A DNA stretch of 64,000 nucleotides from Clostridium sp. CAG:417 (GTDB taxonomy: Bacteria > Bacillota_I > Bacilli_A > RF39 > UBA660): positions 25,485 to 89,484 of the forward strand of contig FR890374.1 in assembly GCA_000432835.1 (NCBI GenBank), in the 5' to 3' direction. The notes beneath the pieces are model-generated. The model saw only the letters and a list, made by a program, of their open reading frames with translations, was not told the DNA's origin and made no database searches. The position numbers and the translations under genes were made by a program. Below, piece by piece: positions 1 to 64,000 of the stretch. Position 1 is the stretch's first letter. The number at the start of each line of letters is the position of its first letter.

Positions 1-961
1 CAAAACAACTTTAGTTATTGTTCCTATTGTGGCATCATTAAAAATACCTGTAGTTAAAATGAGTGGTAGAGGGTTAGGATATACTGGAGGTACTATTGAT
101 AAACTCGAATCTATTCCTGGTTTTAGAACTAACTTATCTGATCAAGAAATTTTTAGCAGTGTTTCTAAGGTAGGAGCAGTTATAACATCTCAAACTAAAA
201 ATTTAGTTGCACTTGATAAAATGGTATATGCTTTAAGAGATGTTACTGCGACTGTTTCATCTATTCCTTTAATAGCAGTTAGTATTATGAGTAAAAAAAT
301 AGCCTCTGGTGCTGATAAAATTATGTTGGATGTAAAATATGGAAATGGGGCACTTATTCATGATAAAGATGATGCTTTAAAACTTGCGCAACTTATGAAA
401 AAAATAGGTGAATACTATGGTAGAGAAGTTCGTTATATTTTATCAGATATGAATATGCCCCTTGGTTATAATATAGGTAATAGTCTAGAGGTAATTGAGG
501 CAGCACAAGTATTAAAAAATAATGTAAGAGGTCATTTGTTTGATGTTTGTGTTGAGTTAGCTAGTAACATGGTTAGTATGGGTAAAAATATAGATCTTAC
601 TACAGCTAGAAAGATGGTAATAGAAGTTATTGAAAATGGTGATGCTTACAATAAATTTATCCAAATAGTAACTAATCAGGGTGGAAATATTTCTTCTGTA
701 AAAATAAGTAATAAAGTGTCAAAAATAATTTCGCCTAAAAATGGTGTGGTAGAAGGAATTAGTGCAATAGAAATAGGAAAAATATCTTTGGGATTAGGAG
801 CCGGAAGGAAAGAACTTACTGATAAAATAGATTTTGGTGTAGGAATTAGTTTAAATGTTCAAATTGGAGATAAAATAAAAAAAGGTGATGTTATTGCGAC
901 AATCTATGGTGATGATAATTATCAAATTGACAATTTTGACAGTGTATTTAAAATAATTTAA
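1..961 (+). CDS. pdp: Pyrimidine-nucleoside (thymidine) phosphorylase, 5'-truncated at window edge
   Basis: Open frame runs from base 2 with no upstream stop. It contains SGRGLGYTGGTIDKLESIPGF, which matches the DeoA/Pdp phosphate-binding motif (SGRGLGHTGGTLDKLE), followed by the C-terminal alpha/beta domain. Confidence 0.85.
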   Translation, partial: KTTLVIVPIVASLKIPVVKMSGRGLGYTGGTIDKLESIPGFRTNLSDQEIFSSVSKVGAVITSQTKNLVALDKMVYALRDVTATVSSIPLIAVSIMSKKIASGADKIMLDVKYGNGALIHDKDDALKLAQLMKKIGEYYGREVRYILSDMNMPLGYNIGNSLEVIEAAQVLKNNVRGHLFDVCVELASNMVSMGKNIDLTTARKMVIEVIENGDAYNKFIQIVTNQGGNISSVKISNKVSKIISPKNGVVEGISAIEIGKISLGLGAGRKELTDKIDFGVGISLNVQIGDKIKKGDVIATIYGDDNYQIDNFDSVFKII

Positions 962-1028
962 AAAATAACTTTAAAAAGAGAAGTTTTGTGTTATACTATA
1001 GTTAAATATAAAGATAAGGAGAATTGTG

Positions 1029-2183
1029 ATGAAAAAGAAAAATTTTAGATTAGATGGTAAGTCTGGTGCTTCAATTATTCTTGGTGTTTTAGTATGTTTC
1101 TTTATGGTTACTGTTTTCGCTTTTAGTAATAAATTGAAGACTAGTTATGCTTTACCAACAAATTTAGATGCTAAAGATATTAGTGAAGTTAAGACAAAAT
1201 TAACACCTATTAATATAGCTGCTGGTTCTAAATTTGCAGATAGCGTTGTTATGGTAAATAAATTTACTTCAGAATTTAGCAAAGATAATGTTAACTATGT
1301 TGTTGATATGTTCTGTTTGGAACATGAAAAAGGTATGCCTGATGCTACTAAGTATGTTAAAGTAACTAATTCCGATAGTTATGTTGATGCAGGAATTGCT
1401 AATATTGTTAATAGAGCTTATGCAAGCGCTAAAGAAACTGTTAGTGGTTCAAATACTGTAATTACATTATCAAATGATGAATATTATATAGCTCAATCTG
1501 CTATTTGGATTTATCAAGAAATTTTAAATGCAAAAAATGCTGATATTGCAAAAATGTGGACTTCAGTTCAAGCATTAAAAGATACAAATGCGACTGCTAA
1601 AGCTATATATGATTATGTTGATAGCGCAAAGAATGTTAAATCTTCTAATTTAACTAATTCTATTAAATTATCAGATGGTAATCCAGAACTTAAATTAAGT
1701 GCGGATAAAAATTATTATGAAACTGGAGTTATGAGTGTAGCAGTTACTACTGCTGTTAATACTGAGTTCTCTGGATTCAAATTTACAATTAATTCTAATA
1801 ATTATACTACAACTGTAGTAGATGAAAATAATAATGAAATTACTGATTTAGCTACAATTGCTACTGGTAAAAAGTTTAAAATAAGAGTTGCAGCAACTAA
1901 TTTAAATGCTGGTAATGAAGCAACAATTACAGGAGATATCTCAGGTGTGTTTACAACTCATACATTCTTAGCATACCAAGATCAAGATAATCCAACAGAG
2001 TCACAGATTGCTTTATTAGTAACTAATAATTATAAAGAAACTACAGTACCATTAAAATTAAATATTAAAGTTCCTGATACTGGTTCAAATTATTCTAAGT
2101 ATATTTATATAGTTGGTACATTAGTATTAGTTATAGGTTTATCTGTAATTTATGTTAATACAAAGACAAGAAAAGAACAATAA
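1029..2183 (+). CDS. Cell-wall-anchored surface protein / pilin-like sortase substrate (VPDTG sorting signal)
   Basis: N-terminal signal peptide with RBS AAGGAGA upstream. The C-terminus is VPDTG, then a hydrophobic stretch, then a KTRKEQ tail, which is a classic sortase sorting signal. The mature part is Thr/Asn/Val-rich. Confidence 0.75.
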   Translation: MKKKNFRLDGKSGASIILGVLVCFFMVTVFAFSNKLKTSYALPTNLDAKDISEVKTKLTPINIAAGSKFADSVVMVNKFTSEFSKDNVNYVVDMFCLEHEKGMPDATKYVKVTNSDSYVDAGIANIVNRAYASAKETVSGSNTVITLSNDEYYIAQSAIWIYQEILNAKNADIAKMWTSVQALKDTNATAKAIYDYVDSAKNVKSSNLTNSIKLSDGNPELKLSADKNYYETGVMSVAVTTAVNTEFSGFKFTINSNNYTTTVVDENNNEITDLATIATGKKFKIRVAATNLNAGNEATITGDISGVFTTHTFLAYQDQDNPTESQIALLVTNNYKETTVPLKLNIKVPDTGSNYSKYIYIVGTLVLVIGLSVIYVNTKTRKEQ

Positions 2184-2823
2184 ACGTAAACAAGGGATTA
2201 AGAGGAGTCAAATTTTATTGTTTGGCTCTTTACTTGTATTTATTGGTATTATTACATTGTCCTATGGACATTTAAAAGTTTTAAAGGAACTAATATATGA
2301 AAATGTAAGATTATCACTTATAGATGCTAAAGAAGAAAAAAAAGAGGTAAAAAAAGAGGATGATAATCCAATAGTTCAGGAGACTCCTGTACAAGAAGAG
2401 AAGGTACAACAACCTAAAGTTTATTATAATTATATAGGATATTTAGAAATACCTAAAATTAAATTAAAGAGAGGTTTTGTTGATAGAAACTCTAAATACA
2501 ATAATATTCAATATAACGTTACTATTTCTGATGTTGCTAATATGCCAGATGTAGATAATGGAAATTTTATTTTATATGCTCATTCAGGAGATGCATATAT
2601 AGCTTATTTTGCCTTTTTATATAAGTTAAATATTGGTGATTATGCTTATGTTACTTGGAATAATCAAAAATACACATATCAATTAGTAAAAAAAGAAGAT
2701 TTACCTAAAACGGGTGTATTAGAAATTAATAGACCTAATACTAATACAAAAGAGTTGACACTTATTACATGTACGAAAGATAGTGATAGTCAACAATCTG
2801 TTTATTATTTTGATATAAGATAA
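2152..2823 (+). CDS. Sortase (class B/C-like transpeptidase)
   Basis: N-terminal membrane anchor, His in LYAHSG, catalytic Cys in TLITCT, and a C-terminal Arg. It lies immediately downstream of the VPDTG substrate and overlaps it. An alternative TTG start at 2218 follows AAGAGGAG. Confidence 0.75.
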   Translation: MLIQRQEKNNKRKQGIKRSQILLFGSLLVFIGIITLSYGHLKVLKELIYENVRLSLIDAKEEKKEVKKEDDNPIVQETPVQEEKVQQPKVYYNYIGYLEIPKIKLKRGFVDRNSKYNNIQYNVTISDVANMPDVDNGNFILYAHSGDAYIAYFAFLYKLNIGDYAYVTWNNQKYTYQLVKKEDLPKTGVLEINRPNTNTKELTLITCTKDSDSQQSVYYFDIR

Positions 2824-2839
2824 AAAGGAGTGGTAAAAT

Positions 2840-3418
2840 ATGTATATAGATTTATCTTTATTTGATAGATTAAAGATAGTTTTAAAGTATTTTACCTCTT
2901 CTTTTATGTCTATTGAATTAATTGTAATAGTTTTGTGTTTATTCTTATTTTTATTTTTTAATTTAAAACGTAACAAAAAAAGTGTAAACATATTTGTGCC
3001 AGTTGTTGTTTTATTATTTTTGGCTTTTATTTCTATGGGATTTCACGAGTATGCTATAGCAGCAATAAATGAAGTTGTTAAATTTTTAATCAATTATTAT
3101 TACTTTCCTTCAATGTCTTTTTATTTCGTAATTATGTTATTTACTACTATTTATTTAATTTATATAGTTTATAGTAATAAGTACTCTGATAGATTTAAAA
3201 TATTTAATTATATATTTTGCTTTATTTTATATGTTTTCTTTGTAGGATTATTTAGTTATATTGTTAGTAATAATTTATTACTTTCTATTGATTATGCTAT
3301 TTATAAAGATAAATATATACTTTCATTTGTGCAACTTAGTAATTTGATATTTTGGTTGTGGATGTTAATAACATTTTTTATTAAGATATATAATTATTTC
3401 AGAAAAAAGTTTGATTAG
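2840..3418 (+). CDS. Hypothetical polytopic membrane protein
   Basis: Very hydrophobic 192-aa ORF with 5-6 predicted TM helices. I recognise no motif. Confidence 0.45.
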   Translation: MYIDLSLFDRLKIVLKYFTSSFMSIELIVIVLCLFLFLFFNLKRNKKSVNIFVPVVVLLFLAFISMGFHEYAIAAINEVVKFLINYYYFPSMSFYFVIMLFTTIYLIYIVYSNKYSDRFKIFNYIFCFILYVFFVGLFSYIVSNNLLLSIDYAIYKDKYILSFVQLSNLIFWLWMLITFFIKIYNYFRKKFD

Positions 3419-3444
3419 ATTAAATACACGTATTTGTGTATTTT

Positions 3445-4266
3445 TTAATTTTTGTCAATAAATTTTATATAGTATTCATCAAATGTTATATTATGTGTGT
3501 GAATATATTTGGCTATATCCTTTCCAACATAACGATAATGCCATGACTCATAATTGTAACCGGTTATTTCTTCTTTATCTTTTGGATACCTTAAAATAAA
3601 TCCATATTTATAACAATTATTTATCATCCAAGTATAGGTTTTAGTTTGTTCAAAGGAAGTATAAGGTAGTAAATTATTATCTATATCAACTGCTAGTCCT
3701 GTTTGATGTTCTGAAAACCCTGGTCTGGCTGAATAGGCATCAGCCTCCTCTTTGCCATCAACGGCTACATAATCATTATATAATTTTTCTTGATATTGAT
3801 AGCTACGATAACTCGACATTACTCGTATATCATATCCTTCTTTTCTAGCTTCATGTACCATTATTTCTAACATATCCTTGGCACATTTTACTAATTTCAT
3901 GCCATTTCGTGAATAACTGGGATCTAAATCTACGAGATTATTTGGAGTATATTCGGGATTTAAGCTCCTATATTTATTTACTAAAATATTCGTTTTGTTT
4001 AATTTATCGGCTGGTTTTGTATTTGTATATGGTTTTTGGTCTAATCCTATATTTACTTTGATGATTACTTTTTCAAATTTTAGATTAGGATTTAGTAGTT
4101 GATATGTTTTATAACGTTTCTTGTATTCTTTTTTATAATACGGGTATTTTTTTACTTTACTGTTTTCTTCTATATTTTTATTGTTTGCTTTTTTTATAGG
4201 AACATTTAAAAGAATAGTGGTTATAACTAATAAAAATACTATAATAGCTAGATAAAATTTTTTCAT
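3445..4266 (-). CDS. VanY-family D-alanyl-D-alanine carboxypeptidase (peptidase M15B), membrane anchored
   Basis: N-terminal TM anchor plus the M15B motifs SSYRSYQYQ and SEHQTGLAVDI (H-x-x-G-x-A-x-D metal ligands) and ESWHYRY. Confidence 0.8.
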   Translation of the reverse strand: MKKFYLAIIVFLLVITTILLNVPIKKANNKNIEENSKVKKYPYYKKEYKKRYKTYQLLNPNLKFEKVIIKVNIGLDQKPYTNTKPADKLNKTNILVNKYRSLNPEYTPNNLVDLDPSYSRNGMKLVKCAKDMLEIMVHEARKEGYDIRVMSSYRSYQYQEKLYNDYVAVDGKEEADAYSARPGFSEHQTGLAVDIDNNLLPYTSFEQTKTYTWMINNCYKYGFILRYPKDKEEITGYNYESWHYRYVGKDIAKYIHTHNITFDEYYIKFIDKN

Positions 4267-4315
4267 GTTTCACCTCTATTATAGTAGATTAATTATCATT
4301 AAATGATATGCACAA

Positions 4316-5215
4316 TTATTTTTTATTTTCTATGAATCGTGCATAATATTCCTCAAAAGAAATATTGTTTTTGTGGATGTATTTAGCTATATCTTTTCCA
4401 ACATAACGATAATGCCATGATTCATATATATATCCTGTTTCATTTACCTTGTCTTTAGGAAATCTTAAGATAAATCCATACTTATAGGCATTTTCTTGCA
4501 TCCAGTTAAATTCTTCGGTATTTTCGAAATCTGTATAAACTTTTTTTCCATTATGTATGTCAACAGCAAGTCCTGTTTGATGTTCCGAATATCCTGGTCT
4601 TGCTGAGTATGTATCTGCTTCTTCTTTGCTATTTTCTTCGGCATATTGATTATAAAGTTTTACTTGATACTCATAACTTCTGTAACTAGAGGTAACGAGT
4701 ATGGTCATGTTATCTTTTTTTGCTGCATTAATTAATTCTTCAAGCGCTGATTTAGCTACGTTAGTTAATTTCATACCACTTCTAGAATATGATAAAGGAA
4801 GACTTTCAAGATTTTCTGGAACGTATTTTTCACCAACATAATAGTATTTATTTACTAAAATATATTCTTTATTTAAATATTTTGAAGGAATTATTTTTTC
4901 ATAAAATTTATAATCTAGGTTCATGTTGACGTTTAAAACTATCTGTTTATCACTAAGATTATTATTTTTCTTTTTATAATTAATATATCTATCTAAGTAG
5001 TTATAGTTAAAATAATTAACTTTTTTATCAATGTTATTTAGTTTTTCTAATTTAATTTCTTTTGTACTTAGTGTTTTTTGAGGTTTATTTTTATGACTTA
5101 TTTCTTTAACTACCATTCGTGTTAGAAGCGTTACTGATCCTATAAGGACAATTATAGTAAGACAAAGAATCATAAAATTTTTTTTATGTAGTTTCAGTCT
5201 CTTTTTCTTTTTCAT
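4316..5215 (-). CDS. VanY-family D-alanyl-D-alanine carboxypeptidase, tandem paralog
   Basis: Same motifs as its neighbour (SSYRSYEYQ, SEHQTGLAVDI, ESWHYRYVGKDIAKYIH). The catalytic half is about 55-60% identical to the adjacent gene. It has its own TM anchor. Confidence 0.8.
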   Translation of the reverse strand: MKKKKRLKLHKKNFMILCLTIIVLIGSVTLLTRMVVKEISHKNKPQKTLSTKEIKLEKLNNIDKKVNYFNYNYLDRYINYKKKNNNLSDKQIVLNVNMNLDYKFYEKIIPSKYLNKEYILVNKYYYVGEKYVPENLESLPLSYSRSGMKLTNVAKSALEELINAAKKDNMTILVTSSYRSYEYQVKLYNQYAEENSKEEADTYSARPGYSEHQTGLAVDIHNGKKVYTDFENTEEFNWMQENAYKYGFILRFPKDKVNETGYIYESWHYRYVGKDIAKYIHKNNISFEEYYARFIENKK

Positions 5216-5378
5216 ACTCTCACCTTAATTATATAATAACATTAAATACTTCAATTGTTTTTTATTTGTGCTTATTTTTACGTCAACTTTATTTAAATTA
5301 ATAGTTATTAATATTAATTATATTATTTATGAGATATACTTTTGTTATGTAGTAAATATTATTTGGTAGGAATTTTTT

Positions 5379-6611
5379 ATGGAAGAAGAAAAGAAAAAAA
5401 GTCGAAAAAAGATAATTTTTTTAGTGGGCATAATTTTTTTAGTAGTTTTTATTTTAAGTGTTGTTATTTTTTTACTTTTAAAGGCTAACTATTACAATAA
5501 TTATGTTTTAAAAAGTATATATGTAGATAAATATAATATATCAGATGTTAAGTTTAATGATTTAAATGATAAAATAGATCAAATTTCAGCAGAAATTTTA
5601 AAGAAAAATATAAGTTTGAATGTTTCATCTAATACTTTTAGTGCTTCATATGAGGAACTTGGAATAGCACTTGATAAAGATAGTTTGATAAAAGAAATTA
5701 AAGATTATCAAAAGGGGTTGGGAATAAACAAACTTGAATATTTTTTAGGAAATAAAAAACATGTTTTTAAATATAGGCTAGTTGTGGATGAGGAAAAGTT
5801 ACGAATAAAATTACAGGAATTTAAAAATAAATATGACTTTAGTGGTAGTGATTGGAGATTTGAAATTGATGATAATAGGAATGTAAAATTTGTAGCTGCT
5901 CAAAATGGTATTTTTTTAAATATTGATAAATCGGTGGAAGTTATTAAAACGGAGTGCAAGAAGGGAAATCTTAAAAATTCAATTACATTAAAATATGATG
6001 TTTTAGAAAAAGCAAATCGTGACAGTTATAAATATATTGATACTAAGATATCTGAATTTACAACTTTATTTAATCCTTATATATCTAGAGCTACAAATCT
6101 AAAAATGGCTTTAAGTCATATAGATGGTGCGGTGATAGAACCGGGCGAAGTGTTTTCATTTTATAAATATGCTGGTCCATATAATAGAAAGGGTTATGTT
6201 TTTTATTATGAATATGTTGGTAATGGGGTTTGTCAAATAGCAACTACTATATATAATACTGCCTTATTAGGTGGTTTGGAAATAGTTAGACGTTATCCTC
6301 ATGCCGCTTTACCGGTATACGTTCCAGGTGGGCTTGATGCGACCGTAGCAAGTTACGCTAATGGTGGATATGTTGATTTCCAGTTTAAAAATACATATAA
6401 ATATCCTATATATATTTCAGCATATGCAAAGGGTGGCGAAGCTCATGTTGATTTTTGGTCTAACAGTATGGCAAAAGAGGGTAAAACTTATACCACAGAA
6501 TCAGTAAAAATAGGGTATTTAGGATATAATACATATTTGCATGTTTTTGAAAACGGTCAAGAAATAGAAAAACGTAAAATAGCAACAACCTGGTATAGCA
6601 AAAGCAGCTAA
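5379..6611 (+). CDS. VanW-domain protein
   Basis: N-terminal TM and a C-terminal VanW-like region ([20 protein letters not shown]...[28 protein letters not shown]). It is transcribed divergently from the VanY pair. Confidence 0.7.
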
Positions 6612-6682
6612 AAAAATTTATATTTATTATTTTCAAGACCTCTTTTGTATGTTATTCTATTCTTATAGAAGGTGTTGGTAGT

Positions 6683-9073
6683 ATGAGTAATCTTTATATT
6701 CCTGGATGTGCATTTTTCATTAGTTTATTATTGTTAATTTTATTTTATTCAAAGAAAAGAGTTAACAACATTGAAACAAAAATATATTTATATTTGTTGC
6801 TTACTAACGTTTTAGATACAGTATTGATGTTGATAATATTATGTCTTTATTACTTTAACTATGATTTAACTTTTCTTTCCTTTCTTAGTAAATTTGAATA
6901 TTTAGCTTTATTAGTGTGGATATGGTTGTTTTTTATTTATGTTATTTATTATTTGTTCTTTGACGGGAGAAAGGAAGAAGATAGCTTTAACAATATAACA
7001 AAAATTACGGGATTGATTACTTTTTTTGCAGCAATTTTGATTCTTTTCTTACCTGTTTCTATCTATAGTAGTGATGGCATCATGTATAGTTATGGTCCAG
7101 CTCTTAATGTCGTTTATTATTTATCACTTTTATATTCAGTTTTAGCTATTATTTTAATATTTTTCTTTAGGAAGAAATGTCTTAATAAGAAAAAGTTTCA
7201 TTTATATTCGTTTATTGTGTTAGCTTCTATATTTTTTGTTGTTAGGTATTTTCACCCCGAAGTTATGTTGATTGCATTTTTGTTATCTTATTTAGATTTA
7301 ATTATGTATTTTACTATCGAAAATCCGGATGCTAAGTTGTTGAGTGAATTACGATTAGCTAAAGAACAAGCAGAAATTGCTAATAGAGCTAAAACAGATT
7401 TTTTATCAAATATGTCTCATGAAATTAGAACACCACTGAATGCAATTGTTGGATTCAGTGATTGCATATTGGAAGAGGAAGATTTAGAGAGTGCAAAAAA
7501 TGACGCTAAAGATGTTAAGATGGCTAGTCAAAATTTGTTAGAAATAGTTAATGGAATATTAGATATTTCTAAGATTGAAGCTAATAAAATGGAAATTGTT
7601 GAGGCAAATTATGAACCACGAGATTTATTTTTAAATATTGTTAAATTAGTTAAGCCTAGAATAGGAGAAAAACCGGTAGAATTTAATGTCCATATTGCTG
7701 ATGATTTGCCGCATATTTTATATGGTGATGGAACAAAAGTAAAACAGGTTGTTACTAATATTTTAACGAATGCTTGTAAATATACTGATAAAGGTAAAGT
7801 GGATTTTGTTGTTAGTTGTATTAATCAACGTAATTTATGTAATTTGGTTATTTCAGTAAAGGATACTGGAAGAGGAATTAAAGAAGAAAATGTAGATAAG
7901 TTATTTACCAAATTTGATAGGTTAGAGGAAGATAAGAATTCTACAATAGATGGAACTGGACTTGGACTTGTTATTACTAAATCATTAGTAGAACTAATGG
8001 GTGGTAGAATAGTCGTACAGAGTAAATATGGTGTTGGTTCTAAGTTTACAATTTATCTTAGTCAACAAATAATTGAAAAAGAAAGTGGAATGACATCTAT
8101 CATTAAACCTAAAGATATGGTGTTAGATCTTAGTGATAAAAAGATATTAATAGTAGATGATAATTTACTTAATATAAAAGTGGAGGAGAAGCTTCTTTCA
8201 AAATATAGGGCTATAGTTGATGTAGCACAAAGTGGTATGGAGTGTATTCAAAAAATATATAATGGTCAAGTTTATGATATGATTTTGATGGATGATATGA
8301 TGCCTCAAATGAGTGGCGTTGAAACATTTCATAAATTAAAAGATAACCCTAATTTTAATATGACTACGATTGCACTTACAGCTAATGCTATTTCTGGAAT
8401 GAAAGAAAAATATTTAAGTGAAGGATTTGATGGTTATTTGTCTAAACCTGTAGCAAAAGATGATCTTGATCAACTTTTAAGAGAGTTTTTTAATACAGGT
8501 ACCTTAGTTACTAATTTTAATAAAAAAAGAGTACATTATGATCCATTGCCAAATGATATTTATATAATTAATAAAAGTGATATTGAAAAACAGGGTCTTA
8601 GTGTAGATGAAGCGACAGTAGAAATAGATATTAATGATTTAACTACTTTGGGTAATACAAGTACAGTTACTTTTGATATTAATTATCCAGATGATGATAT
8701 TGATAGTAATAATTATCTCAATAAAGAGTATTTGGAGCAAAATGGGATAAATGTAGATGATAGTATTTTGTTATTAGGTGATTTAGATACTTATAATGAA
8801 ACGGTTACGGGCTTTGTGGAGGAAATACCGGCAAAAGTTTCTAGATTAAAAAATGCTTTCAATAATGATGATTTAAATGGTTATGCGATTGAGGCACATT
8901 CTATTAAAAGTGATAGTAAATATTTAGGCTTTATTAATTTAGCTGAGACGTCTTTTCAACATGAAATTCATGCTAAAGAAGGAGATGTTAATTTTATAAG
9001 GGAAAATTATGAAAAATATTTAGAGGAAATTGAAAGAATTACGAAGATTTTAAAGAATTATTTGGCAAAGTAG
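6683..9073 (+). CDS. Hybrid sensor histidine kinase (multi-TM sensor, HisKA, HATPase, REC, HPt)
   Basis: About 6 N-terminal TM helices. H-box [17 protein letters not shown]. HATPase N/G boxes ([31 protein letters not shown]). Receiver domain ([11 protein letters not shown]...[13 protein letters not shown]...LSKP). C-terminal HPt ([13 protein letters not shown]). No response regulator gene is adjacent. Confidence 0.85.
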
Positions 9074-9104
9074 TTCTTTTTTCTTTATTATGATGGGTTA
9101 GAAG

Positions 9105-9113
9105 TGTTATAAT
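9105..9113 (+). promoter_or_regulatory. Candidate extended -10 element (TGTTATAAT) upstream of the glycopolymer cluster
   Basis: TGnTATAAT lies 34 nt upstream of the first GT start. There is no good -35. Confidence 0.3.
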
Positions 9114-9146
9114 GATTTTAGATACATTAAATTAAGGCGGTATATT

Positions 9147-10235
9147 ATGAAGAAAAAGTTATTGTTTACAGCATATAGTCTTGATATCGGTGGAATAGAG
9201 AGTGCTTTAGTTAATTTATTAAATTATATAGATTATGATAAGTATGAAGTTTGTTTGGTTTTGGAAAAAATGAGTGGTTACTTATTAAAGAAGGTTAACA
9301 AAAATGTTCAAATAAGTGAGTTTAGGGTTTCAAATCATAAAAATATTATTTTCAGAAAAGCAATTAATTTAATACATCAATTATCTTTTTTTCTAAAAAA
9401 TTATCATAAATATGACTTTAGTTGTTGTTATGCTACATATAGTTTTAGTTGCAATAAATTAGCAAGACTTGCTTCTAAAAACAATTCTATTTATGTTCAT
9501 AGTAATTATAGACAACTGTATGATGAGAATAGTTTTAAAAACTTTTTTGATAAAAGAAATATTAATAAGTTCAAAACAATCTTTTTTGTTTCTAATGAAT
9601 CTAAGAGAGACTTTTTGGAGATATATAGTGCACTTGCAGATAGAAGTGTAGTTATTAATAATTTTGTGGATGTTAAGTCTATAAAAGAAAAAAGTCTTGA
9701 AAAGATAACTTTAAAAAAGAAGAAATGCGAAACATTATTTGTCTATGTAGGTAGGCTTGATGATACATCTAAAAAATTAGGACGCGCTATTAACTTGATA
9801 GATAAAATTGATAATACAAAATTATTGATTGTTGGGAGTGGTCCTGATGATACAAAATATCGGAATTTAGTTAAACAAAAAAGTCTTTTAGATAGAGTTA
9901 TTTTTGTAGGAAGAAGAACTAATCCATACCCTTATATGTTACAGGCAGATTATATTATTTTAACGTCTGACTATGAGGGCTTTCCGGTTACTTATTTGGA
10001 GGCAATAGTTTTAGAAAAAAGAATAATTACTACCATAGATGTAAGCGATGATAAAATTAATATGGGAAAAGACTATGCTGAAATAGTTTCTAAGAATGAA
10101 GATATAATGGTACAAGAAGTTAAGACAATTTTAGAAAAACCTAGAAAAATAAAAAAAATCGACCTTGCTTTGATTCAAAAAGAAAGAAGTAAAGAATTAG
10201 AAAAATATTTTGATGGTGGTGATATAGATGACTAA
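9147..10235 (+). CDS. Glycosyltransferase family 1/4
   Basis: N-terminal SLDIGGIE motif and the C-terminal GT-B E-x7-E region (YEGFPVTYLEAIVLEK). Confidence 0.75.
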   Translation: MKKKLLFTAYSLDIGGIESALVNLLNYIDYDKYEVCLVLEKMSGYLLKKVNKNVQISEFRVSNHKNIIFRKAINLIHQLSFFLKNYHKYDFSCCYATYSFSCNKLARLASKNNSIYVHSNYRQLYDENSFKNFFDKRNINKFKTIFFVSNESKRDFLEIYSALADRSVVINNFVDVKSIKEKSLEKITLKKKKCETLFVYVGRLDDTSKKLGRAINLIDKIDNTKLLIVGSGPDDTKYRNLVKQKSLLDRVIFVGRRTNPYPYMLQADYIILTSDYEGFPVTYLEAIVLEKRIITTIDVSDDKINMGKDYAEIVSKNEDIMVQEVKTILEKPRKIKKIDLALIQKERSKELEKYFDGGDIDD

Positions 10236-11148
10236 GTATAGTATCATTATTCCTGTTTATAATGTAGAAAAATATATAAGGAAATGTTTGGATAGTGTTT
10301 TTAGTCAAACTGATAAGGATTTTGAGGTAATAGTTGTTAATGATGGAACCAAAGATAATTCAATGGATATTGTAAAAAAATATGATGTCAAAATTATTAA
10401 TCAGAAAAATCAAGGGTTAAGTGCGGCAAGAAATAGGGGAGTAAAAGAGGCTGTTGGAGATTATTTAATATTTTTAGATAGTGATGATTACTGGGAAAAA
10501 AACATTTTAAAAGAATTAAGTAAATCCTTAAAAAATAATCCTGATTTAGTAAGATTTCAGATAAAGCAAGTTGATGAAAATGATAATAGTATGTGTTACA
10601 ATGAAGAAGGATTCAAAGGACTTGCTGGAGAAGAGGCCTTTAGTAAAATAGTTAAATATCATTTTGTTGAAAATGCCTGGGCTTATTGTATAAAAAGAAA
10701 ATATTGGCTAGAAAATAAATTTCAATTTGCTAAGGGAAGAATTCATGAGGATTTTGGTATAATACCGCTTGTAATTATTAAAGCTACCAAGGTTAATTCA
10801 ATAGAATATGTTGGGTATAATTATTTTCAAAGATCTAATTCAATTATGAATAATGGAGATTACGAAAAGACAAAAAGAAAAGTTGAAGACTTTTACCAAC
10901 ATTATTTATATTTAAGAGATGAAATTAATAAGACTAATTTAGATAAACAGGTGTTTATGAGTTTTATAGCTAATTCATTAATTATAAAAATAACAGAGCT
11001 AAATAATCCTTTGTATAAAGAATATAAGACTAGATTGAAAAGAGATGGAGTCTTTAATGATATTTTAGATGATACAATAACTAGAAAGTTAAAAAAAATT
11101 GTTATGAAGGTTAGTCCAAAGTTATTTAAAAAAGTGGGTAGGAGGTAG
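10228..11148 (+). CDS. Glycosyltransferase family 2
   Basis: YSIIIPVYNVEKYIRKCLDSV...VIVVNDGTKDNS...DSDD, which is the GT-A DxD signature. Confidence 0.8.
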   Translation: MTKYSIIIPVYNVEKYIRKCLDSVFSQTDKDFEVIVVNDGTKDNSMDIVKKYDVKIINQKNQGLSAARNRGVKEAVGDYLIFLDSDDYWEKNILKELSKSLKNNPDLVRFQIKQVDENDNSMCYNEEGFKGLAGEEAFSKIVKYHFVENAWAYCIKRKYWLENKFQFAKGRIHEDFGIIPLVIIKATKVNSIEYVGYNYFQRSNSIMNNGDYEKTKRKVEDFYQHYLYLRDEINKTNLDKQVFMSFIANSLIIKITELNNPLYKEYKTRLKRDGVFNDILDDTITRKLKKIVMKVSPKLFKKVGRR

Positions 11149-11152
11149 TATT

Positions 11153-12118
11153 ATGGAAAAAAATGTGAAAGAAAAAATATCGATTGTTGTTCCTTGCTAT
11201 AATGAGGAGGAATCCTTAGAAATATTTTATAAAGAAATTAATAAAATTTCAAAAGAAATGAAGGAAGTAGATTTTGAGTTCTTGTTTGTGAATGATGGAA
11301 GTAGTGATAATACTCTTTTAGAACTTAGGAAATTAGCAAAGAAAGATGAGCGAGTTCGTTATATTTCTTTTTCAAGAAACTTTGGAAAAGAGGCTGGAAT
11401 GTATGCTGGTTTACAAAATGCTAAGGGAGACTTTGTTGCTATAATGGATGCTGATATGCAGGATCCTCCTAGTATGATAAAAACTATGTATGAAGGTATT
11501 AAAAATGAGGGATATGATTGTGTTGCATTATGCAGTCCTAAACATGGTGACTATAGTCCTTTGAGAAAGTTTTTTACAAATTGTTGGTATAAGTTAATTG
11601 GAAAAATTTCTTCTACACCGCAAGTTCCTGGAGCAAGAGATTTTAGATTGATGAAGAGAAAAGTTGTGGACTCAATTATTAGTATGCAAGAGTATAATCG
11701 TTATTCTAAAGGAATATTTAGTTTTGTTGGATTTAATACTAAGTGGATAGAATATGAAACTCCAGAAAGAGTGGCAGGAAATTCAAAATTTAATTTTTGG
11801 AAACTATTTAAATATGCATTAGAAGGTATTCTTGCTTTTTCCACTACTCCTCTTGTTATCTCTGCATTTGTGGGTTTGATATTTTGCTTGATAGCTTTTG
11901 TAGCAGTAATAGTAATTATTGTTAAAACATTAGCTTTTGGAGATCCAGTTGGTGGATGGCCAAGCCTTGCTTGTATTATTATGTTTGTCAGCGGTATTCA
12001 ATTATTATTTTTAGGTGTTATTGGAATGTATTTGTCAAAATTATACTTAGAAGTTAAAAAACGTCCAGTTTATATAATAGATGAAACTGAAAAAATGAGA
12101 GAAAATTATGATAAATAG
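11153..12118 (+). CDS. Polyprenyl-phosphate glycosyltransferase (GT2, GtrB/CsbB/ArnC-like) with C-terminal TM helices
   Basis: ISIVVPCYNEEESL...FVNDGSSDNT...MDADMQDPP plus two C-terminal TM helices. This is the architecture of Und-P-sugar synthases. Confidence 0.8.
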   Translation: MEKNVKEKISIVVPCYNEEESLEIFYKEINKISKEMKEVDFEFLFVNDGSSDNTLLELRKLAKKDERVRYISFSRNFGKEAGMYAGLQNAKGDFVAIMDADMQDPPSMIKTMYEGIKNEGYDCVALCSPKHGDYSPLRKFFTNCWYKLIGKISSTPQVPGARDFRLMKRKVVDSIISMQEYNRYSKGIFSFVGFNTKWIEYETPERVAGNSKFNFWKLFKYALEGILAFSTTPLVISAFVGLIFCLIAFVAVIVIIVKTLAFGDPVGGWPSLACIIMFVSGIQLLFLGVIGMYLSKLYLEVKKRPVYIIDETEKMRENYDK

Positions 12119-13079
12119 AAAAGATGTAAGTATTATTATTCCTATATATAATGCTTCAAAATATCTCAAAAGATGTTTAGATTCAGTAATAAATCAAACT
12201 AAAACAGAACTTGAAATAATATTAATAAATGATGGGTCTACTGATAATTCTGAAGAAATTATAAAAGAATATAAAGATAAGAGAATTAGGTATTTTAAGA
12301 ATAAAAATCAAGGAATTGGAAAGACGAGAAATTTTGGTATTACTAAAGCGACAGGTAAATATATTATGTTTCTTGATAGTGATGACTTTTTAGATAAACA
12401 TGCTTGTAAAACTTTGTTTGATAAAGCTTTTTCAAATAGTTTGGATATGGTAATATGTGATTTTTATATAAAAAAAGGACAAGAATTAGAAAAAGAAAGC
12501 TTATTAGATTTTAAGCCAACAACTTTGAAATCAATGCCAATTCTTGCATATGAAGTTAATCTTGCTCCTTGGAATAAATTATATAAAACAGAATTTTTAA
12601 AAGAAAATAATATTAAGTTTATAGAAAATTTAAAGTATGAAGATGCTCCATTTGTGTTGGAAGCAATGGATAAGGCAAATAAAATTGGAAAGGTTAATAA
12701 ATATTTAAATTATTATGTAATTAATGAAAAGAGTGAGACAACTATTAGAGATGCTCGTGTCTTTGATATTATTAAAATAATAGACATAATAAGACATTAC
12801 TTTAGTGATAAGAAATATATGCAGGATATTATTGACAAATTAACTGTTAGAATACTTATGAATTATAATATACAAGAATGTTATCAAAGTGATAAAAAAG
12901 TGGCTATGAAATTTATTAGTGATAGCTTTGATTATTTGAAGTTAAATGTTCCTAATTATAAAAAGAGTTCTTACTTTAAAGAAAGAGGATTTGCTCGTTC
13001 TATAATAGAAAAACATGAGTTTATAACAAAACTATACTGTTTACTTTATATTTCTTTTAGGAGGGAGTTTAAAAAATGA
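12108..13079 (+). CDS. Glycosyltransferase family 2
   Basis: VSIIIPIYNASKYLKRCLDSV...ILINDGSTDNS...LDSDD. Confidence 0.8.
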   Translation: MINRKDVSIIIPIYNASKYLKRCLDSVINQTKTELEIILINDGSTDNSEEIIKEYKDKRIRYFKNKNQGIGKTRNFGITKATGKYIMFLDSDDFLDKHACKTLFDKAFSNSLDMVICDFYIKKGQELEKESLLDFKPTTLKSMPILAYEVNLAPWNKLYKTEFLKENNIKFIENLKYEDAPFVLEAMDKANKIGKVNKYLNYYVINEKSETTIRDARVFDIIKIIDIIRHYFSDKKYMQDIIDKLTVRILMNYNIQECYQSDKKVAMKFISDSFDYLKLNVPNYKKSSYFKERGFARSIIEKHEFITKLYCLLYISFRREFKK

Positions 13080-14392
13080 AAAAAATTGTTGCTTGTTTAA
13101 AAAAAGAAAAAAATCAGATAATAATATTTATGTTTTTAATATTTATATCAATTTTATTACTAAATATTTTTACTCCGTTAATAGCAGATGATTATGGCTA
13201 TTCTTTTGGTGTTAATGGTCGTTTACACAGTTTTATTGATGTTATAGAAAAACAGGTTCAGCATTATTTCACGTGGGGAGGGAGAAGTGTTGCTCACACT
13301 ATTGCTCAAACATTCTTACTTTTTCCTAAAATTTTGTTTAGTATTGCCAATTCATGTGTTTATTTATTGTTGATATGGTTAATTTATCTCAATATAAAAG
13401 GTATAAATAAAAAGGAATATCCTATAATTTTGTTGCTTATTCATTTGTGTTTGTGGTTTGTTGTTCCTGCATTTGGTCAAGACTGTTTATGGTTAATTGG
13501 GTCATGTAATTATCTTTGGACTACTACGATAATTTTGCTGTTTTTATATTTATTTAGGACTTCAAAAAGGAATGATAATTTATTTAAATCAATTGGCTTT
13601 TTGTTACTCGGAATTATTGCGGGATGGACAAATGAAAATACTGCCTTTGGATTGATAGTTGCAACAGTAGGAATATTATTAATTAGTAAGTTTGAATATA
13701 AGGAAAAGATTACTAAGTGGAAGATTTCTGGATTGGTAGGAACTATTGTTGGTTTTGTTATACTTATTATAGCGCCCGGTAATTATGTTAGAAACAGTTT
13801 AGTTAATGATAATACCTTTATTGTAGTTAAGTTGATAGGAAGAATTTTAAATGATACTGTTTCTATGATAAACGTTCTTAAGCCACTATTTATATTAATG
13901 ATTGTTTTATCTACTATTTATATATATTATAAAAAGAAGATAGATAAATATTTTTATGTATTCTTTAGTGCAAGCATTTTATCAGTTTATGCAATGGTTT
14001 TATCACCTACCTTTCCTGAACGAGCTTGGTTTGGTATTGTGGTTTTTATGGTGATTTCCGTTTTTAATCTGTTAATTAATATTTTAAGTATGAAAAAGGT
14101 AATTAAGTATATATTAGTTGATTCAGTTATTATTTTATTTATTATTTATGTAGAGCAATTTATTGTAGCCTTAGGTGAAATTCGTCAACTAAATTCAGTG
14201 TGGAGTTATAGAAGTGAATATATTGAAAGACAAAAGAGTAAAAAAATATATGATATAAAACTTACACCATTTGTTTGTAATGATAAACATAGTCCTGCTT
14301 ATGGGTTAGCTGATATTACTCCAGGAAAAGATATTTGGTTAAATAAGGACTTAGCGAGATATTTTGAAGTAAATAGTATTGATGCAAAATAG
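13076..14392 (+). CDS. Large polytopic membrane protein, possible GT-C-type extracytoplasmic glycosyltransferase or polymer-modifying partner
   Basis: 438 aa with at least 10 TM helices and no soluble catalytic motif. It is translationally coupled to the upstream GT2 genes and sits directly after the GtrB-like synthase. Confidence 0.5.
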   Translation: MKKIVACLKKEKNQIIIFMFLIFISILLLNIFTPLIADDYGYSFGVNGRLHSFIDVIEKQVQHYFTWGGRSVAHTIAQTFLLFPKILFSIANSCVYLLLIWLIYLNIKGINKKEYPIILLLIHLCLWFVVPAFGQDCLWLIGSCNYLWTTTIILLFLYLFRTSKRNDNLFKSIGFLLLGIIAGWTNENTAFGLIVATVGILLISKFEYKEKITKWKISGLVGTIVGFVILIIAPGNYVRNSLVNDNTFIVVKLIGRILNDTVSMINVLKPLFILMIVLSTIYIYYKKKIDKYFYVFFSASILSVYAMVLSPTFPERAWFGIVVFMVISVFNLLINILSMKKVIKYILVDSVIILFIIYVEQFIVALGEIRQLNSVWSYRSEYIERQKSKKIYDIKLTPFVCNDKHSPAYGLADITPGKDIWLNKDLARYFEVNSIDAK

Positions 14393-14469
14393 TTGATTTT
14401 ACAGATATCTTTTACAAAGTGGTTTATTGATGTTATAATTAATATGTTAAAGATTTAGGAGGAAAGAAG

Positions 14470-15261
14470 ATGTTAAAAAATATTGCTTCGAATTTTAATA
14501 GATATCAGTTTTTAATGAAACAATTAATATCTAGAGATTTTAAGGTAAAATATAAAAGGAGTGTTTTAGGAATTCTATGGAGTCTACTTTATCCAATACT
14601 AATGATGTTGGTAATGGCTGTTGTTTTTTCTAAAATGTTTAGATTTAGTGTTCCAGGAGTAAATTATTTTGTTTACTTTGAAGTTGGATTTATTATGTTT
14701 AATTATTTTAGTGAAGCCACAAATAATGGTATGACTTCTGTAGTTTTCAATTTTAATTTATTGACAAAAGTATATATACCAAAATATATTTTTCCATTAT
14801 CAAAGTGCCTTTTTTGTGGAATTAATTTTATTTTGACTTTAATACCATTGTTTTTTGTTATTATTTTTACAGGTACAATAAAAGAAATATCATGGTTTTA
14901 CTTGCTATTACCACTTATATTTTTATTTGGATTTTTATTTACTGTAGGTATAAGCTTTATTTTAGCTACTGTGTCAGTGTTTTTCCGTGATATGTTTTAT
15001 ATTTATAGTATTTTACTTACTATATGGAATTATGCTACACCTGTATTTTATGATATTTCAATTATACCAGCTACTCTACAGAGAATATTTAGATTTAATC
15101 CTTTGTACGTATATATAGATTCTGCTAGACAAATTATTTTGTTTGGTAATTGCCCGTCTATGACAAACATATTTTTAATGGTATTTTATGGTGTTTTTGC
15201 CGTAGTAATTGGATCTATTATTTTCAAAAAACATCAAGATAATTTTGTTTATTATGCATAA
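14470..15261 (+). CDS. ABC-2 type polysaccharide/teichoic acid export permease (Wzm/TagG-like)
   Basis: Six TM helices, ABC-2 family pattern (LGILWSLLYPILMM...), immediately upstream of its ATPase. Confidence 0.8.
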   Translation: MLKNIASNFNRYQFLMKQLISRDFKVKYKRSVLGILWSLLYPILMMLVMAVVFSKMFRFSVPGVNYFVYFEVGFIMFNYFSEATNNGMTSVVFNFNLLTKVYIPKYIFPLSKCLFCGINFILTLIPLFFVIIFTGTIKEISWFYLLLPLIFLFGFLFTVGISFILATVSVFFRDMFYIYSILLTIWNYATPVFYDISIIPATLQRIFRFNPLYVYIDSARQIILFGNCPSMTNIFLMVFYGVFAVVIGSIIFKKHQDNFVYYA

Positions 15262-15273
15262 AAGGAGGAAAAT

Positions 15274-16077
15274 ATGATTGATATAAAAAATGTAACAATG
15301 AAGTTTGATATGGGAATTGAAAAAGGTTTTTCATTTAAACAATTGTTTATTAATATGCTTGATCCAAGAGAAAGAAAGAAAAACAAAAAGAAAAAAAGTG
15401 TTTTTGTAGCATTGAATGATGTTTCATTTCATGTTGATAAGGGTGAAGTAGTTGGTTTAATTGGTAGTAATGGTGCTGGAAAGTCTACTTTATTGAAAGT
15501 TGTTAGTGGTGTTATGAAACCTACAAAAGGTAATGTAACTGTCAATGGTTCTATTGCTCCAATGATTGAATTAGGAGCAGGTTTTGATGCTGAATTAACA
15601 GCTAGAGAGAATATTTATTTAAATGGAGCAGTTTTAGGTTATTCAAAGAACTTTATTGATCAAAAATTTGAGGAAATTGTCGATTTTTCTGAGTTACGAG
15701 ATTTTTTGGATGTTCCAATAAAAAACTTTTCTTCTGGTATGACAGCTAAACTTGCATTTGCAATTGCTACTGTTGTTGATCCAGAGGTTCTGATTGTAGA
15801 TGAAATTTTATCAGTCGGAGATATTAAGTTTCAGGAAAAAAGTAGAAATAAAATGATGAGCATGATTAATGGTGGTACTACTGTGTTATATGTATCACAT
15901 TCTCTGGAAAGTATAAGAGAATTATGTACTAAGGTAGTATGGTTGGAACATGGTACAATGAAGATGATAGGTGATCCTGATACTATTTGTGATACATATT
16001 ACCGCTTTCAAATGGGTGAACCTATCGATATGAAAAAGAGTAAGAAGGATAATAAGAGAAAAAAACAAGATAAGTAG
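15274..16077 (+). CDS. ABC transporter ATP-binding protein (Wzt/TagH-like, no C-terminal carbohydrate-binding domain)
   Basis: Walker A GSNGAGKST, signature FSSGMTAKLAFA, Walker B LIVDEILSVGD, and a Lys-rich C-terminal tail. Confidence 0.85.
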   Translation: MIDIKNVTMKFDMGIEKGFSFKQLFINMLDPRERKKNKKKKSVFVALNDVSFHVDKGEVVGLIGSNGAGKSTLLKVVSGVMKPTKGNVTVNGSIAPMIELGAGFDAELTARENIYLNGAVLGYSKNFIDQKFEEIVDFSELRDFLDVPIKNFSSGMTAKLAFAIATVVDPEVLIVDEILSVGDIKFQEKSRNKMMSMINGGTTVLYVSHSLESIRELCTKVVWLEHGTMKMIGDPDTICDTYYRFQMGEPIDMKKSKKDNKRKKQDK

Positions 16078-16091
16078 TTGTGGAGGATAAT

Positions 16092-18668
16092 ATGAATATA
16101 TTAGGCAGAAATTATATAAAATCATCTGGAAAATTAAGGGTTGTTAGGGAAAAAAATAAAATAGTAATAGAGAATAATTCCGATATAAAACAAAAATTAA
16201 TTTTTTATAAATCGATAAAAACAGATAATAAAAGATTAACAATTAATTCTGTTTCAAATATTAATACAGAGGAAAATTGTACAATAAAAATTTTAAATAG
16301 AAAGTTTAGAGTTATTCAATCAGTTGATATGAATACTAAATCATTTTTTTCTAATTTACCTAAAAAGGTTTTTATAGGGCTTTCAATTTTACCAAATGCT
16401 AAGATTGAAATTGATTCTTTGGAGGTTTCCTTTGAAAAAGAAGATGCAAGTATTAAGGAATATTTTTCTGGTAATATATTGTTAATTTGTCCTGGGTATC
16501 CAATGGTAAAAAATAAATATTTATTTTCTTTTATTCATTCAAGGGTGCAAGCTTATAAGGAAAATAAATTGAATGTTGATGTTGCAGTTGTTCATAGTGA
16601 ATATATTGAAAAAACTGAATTTGCTACTTTTGAAAATGTTGATTATATAAGAACTGGATACAATCAAATAAGAAATTTATTACAAGTTAAAAAGTATGAT
16701 AAAATTTTAATACACTTTTTTGATCCTGCCTATTTTCAATTGTTAGAACCACAGGATTTATCGAATACTCAAATTATTTTATATTCTCATGGTACTGATG
16801 CCTTGTATAGAGCTTTTGATGTGATTGGACGTCCATACTTTGTTTCAGATTATGTTGTTCCAGAATCATTCACTAAAACTTTTGCTTTGAGGGATTATTA
16901 TATAAAAAAATATAATAATCTGCCAAATGTGAAATTTGTGTTTGTGTCAAATTGGGCTAAAAAGATGAGTGAGGAATTACTGAAAATAAAATATAATAAT
17001 GCAGAAGTTATACCTTGCTTTATAGATGAAAAGCAATTTCCATATACTGAAAAGGATCCAGAATTAAGAAAAAGAGTTTTTGTGCTTAGAAAGTTTGATG
17101 ATTTAAGTACTTATTCTATTGATATTGATGTTAGAGTAATTTTAGAACTTAGTCATAGAAAATGTTTTAATGACATGGAATTTTCAATTTATGGTGATGG
17201 AGGAATTCATGATAAGTTGGTTGAACCATTAAGAAAGTTTTCTAATGTTCATATATATAGAAAATTTTTATCGCATGATGAAATTAAAATGATGCAAAAA
17301 GAAAATGGTATAGGCCTTTTTGCAACAAGATTTGATACACAGGCTGTGTCTTCATGTGAGGCAGCAATGGCAGGTTGTGTTGTTGTAAGTTCTAAAAATG
17401 TTGGAACTTGTGAGTACATAGATCCTAAAATAGGTGCTTTTTGTGAAACAGAAAATATTATCGAATATGCTGACCTAATCGAAGAATTATATAATGATCC
17501 AAAATTGTTTAAAACAATGTCTGAGAAGATGCATGATTCTGTTATGAAAACGTGTAGTTATAAGTATTCTATAAAAAAAGATATGGATATGATACTTAGT
17601 TTTGATAAGACTGAAAAAATTAAGGTTCCTGATATAAAGAAAAATCCTATATTGAGTATTGTTATTCCTTCTTATAATGTTGGTAAGTATATTAAAGGTG
17701 GTGTAAAATCACTTTTACGTTCTAAATATGCATCTGACTTGGAAATAATTATTGTGAATGATGGCTCTAAGGATGATACAGTCGCTAAAAGTAACGAATT
17801 ATTGAGTAATTATCGTGGTAAGAATCCTATTATAAAAATAATAGATAAGGAAAATGGTGGACATGGTTCTACAATTAATAAGGGAATTGAAATAGCTACT
17901 GGTAAGTATTTTAGACTTATGGATGGCGATGACTATTATATTACTGAAAATTTAGATAAGTTATTGGAAAAATTAAAGGACGAAGATAGTGATATAGTTC
18001 TAACAAATTATATAGAGGATTTTGCTGTTACAGCTGTTTATAATCCTACTAAATTTTATCCTAATTTGGTACCTGGTGTTCAATATAATTTGGATGAAAT
18101 GTATTATAATGGTAATGAATATGGATTTATAATGTTTGGCCCATTATTACCAACCTCAACATATAAAACATCCATATTAAAAAATGCTAATTTTAAAATC
18201 GATGAACATTGTTTCTATGTAGATATGGAATACAATTTAGTTGGGTATATAAATGCCAAAACAGTTAGTTATTATCCTTTTGATATTTATAACTATTATT
18301 TAGGACGACAGGGACAATCTATTTCAAAAGAATCATATAAGAAAAATATTTTACATCACGAAAAAGTATGTTTAAGATTAATAGATTATTATACTGAAAA
18401 AGAAAAGGAATTATCAGAAAGTAAGAAGGCTTATCTTAATAATTGTATTATTGTTCCTATGTGCAAAAGGCAGTATGAACTTACTACAGAAATGTTTAAA
18501 AATAATGAACATTTTATATCATTTGATAGAAAATTAAAAAAATATCCACAATTTTATAATAATACTTCAATTGCTGGAAGAAGAGTTAAGATACATAGAC
18601 TAACTAACGGACACTTTATATGGATGAATGAAGTTTTTATAAAATTAGGTAAATTGATTAGGAGGTAA
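16092..18668 (+). CDS. Multidomain glycosyltransferase (N-terminal beta-rich domain + GT1/GT4-like + GT2)
   Basis: Start at 16092 follows GGAGGA. The central region has GT-B features. The C-terminal third has a GT2 signature (LSIVIPSYNVGKYIKGGVKSL...IIIVNDGSKDDT...MDGDDYY). Confidence 0.7.
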   Translation: MNILGRNYIKSSGKLRVVREKNKIVIENNSDIKQKLIFYKSIKTDNKRLTINSVSNINTEENCTIKILNRKFRVIQSVDMNTKSFFSNLPKKVFIGLSILPNAKIEIDSLEVSFEKEDASIKEYFSGNILLICPGYPMVKNKYLFSFIHSRVQAYKENKLNVDVAVVHSEYIEKTEFATFENVDYIRTGYNQIRNLLQVKKYDKILIHFFDPAYFQLLEPQDLSNTQIILYSHGTDALYRAFDVIGRPYFVSDYVVPESFTKTFALRDYYIKKYNNLPNVKFVFVSNWAKKMSEELLKIKYNNAEVIPCFIDEKQFPYTEKDPELRKRVFVLRKFDDLSTYSIDIDVRVILELSHRKCFNDMEFSIYGDGGIHDKLVEPLRKFSNVHIYRKFLSHDEIKMMQKENGIGLFATRFDTQAVSSCEAAMAGCVVVSSKNVGTCEYIDPKIGAFCETENIIEYADLIEELYNDPKLFKTMSEKMHDSVMKTCSYKYSIKKDMDMILSFDKTEKIKVPDIKKNPILSIVIPSYNVGKYIKGGVKSLLRSKYASDLEIIIVNDGSKDDTVAKSNELLSNYRGKNPIIKIIDKENGGHGSTINKGIEIATGKYFRLMDGDDYYITENLDKLLEKLKDEDSDIVLTNYIEDFAVTAVYNPTKFYPNLVPGVQYNLDEMYYNGNEYGFIMFGPLLPTSTYKTSILKNANFKIDEHCFYVDMEYNLVGYINAKTVSYYPFDIYNYYLGRQGQSISKESYKKNILHHEKVCLRLIDYYTEKEKELSESKKAYLNNCIIVPMCKRQYELTTEMFKNNEHFISFDRKLKKYPQFYNNTSIAGRRVKIHRLTNGHFIWMNEVFIKLGKLIRR

Positions 18669-18671
18669 TAT

Positions 18672-19940
18672 ATGAAAACTAAATATTTATTAATTGGAGC
18701 TGGAATTTCAAATTTAACATTTGCTAATTATGTTAAGGATGATTATTTAATTGCTGAAAAGGAAAATGAAGTAGGTGGCTACTGTAGAACTATTAGTAGA
18801 AATGGATTTGTGTGGGATTATGCGGGACATTTTTTCCATTTTAATACCGAAGAATTTAAGAAAAAATTTTTAGCAAAGGTTCCAAAAAATGAAATTATAA
18901 CACAGGATAAATGTACAAAAATTTTATATAATAAAAAGTTAATTGATTATCCGTTTCAAACTAATATACATCAGCTAGAAAAGGAAGAATTTATTGATTG
19001 TTTGTATGATTTATTTAATAAGGAAGAAAAGGAAAACTATGATAGCTTTTTGGACATGTTATATGGAAAATTTGGACGTTCAATTACAGAAAAATTTTTA
19101 AAGCCTTATAATGAAAAATTATACGCTATTGACTTAACTAAATTAGATAAAGATGCTATGGGAAGATTTTTTCCTTACGCTAATAAAGAGCAAATTATAA
19201 ATAATATGAAGAACTCTAAGGATGTATCTTATAATAATTCTTTTTTGTATCCTAAAAAGGGAGCAGAAACTTTTATTAAGATTTTGTATGATAATTTAGA
19301 TAAGAAAAAGATTTTATTAAATACTAGAATTGTAGATATAGATGTAAAAAATAAAGTAGCAACAACTGATAAAGGTGAAAAAATTGAATATGAATATTTA
19401 GTTAATTCTTCACCACTTAATCACTTTTTACAATTATTTAATGATGATAGAATTAAAAGTTTACAAAAAGAATTATCATATAATAAGGTTCTTGTGTTTA
19501 ATCTAGGATTTAATAAAAAGTCTAAATTGGTTAATGAACACTGGTTGTATATTCCTGATAAGAAATGTAATTATTATAGAATTGGCTTTTATGATAATAT
19601 TTTGAATTCTGATAGGTTAAGTATGTATGTTGAGATTGGTTATTCTAAAGATGCTGTCATTACTAATGAAGAAATTGATAGACAACTTAAATTAACTTTA
19701 GAAAATTTAAGAGATCAAGATATTATAGATGATGATACAAAATTGATTGATCATTGTGCTATTGTTATGGATCCAGCATATGTTCATATTGAAAAGGAAA
19801 CCGATCAAAAAATAAAAGCTTTATTCAATGATTTTGCAAAGAATAACATTTATTGTATTGGAAGATATGGTGCGTGGACGTATTGTTCAATGGAAGATTG
19901 TATGTTACAGGCAAAGAATTTATATGAAAAACTATCTTAA
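18672..19940 (+). CDS. FAD-dependent UDP-galactopyranose mutase-like protein
   Basis: Rossmann FAD motif LLIGAGISNL, then VGGYCRT and GHFFHF, then C-terminal GRYGAWTY. These match the Glf hallmarks (IGGNSYD, HxYGPHIFHT, GRLGTYRY). Confidence 0.65.
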   Translation: MKTKYLLIGAGISNLTFANYVKDDYLIAEKENEVGGYCRTISRNGFVWDYAGHFFHFNTEEFKKKFLAKVPKNEIITQDKCTKILYNKKLIDYPFQTNIHQLEKEEFIDCLYDLFNKEEKENYDSFLDMLYGKFGRSITEKFLKPYNEKLYAIDLTKLDKDAMGRFFPYANKEQIINNMKNSKDVSYNNSFLYPKKGAETFIKILYDNLDKKKILLNTRIVDIDVKNKVATTDKGEKIEYEYLVNSSPLNHFLQLFNDDRIKSLQKELSYNKVLVFNLGFNKKSKLVNEHWLYIPDKKCNYYRIGFYDNILNSDRLSMYVEIGYSKDAVITNEEIDRQLKLTLENLRDQDIIDDDTKLIDHCAIVMDPAYVHIEKETDQKIKALFNDFAKNNIYCIGRYGAWTYCSMEDCMLQAKNLYEKLS

Positions 19941-19963
19941 TGTTAAATGGGAGGAAGTATTAT

Positions 19964-21778
19964 ATGAGTAAGTATATCCATTATTTTGTAGGCAAGAATA
20001 AAGAAATACCTCCATTTAGTGAAAAGTGTTTAAACTCTTGGAAAGAATATATGAGTGAAGAGTATGAAATTAAACTTTGGACACTTGATGATTTATATAC
20101 AATAGATGATGATATAGCTGTCGAAATTGCAAGAATAGATAATTATAATATCAGTAAGGACTTTTTAGAAATATATGCCCTATATAAATATGGTGGTATT
20201 TATGTTGATCAAAATATTAAAATTGTTGAACCTATATGTGATTTATTAGCGAATAGTAACTCTTTTTTGGGAATGGATGAAAGACATAGAATTTGTTCTA
20301 ATATATGGTATGAAAAAAATGCAAAAAGTGATTTCTCACAGAGAGTATATGAATGCTTTAAGGAAAAAATGGCGGAAGGCGAATATAATCCGTTTTTTGT
20401 CGGTTTACAATTTATATTTAAAGAGGTTCTTAATGATTTTGATTTTACTAATAAAAAAACTCAATATTTGGATAATGGTGTAGTTGTTTATAGTTGTGAT
20501 TATTTTTATCCTTTATCTTATGATGGTCACACTAAATCTATCTCTAAAAATACGAGAACTAAAAATTATTTTCATTATGATTTTATTACTTTAAAGGGAA
20601 GGCTAAAAAATATAATTTATAGTATTTTTGGTAGCTATATATCTACTTTCTTGTTTAGTGTTGCTAGAATGTTAAAGAAAGTAATAAAAATACTATTATT
20701 TCCACTTTTAAAGTTTAAAGAATTTAGGAAAAAGGATACTAAAAAGCATAGAGAACTTTTGCAACTAACACTTAATGAAATAGATTCGTGTAAAAATAAA
20801 GACTATGTTGCTTTTCATAATCCGGCCTTTACAGGAGTTTCTAGTGCAACTGTAGAATTATTTGAAAATAGTGTTCCTTGTGGTGAATTAATTAGTTCTA
20901 AAGAAATTAAAATGGTTCGAAATCGTATTAAAAGTAATAATATAAAGGAAGTTATCTTTAGTGGATTTGTTATTGGGTGGTATAAGCTAGCAAAATTGCT
21001 TCATAAAGATGGTGTTGTTGTAAAGACATATTTTCATGGAAGTCACTCACAATATCTTGATGAATATGGGTGGAAGATGAATAAACAAATTTATTTGTTA
21101 GAGAAAAAGAACATAGTTTCTGAAATGGCTTTTTGTAAAGAATCAATTATTGACTTTTATAAAGATAAAGGATGTAACGCAACCTTTTTGAAAAATTTAG
21201 TTAACATTAATTTTGATATTAATAAGAAGAAAAAAGATAAAAATAGGTTTGTAATAGGTGTTTATGCTGTTCAGGCAACAAATACTAGAAAAAATGTGTT
21301 CTCTAGTTTGGCAAGTGCTTATTTTGTTGGAAAAGAAATAAAAGACAAGGAAGTTATATTAGATATTGTTCCTAGATCTGAAACAACGGTTGCTTTTTGT
21401 CATCTTCTTGGTATAAAAACAACTGGTGTTGATAAAGGTATTCCTCGTGAACAATTGTTAAATAGAATGAGTAATACAGATATAAATCTTTATGTTACAT
21501 TTAGTGAATGCGCGCCTATGGTACCTCTTGAAAGTTTTTATGTAGGTGTTCCATGTTTAACAGGAAATAATCATCATTATTTTAAAAATAGCGAGTTAGA
21601 ACAATATTTGGTTGTTAATAATGAGAATAATCCTTTAGATATATATAAGAAAATAATTTATTGCAATGATAATAGAAAAAAAGTCCTTAAATTGTATGAT
21701 GAATTTAGTGTGAAAAATTTAAATAGTGGTAAAGAATTAGTAAAACGTTATATAGAATTAGGTGATAATAGTGATTAA
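19964..21778 (+). CDS. Two-domain glycosyltransferase (N-terminal GT32/Caps_synth-like DXD domain + C-terminal GT4-like Rossmann domain)
   Basis: ATG at 19964 follows GGGAGGA. The N-terminus (YIHYFVGKNKEIPPFSEKCLNSWKEYMSEEYEIKLWTLDD) looks like capsular-polysaccharide-synthesis/GT32 proteins. The C-terminus has a GT-B E...P...E pattern. Confidence 0.6.
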   Translation: MSKYIHYFVGKNKEIPPFSEKCLNSWKEYMSEEYEIKLWTLDDLYTIDDDIAVEIARIDNYNISKDFLEIYALYKYGGIYVDQNIKIVEPICDLLANSNSFLGMDERHRICSNIWYEKNAKSDFSQRVYECFKEKMAEGEYNPFFVGLQFIFKEVLNDFDFTNKKTQYLDNGVVVYSCDYFYPLSYDGHTKSISKNTRTKNYFHYDFITLKGRLKNIIYSIFGSYISTFLFSVARMLKKVIKILLFPLLKFKEFRKKDTKKHRELLQLTLNEIDSCKNKDYVAFHNPAFTGVSSATVELFENSVPCGELISSKEIKMVRNRIKSNNIKEVIFSGFVIGWYKLAKLLHKDGVVVKTYFHGSHSQYLDEYGWKMNKQIYLLEKKNIVSEMAFCKESIIDFYKDKGCNATFLKNLVNINFDINKKKKDKNRFVIGVYAVQATNTRKNVFSSLASAYFVGKEIKDKEVILDIVPRSETTVAFCHLLGIKTTGVDKGIPREQLLNRMSNTDINLYVTFSECAPMVPLESFYVGVPCLTGNNHHYFKNSELEQYLVVNNENNPLDIYKKIIYCNDNRKKVLKLYDEFSVKNLNSGKELVKRYIELGDNSD

Positions 21779-22682
21779 ATATAAAGTAGTAATATCTCCA
21801 AATAGTAATTATTACAATGCTATTTCATACAGTTTTGGGGAAGATGCAGTATTTGAATTTGATGAAAAAAATTCAATTAAGAAAATTGAAAAATATGCCT
21901 CAAGCCTTGGCGGTGTTCAAAATATAGTTTTCTATAACTTAACAGAAGCAAATGATTTATTATTGAATATGCTATCTAATAATTCAAAAAAATATATTAT
22001 TTTTGAATATTCTGTATCTGAATTATCTGATTATAAGAAATTAAATGAATTACTTTTACTTTTAAAATATATAGATATGAATTTAGTAGATGGTATAATA
22101 TGTATTGACTATGCGACTTATATGTTGTTAAAGGATAAATATGGAGCTAAATATTTAAAACTTGATGTTTTACAAACAAAAGGATCTACTGGCAACAGTA
22201 TTGGTATTATTGATGATTCTAGTAGTGTTTATGGTAATACAATTAATGAACTTAGTGCCATTACGTTGACAAACTACAAAAATGTTAAGACGTATAAGCC
22301 TATTAGGGCTGTTTCCAAATTTGCTAAAAGATTTAATCTAAAATTGATTAAATCAAAAAGTATATCTGAGTGTATTGATGGAAATACTATTAATTTTTAT
22401 GGACAATTTTCTTCTATATGTTATCCTTTTATATTAGAAAGTATGGATAGAGGTATTCCTTGTATTGTTGGAAATACTGACTTTTTCGATGGTAATGAAG
22501 TATTAAAAAGTAATCTAGTATTGAAGAGTGATGATGATATTAATGAAATGAATGATAAAATATTATCTGTAGAAAAAAACAAACAGATTATTTTGAACGA
22601 ATATGCTAAGTTTAGAAAGGAATATACAAAGTTAGCAAAAAAAAGTATAAAAGATATAAAAGAATTATTTAATTTAAGATAA
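21762..22682 (+). CDS. Hypothetical cytoplasmic protein in the glycopolymer cluster
   Basis: 306-aa ORF with coding periodicity, an overlapping start, and no recognised motif. Confidence 0.45.
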   Translation: MIIVIKYKVVISPNSNYYNAISYSFGEDAVFEFDEKNSIKKIEKYASSLGGVQNIVFYNLTEANDLLLNMLSNNSKKYIIFEYSVSELSDYKKLNELLLLLKYIDMNLVDGIICIDYATYMLLKDKYGAKYLKLDVLQTKGSTGNSIGIIDDSSSVYGNTINELSAITLTNYKNVKTYKPIRAVSKFAKRFNLKLIKSKSISECIDGNTINFYGQFSSICYPFILESMDRGIPCIVGNTDFFDGNEVLKSNLVLKSDDDINEMNDKILSVEKNKQIILNEYAKFRKEYTKLAKKSIKDIKELFNLR

Positions 22683-22793
22683 TAATTATTTGTTTGATTA
22701 TTATCTTTTTTCTTTTGTATACTTGAAAAAACCTATATTGTAATTTATAATGTACATATAAGATTGGATACATACTTAGGGGGATATAGGTAT

Positions 22794-23936
22794 ATGGCAA
22801 ATGCAGTAACAAGAGAAAGAAACTCTAATCATGAATTAATGAGAATTTTATCAATGTTTTTCATAGTGTTAGGACACGTATTTTTATTTGGAAAGTTATT
22901 AGATACACCAAATAAGTCAATGAGTATTATTTATTATTTTTTCGAATTTATATTAATAGTACATGTTAATTCTTATGTTTTAGTATCTGGATATTATCAG
23001 TCTAAATCTAAATTTAAGCAAAAACAGTTGTTGAAAATAATTAATGCTAGTTGGTTCTATAGAGTTGTGATATTATTACTTTTTTCTATTTTAGGAATTA
23101 TTTCCGTCAGTAAGGTGCAAGTTTTAAAAGACTTGTTACCAGTTACTATTGATAATTATTGGTTTATAAAAGTGTATATTTTATTATATTGTTTATCCCC
23201 TTTTATTAATAAATTAATATCTAGTATTAGTAAAAATTTTTATCAGAAAATGTTGTTGTGTGGATTTCTAGTTTTTTCAATAATCCCAGCAATTACTGGT
23301 GGAGAAATGTTTTTTAATAATGGTTATTCTTTATATGGTTTTATATATTTATACTTAGTAGGAGCCTATCTTAGAATATATCCATTGGAGAATAGTTACT
23401 TTTTTAAAATCTTTTCTAAAAAGTTATTTAGAGTAATTATGATTTGTTTATTTTTGGGATGTGCTCTACTAAATAATATATTATTTTACTATGGTAAACA
23501 TATTTCTGGTACTAATCAAATTTTAGATTTAGTCGCAAGTTATATAGATTCAGCCTCATTAGCTTATAGTAACCCTATAATTATAATACAAAGTGTTGCT
23601 TATTTTTCTATTTTTACCACTTTAGATATAAAGTCTAAATTTATTAATAAGTGTTCTAGTTTGATGCTAGGAGTATACTTTATTCATGAAAATAATTATG
23701 TAAGAAGTAAAATATATGGATGGCTTGGCCTATTATCTGTTAATAGTAGTAAGAGTTGGTTTATATTCTATGCATTTTTAATGACTATAGCAATATTTGT
23801 AGGTTCTATGATTATAGAAAGATTGCGAGTAGCATTGTTTAAGTTCATTTCTAATAGAAAAATATCAGAAAAAATTAGAAACAGATATTACAAATGGTTG
23901 AGTGAACTTTACATTATTAGATCATCTCAAGGATAA
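22794..23936 (+). CDS. Acyltransferase family 3 (OatA/OafA-like membrane O-acyltransferase)
   Basis: N-terminal NHELMRILSMFFIVLGHV, which is the AT3 R/H motif, and about 10 TM helices. ATG at 22794 follows AGGGGGAT. Confidence 0.8.
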   Translation: MANAVTRERNSNHELMRILSMFFIVLGHVFLFGKLLDTPNKSMSIIYYFFEFILIVHVNSYVLVSGYYQSKSKFKQKQLLKIINASWFYRVVILLLFSILGIISVSKVQVLKDLLPVTIDNYWFIKVYILLYCLSPFINKLISSISKNFYQKMLLCGFLVFSIIPAITGGEMFFNNGYSLYGFIYLYLVGAYLRIYPLENSYFFKIFSKKLFRVIMICLFLGCALLNNILFYYGKHISGTNQILDLVASYIDSASLAYSNPIIIIQSVAYFSIFTTLDIKSKFINKCSSLMLGVYFIHENNYVRSKIYGWLGLLSVNSSKSWFIFYAFLMTIAIFVGSMIIERLRVALFKFISNRKISEKIRNRYYKWLSELYIIRSSQG

Positions 23937-24041
23937 AACATTAGTCAAAATTTTCAGTTATATTGAATAATAATCTTAATTTTGCTATAATTGGTAGTGG
24001 TTAAGAATATTATTCTTTTTTTAATTTTAGGAGTTTTATAT

Positions 24042-25055
24042 ATGATTTATATTTCAGTAAAAAATAAAAAAATTTTAGATAATATAATAGAAATATTTGA
24101 TAATAATGAATTAAAATTTTGTTATGATAATGATGATATGTATAGTTTGATAAGAAAATCAACTATAGTTGTTACTGACTCTAATCCTACTGTTATTAAA
24201 TTTGCTTTAAAAGAAAAGAAACAGATTATTATTTTGACTAGTAAGGAAAAAATGACAAAATTAGAAAAAAATTATGAAAGCTATACAAATGTATATTGTT
24301 GTAATAAGGAAGAGGCAGTTTTAGATTTAGTAAAATGTATTACGAGAAGAGGCAAAAGGAAAAAATTAATTATTGGTGTAGGTATTATTTTGATTATATT
24401 ATTACTCTTATTAATAAGTAGTCTATGTTTTTTTAAATTAGGAACAAAAGAGAAAAAGGTAGTTGTTGAAAATAAAATTGATTATAGAAAAGAAAATATT
24501 GTTTTTATTGGTGACTCTATTACTGAACTTTATGATTTAGATAAACACTATAAAAATCTTCCAGTAATTAATACAGGAAAGTCTGGGTATAAAACTATGG
24601 ATATTTATGATGAACTATATGATAGGTTATATATTTATAATCCAACTAAAGTATTTTTACTTATTGGAACAAATGATTTTTTTGATGATAGAAGTAATGA
24701 ATACATAGTAGGAAATATAAAAAAAATTGTTAATGATATCAATGATAAAAGACCTAATGCAAAAGTATATTTAGAAAGTATTTATCCTGTTAATAATAGT
24801 GATGATGAAAAGATTAATAAGGAAATGGTTTATGATAGAGATAATAAAACAATAAAAGATATAAATAAAGAATTAAAAAAGTTTTGTGATAAGAAAAAGG
24901 TATGTACGTATATTGATATTTATAATCATCTACTTGATGATGATGGAAATTTAAAATTAGAATACACAAGAGATGGGCTACATGTTTCAGATGAAGCTTA
25001 TAACATTATTACAGATATTTTGATGCCATATATAAAAGAAAATAATAATAATTAG
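24042..25055 (+). CDS. SGNH/GDSL hydrolase-type acyl-esterase/transferase with TM anchor
   Basis: GDS block IVFIGDSITE, LIGTNDF and the DGLH catalytic-triad region. A TM segment precedes the SGNH domain. The start is uncertain: a TTG at 23991 is the alternative. Confidence 0.65.
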   Translation: MIYISVKNKKILDNIIEIFDNNELKFCYDNDDMYSLIRKSTIVVTDSNPTVIKFALKEKKQIIILTSKEKMTKLEKNYESYTNVYCCNKEEAVLDLVKCITRRGKRKKLIIGVGIILIILLLLLISSLCFFKLGTKEKKVVVENKIDYRKENIVFIGDSITELYDLDKHYKNLPVINTGKSGYKTMDIYDELYDRLYIYNPTKVFLLIGTNDFFDDRSNEYIVGNIKKIVNDINDKRPNAKVYLESIYPVNNSDDEKINKEMVYDRDNKTIKDINKELKKFCDKKKVCTYIDIYNHLLDDDGNLKLEYTRDGLHVSDEAYNIITDILMPYIKENNNN

Positions 25056-25119
25056 TCTATGATTTTATCATAGTTCTTTTTTTTTATTTCAAGAATAATC
25101 TTTAATAGGAGTTGATATA

Positions 25120-26340
25120 TTGAAAAGAATAATATTTATATTTATTTTTTGTTTGTTGGTAATGCCTATTAGTGTTTTAGCTCAAGAAACTAATACTAAT
25201 AATAGTCAAGATAATAATAATACAAACACTAATGTGGAAAAAAATAGTGAAAGTGAAGAAACATCTCTTATAAGTAATGCTGTTAGTGGTCTATTAATGG
25301 AAGAGTCTACTGGGGAAATTATTTTTGAAAAAGATAAGGATAAACAGGTAGCGGTGGCTTCTATGACAAAGATGGTCGCTCAAATAATAATATTAGAGAA
25401 CATAGAATCAGGAAATATTAAATGGTCTGATGTAGTAACAGCTTCTAAAAATGCAGCAGATATGGGTGGCTCACAAATATATTTAGCAGCTAATGAAAAG
25501 ATGACAGTAAGAGATTTATTTAAGGGTATTTCTATGGCTAGTGCTAATGATGCGGTGGTTGCTATGGCAGAATATATAGCAGGAAGTGAGGATAAGTTTG
25601 TCAAAAAAATGAATGACAAAGTAAAGAAGTTAGGACTTAAAAACACGGTATTTAAAAATGCTACCGGACTTGATGAAGATGGACATTTTTCTAGTGCCTA
25701 TGATATGGCAATAATTGCTAGAACATTACTTAGTCATCAAGAAATATTAGAATTTTCTGGAGTTTATGAAGATTATTTAAGAGTTAATACACCAAACAAA
25801 TTTTGGCTTGTTAATACAAATAAATTAGTAAGAACTTATAATGGAGCAGATGGACTAAAGACTGGGCATACGGATAATGCTAAGTACTGCTTGGCAGTGA
25901 CAGCAAAACGAGATGGAATGAGACTTATTGCAATAGTTTTGGGAGAAGATAATGCTAAAGTAAGAAATAGTGAGGCAGCTCAATTATTGGATTATGGATT
26001 TAATAATAAGCAAATTCAATTGATTAAAAAGAGTACGGATGAAATAAAGAAAATTAAATTAGACAAGGCAACAGAAAAGTCTATTACTATAGTGCCAAAA
26101 TATGATGTTAGTATCCTTAAGGATAAAGGAATTAGTAACACTAAATATAAAACGAGTGTAAAAGTAGACAAGATAGTATTACCTTTGAAAAAAGGTGATG
26201 TGGTAGGAAAAATATCAGTATTAGATAATAATAAAGTAGTGGCAACACAAGATTTAGTAGCTACTAAAAATGTTGATAAATTAAACTTTTTTCAATTGTT
26301 TATGAAAAATATTACAAAAATTAGTAGTGGTATATTATAG
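25120..26340 (+). CDS. dacF: D-alanyl-D-alanine carboxypeptidase (PBP5/DacF-like, peptidase S11)
   Basis: Signal peptide; SxxK active site ASMTKM; SxN (SANDA) and KTG (LKTGHT) motifs. The position upstream of spoIIAA-sigF matches the Bacillus dacF-spoIIA synteny. The gene symbol is assigned from synteny only. Confidence 0.8.
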   Translation: MKRIIFIFIFCLLVMPISVLAQETNTNNSQDNNNTNTNVEKNSESEETSLISNAVSGLLMEESTGEIIFEKDKDKQVAVASMTKMVAQIIILENIESGNIKWSDVVTASKNAADMGGSQIYLAANEKMTVRDLFKGISMASANDAVVAMAEYIAGSEDKFVKKMNDKVKKLGLKNTVFKNATGLDEDGHFSSAYDMAIIARTLLSHQEILEFSGVYEDYLRVNTPNKFWLVNTNKLVRTYNGADGLKTGHTDNAKYCLAVTAKRDGMRLIAIVLGEDNAKVRNSEAAQLLDYGFNNKQIQLIKKSTDEIKKIKLDKATEKSITIVPKYDVSILKDKGISNTKYKTSVKVDKIVLPLKKGDVVGKISVLDNNKVVATQDLVATKNVDKLNFFQLFMKNITKISSGIL

Positions 26341-26496
26341 ATAAAATTTAATCATAATACTTAAATTTATGTAATATTGTTAGTAGTTAACATTCCTTGA
26401 ATATATGAGTAATAAATAATATTTGTTTTCACAAAATAAAAGTTTCGCATTGAACAAAATAGAAATTTGTAATATAATGTTAGAGACATTAAATGC

Positions 26497-26535
26497 TGTC
26501 TAGTCTATGTCTGCGACTAGATGGTATTTTTTTAT
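26497..26535 (+). terminator. Predicted Rho-independent terminator/attenuator hairpin
   Basis: A 7-bp stem (TCTAGTC ... GACTAGA) is followed by TGGTATTTTTTTATTT. Confidence 0.45.
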
Positions 26536-26583
26536 TTATAGAAAAAATACCGATAACTTTTGAAAGAAAGGAGGAGGTATATA

Positions 26584-27060
26584 ATGCCTAAAACAAAGTT
26601 TCAGAACTTTATATTTACTTTAATAACTACTGTTGTAATGGCTTATTGTATGGTAGTTTATAGCGTAGCAATAAATTTATCTGAGGGTTTAATCAATCAA
26701 ACTTTTCTAATTGCCTTAAAAGAGTTTCCCATTGAAGGGATAATAGTATTTGTATTAGCGTTTTTTGTTGCAAGTCCTATTGCAAAAAAATTGGCATTTA
26801 GAATAGTAAATCCTAAAGAGGATAATAAAATGTTTGTTATTGTATCAATTCAAACATTTACAGTGCTTATTATGGTAGGATTAATGAGTATATATGCTTT
26901 ATTTGCACAATACTTAATAAATAGTAATATTGTATGTAATTACTTGATATTATATTGTAAGAACTTTATAATGGCTTATCCTTTACAAATCTTTTTTGTA
27001 GGACCATTAGTAAGAAATATTTTTAGAATAGTATTTAAAAAACAATTAAAACAAATATAG
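26584..27060 (+). CDS. Small polytopic membrane protein, function unknown
   Basis: ATG follows a perfect AAGGAGGAGG RBS. Four TM helices. Confidence 0.55.
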   Translation: MPKTKFQNFIFTLITTVVMAYCMVVYSVAINLSEGLINQTFLIALKEFPIEGIIVFVLAFFVASPIAKKLAFRIVNPKEDNKMFVIVSIQTFTVLIMVGLMSIYALFAQYLINSNIVCNYLILYCKNFIMAYPLQIFFVGPLVRNIFRIVFKKQLKQI

Positions 27061-27175
27061 TAAAAACTTAATTTATATGAAGAATTATTATAGATGAAAA
27101 ATCGCATTTGGCGATTTTTATTTACTTTGAATATATTAATAAGTATAATTATTTTAGATAATGGAGTTTGATAAT

Positions 27176-27904
27176 ATGAAAAGATCTAGAAAAATATCAA
27201 TAGGAACAATAGTATTGTTTGTAGTTTGTTCATTAATATATTATAGAAATGATTTAGCTGTTTTAATTGGAAATAAGACAAATAGTATTAAAGTTGTCAA
27301 TGTTAATGATAATACTTCTTTAGAAAATAGTAATATTCCTGATTATAGTGGTAATAGCTATATAATTATAAATAATAATAAACCAAACTTTTCTGATAAT
27401 GATATGTCATTAACTGGTGAAGTTTATAGTGAACTTGATTCCTTAGGAAGATGTGGAGTAGCTTTTGCAAGAGTTGGAAAAGATACTATGCCTACAGAAG
27501 AGAGGGGGAGTATAGGAATGATAAAACCATCTGGATGGCATACAATAAAGTATGATATTGTAAATGGTAAATATCTTTATAATCGTTGTCATTTAGTAGG
27601 ATATCAATTAACAGGTGAAAATGCTAATCCTAAAAACCTTATTACTTGTACAAGATATATGAATACTGTAGGAATGTTAGAATTTGAAAATAAAGTAGCA
27701 TCATATGTTAAAAAGACAAATAATCATGTATTATATAGAGTTACTCCAATATTTCGTAATGATAATTTATTAGCAACAGGGGTTCAAATAGAAGCAGAAT
27801 CAATAGAAGACTTAGGTAAGGGAATTAGTTTTAATGTTTTTGTTTATAATGTTCAACAGGGAATAGAAATTGATTATAAAACAGGTGATAGCAAGTTAAA
27901 GTAG
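27176..27904 (+). CDS. Membrane-anchored DNA/RNA non-specific endonuclease (EndA/NucA-like, DNA-entry nuclease family)
   Basis: Signal-anchor, then the nuclease core NRCHLVGYQLTGENANPKNLITCTRYMN. I read this as the DRGH-type beta-beta-alpha-metal nuclease motif with its downstream Asn. Confidence 0.7.
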   Translation: MKRSRKISIGTIVLFVVCSLIYYRNDLAVLIGNKTNSIKVVNVNDNTSLENSNIPDYSGNSYIIINNNKPNFSDNDMSLTGEVYSELDSLGRCGVAFARVGKDTMPTEERGSIGMIKPSGWHTIKYDIVNGKYLYNRCHLVGYQLTGENANPKNLITCTRYMNTVGMLEFENKVASYVKKTNNHVLYRVTPIFRNDNLLATGVQIEAESIEDLGKGISFNVFVYNVQQGIEIDYKTGDSKLK

Positions 27905-28018
27905 GAAGTATTACTTCCTTTTTTTGTTATATTTTGTCGAAAGAATAATTTGTAATGTTTTGTCGAATTGGTATAAAAAAAATAAAAAATGGTCTATATT
28001 TTTATAGAGGTGAAAATA

Positions 28019-28347
28019 TGTTATATACACAAGTTATCAATGGAATACTATATATGGGTTTTGAAGGGGTGATTAATGATCAGGCAATATTAGAATTAAG
28101 TCGGGAAATAGATTATATGTTATATAGACAAGGAATAAATTATTACGCAATTGATTTTAATAATCTAAATATTGAAAGTAGTAAATTTATTAATTTATTT
28201 CAAAATAAGTTAGTAGAAATATTTTTAAGATGTGGTAGTGTAGTTTTATGTGGAATGAATAATATTATGAGGAAGGTAATAGGAGATAGAAACAATCTTT
28301 TTTATGTAAATAATAAGGCAGATATATTTAAAGTTTTGAGTTTATAA
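28019..28347 (+). CDS. spoIIAA: Anti-sigma-F factor antagonist (STAS domain)
   Basis: Matches B. subtilis SpoIIAA block by block (ILYMGFEGVINDQA..., IDFNNLNIESSKFINLF for the phospho-Ser region DSSGLG, SVVLCGMNNIMRKVIG). RBS AGAGGTG upstream. Lies directly upstream of sigF. Confidence 0.7.
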
Positions 28348-28356
28348 AGGAGAAAT

Positions 28357-28992
28357 ATGGATACTATTTTACAATACGAAAATTTAGTGAGAAGCATAAT
28401 TAGTAAATACACATATTATGGTGATTATGAGGATTTATATCAAGTGGGAATGATGGGACTTGTAAAGGCATGTAAAAATTATAAAGAGAGTACAGCAAAA
28501 TTTTCAACTTATGCTTATAAATATATATTAGGAGAAGTAAATACATTTATTAGAGAGAGTCAACCTGTAAAAATTAGTAAGGATATTATTAGACTTAATA
28601 AACAAATAGAAAAATGTCGTGAATTATTACATCAAAAATTACAACGAGAACCTAGTGATTTAGAAGTTTCACTTTTTTTGGAAATAGATGAAAATAGGAT
28701 AAGAGAAGTTAAAAACTTAATGCAGAAAGTAGAAAGTCTTGATTCCGTAAAAAGTGAGGATGAAGATAGTTATTATAATTCTATTATCACCTATGATGAT
28801 AATTTAGATTCAATGCATTTAGATTTACAAGAGCAGTTAAAAAATTTAAATGATGATGAGAAAAAACTTATTTATGCAAGATATTATGATGGTTATACAC
28901 AAAGTGAATTGAGTAGAGAACTTGGAATGAGCCAAGTACAAATTTCTAGGAAAGAATCAAAAATTTTACAAAAACTAAAGGTTAATCTTTAG
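28357..28992 (+). CDS. sigF: Sporulation sigma factor F-like (group 3 sigma-70)
   Basis: Region 2 (DLYQVGMMGLVKACKNY...FSTYAYKYILGEV), region 3 (VKISKDIIRLNKQIEKCRE) and region 4 (YTQSELSRELGMSQVQISRKESKILQKLK) match B. subtilis SigF very closely (GISQVQVSRLEKKILKQIK). The N-terminal region 1.2 is short. Confidence 0.8.
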   Translation: MDTILQYENLVRSIISKYTYYGDYEDLYQVGMMGLVKACKNYKESTAKFSTYAYKYILGEVNTFIRESQPVKISKDIIRLNKQIEKCRELLHQKLQREPSDLEVSLFLEIDENRIREVKNLMQKVESLDSVKSEDEDSYYNSIITYDDNLDSMHLDLQEQLKNLNDDEKKLIYARYYDGYTQSELSRELGMSQVQISRKESKILQKLKVNL

Positions 28993-29044
28993 TTTTTTTG
29001 TATATAAAGAAATTATTGGTAAAGAATAATACTGGTGATTAAAA

Positions 29045-29491
29045 ATGATTAATAAAAAGTATGATGAGATAGTAGAAAGACATAAACCTACAGAACAGAG
29101 AAGTAAAAATTCATTGATTGCATTTTTAATAGGAGGACTAGTAGGTGCAATTGGAGAGGGATTAATCCAAATTTATTGTAGTATTTGGCATATTTCTAGA
29201 ACTGTAAGTTCTGTTTATATGATTATAACCTTAATTTTTATAGCTGCTTTAGCAACAGCGATTGGTTTTTTTGATAAATGGGTTAATTTTGCAAGATGTG
29301 GTTTATTAATACCTATTACTGGTTTTTCACATTCAATGATGAGTGCGGCTTTGGAATATAAAAGAGAAGGACCTATATTTGGTATCGGAAGTAATACATT
29401 TAAATTGGCTGGTTCGGTAATTGTTTATGGAGTAGTATCAGCTTGGACCTTTGGTCTCATTAGGCTAATTATAGGAGGTAGCTTGCTATGA
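29045..29491 (+). CDS. spoVAC: Stage V sporulation protein AC
   Basis: Small 4-TM protein of about 150 aa, conserved SpoVAC pattern, first gene of a spoVAC-AD-AE operon. Confidence 0.8.
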   Translation: MINKKYDEIVERHKPTEQRSKNSLIAFLIGGLVGAIGEGLIQIYCSIWHISRTVSSVYMIITLIFIAALATAIGFFDKWVNFARCGLLIPITGFSHSMMSAALEYKREGPIFGIGSNTFKLAGSVIVYGVVSAWTFGLIRLIIGGSLL

Positions 29492-30480
29492 CATTTAAAT
29501 ATGATAAAGTCTATCTTAATGAAACTTATACTGTTGTAGGTCCATATGAAGATAAAGGACCACTTGGAAAATATTTTGACAATAGTTATGAAGATTTATA
29601 TTGTGAAGCTGATTCTTGGGAAAAGGCAGAAACTAAGTTATTAGAAGAAAGTATGAAAAAAGCACTTAGAAAAAATAAATTAACAAAAGAAAATATTGAT
29701 TTAGTTATTTCTGGTGATTTATTGAATCAGGTAACTTCTTCTTGTTATGCGGCAAGTAAAATAAATAAGCCATTTTTAGGAATTTATAGTGCATGTGCTT
29801 CAAATGTAGAAGGACTTATTATTGGATCAAATTTTATTAACAGTGGAATTATTAATAATTGTTTATGTGGTACTAGTTCACATAATATGTCTAGTGAAAA
29901 ACAATTTAGAAATCCTACCGAATATGGTGCACCTAAACCTGAAACTGCTACCTTTACAGCAACAGGTGGAGCGAGTGCTGTGATTTCTAATAAAAAAAGT
30001 AATATTAAAATAGAGAGTGCTACTATCGGGAGAATTGTAGATTATAATCAAAAGGATGCTTTAAATATGGGTGCAGTGATGGCTTGTGCAGCTGCAGATA
30101 CATTAAAAAGACATTTAGATGATTTAAATCGTAAAGAAGATTACTATGATTTAATTTTAACTGGTGATTTAGGTCTTTATGGTAGAGAAATATTGAAAGA
30201 GTTTATGATGAAAGAACATAAAATTAATATAAGTTGTAACTATAATGATTGTGGTGTAATGCTTTATGATTTGGAAGAACAAAAAGAAGTCTTGGCCGGA
30301 GGTAGTGGTCCTGTATGTAGTGCATTGGTATTATATGGTTTTATTTTAAATGAAATGAAGAAAAAGAATATTAAAAAAGTTTTATTAATTGCTACTGGGG
30401 CATTATTTAGTCCAACTATGCTTTATCAAAAAGAAAATATTTTAAGTATTGCTCATGCAATTAGTTTGGAGGCTATATAA
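29488..30480 (+). CDS. spoVAD: Stage V sporulation protein AD (thiolase-like fold)
   Basis: 330 aa, KASIII/thiolase-like (GIYSACASNVEGL, GGSGPVCSAL), overlapping start codon. Confidence 0.8.
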   Translation: MTFKYDKVYLNETYTVVGPYEDKGPLGKYFDNSYEDLYCEADSWEKAETKLLEESMKKALRKNKLTKENIDLVISGDLLNQVTSSCYAASKINKPFLGIYSACASNVEGLIIGSNFINSGIINNCLCGTSSHNMSSEKQFRNPTEYGAPKPETATFTATGGASAVISNKKSNIKIESATIGRIVDYNQKDALNMGAVMACAAADTLKRHLDDLNRKEDYYDLILTGDLGLYGREILKEFMMKEHKINISCNYNDCGVMLYDLEEQKEVLAGGSGPVCSALVLYGFILNEMKKKNIKKVLLIATGALFSPTMLYQKENILSIAHAISLEAI

Positions 30481-30833
30481 TGGAAAAAATACTTTTATCA
30501 TTCTTATTTTGTGGAGCAATTTGTTTAATAGCGCAAATAATTTTAGATAATACAAAACTTACTCCTGGACATATAACAAGTATATTTGTTGTACTTGGAG
30601 CCTTACTTGATACATTTAATATTTATGATATTATTGTAGAAAAAGTAGGTGGTGGTGCGATGGTACCAATTACTAGTTTCGGTCATCAACTAATTCATGG
30701 TGGACTTCATCAGGCCGAGGGTGCTGGAGTATTTGGTTTAGTAATGGGAATGTTTGACTTAACGGCTTCTGGAATAAGTGCAGCTATCATATTTTCATTT
30801 TTCCTTACTTTAATATTTAAACCTAGAAATTAA
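30480..30833 (+). CDS. spoVAEb: Stage V sporulation protein AE (SpoVAEb)
   Basis: 117-aa membrane protein, SpoVAC paralog, start overlaps the spoVAD stop. Confidence 0.75.
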   Translation: MEKILLSFLFCGAICLIAQIILDNTKLTPGHITSIFVVLGALLDTFNIYDIIVEKVGGGAMVPITSFGHQLIHGGLHQAEGAGVFGLVMGMFDLTASGISAAIIFSFFLTLIFKPRN

Positions 30834-30862
30834 AAAAACTAAGAAAATTCTTAGCTTTGTTT
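30832..30862. terminator. Bidirectional Rho-independent terminator between the spoVA operon and the convergent RNHCP gene
   Basis: A-run, then stem CTAAGA-AAAT-TCTTAG, then CTTTGTTTGG. Confidence 0.5.
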
Positions 30863-31162
30863 GGATATTTCTATTATCATATCCATGTTATCATCTTTGG
30901 CCATAATATTTTTATGATGTTCGTGACATTTTAAACACTCGTATATTATCTTATATGTATCTTTAAATTTTTCAATGCCAACGGGTTTTAATAATCCTTG
31001 GCATTTATTTTGTCTATCACCCGGATTAATATCTATGTGAATAGAGTATAGACAATAAGGACAATGATCTCTTGCTGTATAATTTAGAGGTAGGACTTTT
31101 TTTCCACAATTTTGACATATAAATTCTTCATCACGCATCACAAATTTTTTCATTAAAATCAC
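30851..31162 (-). CDS. RNHCP-domain zinc-ribbon protein
   Basis: Two CxxC pairs (CQNCGKK, CPYC, CLKC) and the RDHCP motif characteristic of the RNHCP family. Confidence 0.6.
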   Translation of the reverse strand: MILMKKFVMRDEEFICQNCGKKVLPLNYTARDHCPYCLYSIHIDINPGDRQNKCQGLLKPVGIEKFKDTYKIIYECLKCHEHHKNIMAKDDNMDMIIEISKQS

Positions 31163-31216
31163 CTAGAATCATTATAACATATATGGTATAATAACAATAT
31201 AGTTAGGGTTGATTTT

Positions 31217-31939
31217 ATGAATTTAGATTTTACATTAGGAGATTTTAGTGGTCCACTTGATTTGTTACTTCATTTGATAAAAGAAAATAAGATGGATATT
31301 TTAAATATTGAAATAGAAAAAATTACAGATCAGTATATGGATTATCTTAATAAAATGGAAAGTATGAATTTAGAGGTAACTAGTAATTACCTTGTTCTTG
31401 CGTCTGAACTTTTATATATAAAGTCTAAAATGCTTTTACCAAGTGTCAAGGAAGAAGAAGAGAGCGAAGAAGTTGATCCTAGAGAAGAATTAGTTAATAG
31501 ACTTTTGGAATATCAAACTTATAAAGAAATTACTAAAACACTTAAAGAAAAAGAGGAGTTACGAAAAGAGATATATACTAAAGCTCCAGAGGATATTAGA
31601 GAATATATTAGTAATGAAGTTAATATAGTTCAGGAAATGAGTGTTGATTCATTGGTTGATACTTTCAAAAAATTTTTGGAAAGACAAAAAGAGAATAGAC
31701 CAATTCATACACAAGTAACAGAAAAAGAAGTTACGGTTGCTGAAAGGCGAAAAAAAATTAAAGATATAATTATGAGAAGAAAAAAGGTATCTTTTTTTGA
31801 ACTCTTTGAGGATTATAGTAGAGAATATGTAGTAGCAACTTTTTTAGCTATCTTAGAAATGGCTAAAGCAGGAGAGTTGTTTATCAATCAAAATAATAAT
31901 TTTGATGAGATAATATGTGAGGTAGGAAATGGAGAATAG
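31217..31939 (+). CDS. scpA: Segregation and condensation protein A
   Basis: N-terminal FSGPLDLLLHLIKENKMDI kleisin motif. Confidence 0.85.
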   Translation: MNLDFTLGDFSGPLDLLLHLIKENKMDILNIEIEKITDQYMDYLNKMESMNLEVTSNYLVLASELLYIKSKMLLPSVKEEEESEEVDPREELVNRLLEYQTYKEITKTLKEKEELRKEIYTKAPEDIREYISNEVNIVQEMSVDSLVDTFKKFLERQKENRPIHTQVTEKEVTVAERRKKIKDIIMRRKKVSFFELFEDYSREYVVATFLAILEMAKAGELFINQNNNFDEIICEVGNGE

Positions 31940-32498
31940 AGCAATATTAGAAGGTTTACTTTTTGTAGTAGGTGAAGATGGATTAAATATTGAACAGATA
32001 AAAGATGTTTTTCAAATTGATGAAGAAGAGGCAAAAAATTTAATTTTTGATCTTAAAAATAGTTATAATAATCCTGATAGGGGATTAAGGATAGACTTTT
32101 TGGGTAACAAAATTAAATTAACTACTAAACCTGAGCACAAGGCTTATTATCAAAAGTTAATTCTTAATCCTGAAACTAATGTATTAAGTCAGGCTGCTTT
32201 GGAAACTTTAGCCATAATTGCGTATAATGAACCTGTAACTAGAATGCAAATAGATGAATTAAGGGGTGTTTCAACTGTACAAATTATAAGAAAGCTTGTT
32301 GCTAAAGGATTTATTAAGGAGTCTGGTAGAAGTAATCTTCCTGGAAGGCCTATATTATATGAGACCACGAGTGAATTTCTGGATTATTTTGGACTTAATT
32401 CTATAGATGATTTGCCAGATATGAGAGACTTCATAACACAGGATGAAAATGAAGATGAAGTTGATTTATATCATTCTAAATATAAAGAACAAAATTAA
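31929..32498 (+). CDS. scpB: Segregation and condensation protein B
   Basis: Winged-helix repeats (ILEGLLFVVGEDGLNIEQI, QAALETLAIIAYNEPVTRMQIDELRGV), coupled to scpA. Confidence 0.85.
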   Translation: MENRAILEGLLFVVGEDGLNIEQIKDVFQIDEEEAKNLIFDLKNSYNNPDRGLRIDFLGNKIKLTTKPEHKAYYQKLILNPETNVLSQAALETLAIIAYNEPVTRMQIDELRGVSTVQIIRKLVAKGFIKESGRSNLPGRPILYETTSEFLDYFGLNSIDDLPDMRDFITQDENEDEVDLYHSKYKEQN

Positions 32499-32549
32499 TT
32501 TAATCTCTTGTTAAAAATATATTAATTATGATATAATTATTTTGTTCTT

Positions 32550-32636
32550 GCCTGTGTGGTGGAATTGGTAGACGCGTTGGACTCAAAATCCAATGGTAGC
32601 AATACCGTGTCGGTTCAAGTCCGACCACAGGCACCA
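32550..32636 (+). tRNA. tRNA-Leu (anticodon CAA), type II with long variable arm, CCA encoded
   Basis: Acceptor stem GCCTGTG/CACAGGC, D-arm, anticodon loop CTCAAAA giving anticodon CAA, long variable arm, T-arm GGTTCAAGTCCGACC, 3' ACCA. Confidence 0.85.
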
Positions 32637-32827
32637 GATTGATAGGAAACTCGAACTTTTTCGAGATAATATAAAAACTACTCTCAAATTAAATTGAAAG
32701 TAGTTTTATTTTTTTATTTAGAAGCAAACTTGCAAATTGATATATCAATTTTTCGTGTGTAAAAGGAAATACTCTATATAATTATTATAATTCTTTAAAA
32801 ATTATGATTTATTAGTAATCATTTCAA
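32633..32827 (+). repeat. Direct repeat copy 1 (tRNA-Leu 3' end plus downstream terminator region)
   Basis: ACCAGATTGATAGGAAACTCGAACTTTTTC is identical over 30 nt to 35084-35113. Homology continues through a terminator hairpin (AAACTACTctcaaattaaattgaaAGTAGTTT plus a T-run) and a second block, ATTTATTAGTAATCATTTCAAT, at 32806-32827. Confidence 0.8.
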
Positions 32828-33084
32828 TAAGCTTTTTAGAACTATAATTTGGTTTCCTTTATCAATTGTTGCGATTACAATAGTTCTTTTTGAAATATTA
32901 TTGTCAATTTTTATTTCATATAAGAATTTATTATTTAATTCATCTGATATGAATTCTTTAGTAGCATATTCAATCCCAAAACCGGCTTTAATTATAACTA
33001 ACGACTTCTAGTTTTGAATTTATTACATTATTATTTTTATAGAATATATGATATAATATCGGTGAGTTAAAAAAGGAGACGATA

Positions 33085-33918
33085 ATGAAAAATATAATAT
33101 TAGACACAGATTTATATAATGAAATAGATGACCAAATTGCTTTAGCATATGTATTAAAATCAAAAGATGAATTAAATTTAAAAGCAGTTACAATTGCGCC
33201 ATTTACCAAAGGTGAATATAATACAAAAACGTCAATTGATAAAAGTTATGAAGTAGCTAAGAAAATATTTAAAATGTGCAATGAACAAAATGATAAGATA
33301 ATATTTAAAGGGGCTACAGAATATTTTACAAACGATTCAACTCAAACCAATGCAGCAGTTAATGAGATAATACAAATAGCTAAAAAAAATGATAAAACAT
33401 ATATTTTAAGTATAGGATGTATAACTAATATTGCATTAGCAATAAAAAAGGACTCATCAATAATAAACAAAATAGAAGTAATTTGGTTAGGTACTAACTT
33501 TTTATTTATGAAAAATGATGATTTTAATTTTAGACAAGACGTTGAAGCTGTTAGATATGTATTGGATAGTAAAGTAAAAATAACTATAATTCCTGTTTAT
33601 CCGGTAAGCTATGGACTAATGATTTCAAAATATGAATTAGAAAGTAGAATAAGAAATTCTAACAAATTGTGTAATTATTTTTGTGATATATTTACAGATG
33701 ATTACGGTACTGAAAAAATAAGAAGAGTTATATGGGATATTAGCGCTATAGCATATATGATTAATAAAGAATGGTTTGAAACAATGGAAATAAGTTGTCC
33801 TAGAATAAAAGAGGATACATCATTTAAATTAACGAAATTTAGACATAAAATAAAATTTGTCCAAAATCTTGATAGTACTGAAATATATGATGATTTATTT
33901 TCAAAAATTACGAGGTGA
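33085..33918 (+). CDS. Inosine-uridine-preferring nucleoside hydrolase family protein (IUNH)
   Basis: N-terminal ILDTDLYNEIDDQIALAYVL, which is the DxDxxxDD aspartate cluster of nucleoside N-ribohydrolases. Confidence 0.7.
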   Translation: MKNIILDTDLYNEIDDQIALAYVLKSKDELNLKAVTIAPFTKGEYNTKTSIDKSYEVAKKIFKMCNEQNDKIIFKGATEYFTNDSTQTNAAVNEIIQIAKKNDKTYILSIGCITNIALAIKKDSSIINKIEVIWLGTNFLFMKNDDFNFRQDVEAVRYVLDSKVKITIIPVYPVSYGLMISKYELESRIRNSNKLCNYFCDIFTDDYGTEKIRRVIWDISAIAYMINKEWFETMEISCPRIKEDTSFKLTKFRHKIKFVQNLDSTEIYDDLFSKITR

Positions 33919-33924
33919 GGTATA

Positions 33925-34396
33925 TATGAAAATAAAATATTATGGTGATAAAATTGAAAAAAGCACTAGAGCAATATCATTATGTGGACCAACTCCTAGA
34001 AATAATAAAGTAACTAGTTGGAGAAAAGAAGCTTTGAATATATTACAAAATATTAATTATGATGGAATTGTGTATGTTCCGGAGCTAAAAGATGAAACGC
34101 CAGTATTTAAGACAAAGGATGAACAAGTATCTTGGGAGAGAGATTGTTATATGAATTCAAATGTATTATTGTTTTGGGTACCAAGGAAATTTCCATCAAT
34201 GCTAGGCTTAACTACAAATGTAGAATTTGGTTATTGGCTAAAAAGTAAAAAATGCATATATGGTAGACCAGATGGTGCTTATAGAACACACTATTTGGAT
34301 TGGTTATATAATTTAGAATATAATAAAAATCCAATAAATTCATTAGAAGAACTGTTAAAACAAGCAGTAAAAATGAGTAAAGGAGAGCAACTATGA
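33925..34396 (+). CDS. Nucleoside 2-deoxyribosyltransferase-like / dNMP N-glycosidase-fold protein
   Basis: ATG follows GAGGTGAGG. ISLCGPTP matches the YxAGPxF nucleoside-binding motif of the NDT/Rcl fold. TNVEFGYWL places a Glu where the catalytic nucleophile sits. Confidence 0.55.
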
Positions 34397-34962
34397 AAAA
34401 TATAATGATATTTGGGATATGTAGAACCGGGAAGACTACCTTTTCAAAAATGATACAAAAAGAATATAATAACTATCAAATTATAGAAGTTGACACAATC
34501 ATTTCTGCATTACAAAAAACTGTTCCTAATGTTCCAATTGGATTTATTCACGATAATTTAAAAGAAAATAGATTGCCGGAATTTTTAAATTTGTTTATAC
34601 AAAAGAATATTAATAAAAACGGGAAAGAACTAGGTTTTATTATAAATGGGGATTCTATCTTGCCAGAAGATTTATCTAAATATTTTGATTTAAAAGATAT
34701 GATTGTTTATTATTTTGTAACTGAAAAGTTATCTCCTGAACAAATTCTAGAAAATTGTAGGAAGTTTGATTCAAAAGAAGAATGGACTACTAGAAGGTCC
34801 GATGATGAATTATTAAATCATTTTAAATTTTATAAAGATATAGAAAAGAAAATTATAAAAGATTGTAAGATGTATAATATAAAATGCATTGATACATCTG
34901 AAAACAGGCAAATATTATTTAACCAGTTATTGGATGAGGTAAAATGTGAGTTGAATATATAA
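34393..34962 (+). CDS. P-loop NTPase, (deoxy)nucleoside/nucleotide kinase-like
   Basis: Walker A IFGICRTGKTT; about 190 aa, typical of small nucleoside or NMP kinases; coupled to the upstream gene by overlapping stop/start. Confidence 0.55.
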   Translation: MKNIMIFGICRTGKTTFSKMIQKEYNNYQIIEVDTIISALQKTVPNVPIGFIHDNLKENRLPEFLNLFIQKNINKNGKELGFIINGDSILPEDLSKYFDLKDMIVYYFVTEKLSPEQILENCRKFDSKEEWTTRRSDDELLNHFKFYKDIEKKIIKDCKMYNIKCIDTSENRQILFNQLLDEVKCELNI

Positions 34963-35083
34963 ATTTTATGTAATAGTAAAGCTTATTCCAATTTATAAAA
35001 AATATGATATACTTTAGTAAATTGATTGATATTTGTATCAACCTTTATGAGAGCCAAAAGCTGTATATATCTACTTTATTGGT

Positions 35084-35226
35084 ACCAGATTGATAGGAAA
35101 CTCGAACTTTTTCAAGATACTCTCAAATTAAATTGAAAGTAGTTTTATTTTGAAGCTTAATAATATATGAGTAAATTAATATATTGTTAAGTGTGTATAA
35201 AATAATTTATTAGTAATCATTTCAAT
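35084..35226 (+). repeat. Direct repeat copy 2 (degenerate duplicate of the tRNA-Leu 3' flank)
   Basis: Same 30-nt core as copy 1, a truncated hairpin (AAGATACTctcaaattaaattgaaAGTAGTTT) and ATTTATTAGTAATCATTTCAAT at 35205-35226. It lacks the 12-nt block AATATAAAAACT of copy 1. No intact tRNA body precedes it (only GGTACCA). Confidence 0.8.
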
Positions 35227-35268
35227 TTATTTTTAATATTCAAATGATGTTATGATGGAGGTAAGATT

Positions 35269-35925
35269 ATGAATTTAGAAAAAGGAAAAGTTAGTAAAAA
35301 ACAAAAAATAGTTATTTTTGATTTGTTTGGTGTAATTATAGATAGTCATTCTAAAACAAAATATAATGTACATGATGCTAGAAGAGATATAGCAAATGAT
35401 TGTAAATTTGATATAAATATATTTTCAATGTTTTTTAAGGATGCAAAATTTGGTATAACAAATGGAAAAGATTTTGATGATTTAATAAAAGAATATATAA
35501 ATAAATGTAAATCAAATATAGATATTAACAGATTTAAGGAATCATATATAAAATATTATGGAAAAGTTTCTTGTTATGAGAAGGTTATTAAATTTATAGA
35601 AAATTTACAAGATAAAAATTATAAGACAGCAATTTTATCTAAATTGTGTGTTTTGGATAAAATATATTTAGAGAAAAATATAAATCTAAGTAGGTTTGAT
35701 AATTTATTTTTTTCTTGTGATTTAGGAATGGAAAAGCCGGATGTTAAAGTATTTGAATATGTATCTAGGGAAACTGGAATTGAAGGGAAAAATATTTTAT
35801 TTATAGATGATAGTATTAAAAATATAGATGCCGCAAGAGAGCTAGGCTGGAATGTATGCAATGCAACAGGCGATGAATTTGATAAAATAAAAGAAACAGT
35901 GGAAGAATTTTTGATGAAGGATTAA
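35269..35925 (+). CDS. HAD-superfamily hydrolase (phosphatase / nucleotidase-like)
   Basis: Motif I IVIFDLFGVII, with nucleophile Asp in the DxF variant of DxDG; motif IV region FIDDSIKNIDAARELG. Confidence 0.65.
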   Translation: MNLEKGKVSKKQKIVIFDLFGVIIDSHSKTKYNVHDARRDIANDCKFDINIFSMFFKDAKFGITNGKDFDDLIKEYINKCKSNIDINRFKESYIKYYGKVSCYEKVIKFIENLQDKNYKTAILSKLCVLDKIYLEKNINLSRFDNLFFSCDLGMEKPDVKVFEYVSRETGIEGKNILFIDDSIKNIDAARELGWNVCNATGDEFDKIKETVEEFLMKD

Positions 35926-35939
35926 AGGTGTATTTATGC

Positions 35940-36340
35940 GGATTGGAGTAGAGATGGTGTTTTGACAAATGACGATGATTATATTTTAGTAAATATTGTT
36001 ATGAAAATAATCTGAATGGATTTGATAATGCTAATCTGTATGAATATAGAAAACTAAGTTGGAATGAAGATGTAATCAACGATTATAGGAAAAAATATTT
36101 TTTAAATTATGTAAAAAATAAACCTGCACAAAGTTCGCAAGCGATGTTATAAAAAGACTAAGACTTGGTGGACATGAAATATATATTATATCTGCACGAT
36201 ATAAAACATCTGAAAATAAATGGTCATAGTGTAAGAAAATGTACGCTAGAGGGGTTAAGAAAAAACAATATAGAGGTAAAATGTAAATTAGCTGGAAAAC
36301 ATAAAATGAGGATGAAACATTAATTATAATGTGGTTTATC
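35940..36340 (+). pseudogene. Decayed HAD-like nucleotidase/phosphatase gene (multiple frameshifts and stops)
   Basis: Homologous pieces sit in three frames: DWSRDGVLTNDDDYILVNIV; YENNLNGFDNANLYEYRKLSWNEDVINDYRKKYFLNYVKNKPAQS; ASDVIKRLRLGGHEIYIISARYKTSENKWS; TLEGLRKNNIEVKCKLAGKHK. Each is cut by stops. It looks like a single ancestral ORF of about 130 aa. Confidence 0.55.
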
Positions 36341-36406
36341 TAGTTTAATAATTAATTTACTTATTAGTGTTATGTGTGTATAATTGTTACAGAAAGAAGT
36401 GATAGG

Positions 36407-37279
36407 ATGGAATTTACTAAGGACTGGCAAGATTATGAGATAATAGATGCTTCAAGAGGAGAAAAATTGGAACGCTGGGGAAATATTTATTTACTTAGAC
36501 CAGATCCACAAATTATTTGGGACAATGGGGATTTATCTCAAAAATATAAAGGTAAGATTGATGCGATATATCATCGCAGTAATAAAGGTGGGGGACAATG
36601 GGAAAATTTAAAAAAATTTAATCCAGTTTGGCAAGTTAAGTATAAAAATTTAACGTTTAATATAAAACAAATGGGCTTTAAACATACAGGATTATTTCCT
36701 GAACAGGCTTATAATTGGGATATGATGATTAAAAAGATAAAAAACAGTAAAAAACCAGTTAAAGTATTAAACTTATTTGCCTATACTGGTGGAGCTAGTT
36801 GTGCTTGTCTAAGTGCTGGGGCATCAGTTGTTCATGTTGATTCCTCTAAGGGAATGGTTGATTGGTGTAAAGAAAATGTCAACTCTTGTAAATTAGGTGA
36901 TAAACCAATTCGATTTTTGATAGATGATGTTGTCAAATTTGTAAAAAGAGAAATAAGAAGAGGCAATAAGTATGACGCTATTATAATGGATCCTCCAAGT
37001 TACGGTAGAGGAAGTAATGGTGAAGTTTGGGATATTGAAAAAGATTTAGCAGAATTAGTTTCATTATGTTGTGATATTTTAGTAGATAATCCATTGTTTT
37101 TCCTTATAAATTCATATACTACGGGATTGTCATCTACAGTTCTTGCAAATTTATTAACATTGACTGTGGATAAACATAAAAAGGGGAAGATCACTTGTGG
37201 AGAAATAGGATTACCTATAAAAAATTCAAATTTAATTTTGCCTTGTGGTATTTATGGAAGATGGGAAAGCTGTGAATAA
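36407..37279 (+). CDS. Class I SAM-dependent rRNA methyltransferase (RlmI/RlmK/YwbD-like)
   Basis: N-terminal PUA-like region, SAM fold (LNLFAYTGGASCA, IIMDPPSYG with the DPPxY catalytic motif). Confidence 0.75.
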   Translation: MEFTKDWQDYEIIDASRGEKLERWGNIYLLRPDPQIIWDNGDLSQKYKGKIDAIYHRSNKGGGQWENLKKFNPVWQVKYKNLTFNIKQMGFKHTGLFPEQAYNWDMMIKKIKNSKKPVKVLNLFAYTGGASCACLSAGASVVHVDSSKGMVDWCKENVNSCKLGDKPIRFLIDDVVKFVKREIRRGNKYDAIIMDPPSYGRGSNGEVWDIEKDLAELVSLCCDILVDNPLFFLINSYTTGLSSTVLANLLTLTVDKHKKGKITCGEIGLPIKNSNLILPCGIYGRWESCE

Positions 37280-37937
37280 ATTAAGAGTTTTGTATGAAGA
37301 TAATCATGTGATAGTTGTAGTCAAAGAAAAAAATGTTTTGAGTCAGGCTGATAATACCCATGATATAGATATGCTTACTATAATAAAGAAATATTTAAAA
37401 GAAAAATATAATAAACCTGGTAATGTTTATTTGGGACTCGTGCATAGACTTGATAGACCTGTTAGTGGGATTATGGTGTTTGCTAAAACTAGTAAAGCTG
37501 CCAGTAGACTATCTGATCAAGTTCGAAAAAAAGAAATTAAGAAAACATATATGGCAGTGGTAAAAGGAATAATAAAAAAAGATGAGGATACGTTTGTTGA
37601 TTATTTATTAAAGTTAGATAATGGTAATACCATTGTTACGACGAAAGACAAGGGAAAAGAAAGTGTTTTAACTTATAAAGTATTAAAACGTAATTATGAA
37701 AAGAATGAGACACTAGTAAGTATTGATTTAAAAACTGGTAGACATCATCAAATTAGAGTACAATTTGCAAGTAGGGGATATCCATTATGTGGTGATCAGA
37801 GATATGGAAAAAGTGATAAGACTCAAATTGCTCTTTGTGCATATAAATTAGAGTTTATTCATCCCACGACGAAACAATTGATGAAGTTTGAAATAGAAAA
37901 ACCATTGGACACATATTGGACAGACTTTACTTTGTAA
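37254..37937 (+). CDS. RluA-family pseudouridine synthase
   Basis: VLYEDNHVIVVVKEKNVLSQ, then HRLDRPVSGIMVFAKT (catalytic Asp motif), then RHHQIRVQFA. Confidence 0.8.
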   Translation: MEDGKAVNKLRVLYEDNHVIVVVKEKNVLSQADNTHDIDMLTIIKKYLKEKYNKPGNVYLGLVHRLDRPVSGIMVFAKTSKAASRLSDQVRKKEIKKTYMAVVKGIIKKDEDTFVDYLLKLDNGNTIVTTKDKGKESVLTYKVLKRNYEKNETLVSIDLKTGRHHQIRVQFASRGYPLCGDQRYGKSDKTQIALCAYKLEFIHPTTKQLMKFEIEKPLDTYWTDFTL

Positions 37938-38027
37938 ACAAATTGTCAACTTAAAGAATTAGTTGCATTTGAAAAGTTTTTTTGTTATGATGTTAATAGA
38001 ATAAAAATAGAGGGAGATTGATTTAGT

Positions 38028-39167
38028 ATGAATTTTGATTTAAGCTGGTTTAAGACAGTACCAGGTTTACTTATTACTTGTGGTGTTGTTTTATTAATAA
38101 TAGCTTTAATAATATTTATTGTTACTTCTAAAAATAATAAAAATGTAAAGAAGGAAGCTCAAAATAATAATCCAAAGGGAGAGGATACTACTCCTAAAGA
38201 TAATGTTCAGCCTGTTTCTGATAGTGTTTCTAGTGAAACAGTTGTAGCAGTTAATACGGATGCTGGTTCTAAGACATCTGTAGAAACTCCTATGCAAAAT
38301 GCTACTCCGGTTACTGAAAATGTTGGAATAGAATCTCTTCAAAATATGCAACCTACACAGACAGTTAATCCAACTCCTATTGAAGTTGAGACTGTAAGTA
38401 GTGCTCCAGTAGTTGAAGATACTCCAGCTCTATCTAGTCCTGTAGTAAATAATACTACTGTTGATGCTTATCAAGCAATGGCTAATAGTGCTGCTATTTT
38501 AAATGATAATTATGTTCAAGAACCAGTAGCTCCTGTTAGTCAAAGTGTAGAACCAATTGAAGTAGCTCCTGAAGTTACTCCAGTAATGAATAGTGTAACT
38601 GCTCCAGCAACTCCAGTTGAAGTTGCTCCAATTCTTGATACTCCAGTAGTTCAACCAGAAGTTTCTTCTCCAATTAATCCTGAAGTTATTTCTCCAAGTG
38701 TTGATGCTATTCCAACTCCAGTTGCTCCTACTGTTTCTAGTGTAAGCAATGAACAACATGCTATATATGGAGGAGTTAGTCAAATTTTACCTAATGATAT
38801 GTCAATCAATACTGGCTCTAGTAATCATCAAATTTATGGTGGGGCTAATCCTTTAGAGAATACGCAATCATTACCAATTATGGGTAATACACAACCTGAA
38901 ATGTCTACTGCACCAGTATCAGTTGCTCCTGAAGTAGCTCCAGTTGTTCCAGATATTCCTAGTGTAAATGCTACACCAATAATTCCAAATGTATCAGTAA
39001 CACCAGTGGAGGAAAATATAGTTATTCCAACACCTGAAGTTTCAACACCAGTTGTTCCAAGTGGATTAGAGCAACAAAATCAAGTACCTATAGTTCCTAC
39101 TGGTATACCATCAGTACAAGTTACAGCAACGGCGCCTATAATGCCAGCTGATAATCAACAATTATAA
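38028..39167 (+). CDS. Membrane-anchored low-complexity Pro/Val/Thr/Ser-rich protein
   Basis: Single N-terminal TM, then about 340 aa of degenerate P-V-(A/T/S)-P-E-V repeats (VAPEVTPV, VEVAPIL, PEVSSPINPEVISPS). Probably extracytoplasmic. Confidence 0.6.
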   Translation: MNFDLSWFKTVPGLLITCGVVLLIIALIIFIVTSKNNKNVKKEAQNNNPKGEDTTPKDNVQPVSDSVSSETVVAVNTDAGSKTSVETPMQNATPVTENVGIESLQNMQPTQTVNPTPIEVETVSSAPVVEDTPALSSPVVNNTTVDAYQAMANSAAILNDNYVQEPVAPVSQSVEPIEVAPEVTPVMNSVTAPATPVEVAPILDTPVVQPEVSSPINPEVISPSVDAIPTPVAPTVSSVSNEQHAIYGGVSQILPNDMSINTGSSNHQIYGGANPLENTQSLPIMGNTQPEMSTAPVSVAPEVAPVVPDIPSVNATPIIPNVSVTPVEENIVIPTPEVSTPVVPSGLEQQNQVPIVPTGIPSVQVTATAPIMPADNQQL

Positions 39168-39171
39168 TAAA

Positions 39172-39200
39172 AAAATAGAAGCTCTAGTGGGCTTCTATTA
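39172..39200. terminator. Bidirectional terminator hairpin between convergent genes (overlaps the spoVS stop)
   Basis: ATAGAAGC-tctagtgg-GCTTCTAT inverted repeat with flanking A/T runs. Confidence 0.45.
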
Positions 39201-39456
39201 TTAGTTTAATGGCAGTTCTTTCTTCACCATCAATTGTAATATCCGCAAAAGCTGGAATACAAACCAAATTCTTTCCAGATGGGGCCATAAAACCTCTGGC
39301 TATAGCGACAGCTTTAATTGCTTGATTTAGCGCTCCTGCTCCTACTGCTTGTATTTCAACATTTCCTTTTTCACGAAATACATTGGCTAGTGCCCCAGCA
39401 ACACTACTAGGGTTTGATTTTGATGAAACTTTAAGTGTTTCCATTATTTTAATCAT
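39184..39456 (-). CDS. spoVS: Stage V sporulation protein S
   Basis: METLKVSSKSNPSSVAGALANVFREKGNVEIQAVGAGALNQAIKAVAIARGF...LVCIPAF...IDGEERTAIKLIIE is near-identical in pattern to B. subtilis SpoVS. The start may be the second Met, at 39444. Confidence 0.85.
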   Translation of the reverse strand: MIKIMETLKVSSKSNPSSVAGALANVFREKGNVEIQAVGAGALNQAIKAVAIARGFMAPSGKNLVCIPAFADITIDGEERTAIKLIIEAH

Positions 39457-39518
39457 TCCTTTCTATAGTAAAATATATGAATAGTGATTTTAAAAATTCT
39501 TAAATATTTAGAAAATCT

Positions 39519-39549
39519 ATTGCAATATTTATTAAAAAAACGTATAATT
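39519..39549 (+). promoter_or_regulatory. Sigma-A-type promoter for the serS leader (TTGCAA-17-TATAAT)
   Basis: TTGCAA at 39520-39525, a 17-nt spacer, and TATAAT at 39543-39548. Confidence 0.5.
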
Positions 39550-39554
39550 GAGGC

Positions 39555-39765
39555 AAATCAATGATTAGAGACAATAATAAGAATATTTAACTTTAGAGAG
39601 GTTATGTTTGGTGAAAATAACTGTTAAATACTTATTTATCTACTCTATAAGATGAAGTTTTAACTTCCGGGGAACCGTTATCTAAGAAAGTCAAATTAAA
39701 AGGATGGTACCGTGCTTTAGCACTCCTTGTACTGTTCTTTTTTTTGTAAAAATAAAGGAGAGATG
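39555..39765 (+). promoter_or_regulatory. T-box riboswitch leader (Ser-specific) upstream of serS
   Basis: The conserved T-box sequence AAAAGGATGGTACCGTG is followed by a terminator-like GTGCTTTAGCAC hairpin and a T-run just before the serS RBS. A candidate specifier is TCT-A in CTACTCTATAAG. Confidence 0.6.
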
Positions 39766-39768
39766 AAT

Positions 39769-41061
39769 ATGATAGACATAAAGTTAGTAAGAGAAAATCC
39801 TGAAATGGTTAAAGAAAATATTAAGAAAAAGTTTCAAGATCAAAAATTAGTATTAGTTGATGAAGTAATAGATCTTGATCAAAAAGTGAGAGATTTAAAG
39901 AAAAATGGAGATGCTTTACGTAGTAAACGTAATTCAATTAGTAATGAAATTGGACAACTTATGCGAGATAAGAAAGTTGATGAAGCTAATGACAAAAAAG
40001 AAGAAGTTAAAAATATTAATGAACAATTAGTTTCAATGGAAGAAGAAGAGCAAAAACTTAATCAACAAATAAGAGAAATTATGATGAAGATTCCTAATAT
40101 TATGGATCCAAGTGTACCTATTGGAAAGGATGATTCTTGTAATGTAGAAAATGAAAAATTTGGTGATCCAGTAGTACCAGAATATGAAATTCCTTATCAT
40201 GCTGATATTTGTGAAAAATTATTAGGTTTAGACAAAGAAAGTGCAGGAAGAACAAGTGGTAATGGTTTTTATTATTTAATGGGTGATGTTGCTAGACTTC
40301 ATTCTGCTATGCTTTCATATGCAAGAGATTTTATGATTAATAAGGGATTTACTTATTGTGTACCTCCATTTATGATTAGAAGTGATGTAGTTGATGGTGT
40401 TATGTCTTTTGAAGAAATGGATGCTATGATGTATAAGATTGAAGGAGAAGATCTTTATTTAATTGGTACTAGTGAACATTCAATGATTGGTAAATTTAAA
40501 GGCCAACTATTAAAAGAAGAAGAATTACCACTTACTTTAACTTCTTATTCTCCATGTTTTAGAAAAGAAGTTGGAGCACATGGTATCGAGGAAAGAGGAC
40601 TTTATAGAGTTCATCAATTTGAAAAACAAGAAATGGTTGTTTTATGTAAAAAAGAGGATGGAATGGATTGGTACAATAAAATGTGGCAATATACTGTAGA
40701 ATTCTTTAGAAGTTTGGATGTCCCTGTTAGAACATTAGAATGTTGTAGTGGTGATCTTGCTGATTTAAAAGTTAAGTCTTGTGATGTTGAAGCTTGGAGT
40801 CCTAGACAAAAGAAATACTTTGAGGTTGGAAGTTGCTCTATTTTAGGAGATGCTCAATCAAGAAGATTAGGTATTAGAGCAAAAGGTAAGGAAGGAAACT
40901 ATTTAGTTACAACTCTTAATAATACAGTTCTTGCAACACCTCGTGGTATGATAGCTGTTCTTGAAAATAATTATCAGGCAGATGGTAGTGTTAAAATTCC
41001 TAAGGCATTACAACCTTATATGGGTGGTAAAGAAATTATTAGTCCTAAAAAAGATAAATAA
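39769..41061 (+). CDS. serS: Seryl-tRNA synthetase
   Basis: N-terminal coiled-coil arm and class II motifs (FRKEVGAHGIEERGLYRVHQFEKQE, GSCSILGDAQSRRLGIR). ATG follows AAAGGAGA. Confidence 0.9.
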   Translation: MIDIKLVRENPEMVKENIKKKFQDQKLVLVDEVIDLDQKVRDLKKNGDALRSKRNSISNEIGQLMRDKKVDEANDKKEEVKNINEQLVSMEEEEQKLNQQIREIMMKIPNIMDPSVPIGKDDSCNVENEKFGDPVVPEYEIPYHADICEKLLGLDKESAGRTSGNGFYYLMGDVARLHSAMLSYARDFMINKGFTYCVPPFMIRSDVVDGVMSFEEMDAMMYKIEGEDLYLIGTSEHSMIGKFKGQLLKEEELPLTLTSYSPCFRKEVGAHGIEERGLYRVHQFEKQEMVVLCKKEDGMDWYNKMWQYTVEFFRSLDVPVRTLECCSGDLADLKVKSCDVEAWSPRQKKYFEVGSCSILGDAQSRRLGIRAKGKEGNYLVTTLNNTVLATPRGMIAVLENNYQADGSVKIPKALQPYMGGKEIISPKKDK

Positions 41062-41071
41062 TAAAAATATA

Positions 41072-41117
41072 AGTAAATATTATTTTGGTTATGAAAATAG
41101 TATTTACTTTTTTTATT
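41072..41117 (+). terminator. Rho-independent terminator after serS
   Basis: Nested hairpin AGTAAATA-tTATTTTggttatGAAAATAg-TATTTACT followed by TTTTTTTAT. Confidence 0.65.
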
Positions 41118-41205
41118 TCAATTATTAGTATATGATGCTTATACTTTTTCTTGAATAAATCTTTATTTTGTGGTATTATATAGCACATAAAAAGAGGTGA
41201 AGTAT

Positions 41206-42063
41206 GTGTTCTTTAAGAAAAACAAGAATGATTTTGAACTAAAAACAGAAGAAGATAGTTCATATTATGAATATGAAGATGATACTGACTTTTTTAGATT
41301 TGATAATGAAGAGCCTATCAATTCTTCTTTAAAATATAAGGCAGAATCTAATATAGATAGTTTAGATAATAATAATGATAATTCAGACTATGTTTCAACA
41401 GATTTTTATAATGGTTATGATCAAGTAGATGAAGATGACAATGCAGATGATAATGATAATAATACTACTTATACTGATGACTCTACTAAGTCTGTTGGTG
41501 GTATTATGTTAAAAGTTTTAAACTTTTTCTTAATTCTAGTTATGGCAGGTGCTTTTTTAGTTGTTTTTGATGTTGTAATGGTTACTAAATTTAATGTAGG
41601 ACCTATTTTTGCTATAAAGGTGAAAACATATAATGATGGTGGAACTAAGGAATATGCTGGTATTTTTTATAAGGTGATTAAATATAAGCAGACTAATGGA
41701 AGACGTGATATGGTTTTAGGAAGTTATAAGCTTTCTTATTCTGGTGAAGTTTATAAAAAATCAGTGTTAGATCTTGCTATATTATATCGTGATGATTTTA
41801 CTAATTTTTCACTTTTAGAAGGAAAATATGTTGTTGTTACGGGAAAAGTTTTAAGTGTTTCTAAAGAGAAGCAAGTTGTTAAATTAATATATGAAGATAG
41901 TGATAACAAATATCAAACGATTGTTACATTTAAGATGGATAAAGATGCTAATTATGATGAACTTAAAAAGGGAAATACAGTAAAAATTGCTGGTGTTTTA
42001 GATGATTATAGTGATAATAAGCAGGGAATAAATATTAATATGATAAATGGTACTAGAAAGTAG
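41206..42063 (+). CDS. Hypothetical protein with acidic disordered N-terminus, one TM and a C-terminal globular domain
   Basis: ORF with periodicity. Asp/Asn/Glu-rich first 100 aa, TM at NFFLILVMAGAFLVVFDVVMV. The start codon is uncertain (GTG at 41197 or 41206). Confidence 0.5.
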   Translation: MFFKKNKNDFELKTEEDSSYYEYEDDTDFFRFDNEEPINSSLKYKAESNIDSLDNNNDNSDYVSTDFYNGYDQVDEDDNADDNDNNTTYTDDSTKSVGGIMLKVLNFFLILVMAGAFLVVFDVVMVTKFNVGPIFAIKVKTYNDGGTKEYAGIFYKVIKYKQTNGRRDMVLGSYKLSYSGEVYKKSVLDLAILYRDDFTNFSLLEGKYVVVTGKVLSVSKEKQVVKLIYEDSDNKYQTIVTFKMDKDANYDELKKGNTVKIAGVLDDYSDNKQGININMINGTRK

Positions 42064-42148
42064 ATTTCTACTTTTTTTCTTTTAAATAAATAGAAATTTA
42101 CATCATTTGTTATTAGTGTTATAATTAAAGCTAGTTGAGGAGGATATT

Positions 42149-42445
42149 ATGACAGATAAATTAACTAGAGAAGAAGTCGAACATGTTGCGAAGCTTGCTA
42201 GAATCAGGATTAGTGATAGTGAGATGGAAAAGTATCAAATAGAATTAAAAAAGATTCTTGATGAAGTAGAAAAAATCAATGATGTAGTTGGATACGATGA
42301 CCAATTTTTAATTGCACCTTGGAGTGATGATAGTACCTTAAGAGAAGATGAAAGTGGAGAAATGTTAGAGGCAAAAGAGGTACTTTTAAATGTTCCTAGA
42401 CATAGTGGTAATTATATTGAGGTACCTGTTGTAATAGGAGAGTAA
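42149..42445 (+). CDS. gatC: Asp/Glu-tRNA amidotransferase subunit C
   Basis: 98 aa, LTREEVEHVAKLARI, followed by gatA and gatB. Confidence 0.85.
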   Translation: MTDKLTREEVEHVAKLARIRISDSEMEKYQIELKKILDEVEKINDVVGYDDQFLIAPWSDDSTLREDESGEMLEAKEVLLNVPRHSGNYIEVPVVIGE

Positions 42446-42447
42446 AT

Positions 42448-43914
42448 ATGAGTAAATATATAGAAAAAGATATACAAGAAATTCATGAGTTATTAGTTAA
42501 TAAGAAGATAAAACCTATTGATTTAGTAGAAGATGCTATAAATACAATCAAAGAGAATAGTGATTTAAATTGTTTTATTACTCTAAATGAAGATGGAGCT
42601 AGAAAGATGGCTTTAGAACTTGAAAATATTGAAGTAGAAAAAGATAATTTATTATTTGGTATTCCTATTGCTGTAAAAGATAATATAGTTACTTGTGGAC
42701 TTAGAACTACTTGTGCTTCTAAGATGTTAGATAATTTTATTCCTATTTATGATGCTACTGTTGTAGAGAAAATTAAAGCTAATCACATGATTATCATAGG
42801 AAAAACTAATATGGATGAGTTTGCTATGGGTTCTACTAGTCGCACTAGTTATTATGGTGCTCCTCATAATCCTTGGAATAAGAATAAAATAGCAGGTGGT
42901 TCAAGTGGTGGAAGTGCATCTTGTATTAGTGCTGGATTGGTAAAATTTGCGCTTGGTAGTGATACAGGAGGAAGTATTCGTCAACCAGCTAGTTATTGTG
43001 GAATTGTAGGAATGAAGCCTACCTATGGAAGAGTGTCTCGCTTCGGTTTAGTTGCATTTGCTTCAAGCTTAGATCAGATTGGTCCAATGACTAAAAATGT
43101 ATATGATAATGCACTACTTTTAAATGCTATTGTTGGTAGAGATGAAAAGGATTTAACTTCAAGTAAGAAAGAAGCAGAAGACTTTACAAGATTAATAGGT
43201 CAGGATGTTAAAGGTATGCGTATTGCTATACCGGATTACTTCATGAGTGATATAGTTTCTGATGAAGTTAAAAATAAGATTTTGGAGATTAAAGATTTAC
43301 TTGAGAAAAATGGTGTTACAGTGTCTTTTGTTTCAGTAAAATATTTAGAAAATGCTGTTACATTATATCAAATAATAGCGATGGGTGAAGCAAGTAGTAA
43401 TTTAGCTAGATTTGATGGTATCCGATATGGTTATTCTTATGATAAACCAAAAGATATAGAGGATTTATATCTATCAACTCGTTCTTTAGGCTTTGGTGAT
43501 GAAGTGAAGAGAAGAATAATGGTTGGTTCTTATTTGTTAAGTGGAGACAATGCCAAGGCTTATTATAATAAAGCTTTATCTATTCGTGACGATATGAAAA
43601 AGGAATTCTTGAATGTTTTTAATGATTATGACTTGATAATTGGACCAACAACCACTACAACAGCATATGGCTTAGATGAAAATTTGGATGATCCATTAAA
43701 GAGCTTTATGGACGATGTTTTGGTTATTCCTGTTAATATGGCTGGTCTTCCGGCTATCAATGTGCCAGTTGGTTTTGATAAAAGTCATATGCCTATTGGT
43801 ATGCATATTATTGGTAAACATTTTGATGAGGCTACTATTTATAAATTAGCAAGCTTTGTTGAAAATAAATTAAAGCTTAACTTAACACCAGGGGAGGGAC
43901 TTAACAATGAGTAA
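42448..43914 (+). CDS. gatA: Glutamyl-tRNA(Gln) amidotransferase subunit A
   Basis: Amidase signature GGSSGGSASCISAG...GSDTGGSIRQPAS. Confidence 0.9.
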   Translation: MSKYIEKDIQEIHELLVNKKIKPIDLVEDAINTIKENSDLNCFITLNEDGARKMALELENIEVEKDNLLFGIPIAVKDNIVTCGLRTTCASKMLDNFIPIYDATVVEKIKANHMIIIGKTNMDEFAMGSTSRTSYYGAPHNPWNKNKIAGGSSGGSASCISAGLVKFALGSDTGGSIRQPASYCGIVGMKPTYGRVSRFGLVAFASSLDQIGPMTKNVYDNALLLNAIVGRDEKDLTSSKKEAEDFTRLIGQDVKGMRIAIPDYFMSDIVSDEVKNKILEIKDLLEKNGVTVSFVSVKYLENAVTLYQIIAMGEASSNLARFDGIRYGYSYDKPKDIEDLYLSTRSLGFGDEVKRRIMVGSYLLSGDNAKAYYNKALSIRDDMKKEFLNVFNDYDLIIGPTTTTTAYGLDENLDDPLKSFMDDVLVIPVNMAGLPAINVPVGFDKSHMPIGMHIIGKHFDEATIYKLASFVENKLKLNLTPGEGLNNE

Positions 43915-45325
43915 TTATATTCCAACAATTGGTATTGAGGTACACGTTGAATTAAAAACTAAAACAAAGATATTTTCTAATTCTATTAATGGATATGGTC
44001 AAGGAGCTAATATGCTTACGAATGTTGTTGATCTAGGATATCCTGGAACTTTACCTACTATTAATCGTGAAGTTGTAAGACAAGCTATAAGAGCGGCTAA
44101 GGTTTTACACTGTGATATTCAAAAAGAAATGCATTTTGATCGTAAGAATTATTTTTATCCAGATAATCCTAAGAACTATCAAATTACACAATTTAATACT
44201 CCTATTGGATGTAATGGTTATGTTTTAATTGAAGTTGATGGATGTGAGAAGAAAATTGAAATAGAAGAGATGCATATAGAAGAGGATACATGTAAGAGTG
44301 CTCATAGAGGTAATGTTACTTTACTTGATTTTAATAGAGCTGGTGTTCCACTAATAGAAATAGTTACTAAACCTTGTATTTCTTCTAGTGTTGAGGCTAG
44401 ATTATATATAGAAAAATTACGTGAACTTTTACTATACTCAGATATTAGTGATTGTAAAATGGAAGAAGGAAGCATGAGATGTGATGCGAACGTATCAATT
44501 AGGAAAAGGGAAACAGATCCTTTTGGTACTAAGGCAGAAATTAAAAACATAGGCTCTATTAGTAACGTTTCTCTAAGTATAGAAAAAGAAATAGAAAGAC
44601 AATCTAAGTTATATGATAATAATGAAGAGTTCTTACCACAAACTAGACGTTTTGATTCTAAACTTAATGATACTGTTTTAATGCGTGTAAAAGAAACAGG
44701 AAATGATTATCGTTACTTTCCAGAGCCAGATATTCCATTTATTCACTTGAGTGATGAAGAGATTTTGGAGGCTAGTAAAGATATTCCAATGTTACCTGAT
44801 GAAAGAAGAAAAATATATGTAGAAAGAGGTATATCTGAATTAAATACCCAAAAGGTAATTAATCACCGTGAAATGAGTGACTTCTTAAACACATATATTG
44901 ATAGTGATTTAGATTTTGTGATTGCAAGCAACTTACTATTAGGTGATATTGCTTCATATTTAAATAAAACTAATAAAGCCTTAAAAGATACAGCGCTTAG
45001 TCATGATAAATTTAGTGATTTAGTTTTAAAACTTTCTACTAAAAAATTAGTTAGCAAAAATGTTAAGGATTTAATTAATGATATAATGGAAACTACTGAT
45101 ACTATTGATCAGTTAATTGAAAAACATCATATTGAAAATATAACTGATGATAGTGTTATTTTAGAAATTATTGATGAGGTAATAAAAGAAAATCCTGATA
45201 GTGTTGTTGACTATCATAATGGTCATGATAGATGTATCAAATTCCTAATGGGGCAGGTAATGAAAAAGTCTAAGGGTAAAGCAGATCCTAAGACTGCTAT
45301 GGAATTATTAATCCAAAAGTTATAA
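43907..45325 (+). CDS. gatB: Asp/Glu-tRNA amidotransferase subunit B
   Basis: IGIEVHVELKTKTKIF N-terminus, GatB/YqeY C-terminal domain. Confidence 0.9.
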   Translation: MSNYIPTIGIEVHVELKTKTKIFSNSINGYGQGANMLTNVVDLGYPGTLPTINREVVRQAIRAAKVLHCDIQKEMHFDRKNYFYPDNPKNYQITQFNTPIGCNGYVLIEVDGCEKKIEIEEMHIEEDTCKSAHRGNVTLLDFNRAGVPLIEIVTKPCISSSVEARLYIEKLRELLLYSDISDCKMEEGSMRCDANVSIRKRETDPFGTKAEIKNIGSISNVSLSIEKEIERQSKLYDNNEEFLPQTRRFDSKLNDTVLMRVKETGNDYRYFPEPDIPFIHLSDEEILEASKDIPMLPDERRKIYVERGISELNTQKVINHREMSDFLNTYIDSDLDFVIASNLLLGDIASYLNKTNKALKDTALSHDKFSDLVLKLSTKKLVSKNVKDLINDIMETTDTIDQLIEKHHIENITDDSVILEIIDEVIKENPDSVVDYHNGHDRCIKFLMGQVMKKSKGKADPKTAMELLIQKL

Positions 45326-45396
45326 ATCGATTTTTCTAGATTGAAATATACTTGAAATAAGTGTATAATTAAAACTAATAATAGGGAGTTGATTAG

Positions 45397-45846
45397 ATGA
45401 AATTTTTGAAGGAACATGCAAAACTTATAGCGATAGTTGTTATCTTTGTTTTAGCAGTAATAATTTTATTTTCAATTTATAATAGTATCTTTTTAAATAA
45501 TTCCTCTAAGTATGGTGATAGATTAGAAGGAATTGATGAAGTTAAAGTTACTAGTAATTTAGAAAAAGAAATCAAAGAAAATATTAAGACACTTGATATT
45601 ACTAAGTCAGTAGAAATAGAAGAATCAGGTAAAATTATTAATGTTATAGCTTTAGTTAATGATGATATTGAAGTAAATAAAAGTAAGGAAATTGGAAATA
45701 AAGTTATAGAAAAATTATCTGATAAACAGAAAAAATATTTTGATGTACAAATCTTTATTAAAAAAAGTAGTAAAGATGAGAAGTTTCCTATAATTGGTTA
45801 TAAACATCATAATAAAGACAATATTACTTGGACTAAAGATAGGTAG
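45397..45846 (+). CDS. Hypothetical membrane-anchored protein
   Basis: 149 aa, N-terminal TM, no recognised motif. Confidence 0.45.
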   Translation: MKFLKEHAKLIAIVVIFVLAVIILFSIYNSIFLNNSSKYGDRLEGIDEVKVTSNLEKEIKENIKTLDITKSVEIEESGKIINVIALVNDDIEVNKSKEIGNKVIEKLSDKQKKYFDVQIFIKKSSKDEKFPIIGYKHHNKDNITWTKDR

Positions 45847-45855
45847 GAGAAATAT

Positions 45856-47892
45856 ATGAAAAAAAAACTATTAATTATTATGCCAATATTAATAGCGATA
45901 ATTGCATTTGTATTTGTATATCGTTACTATAATAAGGAAGATAAAAATACATCTTTAACAGTAGTAGAAAAGAAATGGGTAGAAGAAAATAAAAAACAGG
46001 TAATTGATTTTGAAATAATTAATGATTATCCTTTATATGGTATGAATGGTAATGGAGTATTCTTTGATTTTGTTAATGATTTTGAGAAAAATGTCGGATT
46101 AGAATTTAATAAAATACCTTATTTAAAGGAGTCTACTTCAACTACTGATAGCTATAGAATTCGTATATTGAATAATAATGATGAAGTTAGTAATGATGAT
46201 TTAGTTATTTTTCAAGATAGTTATATAGCAGTTGGACGTAGTTATAGAAGAATTAATCATATTTCGGATATGAAAAACTTAACATTTGGAGTTTTTTCTA
46301 ATGATAGTAGTGATATTAGTTATTACTTAAAGAGTGGTACAAACTTATCTTTTAAAAATTATGATACAATAGATGAGTTATATAAAGCTCTTGATAGTAG
46401 TGAAGTAGATATGATTATTGTACCTAATATTATGTATTTAGATAGAACTATTGGTAAAAGTGAATATTCAATTAACTACTATTTTACAGAGATTAATAAA
46501 AAAGTTGTTTTAACTCTTAGTAAAAATAATAATGAGTTAAATAAAATAGTAAGAAAATATTTTAATAAATGGAAAGAATCTAGATATGTAAAAGAATATA
46601 ATGATAGTTATTTAGATTATTATGTAGAAAAAAATAATTTAAGTGATAAGATAAAAACTTCTTTAATTGCTAAAACATATACATATGGTTATGTTGATAA
46701 TTCACCATATGAGGTAAAGAGTTCAGATGGAATAGCTGGAATAGCTGGAGAATATATTAATAGAATTTCAAGATTAACTGATATTGAATTTAAATTTAAA
46801 AAATATAAAAATACTAAAGAGTTAAAGAAAGCTATTGATAATAAAGAAATAGATATTTATTTTGATTATTATAATTACTCTAATGACTCTTATTTAGCAA
46901 CATTATCGACTTTTGTTGAATATTATGTTGTTTTAGGAAGAGAAAAAGATCAACATATAGTGAATTCCTTTGAAAGTCTTAGAGGAGAAAATATTAGTAT
47001 GCTTGGGGGAGATTCTTTATATAATTATTTTGCTAATAACAGTCGTGCTAATATAAGAAAATATGATAATATTAAAGATATGTTAAATGATAAAAACAGT
47101 GATTTAATAGTCTTAGATAGAGAAGTATATAATTATAATAAAAATAAATTTAAAGATTATAATATTTTATATCTTGATACGATGATGAATGATTATAAAT
47201 TTATGGTTAAATCTAATAATGGTTCATTCTATAATTTACTTAACTATGTTATTAATACTAATTCATATTATAATTATCGTAATAGTGGAATAGAAAGTTT
47301 AAATGAATCAATATTTAAAGGCGCTACTTTCCAAAAACTTTATATAATAGTATTACTTATAATATTTATTCCTCTTACTGCTTTGGCATTGTTCTATTTA
47401 ATTATTAAACATAAAAATAAGAAAAAGAAGGTTAAGAAGATAGATAGACATAAATATACAGATATGCTTACATCTTTGAAGAATAGAAATTATTTAAATG
47501 CTAAGATGAGTGAGTGGGAAGATTGTAATGTTTATCCACAAGCTATTGTTATGGTTGATTTAAATAATGTAAAATATGTAAATGATAACTATGGACATAG
47601 TGAAGGAGATAATTTAATAATTAAAGCGGCAGCTCTTCTTGTTAATACACAGCTTGAAAATAGTGAAATAATAAGAACAGATGGTAATGAATTCTTAATT
47701 TATTTGATTGGTTATAGTGAAAGACAGATATCTACTTATTGTAAAAAATTAACTAAAGAGATGAAAAATTTACCACATGAATTTGGAGCAGCTATTGGAT
47801 TTAGTATGATAGAAGATTCGATTAAGACCTTAGATGATGCTATTAATGAAGCTACTTTAGATATGATTAACGCCAAAGAAGATTTTAAATAG
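45856..47892 (+). CDS. Membrane sensor with two extracytoplasmic solute-binding-like domains and a degenerate GGDEF domain
   Basis: Signal/TM, two SBP-like segments, a TM at residues 490-515, then a GGDEF-fold domain. In that domain the signature reads RTDGNEF, where GG[DE]EF has become DGNEF. Confidence 0.65.
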   Translation: MKKKLLIIMPILIAIIAFVFVYRYYNKEDKNTSLTVVEKKWVEENKKQVIDFEIINDYPLYGMNGNGVFFDFVNDFEKNVGLEFNKIPYLKESTSTTDSYRIRILNNNDEVSNDDLVIFQDSYIAVGRSYRRINHISDMKNLTFGVFSNDSSDISYYLKSGTNLSFKNYDTIDELYKALDSSEVDMIIVPNIMYLDRTIGKSEYSINYYFTEINKKVVLTLSKNNNELNKIVRKYFNKWKESRYVKEYNDSYLDYYVEKNNLSDKIKTSLIAKTYTYGYVDNSPYEVKSSDGIAGIAGEYINRISRLTDIEFKFKKYKNTKELKKAIDNKEIDIYFDYYNYSNDSYLATLSTFVEYYVVLGREKDQHIVNSFESLRGENISMLGGDSLYNYFANNSRANIRKYDNIKDMLNDKNSDLIVLDREVYNYNKNKFKDYNILYLDTMMNDYKFMVKSNNGSFYNLLNYVINTNSYYNYRNSGIESLNESIFKGATFQKLYIIVLLIIFIPLTALALFYLIIKHKNKKKKVKKIDRHKYTDMLTSLKNRNYLNAKMSEWEDCNVYPQAIVMVDLNNVKYVNDNYGHSEGDNLIIKAAALLVNTQLENSEIIRTDGNEFLIYLIGYSERQISTYCKKLTKEMKNLPHEFGAAIGFSMIEDSIKTLDDAINEATLDMINAKEDFK

Positions 47893-47906
47893 AATAGGGG
47901 ATTGTG

Positions 47907-48770
47907 ATGGAGCGAGTTAGAAAGTTTTTGAAAAAAGTTATTTTTGTAGTTCAAAAACCTTATATGCGAGTATTGCCAGGTCAACTCGCTTTTTTCACTG
48001 TGCTATCATTAATTCCATTGGTCGCAGTTGTTGGAACACTTGCAACTTATTTTTCGTTATCATTAAATTCATTAGAAGAAATACTCAATACTTTTTTCCC
48101 AACAGATTTATCTGTGATGTTTACTAGTTCTATTACTGGTAAAGGGTTAACATTTAATATTGTAGTATTTCTTTTTTCTGCTTTTATCTTGGCCTCTAAT
48201 GGAGCTCATTCGGTTATTATTACGTCGAATGAAATATATGGAATTAAAGGAAGAGGATATATAGGTAGAAGATTTAAAGCTATAGCTATTACATTTCTCC
48301 TAGTGTGGATTATCTTTTTTACCTTAGCAGTTCCTGTATTTGGAGATACTTTGTTTGAGGCTTTATTTTTGCAATATGGTCATACTAAGTTTTTAGTAAT
48401 ATGTAATGGGATATATACGATAATTAAAATTCCAGTTACTATGATTCTAATGTTTTTAGCAGTCAAAATGATTTATGCAATGGCTCCTGATGAAGAAGTA
48501 CCTACTAAAGATAATTTATTAGGACCATTTTTTACTACTGTACTATGGATTATTGGTACAGAGATTTACTCGATTTATGTAAAGTATTTTTCTAACTATA
48601 ATTTATTTTATGGAAGTATTTCTAATATTATTATTTTAATGATTTGGGTATATTATTTAGCTTATGTCTTTGTACTTGGAATGGCCATAAGTGCCACTAG
48701 TGATAAAGAACTTAATTTAACAAAACAAATAGAACTTAGTGACTTGACTAAAAAAAATAGGCGAGATTGA
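47907..48770 (+). CDS. YihY/BrkB family membrane protein
   Basis: Six TM helices and the YihY pattern (PGQLAFFTVLSLIPL...). Confidence 0.7.
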   Translation: MERVRKFLKKVIFVVQKPYMRVLPGQLAFFTVLSLIPLVAVVGTLATYFSLSLNSLEEILNTFFPTDLSVMFTSSITGKGLTFNIVVFLFSAFILASNGAHSVIITSNEIYGIKGRGYIGRRFKAIAITFLLVWIIFFTLAVPVFGDTLFEALFLQYGHTKFLVICNGIYTIIKIPVTMILMFLAVKMIYAMAPDEEVPTKDNLLGPFFTTVLWIIGTEIYSIYVKYFSNYNLFYGSISNIIILMIWVYYLAYVFVLGMAISATSDKELNLTKQIELSDLTKKNRRD

Positions 48771-48818
48771 AAAAGTATACTATTAGTGTTATAATAAAAA
48801 AATAAGTGAGGTAATAAA

Positions 48819-50888
48819 ATGGAAAAAATTAAAAATTTGAAAAATAAATTTATTAATACTTGTAAAAAAATAAAAGAGGAACATCTTATTTCTAAATACA
48901 TCAAAAATAATAAAATTTTTGTATTTTTCGTTTTGGTTAATGTTATTAATTCAACTTTGTTAAGAATTCTTACAATGCCAAATGCGGAAAATATTTTTGC
49001 TTTAAAGCCTATTATTGCTGATTTAGCAGTGGTAATTATTATAGGATCGTTTAATTACTTGTTTCATAAAGGCAAGTCACAAGTAATTTATTTAAGTATA
49101 ATTACATTTATTTTTACGGCTATATGTACAATAAATTCAGTTTATTATACTTTTTACACATCATTTGCAAGCTTTTCAATGCTTTCTTTGACACAGTTCA
49201 TTGCGCCTGTAGGAGATGCAGTTGTAGAAAATGTTTTACAGATTAAAGATTTGGTATATCTAATTCCTACTATTGCATTTTATGTGTATTGCTTTTTGAA
49301 GAAGAAACAATATAAAAACAAGTTTGAACTTAAGAGAAAGAGAAAAGATAAATTTGTTAAAACTATCTCGACAGGTGGTATTTTAGTTCTATTATTTTGT
49401 GTTACTCTAACCAGTTTAGAAATAGGACGTTTTGTTAAACAATGGAATAAAGAATATGTGGTACAAAGATTTGGTATTTATGTTTATCAAGTAAATGATG
49501 GATTTACTAGTTTACAACCTAAGATCAGTTCTATGTTTGGATATGATGAAGCGGCTAGAAAATTTAGAGAATATTTTAAGAAAAAGAGTGAACAAACTGA
49601 ATATACTAAGAAAAATGAATATACAGATATTCTTAAGGGAAAAAATGTTTTAGTAATTCATGCTGAAAGTTTACAGACTATAGCGTTAAATACCTCTTTT
49701 AATGGACAAGATGTAGCGCCAAACTTTAAGAGATTAGCTAGTGAAGGAATTTATTTTTCTAATTATTACTCCCAAGTTAGTGTTGGAACAAGTAGTGATG
49801 CTGAACTTTCCTTTAATACATCATTAATGCCAACTAAGAGTGGTACAGCTTTTGTTTCTTATTCAGATAGAACTTATACAGCTACCCCTCAAAAAATGAA
49901 GGAACTTGGTTATTATACCTTTAGTATGCATGGTAATACTGCAGATTTCTGGAATAGGCGTGTTATGCATAAAAATTTTGGTTTTGATAAGTTTTATAGT
50001 AAAGTAGATTATAATGTTACTAAAGAAAATACAATAGGACTTGGAATAAGTGATAAAGCTTTCTTTAGTCAATCAGTAGACTATATAGAAAAAATTAGCA
50101 AAGAACATGATAAATTCTATGGAACTTTGATTACACTTACTAATCATACACCTTTCTCTGAAGTAGATAAGTATGGCGATTTTGATGTTAATATTAAAGA
50201 AAGTGTCACTAATGAAGACGGAACAGTTACAGATGTTACTTATCCTTATATGGAAGGAACTAAACTAGGAAACTATTTTAAATCTGTTCATTATGCAGAT
50301 GAAGCACTTGGTGAATTTATAAATAAACTTGATGAAAAAGGATTACTAGATAATACAGTAGTTGTAATATATGGTGATCATGATGCTAGACTTCCTAAAA
50401 AAGATTACAATAGACTATATAATTATGATAAAACAACTGATAGTGTAAAAGATGAAGATAGCGAAGGTTATGTTAATTTTGATAGCTATCAATATGAACT
50501 TAATAGAAAAGTTCCATTCATTATTTGGACAAAAGATAAAAAATATAATGTTGAAGTTAAAAATGTTATGGGAATGTATGATGCTATGCCAACTCTTGGT
50601 AATATGTTAGGATTTAGTAATAAATATGCTTTAGGACATGATATCTTTAACATAAAAGAAAATAATATAGTAGTTTTCCCTAATGGTAATTGGGTTACTA
50701 ATAAGGTTTACTATAATGCACAAAAAGGACAATATTTATCATTAAATAATAATGAAATTATAGATAAAAATTATATTTCTGAGAATACTAAATATGCAGA
50801 GGATTTATTAAGTGTCTCTAACGATATGATAGTATTCGATTTAGTAAAAAAAGAGAATGAAAAAGAACAAGCTAGTTCTTCAAAGTAA
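48819..50888 (+). CDS. ltaS: Lipoteichoic acid synthase family protein (LtaS-like sulfatase-fold)
   Basis: Five N-terminal TM helices plus an extracellular alkaline-phosphatase/sulfatase domain (VLVIHAESLQT, YYSQVSVGTSSDAELSFNTSL, GDHD). Confidence 0.8.
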   Translation: MEKIKNLKNKFINTCKKIKEEHLISKYIKNNKIFVFFVLVNVINSTLLRILTMPNAENIFALKPIIADLAVVIIIGSFNYLFHKGKSQVIYLSIITFIFTAICTINSVYYTFYTSFASFSMLSLTQFIAPVGDAVVENVLQIKDLVYLIPTIAFYVYCFLKKKQYKNKFELKRKRKDKFVKTISTGGILVLLFCVTLTSLEIGRFVKQWNKEYVVQRFGIYVYQVNDGFTSLQPKISSMFGYDEAARKFREYFKKKSEQTEYTKKNEYTDILKGKNVLVIHAESLQTIALNTSFNGQDVAPNFKRLASEGIYFSNYYSQVSVGTSSDAELSFNTSLMPTKSGTAFVSYSDRTYTATPQKMKELGYYTFSMHGNTADFWNRRVMHKNFGFDKFYSKVDYNVTKENTIGLGISDKAFFSQSVDYIEKISKEHDKFYGTLITLTNHTPFSEVDKYGDFDVNIKESVTNEDGTVTDVTYPYMEGTKLGNYFKSVHYADEALGEFINKLDEKGLLDNTVVVIYGDHDARLPKKDYNRLYNYDKTTDSVKDEDSEGYVNFDSYQYELNRKVPFIIWTKDKKYNVEVKNVMGMYDAMPTLGNMLGFSNKYALGHDIFNIKENNIVVFPNGNWVTNKVYYNAQKGQYLSLNNNEIIDKNYISENTKYAEDLLSVSNDMIVFDLVKKENEKEQASSSK

Positions 50889-50898
50889 TGGAGGATAT

Positions 50899-51519
50899 AT
50901 GCATTTAAAGAAAAGTGTTAAGAGAAAATTAATCTTCTTGTTAATAATAATACTAATTTGTGTAGGGGTTTTATGTTATTTTAAATTTTTTGATACAAAG
51001 AAAGCACGTAAAGTAAAGGTAATTGATGAAATAAAAGAGTATTCTTATCAGTTAAAAGACTCTAAGAGTAAGTTATATAAAGATGAATTCAAAAATTTAG
51101 AGAAGATACTTGCTAAAAAAGATGTTGATGAAGAAGAATACGCTAAGAGTATTTCTAAGTTATTTATCATAGACTTTTTCTCTCTATCAGATAAGTTAGC
51201 AAAAACTGATGTTGGTGGTAGTGATTTCGTTCATAGTGATGAACTTACAGACTTTTTAGAAAAAGCAGAAGATACTTTTTATAAATATGTAGAAAGTAAT
51301 GTTTATGGTGGTAGAACACAAAAGTTACCTACTGTTGATAGTGTAAAGATTAATAGTATTACTAAAGATACTTTTAAATACAAAAAAACAGATGTTGAGA
51401 GTTATGTTGTAAAAGTATCTTGGACTTATTCTGATGAACAATTTGATAGCTATCAGAAGAGTGCTACATTAACTATTATTCATCAAGATAAAAAATTAGT
51501 AATAGTTGAAATGGAATAG
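50899..51519 (+). CDS. Hypothetical membrane-anchored protein
   Basis: ATG follows GGAGGA. N-terminal TM, about 180-aa extracytoplasmic domain. Confidence 0.5.
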   Translation: MHLKKSVKRKLIFLLIIILICVGVLCYFKFFDTKKARKVKVIDEIKEYSYQLKDSKSKLYKDEFKNLEKILAKKDVDEEEYAKSISKLFIIDFFSLSDKLAKTDVGGSDFVHSDELTDFLEKAEDTFYKYVESNVYGGRTQKLPTVDSVKINSITKDTFKYKKTDVESYVVKVSWTYSDEQFDSYQKSATLTIIHQDKKLVIVEME

Positions 51520-51529
51520 GAGGGTAATG

Positions 51530-53578
51530 ATGGCAAAAGAAAAAAATAATGAAGAAAAAGTTAGACCTAAGGGTAGAATAGTACTTACAGTTCTTTTAAT
51601 TCTTGCTTTACTCTCTGGTGGTTTTGCAATATATAATTTGTTTCTATTAAGAAATATGGGTAACCTAGTAAAATATTTTTATTTTGCAATGGTACTAATT
51701 ATTGGTTTATATATTTTGCTATTTTTTAAAGTTAAAGTTAGATTAAAGAGAAGAAAAAAGGGAAAAGAAAAGAAAGAGAAAAAGGATAGAGGACTTATTA
51801 TTTGTTTTGTTCTTTATATCATTTTTACAGCTATCTTAGGTGGTGCGATAGCGTATGTTTATGGCTTTGTCGGTAGTTTTAATAAAGAATATGTAACATA
51901 TTCATCAAGTTTAGTAACTTTAAGTTCTAATGAGAGTAAAACAATAGAAGATGTTGATGATTATAGAATAGGTATTCTTTCTGATAAAAATTCGGTAGAA
52001 GGATATATTATTCCTCAAGAAGTTATTAAGAAATATAAATTAAAAGATAACAATGATATAGTGGAATATGATAACTACACTGAAATGATGGCTGATTTGT
52101 ATGCGAAAGAAATAGATGCTTTATTTATTACAACTTCATATCACTCTATTTTTAGTAGTATTGATGCTTATGAAAATATAGATAATGAAACTAAGAAAAT
52201 ATTTACTCAAGAGAAAAAGATGAAGAAAGTTGTTACTAGTAAAAGGGAAACTTCTTCAAAGGGTAAAAATATTAAAGAACCATTTACCATTTTACTTATG
52301 GGAGTTGATTCAACAGATGAAGGTCTTACAAAAAATACTGTTGCTAATGGAGATTCTTTAGTATTAATTACATTTAATCCCAAAACATTAAATGCAACTA
52401 TGATTAGTATTCCGCGTGATAGTTATGTTCCTATTGCTTGTTGGAGTGGTAAACCAGAAAATAAGATAACACATGCTGCGGCATATGGAACTGATTGTAT
52501 GATGAGTACAATAGAAGAGTATTTTGATATTAAAATAGATTATTATGCTAAGATTAATTTTAAAGGTTTAGTTAAATTAGTTGATGCTATGGGTGGAATT
52601 GATGTAGAAGTACCAAAAGATTTATGTACTGATAATTCTAATCGTGAGGGAGAAGTATGTATATCACAAGGATATCAACATTTAAATGGTGAACAGGCAT
52701 TAGTTTTATCAAGAAACAGAAAACAATTAGCGGCTGGAGATCTTGATAGAGGTCGTAATCAACAATTAGTAATACAAGCAATGGTCAATAAAGTTAGAAC
52801 GATTAAGAGTGCCTCTAAGTTTATGAAGATACTTGATACAATATCTAATAACTTTGATACTAACTTTACAGCTAATCAAATTTTATCTTTCTATAGTATT
52901 GCTGAAGATATTTTAAATAATAATTTGGCTAAAGATGATGCGGACTTAGTGAATATCCAACAACTTTACTTACAAGGAACTGGTCAGATGATATATGATG
53001 AGAGAGCAAGAATGGTTCTTTGGAATTATGTTCCTAATAAAGATAGTCGTAAAGATGTTGTTAATGCTATGAAAACTAATTTAGGATTATTAGAATATGA
53101 AGATAAGAAAACATTTAGTTTCTCAATTAACGATGAATATGAAAAACAAATAGTTGGTTATGGACCATATAATAGTAATTATACTTATAAATTAGTTCCA
53201 AATTTTGTTGGTTACAGTGAAGCTGTAGCAAGATCAATTGCTTCGCGTAACGGTATTAAAGTAGTCTTTTCTGGAAGTGGTGGAACAGTAGTTAGTCAAA
53301 GTGCTCCTGTTAATAAGAGAGTTGATAAATTAAATGGTTCTGTAACACTAACTCTTTCAGGTAGTAGTAAATCTAATACTACAACTGAAAGTAGTAAGGA
53401 TACTAGTAAAAATAATAATAATAATAACAATAATAAAGATAAAGGAACATCATCTGATGAGACAAAAAAAGATGATGAAAAAGATGATGAAAAAGATGAT
53501 ATAGGCAGTGATGATAAAACAACATCATCTGATGAGACAAAAAAAGATGAGAAATCATCTAATGGTGGTAATAATTAA
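51530..53578 (+). CDS. LytR-CpsA-Psr (LCP) family protein with C-terminal PASTA-like domain and low-complexity tail
   Basis: TM anchor, then the LCP core (ILLMGVDS...DSLVLITFNPKTLNATMISIPRDSYV, LNGEQALVLSRNR), then a PASTA-like module (LVPNFVGYSEAVARSIASRNGIKVVFSG), then an Asn/Asp/Lys-rich tail. Confidence 0.75.
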   Translation: MAKEKNNEEKVRPKGRIVLTVLLILALLSGGFAIYNLFLLRNMGNLVKYFYFAMVLIIGLYILLFFKVKVRLKRRKKGKEKKEKKDRGLIICFVLYIIFTAILGGAIAYVYGFVGSFNKEYVTYSSSLVTLSSNESKTIEDVDDYRIGILSDKNSVEGYIIPQEVIKKYKLKDNNDIVEYDNYTEMMADLYAKEIDALFITTSYHSIFSSIDAYENIDNETKKIFTQEKKMKKVVTSKRETSSKGKNIKEPFTILLMGVDSTDEGLTKNTVANGDSLVLITFNPKTLNATMISIPRDSYVPIACWSGKPENKITHAAAYGTDCMMSTIEEYFDIKIDYYAKINFKGLVKLVDAMGGIDVEVPKDLCTDNSNREGEVCISQGYQHLNGEQALVLSRNRKQLAAGDLDRGRNQQLVIQAMVNKVRTIKSASKFMKILDTISNNFDTNFTANQILSFYSIAEDILNNNLAKDDADLVNIQQLYLQGTGQMIYDERARMVLWNYVPNKDSRKDVVNAMKTNLGLLEYEDKKTFSFSINDEYEKQIVGYGPYNSNYTYKLVPNFVGYSEAVARSIASRNGIKVVFSGSGGTVVSQSAPVNKRVDKLNGSVTLTLSGSSKSNTTTESSKDTSKNNNNNNNNKDKGTSSDETKKDDEKDDEKDDIGSDDKTTSSDETKKDEKSSNGGNN

Positions 53579-53586
53579 TTAGAAGT

Positions 53587-53612
53587 AGAGATAGTAATAT
53601 CTCTTTTCTTCT
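53587..53612 (+). terminator. Rho-independent terminator after the LCP gene
   Basis: AGAGATA-gtaa-TATCTCT hairpin followed by TTTCTTCTT. Confidence 0.55.
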
Positions 53613-53664
53613 TGGGAATTTATACTGATTTGTGTTAAAATATGTTTAGAGAGGAGAGGATTAA

Positions 53665-56595
53665 ATGGTTAATTTAAATGTTAAAAGTAATTACTCTCTT
53701 CTATCTAGTATGCTTAGAATAGATGACATTATAAAAGTAGCACTTGATAATAAAAGTAAAGCTGCATTTTTATGTGATAATAATATGTATGGTGTCATGG
53801 AATTTTATAAAAAATGTAGAAATAATAATATTAAACCTATTATAGGAGTTAATATTCATCTTGAATTATTTGAACTTTACTTATATTGTAGAAATTATGA
53901 TGGTTATAAAAATATTATAAAATTAACTACTATTCAGAATGAAAGAGAAGTAAATATTAATGACTTAGAAAAATATAATACTAATTTGGTTACGGTATTA
54001 AAGTATGATAATATTAAATATTATGATCAATTAAAAAATATTTTTGATATGTTATATATAGGTGTAGATAATAAGGAACAAGAAAAAAATGCCTTAAATG
54101 TAACAGAGAAAGTTATCTTTTTTAAAGAATGTTTATATTTAGAGAGAAAAGACAGTAAATATTTAAATTATCTATATTTAATTAGAGATGGTAAAACTAT
54201 AAGTGATGAGATTAATTATGATATTTATCATAAAGAATTGTTAAATAATACGGATTTATCATCAAATAGTCATAATAATATTTTAGATATTATTAGTATG
54301 TGTGATCTTTTATTTCCTAAGAGTGAAATTTTACTACCTGTTTATAAAATAGATAATAATATGTCACCAGATAAATATTTATTTGAACTTGCTAAGGCAG
54401 GACTTCGAAAAAGACTAGGAAGTGAAATCCCTGAGAAGTATCAAAAAAGACTTAGCTATGAACTTAATATAATAAAACAAATGGGATTTCCTAATTATTT
54501 TTTAGTAGTATATGATTTTATTAAATACGCTAAGACTCATAATATTTTAGTTGGACCAGGAAGGGGAAGTGCCGCTGGGAGTTTAGTGGCTTATGCTTTA
54601 GGAATTACAGAAATTGATCCTTTAGAATATGATTTGTTGTTTGAAAGATTTTTAAATCCTGAAAGACATGGAATGCCAGATATAGATACGGATTTTCCAG
54701 ATGAAAAAAGAGATCAAGTAATAGAGTATGTGACTAATAAATATGGGAAGAAACATGTTTCAGGAATTGTTACTTTTGGAACTTTAAGTAGTAAACAAGT
54801 TTTAAGAGATTTAGCTAGGATTTTTAATATTCCAGGTTATAAAATAGATTCTTTAACTAAACTTATTCCTAACATGTCAAAAGATAAGTTAAAAGATATT
54901 TATCAAAAAAATACTAATTTTAAAATGATGATTGATGGAGATGTTACTTTAAAAAATTTATTTGTATCTGCGCTTAAATTAGAAGGCTTTCCGAGACATA
55001 TCTCCTCTCATGCGGCTGGAATATTAATGTGTTCTAAAGAGTTAGATGAAGTTATTCCATTAACTGTTAATGATTCAATGTATTTATCAGGTTATTCTAT
55101 GGAGTATTTAGAGGAGTTAGGACTTCTTAAAATGGACTTTTTAGGTCTTAAAAATTTAAGTATTATTGAAAATATTATTAGTGACATAAAAAAAATTTAT
55201 GGTGTAGATATTAACTTTAATAAGATTGCCCTAAATGATGATAGAGTACTTTCTGTTTTTAGAGAAGCTGATACAGTTGGAATATTTCAATTTGAATCTA
55301 GTGGAATGAAGAATTTTTTGAAAAGACTTCGTCCGACTACTTTTGAAGATATCTTTGCGGCAATAGCGCTTTTTAGACCTGGGCCAGCAGTTAATATTGA
55401 TACATATATTAGAAGAAAACATGGTTTAGAAAAAGTGACTTATTTGGATCCTACCTTGGAGCCAATACTAAAAAATACTTATGGAATATTTATCTATCAG
55501 GAACAGATTATGCAAGCAGCTAATAAATATGCTGGTTATACCTTAGGTGAAGCTGATATTTTGAGACGAGCTATGAGTAAGAAAAAGTTAGAACTATTAA
55601 AAACAGAAGAAACTAAGTTTTTAGAAAAAAGTGCTAAACTTAATCGTAATAAAGAAGTATCTAAGAAAATATATGACTTAATTTTAAACTTTGCAGGATA
55701 TGGTTTTAACAGATCTCACTCTGTTGCTTATTCCTTGATTGCTTATAAAATGGCATATTTTAAGGTGTATTATCAACATATATTTTATAGTAATCTATTA
55801 ACTAATGTGATAGGAAGCGAAGTAAAAACTAAAGAGTATATTTTAGAAGCTAGGAGTAAAGGAATAGAAATTGAACTTCCGGATATCAATATTAGTACGG
55901 ATAAATATATAGTTCTTGATAAAAAAATATATTATCCCTTTACTAATATAAAATCAGTGGGATTAGTAGCGGCTTTGAAAATAATAAAATCTCGAAATGA
56001 GTGCTTTCAAGATATATATGATGCCTTTAGTAAATTAATTATTAATGGTGTAGGAAGATCTACTTTAGAATCTTTAATATTTAGTTTAGCATTTCGAACA
56101 TTTAATTATAATAGACAAACGCTTATTTATAATTTAGATGAATTAATTAATTATGGTGAATTGACTAAAGACTTAGATCCAAGTTTAGTAATGAAACCTG
56201 AAATAGAGATAAGAGATGAATATGATAGTGATTTCTTATTGCAGAAAGAAAAAGAAATATTTGGTTTTTATTTAACGAATCATCCTTCGACAAAATATAA
56301 ATATGGAAGACGTGACTATGTTAATTTGAAGGATGTCGCTAACTATTTTGATAAAAATATTAATACAGTAGTATTAGTCGAAAGAGTGAAGGTTATAAAA
56401 ACTAAAAATGGTGACAATATGGCTTTTCTTACATGTAGTGATGAAGATGGTAGTATTAGTTATACCTGTTTTCCAAAGGTATATAATTTATATAATAACA
56501 TTACTAGGGGAGACGTTATCTTAGTATTTGGAAAAGTTGAAAAAAGACTTAATGAATTACAAATAATAGTTAGTAAAATAACAAAACTTAATTAG
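53665..56595 (+). CDS. dnaE: DNA polymerase III alpha subunit (DnaE-type)
   Basis: PHP domain N-terminus; GLLKMDFLGLKNL; FNRSHSVAYSLIAYKMAYFKVYY; 976 aa. Confidence 0.9.
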   Translation: MVNLNVKSNYSLLSSMLRIDDIIKVALDNKSKAAFLCDNNMYGVMEFYKKCRNNNIKPIIGVNIHLELFELYLYCRNYDGYKNIIKLTTIQNEREVNINDLEKYNTNLVTVLKYDNIKYYDQLKNIFDMLYIGVDNKEQEKNALNVTEKVIFFKECLYLERKDSKYLNYLYLIRDGKTISDEINYDIYHKELLNNTDLSSNSHNNILDIISMCDLLFPKSEILLPVYKIDNNMSPDKYLFELAKAGLRKRLGSEIPEKYQKRLSYELNIIKQMGFPNYFLVVYDFIKYAKTHNILVGPGRGSAAGSLVAYALGITEIDPLEYDLLFERFLNPERHGMPDIDTDFPDEKRDQVIEYVTNKYGKKHVSGIVTFGTLSSKQVLRDLARIFNIPGYKIDSLTKLIPNMSKDKLKDIYQKNTNFKMMIDGDVTLKNLFVSALKLEGFPRHISSHAAGILMCSKELDEVIPLTVNDSMYLSGYSMEYLEELGLLKMDFLGLKNLSIIENIISDIKKIYGVDINFNKIALNDDRVLSVFREADTVGIFQFESSGMKNFLKRLRPTTFEDIFAAIALFRPGPAVNIDTYIRRKHGLEKVTYLDPTLEPILKNTYGIFIYQEQIMQAANKYAGYTLGEADILRRAMSKKKLELLKTEETKFLEKSAKLNRNKEVSKKIYDLILNFAGYGFNRSHSVAYSLIAYKMAYFKVYYQHIFYSNLLTNVIGSEVKTKEYILEARSKGIEIELPDINISTDKYIVLDKKIYYPFTNIKSVGLVAALKIIKSRNECFQDIYDAFSKLIINGVGRSTLESLIFSLAFRTFNYNRQTLIYNLDELINYGELTKDLDPSLVMKPEIEIRDEYDSDFLLQKEKEIFGFYLTNHPSTKYKYGRRDYVNLKDVANYFDKNINTVVLVERVKVIKTKNGDNMAFLTCSDEDGSISYTCFPKVYNLYNNITRGDVILVFGKVEKRLNELQIIVSKITKLN

Positions 56596-56603
56596 GAGAT
56601 AAT

Positions 56604-57143
56604 ATGGAGAAAACAAAGAAAGTATTTTTAATAGCGGCTATAACACTAGTTATAGATCAGGTTTTAAAATTAGTTGTAAAATGCAATATTTTGATGTCAT
56701 CGACAGTTACAATTATTCCACACTTCTTTTCTTTAACTTATGTTGAAAATGAAGGAGCAGCATGGTCTATTCTAGAAGGAAAAAGCGTATTTTTGGTGAT
56801 TATAAGTTTTTTATTTCTATTATTTATATTTAGATGTTTAAAAACTGATAAGCGTAAAACCAAAATAAATGTATTAGCGTATGGACTGATGATTGGTGGA
56901 ATTATTGGAAATATGTTAGATAGAATATTTTATCAAAAAGTAATAGATTTTTTATCATTTAAGATTTTTCATTACTATTTTCCAATATTTAATTGTGCTG
57001 ATATGGCTATTGTAATAGGAATGTTTTTATTTATTATAGATGTTATACTAGAAGGTAATGAAAAGACAATTATGGATGAACAATATGAAAAAATTAGGGA
57101 GATAAGTAATGGAAAAAATAGTAGTAGAAGAAGAAAACATTAG
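56604..57143 (+). CDS. lspA: Lipoprotein signal peptidase II
   Basis: NEGAAWSIL and FNCADMAIVIG motifs; 4 TM. Confidence 0.85.
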   Translation: MEKTKKVFLIAAITLVIDQVLKLVVKCNILMSSTVTIIPHFFSLTYVENEGAAWSILEGKSVFLVIISFLFLLFIFRCLKTDKRKTKINVLAYGLMIGGIIGNMLDRIFYQKVIDFLSFKIFHYYFPIFNCADMAIVIGMFLFIIDVILEGNEKTIMDEQYEKIREISNGKNSSRRRKH

Positions 57144-57993
57144 ACTTGATCAATATATTAGTAATATACTAGATATTTCGCGTAGTAAGATACAGAAATT
57201 AATTAAGCAAGATAAAATATTGGTTAATAATAAAGTAGAAAAGGGAAGTTATCTTGTTAAGATAGGTGATGAACTAACAATTAATGATTTATTAGATTTC
57301 TCAATTAAAGTACAGGCAAAGGATATTAAGCTTGATATTTTATATGAAGATCAGTATTTAATGATTATTAATAAAAAGAGTGGAATGGTTGTTCATCCTG
57401 CTCCAGGACATTATGATGATACATTAGTAAACGCTTTGTTATATCATTTGCATATTGATGAAGCTAGTGATATTAGAGTAGGAATAGTACATAGATTAGA
57501 CAAGGATACCAGTGGTGTAATGATGGTCGCGAAAGACGATAGAATTTTGGAAAAATTATCTTTGATGATAAAAAATAAGGAAGTAAAAAGACATTATTTA
57601 GCTTTGGTTGACGGAGTTATTGGACCAGATAGTGGGACAATAGATGCTCCTATCGGTAGAGATGTAAATTATAGAGAGAAAATGAGTGTTACAGATATTA
57701 ATGGAAAAGAGGCTATTACGCATTTTCAAGTTATCAAAAGATATGCCGCTAATACATTGGTAGAGTGTGTTTTAGGAACAGGAAGAACACATCAAATACG
57801 TGTGCATATGGCCTACATTAATCATCCAATTACTAATGATCCAGTATATAATAAAAAGAAGGCAACAGAATTTGGCCAAATGTTACATTCTAAGAGTATA
57901 GAATTTATTCATCCTGTAACGGGAGAAAAAATTTATTATGAAGTGGAACCACCAAAAGAGTTTATGGAAATATTAAATAGTTTAGAAGATTAA
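57109..57993 (+). CDS. rluD: RluD-type 23S rRNA pseudouridine synthase (S4 domain + catalytic domain)
   Basis: S4 domain (RLDQYIS...SRSKIQKLIK), HRLDKDTSGVMMVAKD, RTHQIRVHMA. The lspA-rluD pairing is conserved. Confidence 0.85.
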   Translation: MEKIVVEEENIRLDQYISNILDISRSKIQKLIKQDKILVNNKVEKGSYLVKIGDELTINDLLDFSIKVQAKDIKLDILYEDQYLMIINKKSGMVVHPAPGHYDDTLVNALLYHLHIDEASDIRVGIVHRLDKDTSGVMMVAKDDRILEKLSLMIKNKEVKRHYLALVDGVIGPDSGTIDAPIGRDVNYREKMSVTDINGKEAITHFQVIKRYAANTLVECVLGTGRTHQIRVHMAYINHPITNDPVYNKKKATEFGQMLHSKSIEFIHPVTGEKIYYEVEPPKEFMEILNSLED

Positions 57994-58058
57994 TATTTTC
58001 CTTTTTTTTATTAGAAAATTAAGTTATAATATTAATAGTTTTAGAAGGGAGTAGTTTT

Positions 58059-59213
58059 ATGGAAGAAATTGCTGAAGAACAACTTTTGGATAGTAAAAAT
58101 ATGTTAGTTATGAAACTATTACATTATTTTATAATAGATAAAAATTATAACCCTATTATTTTACAGGGAGCAGAAAATGAAATTTGGTTGGAAAATTTAG
58201 ATGAGGATTATAGAATTGTAAGAATTGTTACGGGAACTATTTTAAATGAAGAACAGTTTGGATTTGATATATTTAAGACAAAAAGAATTATGAAAAAAAT
58301 TCGAAATAAAACTTTTTCTTTTAATCTTAAAACTTTAAGTATTTTTCTTGATTTAGGAGATAGGGTAAAATTAGATTCCCCTAAGGGTATTACGTGTGTT
58401 TCGGCACCTAATGAAGAGGATTTACAAAAAAATGTTGCTATAAAAGAGTCTTTTCCTGATATGAAGGATAAGTTAAAGTATAGTGAAGATGGTATGCAGT
58501 TATTTGTTAAAATTACTAATGATATTAATGAACATAATTTAGAAGATAGTGAGAAAGTTGAGAAAGTGTTTAAGCCAAAATATCCGATGATTACTTATAT
58601 TTTGATTGCTTTAAATGTGGCGATGTTTTTCTTTCCACTTATCTTTAATAAACAAGATTATTTCCTAAATAAATTTTGTGTATATGCTCCCTATATTAGA
58701 AATGGAGAGTATTATCGATTATTAACAGGAACATTTTTACATGCCAATATAATCCACTTACTTTGTAATATGTATGCTCTTTATATACTTGGAAGTCAGT
58801 TAGAAAGTTTTATTGGTAAAATTAAGTTTTTATGTGTTTACTTATTTAGTGCTTTAACCGGATCACTATTATCAATGGTATTTTTAGGTAATGGTGTAAG
58901 TATTGGTGCTAGTGGAGCAATATTTGGTGTAATGGGCGCTATTGTATATTTTGGATATCACTATAGAGTATATTTGGGAAATGTTGTAAGAACGAATCTT
59001 ATTCCTATAATAATCTTAAACTTAGCTTTAGGATTCCTAGTAAATGGAATAGATAATTGGGCACATATAGGTGGACTTATTGGAGGATTTTTAATTAATA
59101 TTGGATTAGGGGTAAAATATAAGAGTAGTACTTTTGAAAAAGTTAATGGTTATATTATTTCCTTGATTTACGTTTCCTTCCTAATCTTTATGGCTTTTAT
59201 TTATGTTAAGTAA
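58059..59213 (+). CDS. Rhomboid-family intramembrane serine protease with N-terminal cytoplasmic domain
   Basis: The C-terminal 6-TM core has GASGAIFGVMGA (GxSG) and AHIGGLIGG (catalytic His). Confidence 0.8.
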   Translation: MEEIAEEQLLDSKNMLVMKLLHYFIIDKNYNPIILQGAENEIWLENLDEDYRIVRIVTGTILNEEQFGFDIFKTKRIMKKIRNKTFSFNLKTLSIFLDLGDRVKLDSPKGITCVSAPNEEDLQKNVAIKESFPDMKDKLKYSEDGMQLFVKITNDINEHNLEDSEKVEKVFKPKYPMITYILIALNVAMFFFPLIFNKQDYFLNKFCVYAPYIRNGEYYRLLTGTFLHANIIHLLCNMYALYILGSQLESFIGKIKFLCVYLFSALTGSLLSMVFLGNGVSIGASGAIFGVMGAIVYFGYHYRVYLGNVVRTNLIPIIILNLALGFLVNGIDNWAHIGGLIGGFLINIGLGVKYKSSTFEKVNGYIISLIYVSFLIFMAFIYVK

Positions 59214-59392
59214 TTATAAAAAGTCTCGTTGTTTGGATATAATAACGGGATTTTTATTTTTATAACTCGATTAAAATTATTTACTAGTAAAGTAAAAAGT
59301 GTTAAAATATAAGCCAAATTTTATTCTTAGTGTTATATTGGTATTATATTAGGTGACACATGTAACTGTTTTTAATAGGTGGGTTTGGCATA

Positions 59393-60436
59393 ATGGAGGA
59401 AAATATGAATACAAGTGAAATATTTTTAAATATTGATAATTTGCCGGGAATTTTAAATAAATCTCAATTATATGAATTATTAGAAAAAGCAAAGGCTAAT
59501 GATAAAACTGCAATCAAAACAATAGTTGAACATAATATTAGACTGGTTTTGTATGAGGTAACAAATAGATTTAAGTCGGTTGAATATGATAGAAAAGATT
59601 TGGTTTCTGTTGGAAATGTTGGCTTGATGAAGGCAATATTAACATTTGATAGATCAAGAAATGTAGAATTTGCAACTTATGCAATTAGATGCATCGATAA
59701 TGAAATATTGATATTCTTAAGAGATGTAGCGAAAAATCAAAATGTTGATAGTTTAGAACGGGCAATTAAACAAGATAAAGAAGGCAATGAATTAAAAATT
59801 GAAGATACAATAAGTGATGAAACTGATATAGTTGATGAATATGAGAAAGATATAACCTGTAAAATTATACGAGAAATTATAAAAGAATTACCTGATCGAG
59901 ATAGAAAAATAATTATGCTTTATTTTGGATTTTATAATAAAAATTATACGCAGAAAGAAATAGCTCATATAATGTTAATTTCACAGGAATATGTTTCAAA
60001 ATTAATAAGGAAAAATTTGAAAAAAATAGAAGAACAGTTGGTTAAAAAAGATATTATAGTTATAAATTCAATGGGAGAATCTAGAAAGAAAAATACATCA
60101 AGAAAAGTAAAATCAATTTATACTATTTTTAATAATTATACTAAAAAACAAGTAAATTTAGTATTGGAGAGTTTGACAGAAGAAGAAAAGTTATTAGTGA
60201 AACTAAGATATGGCAAGGATTTAGATAATCCTGTATCAGTAAAATTGAGTATGGAACAACTTTATACATTCTATAACTCTTTAATTCCTAAAATGAGAAG
60301 GCTTTTACTTAAACTAGATAAAGGAATACACTTATTAAGTGTGCCTTCAGAAAATTCTCAAAAATATTATTGCTCTATGCAAGTATCTAAGGAAAATTTT
60401 GATACACCCAGGCTACTTAAAAAAATCAGTAAATAA
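59393..60436 (+). CDS. Sigma-70 family (group 3, sporulation-sigma-like) factor with about 130-aa C-terminal extension containing a second region-4-like module
   Basis: Region 2 (DLVSVGNVGLMKAILTFD...FATYAIRCIDNEIL) and region 4 (LPDRDRKIIMLYFGFYNKNYTQKEIAHIMLISQEYVSKLIRKNLKKI) lie within the first 215 aa or so. The extension then carries LTEEEKLLVKLRYGKDLDNPVSVKLSMEQL, which also resembles a region-4 helix-turn-helix. Confidence 0.7.
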   Translation: MEENMNTSEIFLNIDNLPGILNKSQLYELLEKAKANDKTAIKTIVEHNIRLVLYEVTNRFKSVEYDRKDLVSVGNVGLMKAILTFDRSRNVEFATYAIRCIDNEILIFLRDVAKNQNVDSLERAIKQDKEGNELKIEDTISDETDIVDEYEKDITCKIIREIIKELPDRDRKIIMLYFGFYNKNYTQKEIAHIMLISQEYVSKLIRKNLKKIEEQLVKKDIIVINSMGESRKKNTSRKVKSIYTIFNNYTKKQVNLVLESLTEEEKLLVKLRYGKDLDNPVSVKLSMEQLYTFYNSLIPKMRRLLLKLDKGIHLLSVPSENSQKYYCSMQVSKENFDTPRLLKKISK

Positions 60437-60529
60437 TATAATGTACTTCTGACTGTTTTCTTCTTAGTGTTGCTTATTATGTAGAAAAATGCTAAAATAA
60501 AATTAATAATAAAAATGTGAGGTGATATT

Positions 60530-60781
60530 ATGAGTATTGATGAAACAAGTGTTTTTCATGTTGAGGAGTCTAACACAGCAAGAATTAGAAAGACTTTAAA
60601 AGAAGTATATGATGCCTTAGAAGAAAGAGGTTATAATCCAGTTAACCAAATAGTGGGATATTTAACTAGTGGGGACTTAGGATATATTTCTAACCATAAG
60701 AATGCTCGTAATAAAATGAAAGAATTTGATCGTTGTGAGGTAGTAGAAGTTTTACTTAAGGAGTTTCAAAGGAATAGTTAA
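60530..60781 (+). CDS. ireB: IreB family regulatory phosphoprotein (UPF0297/DUF965)
   Basis: TLKEVYDALEERGYNPVNQIVGYLTSGDLGYISNH is the conserved family core. Confidence 0.85.
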   Translation: MSIDETSVFHVEESNTARIRKTLKEVYDALEERGYNPVNQIVGYLTSGDLGYISNHKNARNKMKEFDRCEVVEVLLKEFQRNS

Positions 60782-61209
60782 TGCGTTATTTAGGACTAGA
60801 TCTTGGTAGTAGAACACTTGGGTGTGCGTTATCCGATAAGGGTGGTATTTTTGCTCGAAGTTATACTATTATAAGACATAATGAAGAGTATGATAGATTA
60901 ATTAAGGATGTTTATGACATTGTTACTTTGGAAAAAGTAGAGGCAATTGTCTTGGGATATCCTAAAAATATGAATAATACAGTTGGGCCTAAAGGGGAAC
61001 TTAGTCTTTCATTTAAGAAAAAATTAGAAGAGGAAATAGGATTACCAGTTTTTTTACAAGATGAAAGACTTACTACAAAGCAAGCACAAGATATTTTAAT
61101 TTCAAATGATACTTCACGTAAAAAAAGAAAAAAAGTAATAGATAGTATGGCAGCAGTAATTATATTACAAAGTTACTTAGATAAGGAGAATAGTAAACAT
61201 GGAAAATAA
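60781..61209 (+). CDS. ruvX: Putative pre-16S rRNA nuclease / Holliday junction resolvase-like YqgF
   Basis: MRYLGLDLGSRTLGCALSD N-terminus; 142 aa. Confidence 0.85.
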   Translation: MRYLGLDLGSRTLGCALSDKGGIFARSYTIIRHNEEYDRLIKDVYDIVTLEKVEAIVLGYPKNMNNTVGPKGELSLSFKKKLEEEIGLPVFLQDERLTTKQAQDILISNDTSRKKRKKVIDSMAAVIILQSYLDKENSKHGK

Positions 61210-61498
61210 TTCATTTACAATGCTAAATGAGGCAGGAGAAGAAGTAAAATACGATGTATTATTTACTTTTGATAATGAGGAGACAAATAAAAGTTATATA
61301 GCTTATACGGATAATACATATGATGATGATGGTAATATTTCGGTATATGCATCTACATATGATCCTAACAGTAGTGAGGTTATTCTTGGAAAAATAGAAA
61401 CAGAAAATGAATGGAAGGTAGTAGAGACTATTCTTAATACTATTCAACAAGAAGTAAGACAAGCTGATAATATAGAAAATAGTAACGAGCAAGAGTAA
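61199..61498 (+). CDS. DUF1292 family protein (YrzB-like)
   Basis: FTMLNEAGEEVKYDVLFTFDNEETNKSYIAYTD; conserved position after ruvX. Confidence 0.75.
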   Translation: MENNSFTMLNEAGEEVKYDVLFTFDNEETNKSYIAYTDNTYDDDGNISVYASTYDPNSSEVILGKIETENEWKVVETILNTIQQEVRQADNIENSNEQE

Positions 61499-61528
61499 GC
61501 TCGTTATTTGTTACGGAGGGATTCAAAA

Positions 61529-62590
61529 TTGAAACTGAAGAAAAAGGTTAAGGTTACTGTGATATTATTAATTGTAGTGGGAATTATTTTAATTGGTTCT
61601 AGTCTTTTATATACTTATTATGTTTCACCAGTTGATAAGAAATCTCAGGCTGATATAGAATTAGTTATAGAACCTGGAATGTCTACTAAACAAATAGGGG
61701 AGTTATTAGAAAAAAGAGGTTTAATTAAAAGTTCTAAGTTTTTTCTTGTTTATACAAAAATAAATAATTGTGCGTCTTTAAAAGCTTCTACTTATGATTT
61801 AAAAAAGAGTATGAATATGGGAGAAATAGTTAAAAATATTTGCTCTGGAAATAGTTATAATAGTAATGTTATAAGAATTACTTTTAAAGAGGGAAAAAGA
61901 ATTACAGATTATGCTAAAGTTATTAGTGAAAAATTAAATGTTAACTATGAAGAAGTTATTAATATCATGAATGATACTAATTATCTTAAAAGTTTACAAC
62001 AAGATTATTGGTTTTTGACTAATGATATATTTGATTCTAGAATTTATTATCCTCTAGAAGGGTATTTAGCTCCTGATACTTATGAATTCAGTAAAGATTC
62101 AAGTGTTAAAGAGATTATTCAAGTTATGTTAGATCAAACTGCTAAAAATTTGAGTAGTTATAGATCTTTGAATAATATTCATAAATATATTACTTTAGCT
62201 TCTATGGCTGAACTTGAAGGCGTTAATACAAAAGATAGAAAAATGATAGTTGGGGTGTTTAATAATCGATTAGCGGCTAATATGAATTTGGGTAGTGATG
62301 TTACTACTTACTATGCTTTTCAAAAAACTATGACTGGAGATTTAACAGCGAAAGAATTTGCGACAAGTAATCCTTATAATACAAGAGCAAGTGATATGGC
62401 AGGAAAATTACCTGTTGGTCCAATTTGTAGTGTTTCTAAATCTAGTATAGATGCATCAATTAATCCAACAGCTAACGACTATTATTATTTTGTTGCTGAT
62501 AAGAATGGAAAAATATATTATAATAAAACTAGTAGTGGACATTTACAAACAATAAAGGAAATCAAAGAGGCGGGTAATTGGATATGGTAG
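61529..62590 (+). CDS. mltG: Endolytic murein transglycosylase MltG (YceG-like)
   Basis: TTG start follows GGAGGG. TM anchor, then the YceG domain (LEGYLAPDTYEF, LASMAELEGV, catalytic Glu). Confidence 0.8.
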   Translation: MKLKKKVKVTVILLIVVGIILIGSSLLYTYYVSPVDKKSQADIELVIEPGMSTKQIGELLEKRGLIKSSKFFLVYTKINNCASLKASTYDLKKSMNMGEIVKNICSGNSYNSNVIRITFKEGKRITDYAKVISEKLNVNYEEVINIMNDTNYLKSLQQDYWFLTNDIFDSRIYYPLEGYLAPDTYEFSKDSSVKEIIQVMLDQTAKNLSSYRSLNNIHKYITLASMAELEGVNTKDRKMIVGVFNNRLAANMNLGSDVTTYYAFQKTMTGDLTAKEFATSNPYNTRASDMAGKLPVGPICSVSKSSIDASINPTANDYYYFVADKNGKIYYNKTSSGHLQTIKEIKEAGNWIW

Positions 62591-63180
62591 ACGAAAATAA
62601 AGTATTACTTAAAGAAATAGAAAAATACGCAAAAGAAAATAAAGTACCTATTATGCAAAAAGATGGGATAAAGTTTTTAACTAATTATGTACAAGAACAA
62701 GGCGTAAAAAGCATATTAGAAGTTGGTACAGCTATTGGTTATTCTGCTATTTGTATGGCTTTAGTAGATCCTAAAATAAAAATTACAACTATTGAAAGAG
62801 ATGAAGAAAGATATCTAGAAGCAATTAAAAATATAAAAAATTTTGGATTAGAAAACAGAATTACCCTTATTTTTAATGATGCTTTTAATGTTCAAATTGA
62901 TAAAAAGTTTGATTTAATATTTTTTGATGCCGCAAAGGCGCAAAATATTCATTTCTTTACATATTTTGAAAAAAATTTGGAAAAACATGGTACAATAATA
63001 ACTGATAATATATTTTTCCATGGTTATACCTATATGGATCCTGAAAAAATTGAAAGTAGAAATGTGAGAGGTATAGCTAGAAAAATAAGAGATTATGTTT
63101 CATTTTTAGAGGAAAATGATAGTTATGAGACAGTAATTAAAAAAATTGGTGATGGTATAGCTGTTACAAGGAGAAAGTAG
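62578..63180 (+). CDS. Class I SAM-dependent O-methyltransferase (YrrM/caffeoyl-CoA OMT-like)
   Basis: ILEVGTAIGYSAICMA is SAM motif I; LIFFDAAK; conserved position after mltG. Confidence 0.8.
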   Translation: MDMVDENKVLLKEIEKYAKENKVPIMQKDGIKFLTNYVQEQGVKSILEVGTAIGYSAICMALVDPKIKITTIERDEERYLEAIKNIKNFGLENRITLIFNDAFNVQIDKKFDLIFFDAAKAQNIHFFTYFEKNLEKHGTIITDNIFFHGYTYMDPEKIESRNVRGIARKIRDYVSFLEENDSYETVIKKIGDGIAVTRRK

Positions 63181-63183
63181 TGT

Positions 63184-63900
63184 ATGAAGATTGGAAAATT
63201 TGAAGTTAATAAAAAGTTATTTATAACCTTTGCTGTAGTTGTTGGTTTAACTATAATTTTACTTCTAGTAAGACACTTTGTTAATAATAGATATGAAAAA
63301 TATAAATTAGATAAAAATGAAGATTATATCTATGATTATGTAACTTATAGTGCTAGTGAAACTAGTATTCCTTATATTAACTTAAATACGGATTTTGCTA
63401 AAGTACTTAATGGTCAATTGGAAAAACTTTCTTCAAGTTATAAAAATTCTAATAGCTCTACTAATTCTTTAAGTTATCGTTTTAATGTTTCTGGTAATTA
63501 CTTATCATTGGTGTTAATATTTAAAAAAATGGATAGTAGTAATAGATTACAGTTTGATTTTAAGAGTTATGTTTTTGATTTAAGTGATGGTGCAAGAGCA
63601 CTTAGTGATACAGAAATACTTAACTTATTTAACATTGATAATAATTATGTAGAAAAGCAAATTAATAATAAATTTAAAAATAAATATTTAGATGAAGTAA
63701 AAAAAGATATTATATCTAGTTCAAAATGTGATTATAATAATTGTTATTTGAAGCTTAGGGAAGTTAGTGATTTATTAAGTGGCGTCAATTATTATATTGA
63801 AAATGATAGTTTAGTTGTATATAGATCTTTTCAAACATATTCTATATATGATGAACAGGATTATTTTACAAGAGCTGACTTTAGGTTTTTAATTAAATAG
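63184..63900 (+). CDS. Hypothetical membrane-anchored protein
   Basis: N-terminal TM, 238 aa, no recognised motif. Confidence 0.45.
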   Translation: MKIGKFEVNKKLFITFAVVVGLTIILLLVRHFVNNRYEKYKLDKNEDYIYDYVTYSASETSIPYINLNTDFAKVLNGQLEKLSSSYKNSNSSTNSLSYRFNVSGNYLSLVLIFKKMDSSNRLQFDFKSYVFDLSDGARALSDTEILNLFNIDNNYVEKQINNKFKNKYLDEVKKDIISSSKCDYNNCYLKLREVSDLLSGVNYYIENDSLVVYRSFQTYSIYDEQDYFTRADFRFLIK

Positions 63901-63912
63901 TGGGGTGAAGTT

Positions 63913-64000
63913 ATGTTTTATATTCTTAATACTTGTTCAGATTATGCTTTAAAGGAAGTTTTAGGAATTATTAGGAGGGTAATTAGTGTTACTGCAATAG
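63913..64000 (+). CDS. Hypothetical protein, 3'-truncated at window edge
   Basis: ATG at 63913 (MFYILNTCSDYALKEVLGIIRRVISVTAI...) with the frame still open at the window end. Confidence 0.35.
   Translation, partial: MFYILNTCSDYALKEVLGIIRRVISVTAI

Follow-up and report, generated by a model that had tools for sequence, protein, structure and literature searches.

A SigE/SigK-branch sigma factor of a gut bacterium carries a conserved C-terminal module derived from sigma region 4

In a 64,000-nucleotide stretch of DNA (the window) from an uncultured gut bacterium (27% G+C) with sporulation genes, we identified an alternative sigma factor whose chain continues beyond the sigma core into a folded, conserved unit, here called modA. 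Profile alignments indicate that modA has its origin in an RpoD-like region 4 and that the residues reading the -35 element are gone. We propose, with a probability of about one half, that modA serves as a portable unit for protein-protein docking, mimicking sigma4 and here borne by a SigE/K-like sigma. Few bacterial proteins have been studied as thoroughly as sigma factors. The accessory domains known for them lie mostly at the N terminus (region 1.1, pro-sequences) or, in ECF sigmas, are C-terminal sensor domains. Here, a whole clade of uncultured gut Bacilli has turned region 4, minus its DNA-reading residues, into amplified arrays on sigma factors.

The reading frame at 59393..60436 (+ strand) is open throughout and could encode 347 aa. 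Direct reading of the sequence revealed a Shine-Dalgarno motif, GGAGG (59395..59399, +), 5 nt 5′ of an ATG at 59405. Gene calls in public databases are likewise 343 aa long, with P0001 100% identical to the window protein; the true start is therefore probably 59405, and the coding sequence spans 59405..60436 (+; 343 aa plus stop). Starting at 59393, as in the original prediction, would lengthen the protein by 4 aa and run into the ribosome-binding site. Upstream lie lspA, rluD and a rhomboid-protease gene, the last closed by a terminator-like hairpin with a 15-pair stem followed by a T-run (59219..59255, +), which suggests that the sigma gene forms a separate transcription unit; ireB, ruvX, a DUF1292 gene and mltG follow downstream. 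A candidate sigma-A-type promoter, TTTACT-17-(TG)TAAAAT, about 95 nt before the start codon (59280..59308, +), is a consensus match only, and a weak one because the search gave 10 such sites where shuffled sequence leads one to expect 14.5, hence no enrichment.

Domain analysis demonstrated that the gene product, an alternative sigma factor, belongs to the SigE/SigK branch and lacks the N-terminal pro-sequence, in agreement with the earlier view that its first part is a complete sigma. Region 2 (59525..59725, +; core binding and -10 recognition; AlphaFold2 pLDDT ~90) matches Pfam Sigma70_r2 over residues 45-111 with 43.7 bits against a cut-off of 24; its region 2.4 motif, FATYAIRCIDNEIL, resembles the SigE/K type, and PDB searches return the sigma2 domains of SigF and SigK. 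The authentic region 4, the helix-turn-helix (HTH) that reads the -35 element (59879..60028, +), was assigned from Pfam, charge and the AlphaFold2 model: the whole protein exceeds the Sigma70_r4 threshold with 55.8 bits (best stretch, residues 163-212), and the recognition-helix segment is basic (family mean charge +3.6). In Foldseek searches, the full-length model matches sigma factors in holoenzyme structures.

The NCBIfam SigK and SigE models score best and align end to end with residues 11-219, although the equivalog cut-offs are missed (SigK subfamily, 165 against 252 bits; SigE, 159.7 against 339; TIGR SigK, 147.9 against 298.65). With SigK, SigE and SigF/G as the best models, the protein does not have an ECF-type two-domain core; it passes TIGR02937 (90.8 bits), a superfamily model that matches all sigma-70 proteins and so does not discriminate ECF sigmas. 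The pro-sequence of SigE and SigK is removed by SpoIVFB or SpoIIGA. Here the alignments begin only at model position 22 (SigK) or 34 (SigE), with about 10 residues before the conserved LP..L motif. The likeness to SigK and SigE thus covers motif type, end-to-end alignment and a host with sporulation genes, whereas the missed cut-offs and the absent pro-sequence set the protein apart, as does a C-terminal tail that neither model covers. The spoIIGA-sigE-sigG gene order is likewise not present at this locus, the gene lying instead between the rhomboid protease and ireB-ruvX.

A sporulation programme is encoded by the host: the window also holds a SigF/G-like sigma (28357-28992), SpoVAC (29045-29491), SpoVAD (29488-30480), a SpoVAEB-like ORF (30480-30833), as well as an S11 DD-carboxypeptidase (25120-26340) whose position is dacF-like. 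The suggestion that the gene encodes a divergent sporulation sigma accordingly remains plausible.

The fusion of the sigma core with modA is genuine and lies in one uninterrupted ORF. No stop codon lies near residue 215, where a frameshift joining two genes had been considered, and by eye no Shine-Dalgarno motif was seen there. The identical 343-aa protein recurs in independent assemblies, flanked by the same genes; its 90% cluster comprises 263 sequences whose full-length members are 343 aa long, from hundreds of contigs of up to 1.3 Mb. A survey of the extension found the fused architecture in about 500 homologues, which, together with the identical protein on hundreds of independent contigs, rules against a frameshift fusion. 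The tail is also conserved within the species, its few changes (three synonymous, one non-synonymous) being too few for dN/dS.

Behind the authentic region 4, a Lys/Arg-rich linker (60050..60100, +; residues 222-233 predicted disordered, AlphaFold2 pLDDT <50) leads into modA (60101..60316, +; 72-73 aa), which was delimited by HMM, hhalign, a PDB profile match and a pLDDT of ~90. The predicted layout comprises a short helix (IYTIF), a helix, a further helix (LTEEEKLLVKLRY), a loop (GKDLDNPVSVKLS) and one long helix. When the window copy is left out of the HMM, the model still recovers it at residues 233-303 with 102.7 bits (E 4e-34), its scores across HMMs ranging from 102.7 to 104.7 bits, and the best of 1,000 shuffled tails reaches 9.8 bits; the second block that the original prediction placed after the core is therefore real. 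All 12 invariant columns of the modA alignment are retained, and the window copy fits the invariant pattern I-Y...L...RYG..L..P...Y..L...M...L. Collectively, these data show that modA is a folded, conserved four-helix unit of 73 aa on the sigma C terminus.

The predicted structure bears on what the module may do. AlphaFold2 places a single continuous terminal helix over residues 283-305, with no HTH in modA, contrary to the expectation that the tail would fold as one; the full-length model (pTM 0.37) shows no confident interdomain arrangement. The terminal helix is basic (mean +3), as are the linkers, so that modA may contact nucleic acid non-specifically. Pfam and NCBIfam scans of the tail found no anti-sigma domain (zf-HC2, RskA, RsgI and similar), and no long hydrophobic stretch was seen by eye; the idea of a fused anti-sigma domain was not borne out.

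To place modA relative to sigma region 4, we combined profile-to-sequence and profile-to-profile comparisons. The tail alone aligns with Pfam Sigma70_r4 at model positions 1-21 only, scoring 13.6 bits (E 0.049) and thus missing the gathering score of 24.1. With hhalign, modA matches region 4 of RpoD-like proteins from the clade at 93.9% probability (E 1.6e-7) and the window protein's own class of region 4 at 55%. A PDB profile search returns SigA region 3.2/4.1 (E 0.005), the matches including chains 4g6d and 4g8x, region 4 of Staphylococcus aureus SigA. Weak Sigma70_r4 matches occur in 18 of 20 modA copies, and 17 of the 20 match NCBIfam RpoD_Cterm, the first copy at model positions 162-194; single copies stay below the Pfam gathering score, and the weak matches of many copies can sum past it. 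The homology takes in the helix of region 4.1, the loop and the first of the HTH helices, and at the -35-reading positions TRERIRQ of the RpoD-like relatives is aligned with SLIPKMK in modA.

These alignments show modA to be a descendant of an RpoD-like region 4, with its -35-reading residues lost. The earlier reading of the tail as a second region-4-like HTH is consequently half sustained: the kinship stands at the profile level, whereas the HTH finds no support, given the continuous helix and the sub-threshold Pfam score. Because SLIPKMK replaces TRERIRQ, one long helix is predicted and the Pfam threshold is missed, a second -35 reader is unlikely, and the proposed tandem DNA-binding module is not supported, its contact residues being replaced and its recognition part missing.

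In relatives, the tail typically ends in a further module, modB. Its profile aligns over the whole sigma4 domain (E 6.7e-5; matches to 1rio and 1ku3), consistent with a full sigma4 fold, and its recognition helix is non-basic: the corresponding segment has a mean charge of -0.4 against +3.6 in real region 4, and modB has a net charge of -3. A Foldseek search with a model of the combined modA-modB tail returned as top hits the sigma-A region 4 chains 1ku3 (TM 0.76) and 1ku7, the module aligned being unspecified. Thus, against Thermus aquaticus sigma-A region 4 (1ku3, 1ku7, 1rio), modB aligns whole and modA only from region 4.1 through the loop to the first HTH helix; both depart from a working region 4, modA in lacking the recognition-helix determinants and in its predicted long helix, modB in its non-basic recognition helix.

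The window protein has the tail in its smallest form: a single modA followed by a disordered end, with modB missing. Its last 36 aa (60326..60433, +) are predicted disordered (pLDDT ~33), are non-homologous to modB and stand where longer relatives have a linker and modB; their length and sequence are conserved within the species. No modB signal emerged when all six frames of the entire window were scanned by HMM, which rules out a copy hidden downstream or in another frame. The notion of a duplicated region 4 therefore applies to the relatives that end in a complete sigma4-like modB, and not to the window protein.

To determine how widely modA occurs, we performed an exhaustive HMM search, which was needed because a word-index search with the tail profile yielded only 22 short proteins, several visibly cut from longer genes. 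The family comprises 1133 clusters at 50% identity, and every one of the 67 genome loci found traces to metagenome-assembled "Bacilli/Tenericutes" of gut or rumen. A typical relative consists of a sigma, 1 to about 15 modA copies and modB, the largest arrays holding 14-16 copies in domain maps. Arrays occur at the C terminus of SigE/K-like sigmas and of RpoD-like paralogues, and rarely N-terminal to sigma cores. Free-standing (modA)n-modB proteins also exist, in which the start Met is followed directly by modA, and modA is found on unrelated cargo, namely a metallophosphoesterase (Metallophos) and a TPR protein. At the DNA level, array repeats of 225-231 bp share 82-91% identity, pointing to recent array expansion.

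RpoD-like proteins of 700-1700 aa were at first taken to be the housekeeping SigA bearing the tail. This was downgraded: their 284 bits fall below the RpoD equivalog cut-off of 572 and one MAG also has a canonical, tail-less SigA of 363 aa, so we call them RpoD-like paralogues. No neighbouring gene is conserved beside the tail-bearing genes across the 67 loci. The module is absent from IMG/VR contigs, and PHROG holds no modA family, giving only weak matches to sigma-factor families; with gene contexts of a housekeeping kind, a phage or mobile-element origin is unsupported. Neither Pfam nor NCBIfam has a model covering modA, a literature search found no description of a sigma with a modA array, and the tail-bearing homologue P0023 is named plainly "sigma-70 family RNA polymerase sigma factor" in its source. 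modA is thus an undescribed, clade-specific family that is unannotated in its own right.

The docking model, to which we give about even odds, holds that modA would keep the protein-contact parts of region 4 and work as a docking unit instead of a DNA reader, tethering sigma factors and other cargo to one shared partner. Candidate partners would be the RNA polymerase beta-flap, a sigma4-binding protein, or modA and modB on other proteins; copy number would set valency, which in the window gene would be one. The model is favoured by the portability of modA (free-standing, on Metallophos and TPR proteins, and on either side of sigma cores), by its multivalence in arrays, and by the loss of DNA-reading residues in modA together with the non-basic recognition helix of modB. 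Against it, no partner has emerged and no neighbouring gene is conserved across the 67 loci; the window copy may be partly decayed, since modB, the usual array cap, is missing; the basic terminal helix and linkers would permit nucleic-acid contact; and the SigE/SigK assignment lies below the NCBIfam cut-offs, in a synteny unlike that of sigE.

Conceptual precedents exist for sigma or sigma4 surfaces that serve protein-protein control and not DNA reading, in PhyR-NepR, T4 AsiA and Rsd. The PhyR case differs in that PhyR_sigma-like scores only 13.5 bits, on the real region 4, and the window protein has no receiver domain. AsiA binds regions 4.1 and 4.2 of sigma70 (PMC2988021), and according to a title which that review cites, AsiA toxicity is neutralised by a truncated fragment of sigma70, a precedent for sigma4 fragments that can bind and titrate partners. 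Should modA dock on RNA polymerase or on sigma4-binding regulators, it would represent a new control of sigma availability and a natural, portable sigma4-surface binder; it would also offer a pointer to how sporulation sigmas are controlled in reduced-genome Mycoplasmatales relatives that lack the pro-sequence checkpoint.

A bolder extension of the docking model, which we regard as tentative and rather doubtful, is that (modA)n-modB arrays act as multivalent sigma4 mimics in a clade-specific layer of transcription control, clustering RNA polymerase, sigma and enzymes into hubs. Hubs could form through beta-flap binding, self-binding or the absorption of sigma4-targeting inhibitors, and the array units, spaced by short basic linkers, would give the initiation machinery a bacterial counterpart of a repeat-based scaffold.

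A decoy function would be a special case of docking, with sigma4-like units titrating host anti-sigma or phage (AsiA/ORF67-type) proteins and so shielding or buffering the real region 4. The resemblance of modA to RpoD-like region 4, the usual target of inhibitors (including the 4g6d and 4g8x matches), is consistent with such a role, as are the highly variable copy number, the recent array expansion and the free-standing arrays. Sigma mimicry is established for PhyR-NepR. The AsiA interactions outlined in PMC2988021, where the neutralising fragment appears as a cited title, point the same way. We nevertheless judge a decoy unlikely: no anti-sigma or phage inhibitor was identified in modA-bearing genomes, no arms-race partner is visible given the absence from IMG/VR and PHROG, the lone copy of the window protein could titrate hardly anything, and the phosphoesterase and TPR fusions are left unexplained.

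Equally unlikely is regulation in cis, whereby the tail would fold onto sigma2, sigma4 or the core-binding surface, tune activity and replace pro-sequence control. Such a role would suit the missing pro-sequence, which calls for some other control if the window protein is a mother-cell sigma, and the conservation of the tail within the species. It also has parallels in ECF sigmas, for which regulatory C-terminal extensions are documented (PMC7671368, on the evolution of the ECF family; PMC7730460, on SigG1 with a SnoaL_2 extension). ECF41, ECF42, ECF56 and similar sigmas resemble the window protein in joining a sigma core to an extra C-terminal domain, which is dispensable for promoter reading and presumed to modulate activity. 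However, the window sigma is not an ECF sigma, and its extension is a sigma4-derived repeat instead of a SnoaL, TPR or zinc-binding domain, one that in relatives is tandemly amplified, capped by a sigma4-like domain and also present on non-sigma proteins. A dedicated intramolecular partner is hard to square with a module that occurs free-standing, on unrelated cargo and N-terminal to some sigmas, and AlphaFold2 predicts no confident packing of the tail on the core.

We consider it quite unlikely that the tail is a remnant, left when the window lineage lost modB and kept a single, functionless modA. The closest relatives (~60% identity) have both modules, the final 36 aa are predicted disordered, some short tail fragments (P0137, P0139) have frameshifted ends, and modA-only forms recur across several sublineages. 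Yet decay is at odds with the 12 of 12 invariant residues kept, the high HMM score and a length fixed at 343 aa over hundreds of contigs; the three synonymous changes against one non-synonymous are too few for statistics.

Very unlikely, in turn, is a second DNA-binding module whose target would lie close to the -35 element or upstream of it. Homology to region 4 that includes the first HTH helix, the basic terminal helix and linkers, and the full sigma4 fold of modB in relatives (1ku3 and 1ku7 by Foldseek, 1rio and 1ku3 by profile) would be in keeping with such a reader, but the -35-contact positions are not conserved, modA lies below the Pfam threshold with no predicted HTH, and modB, acidic overall and non-basic in its recognition helix, is absent from the window protein.

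That an assembly or sequencing artefact joined two genes has next to no probability and was rejected: databases do hold sigma-only (230-aa) and tail-only (86-121-aa) predicted proteins, yet the fused ORF is identical across independent assemblies and the rule among its homologues, and the sigma-only form of P0003, a close 230-aa relative, is a contig-end product, stopping 4 bases from the contig end and finishing in non-native residues, CLLYTSDAADEL, which we read as adapter-derived.

The sigma factor gene lies in an open ORF of 347 aa at 59393..60436 (+), and its real coding region is most likely 59405..60436, because a GGAGG in Shine-Dalgarno position (59395-59399, +) stands 5 nt upstream of the ATG at 59405 and public gene calls give the identical protein, P0001, as 343 aa. 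Pfam placed Sigma70_r2 at residues 45-111 and Sigma70_r4 at residues 163-212, both above threshold, and residues 11-219 aligned full-length to the NCBIfam SigK and SigE models. The window protein is a sigma of the SigE/K type whose region 4 is intact. Both alignments begin inside the model (position 22 for SigK, 34 for SigE), indicating that the N-terminal pro-sequence present in pro-SigK and pro-SigE is absent here.

C-terminal of this core lies the block that the original prediction had read as a second region-4 helix-turn-helix (HTH). As a real and strongly conserved unit, the block was confirmed. Approximately 500 homologues of the window protein, nearly all of them longer (450-550 aa), share three elements after the sigma core: a module that we call modA, a variable linker predicted to be disordered, and a sigma4-like cap, modB. 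modA comprises 73 aa (consensus RKLQTIYEYF..YTKEQVD.ML.KLTEEE..LI.LRYGEDL.NPV..KL.KE...KFYG.LIPKMKRLL). Its single window copy (nt 60101-60316, +) scored 102.7 bits with an HMM built without that copy, whereas the highest score among 1000 shuffled tails was 9.8 bits.

The interpretation given in the prediction was partly right. The tail alone reached 13.6 bits against Pfam Sigma70_r4 (cut-off 24.1), confined to profile positions 1-21, and thus fails the HTH profile test proposed with the prediction. Descent from region 4, in turn, was borne out. With hhalign, the RpoD-like proteins of this clade (long tail-bearing sigmas distinct from the SigE/K-like class) gave modA a region-4 match of 93.9% probability (E 1.6e-7), spanning helix 4.1, the RYG/NP loop and the first helix of the HTH; the match to region 4 of its own SigE/K-like class was weaker (55%). 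The modA profile also found SigA chains in the PDB, at the junction of 3.2 and 4.1 (E 0.005), a weak Pfam r4 match occurred in 18 of 20 modA copies, and NCBIfam RpoD_Cterm matched 17 of the 20 (the first copy at model positions 162-194). In the extended alignment, SLIPKMK of modA falls opposite TRERIRQ of the RpoD-like region 4, the segment in which sigma-70 has its -35-contacting residues.

AlphaFold2 modelling of the window protein, with a 50-sequence alignment as input, predicted modA at pLDDT ~90 as a short helix (IYTIF) and two further helices, then a loop (GKDLDNPVSVKLS) and one long helix (283-305), followed by a 36-residue C-terminal end predicted to be disordered. Given the pTM of 0.37, the model does not fix where modA sits with respect to sigma2 and sigma4. 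When the tail of a homologue was modelled, modA and modB each came out as a confident domain of its own, with a disordered linker between them. The top Foldseek matches of this tail model were all sigma-A region 4 (1ku3, TM 0.76, rmsd 1.8 Å over 55 columns), a comparison in which the aligned module is not told apart.

modB (~90 aa; consensus ..LELLRTPSF..MM..L..KE..IISLKLGYIDGKYFST.SIA.FLGIE..EVI.TTKKVLL.YKE) aligned over the whole of Thermus aquaticus sigma-A region 4 (1rio, 1ku3; E 6.7e-5) and matched region 4 of the family itself at 91.7%. Its net charge is -3, and its recognition-helix segment has a mean charge of -0.4, versus +3.6 in genuine region 4. An HMM scan of the window found no modB in any reading frame. 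Based on the region-4 matches, the SLIPKMK segment and the charge of modB, the two modules look like sigma4 derivatives stripped of their DNA-reading chemistry. The window tail contains a folded, conserved, sigma4-derived module without DNA-reading residues.

A frameshift fusing two genes near residue 215 was ruled out, as the same 343-aa protein recurs in several independent metagenome assemblies within an identical neighbourhood (lspA, rluD, rhomboid, sigma, ireB, ruvX, DUF1292, mltG); inspection of the window sequence revealed no visible stop codon or ribosome-binding site near that residue. The 90% cluster of the window protein holds 263 sequences, with full-length members of 343 aa, and is found on hundreds of contigs of up to 1.3 Mb. 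P0003, a close 230-aa 'sigma-only' relative, stops 4 bases before its contig end, and its non-native terminal residues (CLLYTSDAADEL) were read as adapter-derived.

Three aberrant relatives were also recorded. P0002 (570 aa, on a 3177-bp ENA contig) matches the window sigma at 95% identity, with the first ~24 residues of the sigma replaced by an N-terminal fusion to ~240 aa with Pfam PF20903, and it looks like an assembly chimera. P0137 and P0139, tail fragments (96-98% identical) on a few short contigs, have their last 25-30 residues frameshifted relative to the window C-terminal end, which would be a sequencing error or else variation among strains at the disordered end.

To survey the wider family, we searched 1.84 billion representative proteins exhaustively with the HMM. 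This placed modA in 1133 clusters, 716 of them at E ≤ 1e-10; the module is absent from IMG/VR and is not covered by any PHROG, Pfam or NCBIfam model of its own. Of the 148 best representatives, 29 have a SigE/K-like core ahead of the modA copies (20 with modB, 9 without), and in a further 44 this place is taken by an RpoD-like core behind an unknown N-terminal domain of ~200 aa (33 and 11). Arrays lie N-terminal to the sigma core in 4, all lacking modB (Pfam check), and no sigma core was detected in 71 (40 with modB, 31 without). Many proteins lacking the core begin with a Met placed immediately before modA, and so are genuine free-standing (modA)n-modB proteins. Other cargo includes a calcineurin-like metallophosphoesterase fused to an N-terminal modA (locus L058, 5977-7335; also L056, L057 and L066) and TPR-like repeats fused to modA-modB (L034, 6732-8546). 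A single 1198-aa ORF at L041 (4444-8037) runs from an RpoD-like core through modA and modB into a TPR part.

Domain maps showed 14-16 copies in the largest modA arrays. At the DNA level, arrays are 225-231-bp tandem repeats of 82-91% identity, which indicates recent expansion and suggests that arrays are still expanding and contracting. Near-perfect repeats (period 231 or 225 bp) occur at L012 (1-1333) and L024 (5228-6444). L012 encodes at least six modA plus modB and resembles the window gene in having ireB-ruvX-DUF1292-mltG downstream, here within a few kb. modA is portable, amplified in relatives and also present free of sigma; the window gene, a modest and minimal member, brings to light a widespread, apparently undescribed sigma-tail system.

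The long RpoD-like proteins carry regions 1.2, 2, 3 and 4 and have the appearance of primary sigmas. This reading was downgraded: they score 284 bits against the RpoD equivalog cut-off of 572, and the L008 MAG encodes a canonical tail-less SigA (417-1505; 363 aa, ending ...LRHPSRSRKLKDFLTD), so we term them RpoD-like paralogues. The same MAG has a tail-bearing SigE/K-like gene 3 kb away (4718-6094), and some sigmas of the clade therefore lack the tail. At 700-1700 aa, the RpoD-like proteins (L016 4408-6750, L002 4288-6720, L024 3667-6846, P0143, P0161) consist of the ~200-aa uncharacterised N-terminal domain, which has no Pfam match, regions 1.2-4, 1-14 modA and one modB. The largest, P0161 (1693 aa, 14 modA), keeps this length across 10 or more independent contigs. 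P0152 has the N-terminal domain without a sigma core.

We propose that modA may mimic sigma4 or serve for docking between proteins, with valency set by copy number. Candidate partners would be the RNA polymerase beta-flap, sigma4-binding regulators or inhibitors, and other modA/modB units. Region 4 naturally binds the beta-flap. T4 AsiA targets sigma70 at regions 4.1 and 4.2 (PMC2988021), and the title of a paper cited there reports that the toxicity of AsiA is neutralised by a truncated sigma70 fragment. Rival explanations are a cis-regulatory extension, a decoy, a second DNA reader, a remnant and an artefact. A second DNA reader would accord with descent from region 4, to be weighed against the HTH score and the modB charge. 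Within the species, tail conservation equals that of the core, with tail differences (3 synonymous, 1 non-synonymous) too few for statistics. Artefact is the weakest, given the recurrence of the protein in independent assemblies.

The original prediction's further suggestion, a divergent sporulation sigma, is plausible from a spo cluster in the window, but unproven, because the scores lie well under the curated NCBIfam cut-offs (SigK 165 vs 252 bits; SigE 160 vs 339) and the gene neighbourhood is not that of sigE. The compact cluster (27955-30833) comprises a STAS/SpoIIAA-like ORF of 130 aa (27955-28347; read by eye, no Pfam match), a tail-less SigF/G-like sigma (28357-28992; SigBFG 150 bits, below the cut-off of 234), spoVAC (29045-29491), spoVAD (29488-30480) and a spoVAEB-like ORF (30480-30833), with no SpoIIAB-like kinase ORF separating the sigma from the STAS-like gene. 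An S11 D-Ala-D-Ala carboxypeptidase, dacF-like by position, lies at 25120-26340. The cluster implies a sporulation programme in this organism, either present or recently lost. Elsewhere in the window, ORFs of 189-379 aa (34393-34962, 38028-39167, 41197-42063 and 63184-63900) gave no Pfam match at E ≤ 1e-5.

All 67 genomic loci carrying tail genes came from gut or rumen metagenome assemblies, nearly all labelled MAGs, under 'Bacilli', 'Tenericutes', 'Mollicutes' or 'Erysipelotrichaceae'. Going by these labels, the modA loci are compatible with RF39, RFN20 and ML615J-28, uncultured orders discussed in PMC10868615. Across the 67 loci, no conserved neighbouring gene was found beside the tail genes. 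Sigma genes with a tail, and ORFs made up of modA only, often stand in tandem (L024 2022-6846, L013 4326-9166, L065 5290-7530, L067 4043-6240), for example as a SigE/K-like gene beside an RpoD-like gene or as four consecutive modA ORFs, which points to local paralogue expansion. Residues 42-63 of P0145, within modA, weakly matched NCBIfam MPN403_MG284_C (27 bits, cut-off 37.3), a domain of Mycoplasma proteins of unknown function, raising a possible distant link to Mycoplasmatales.
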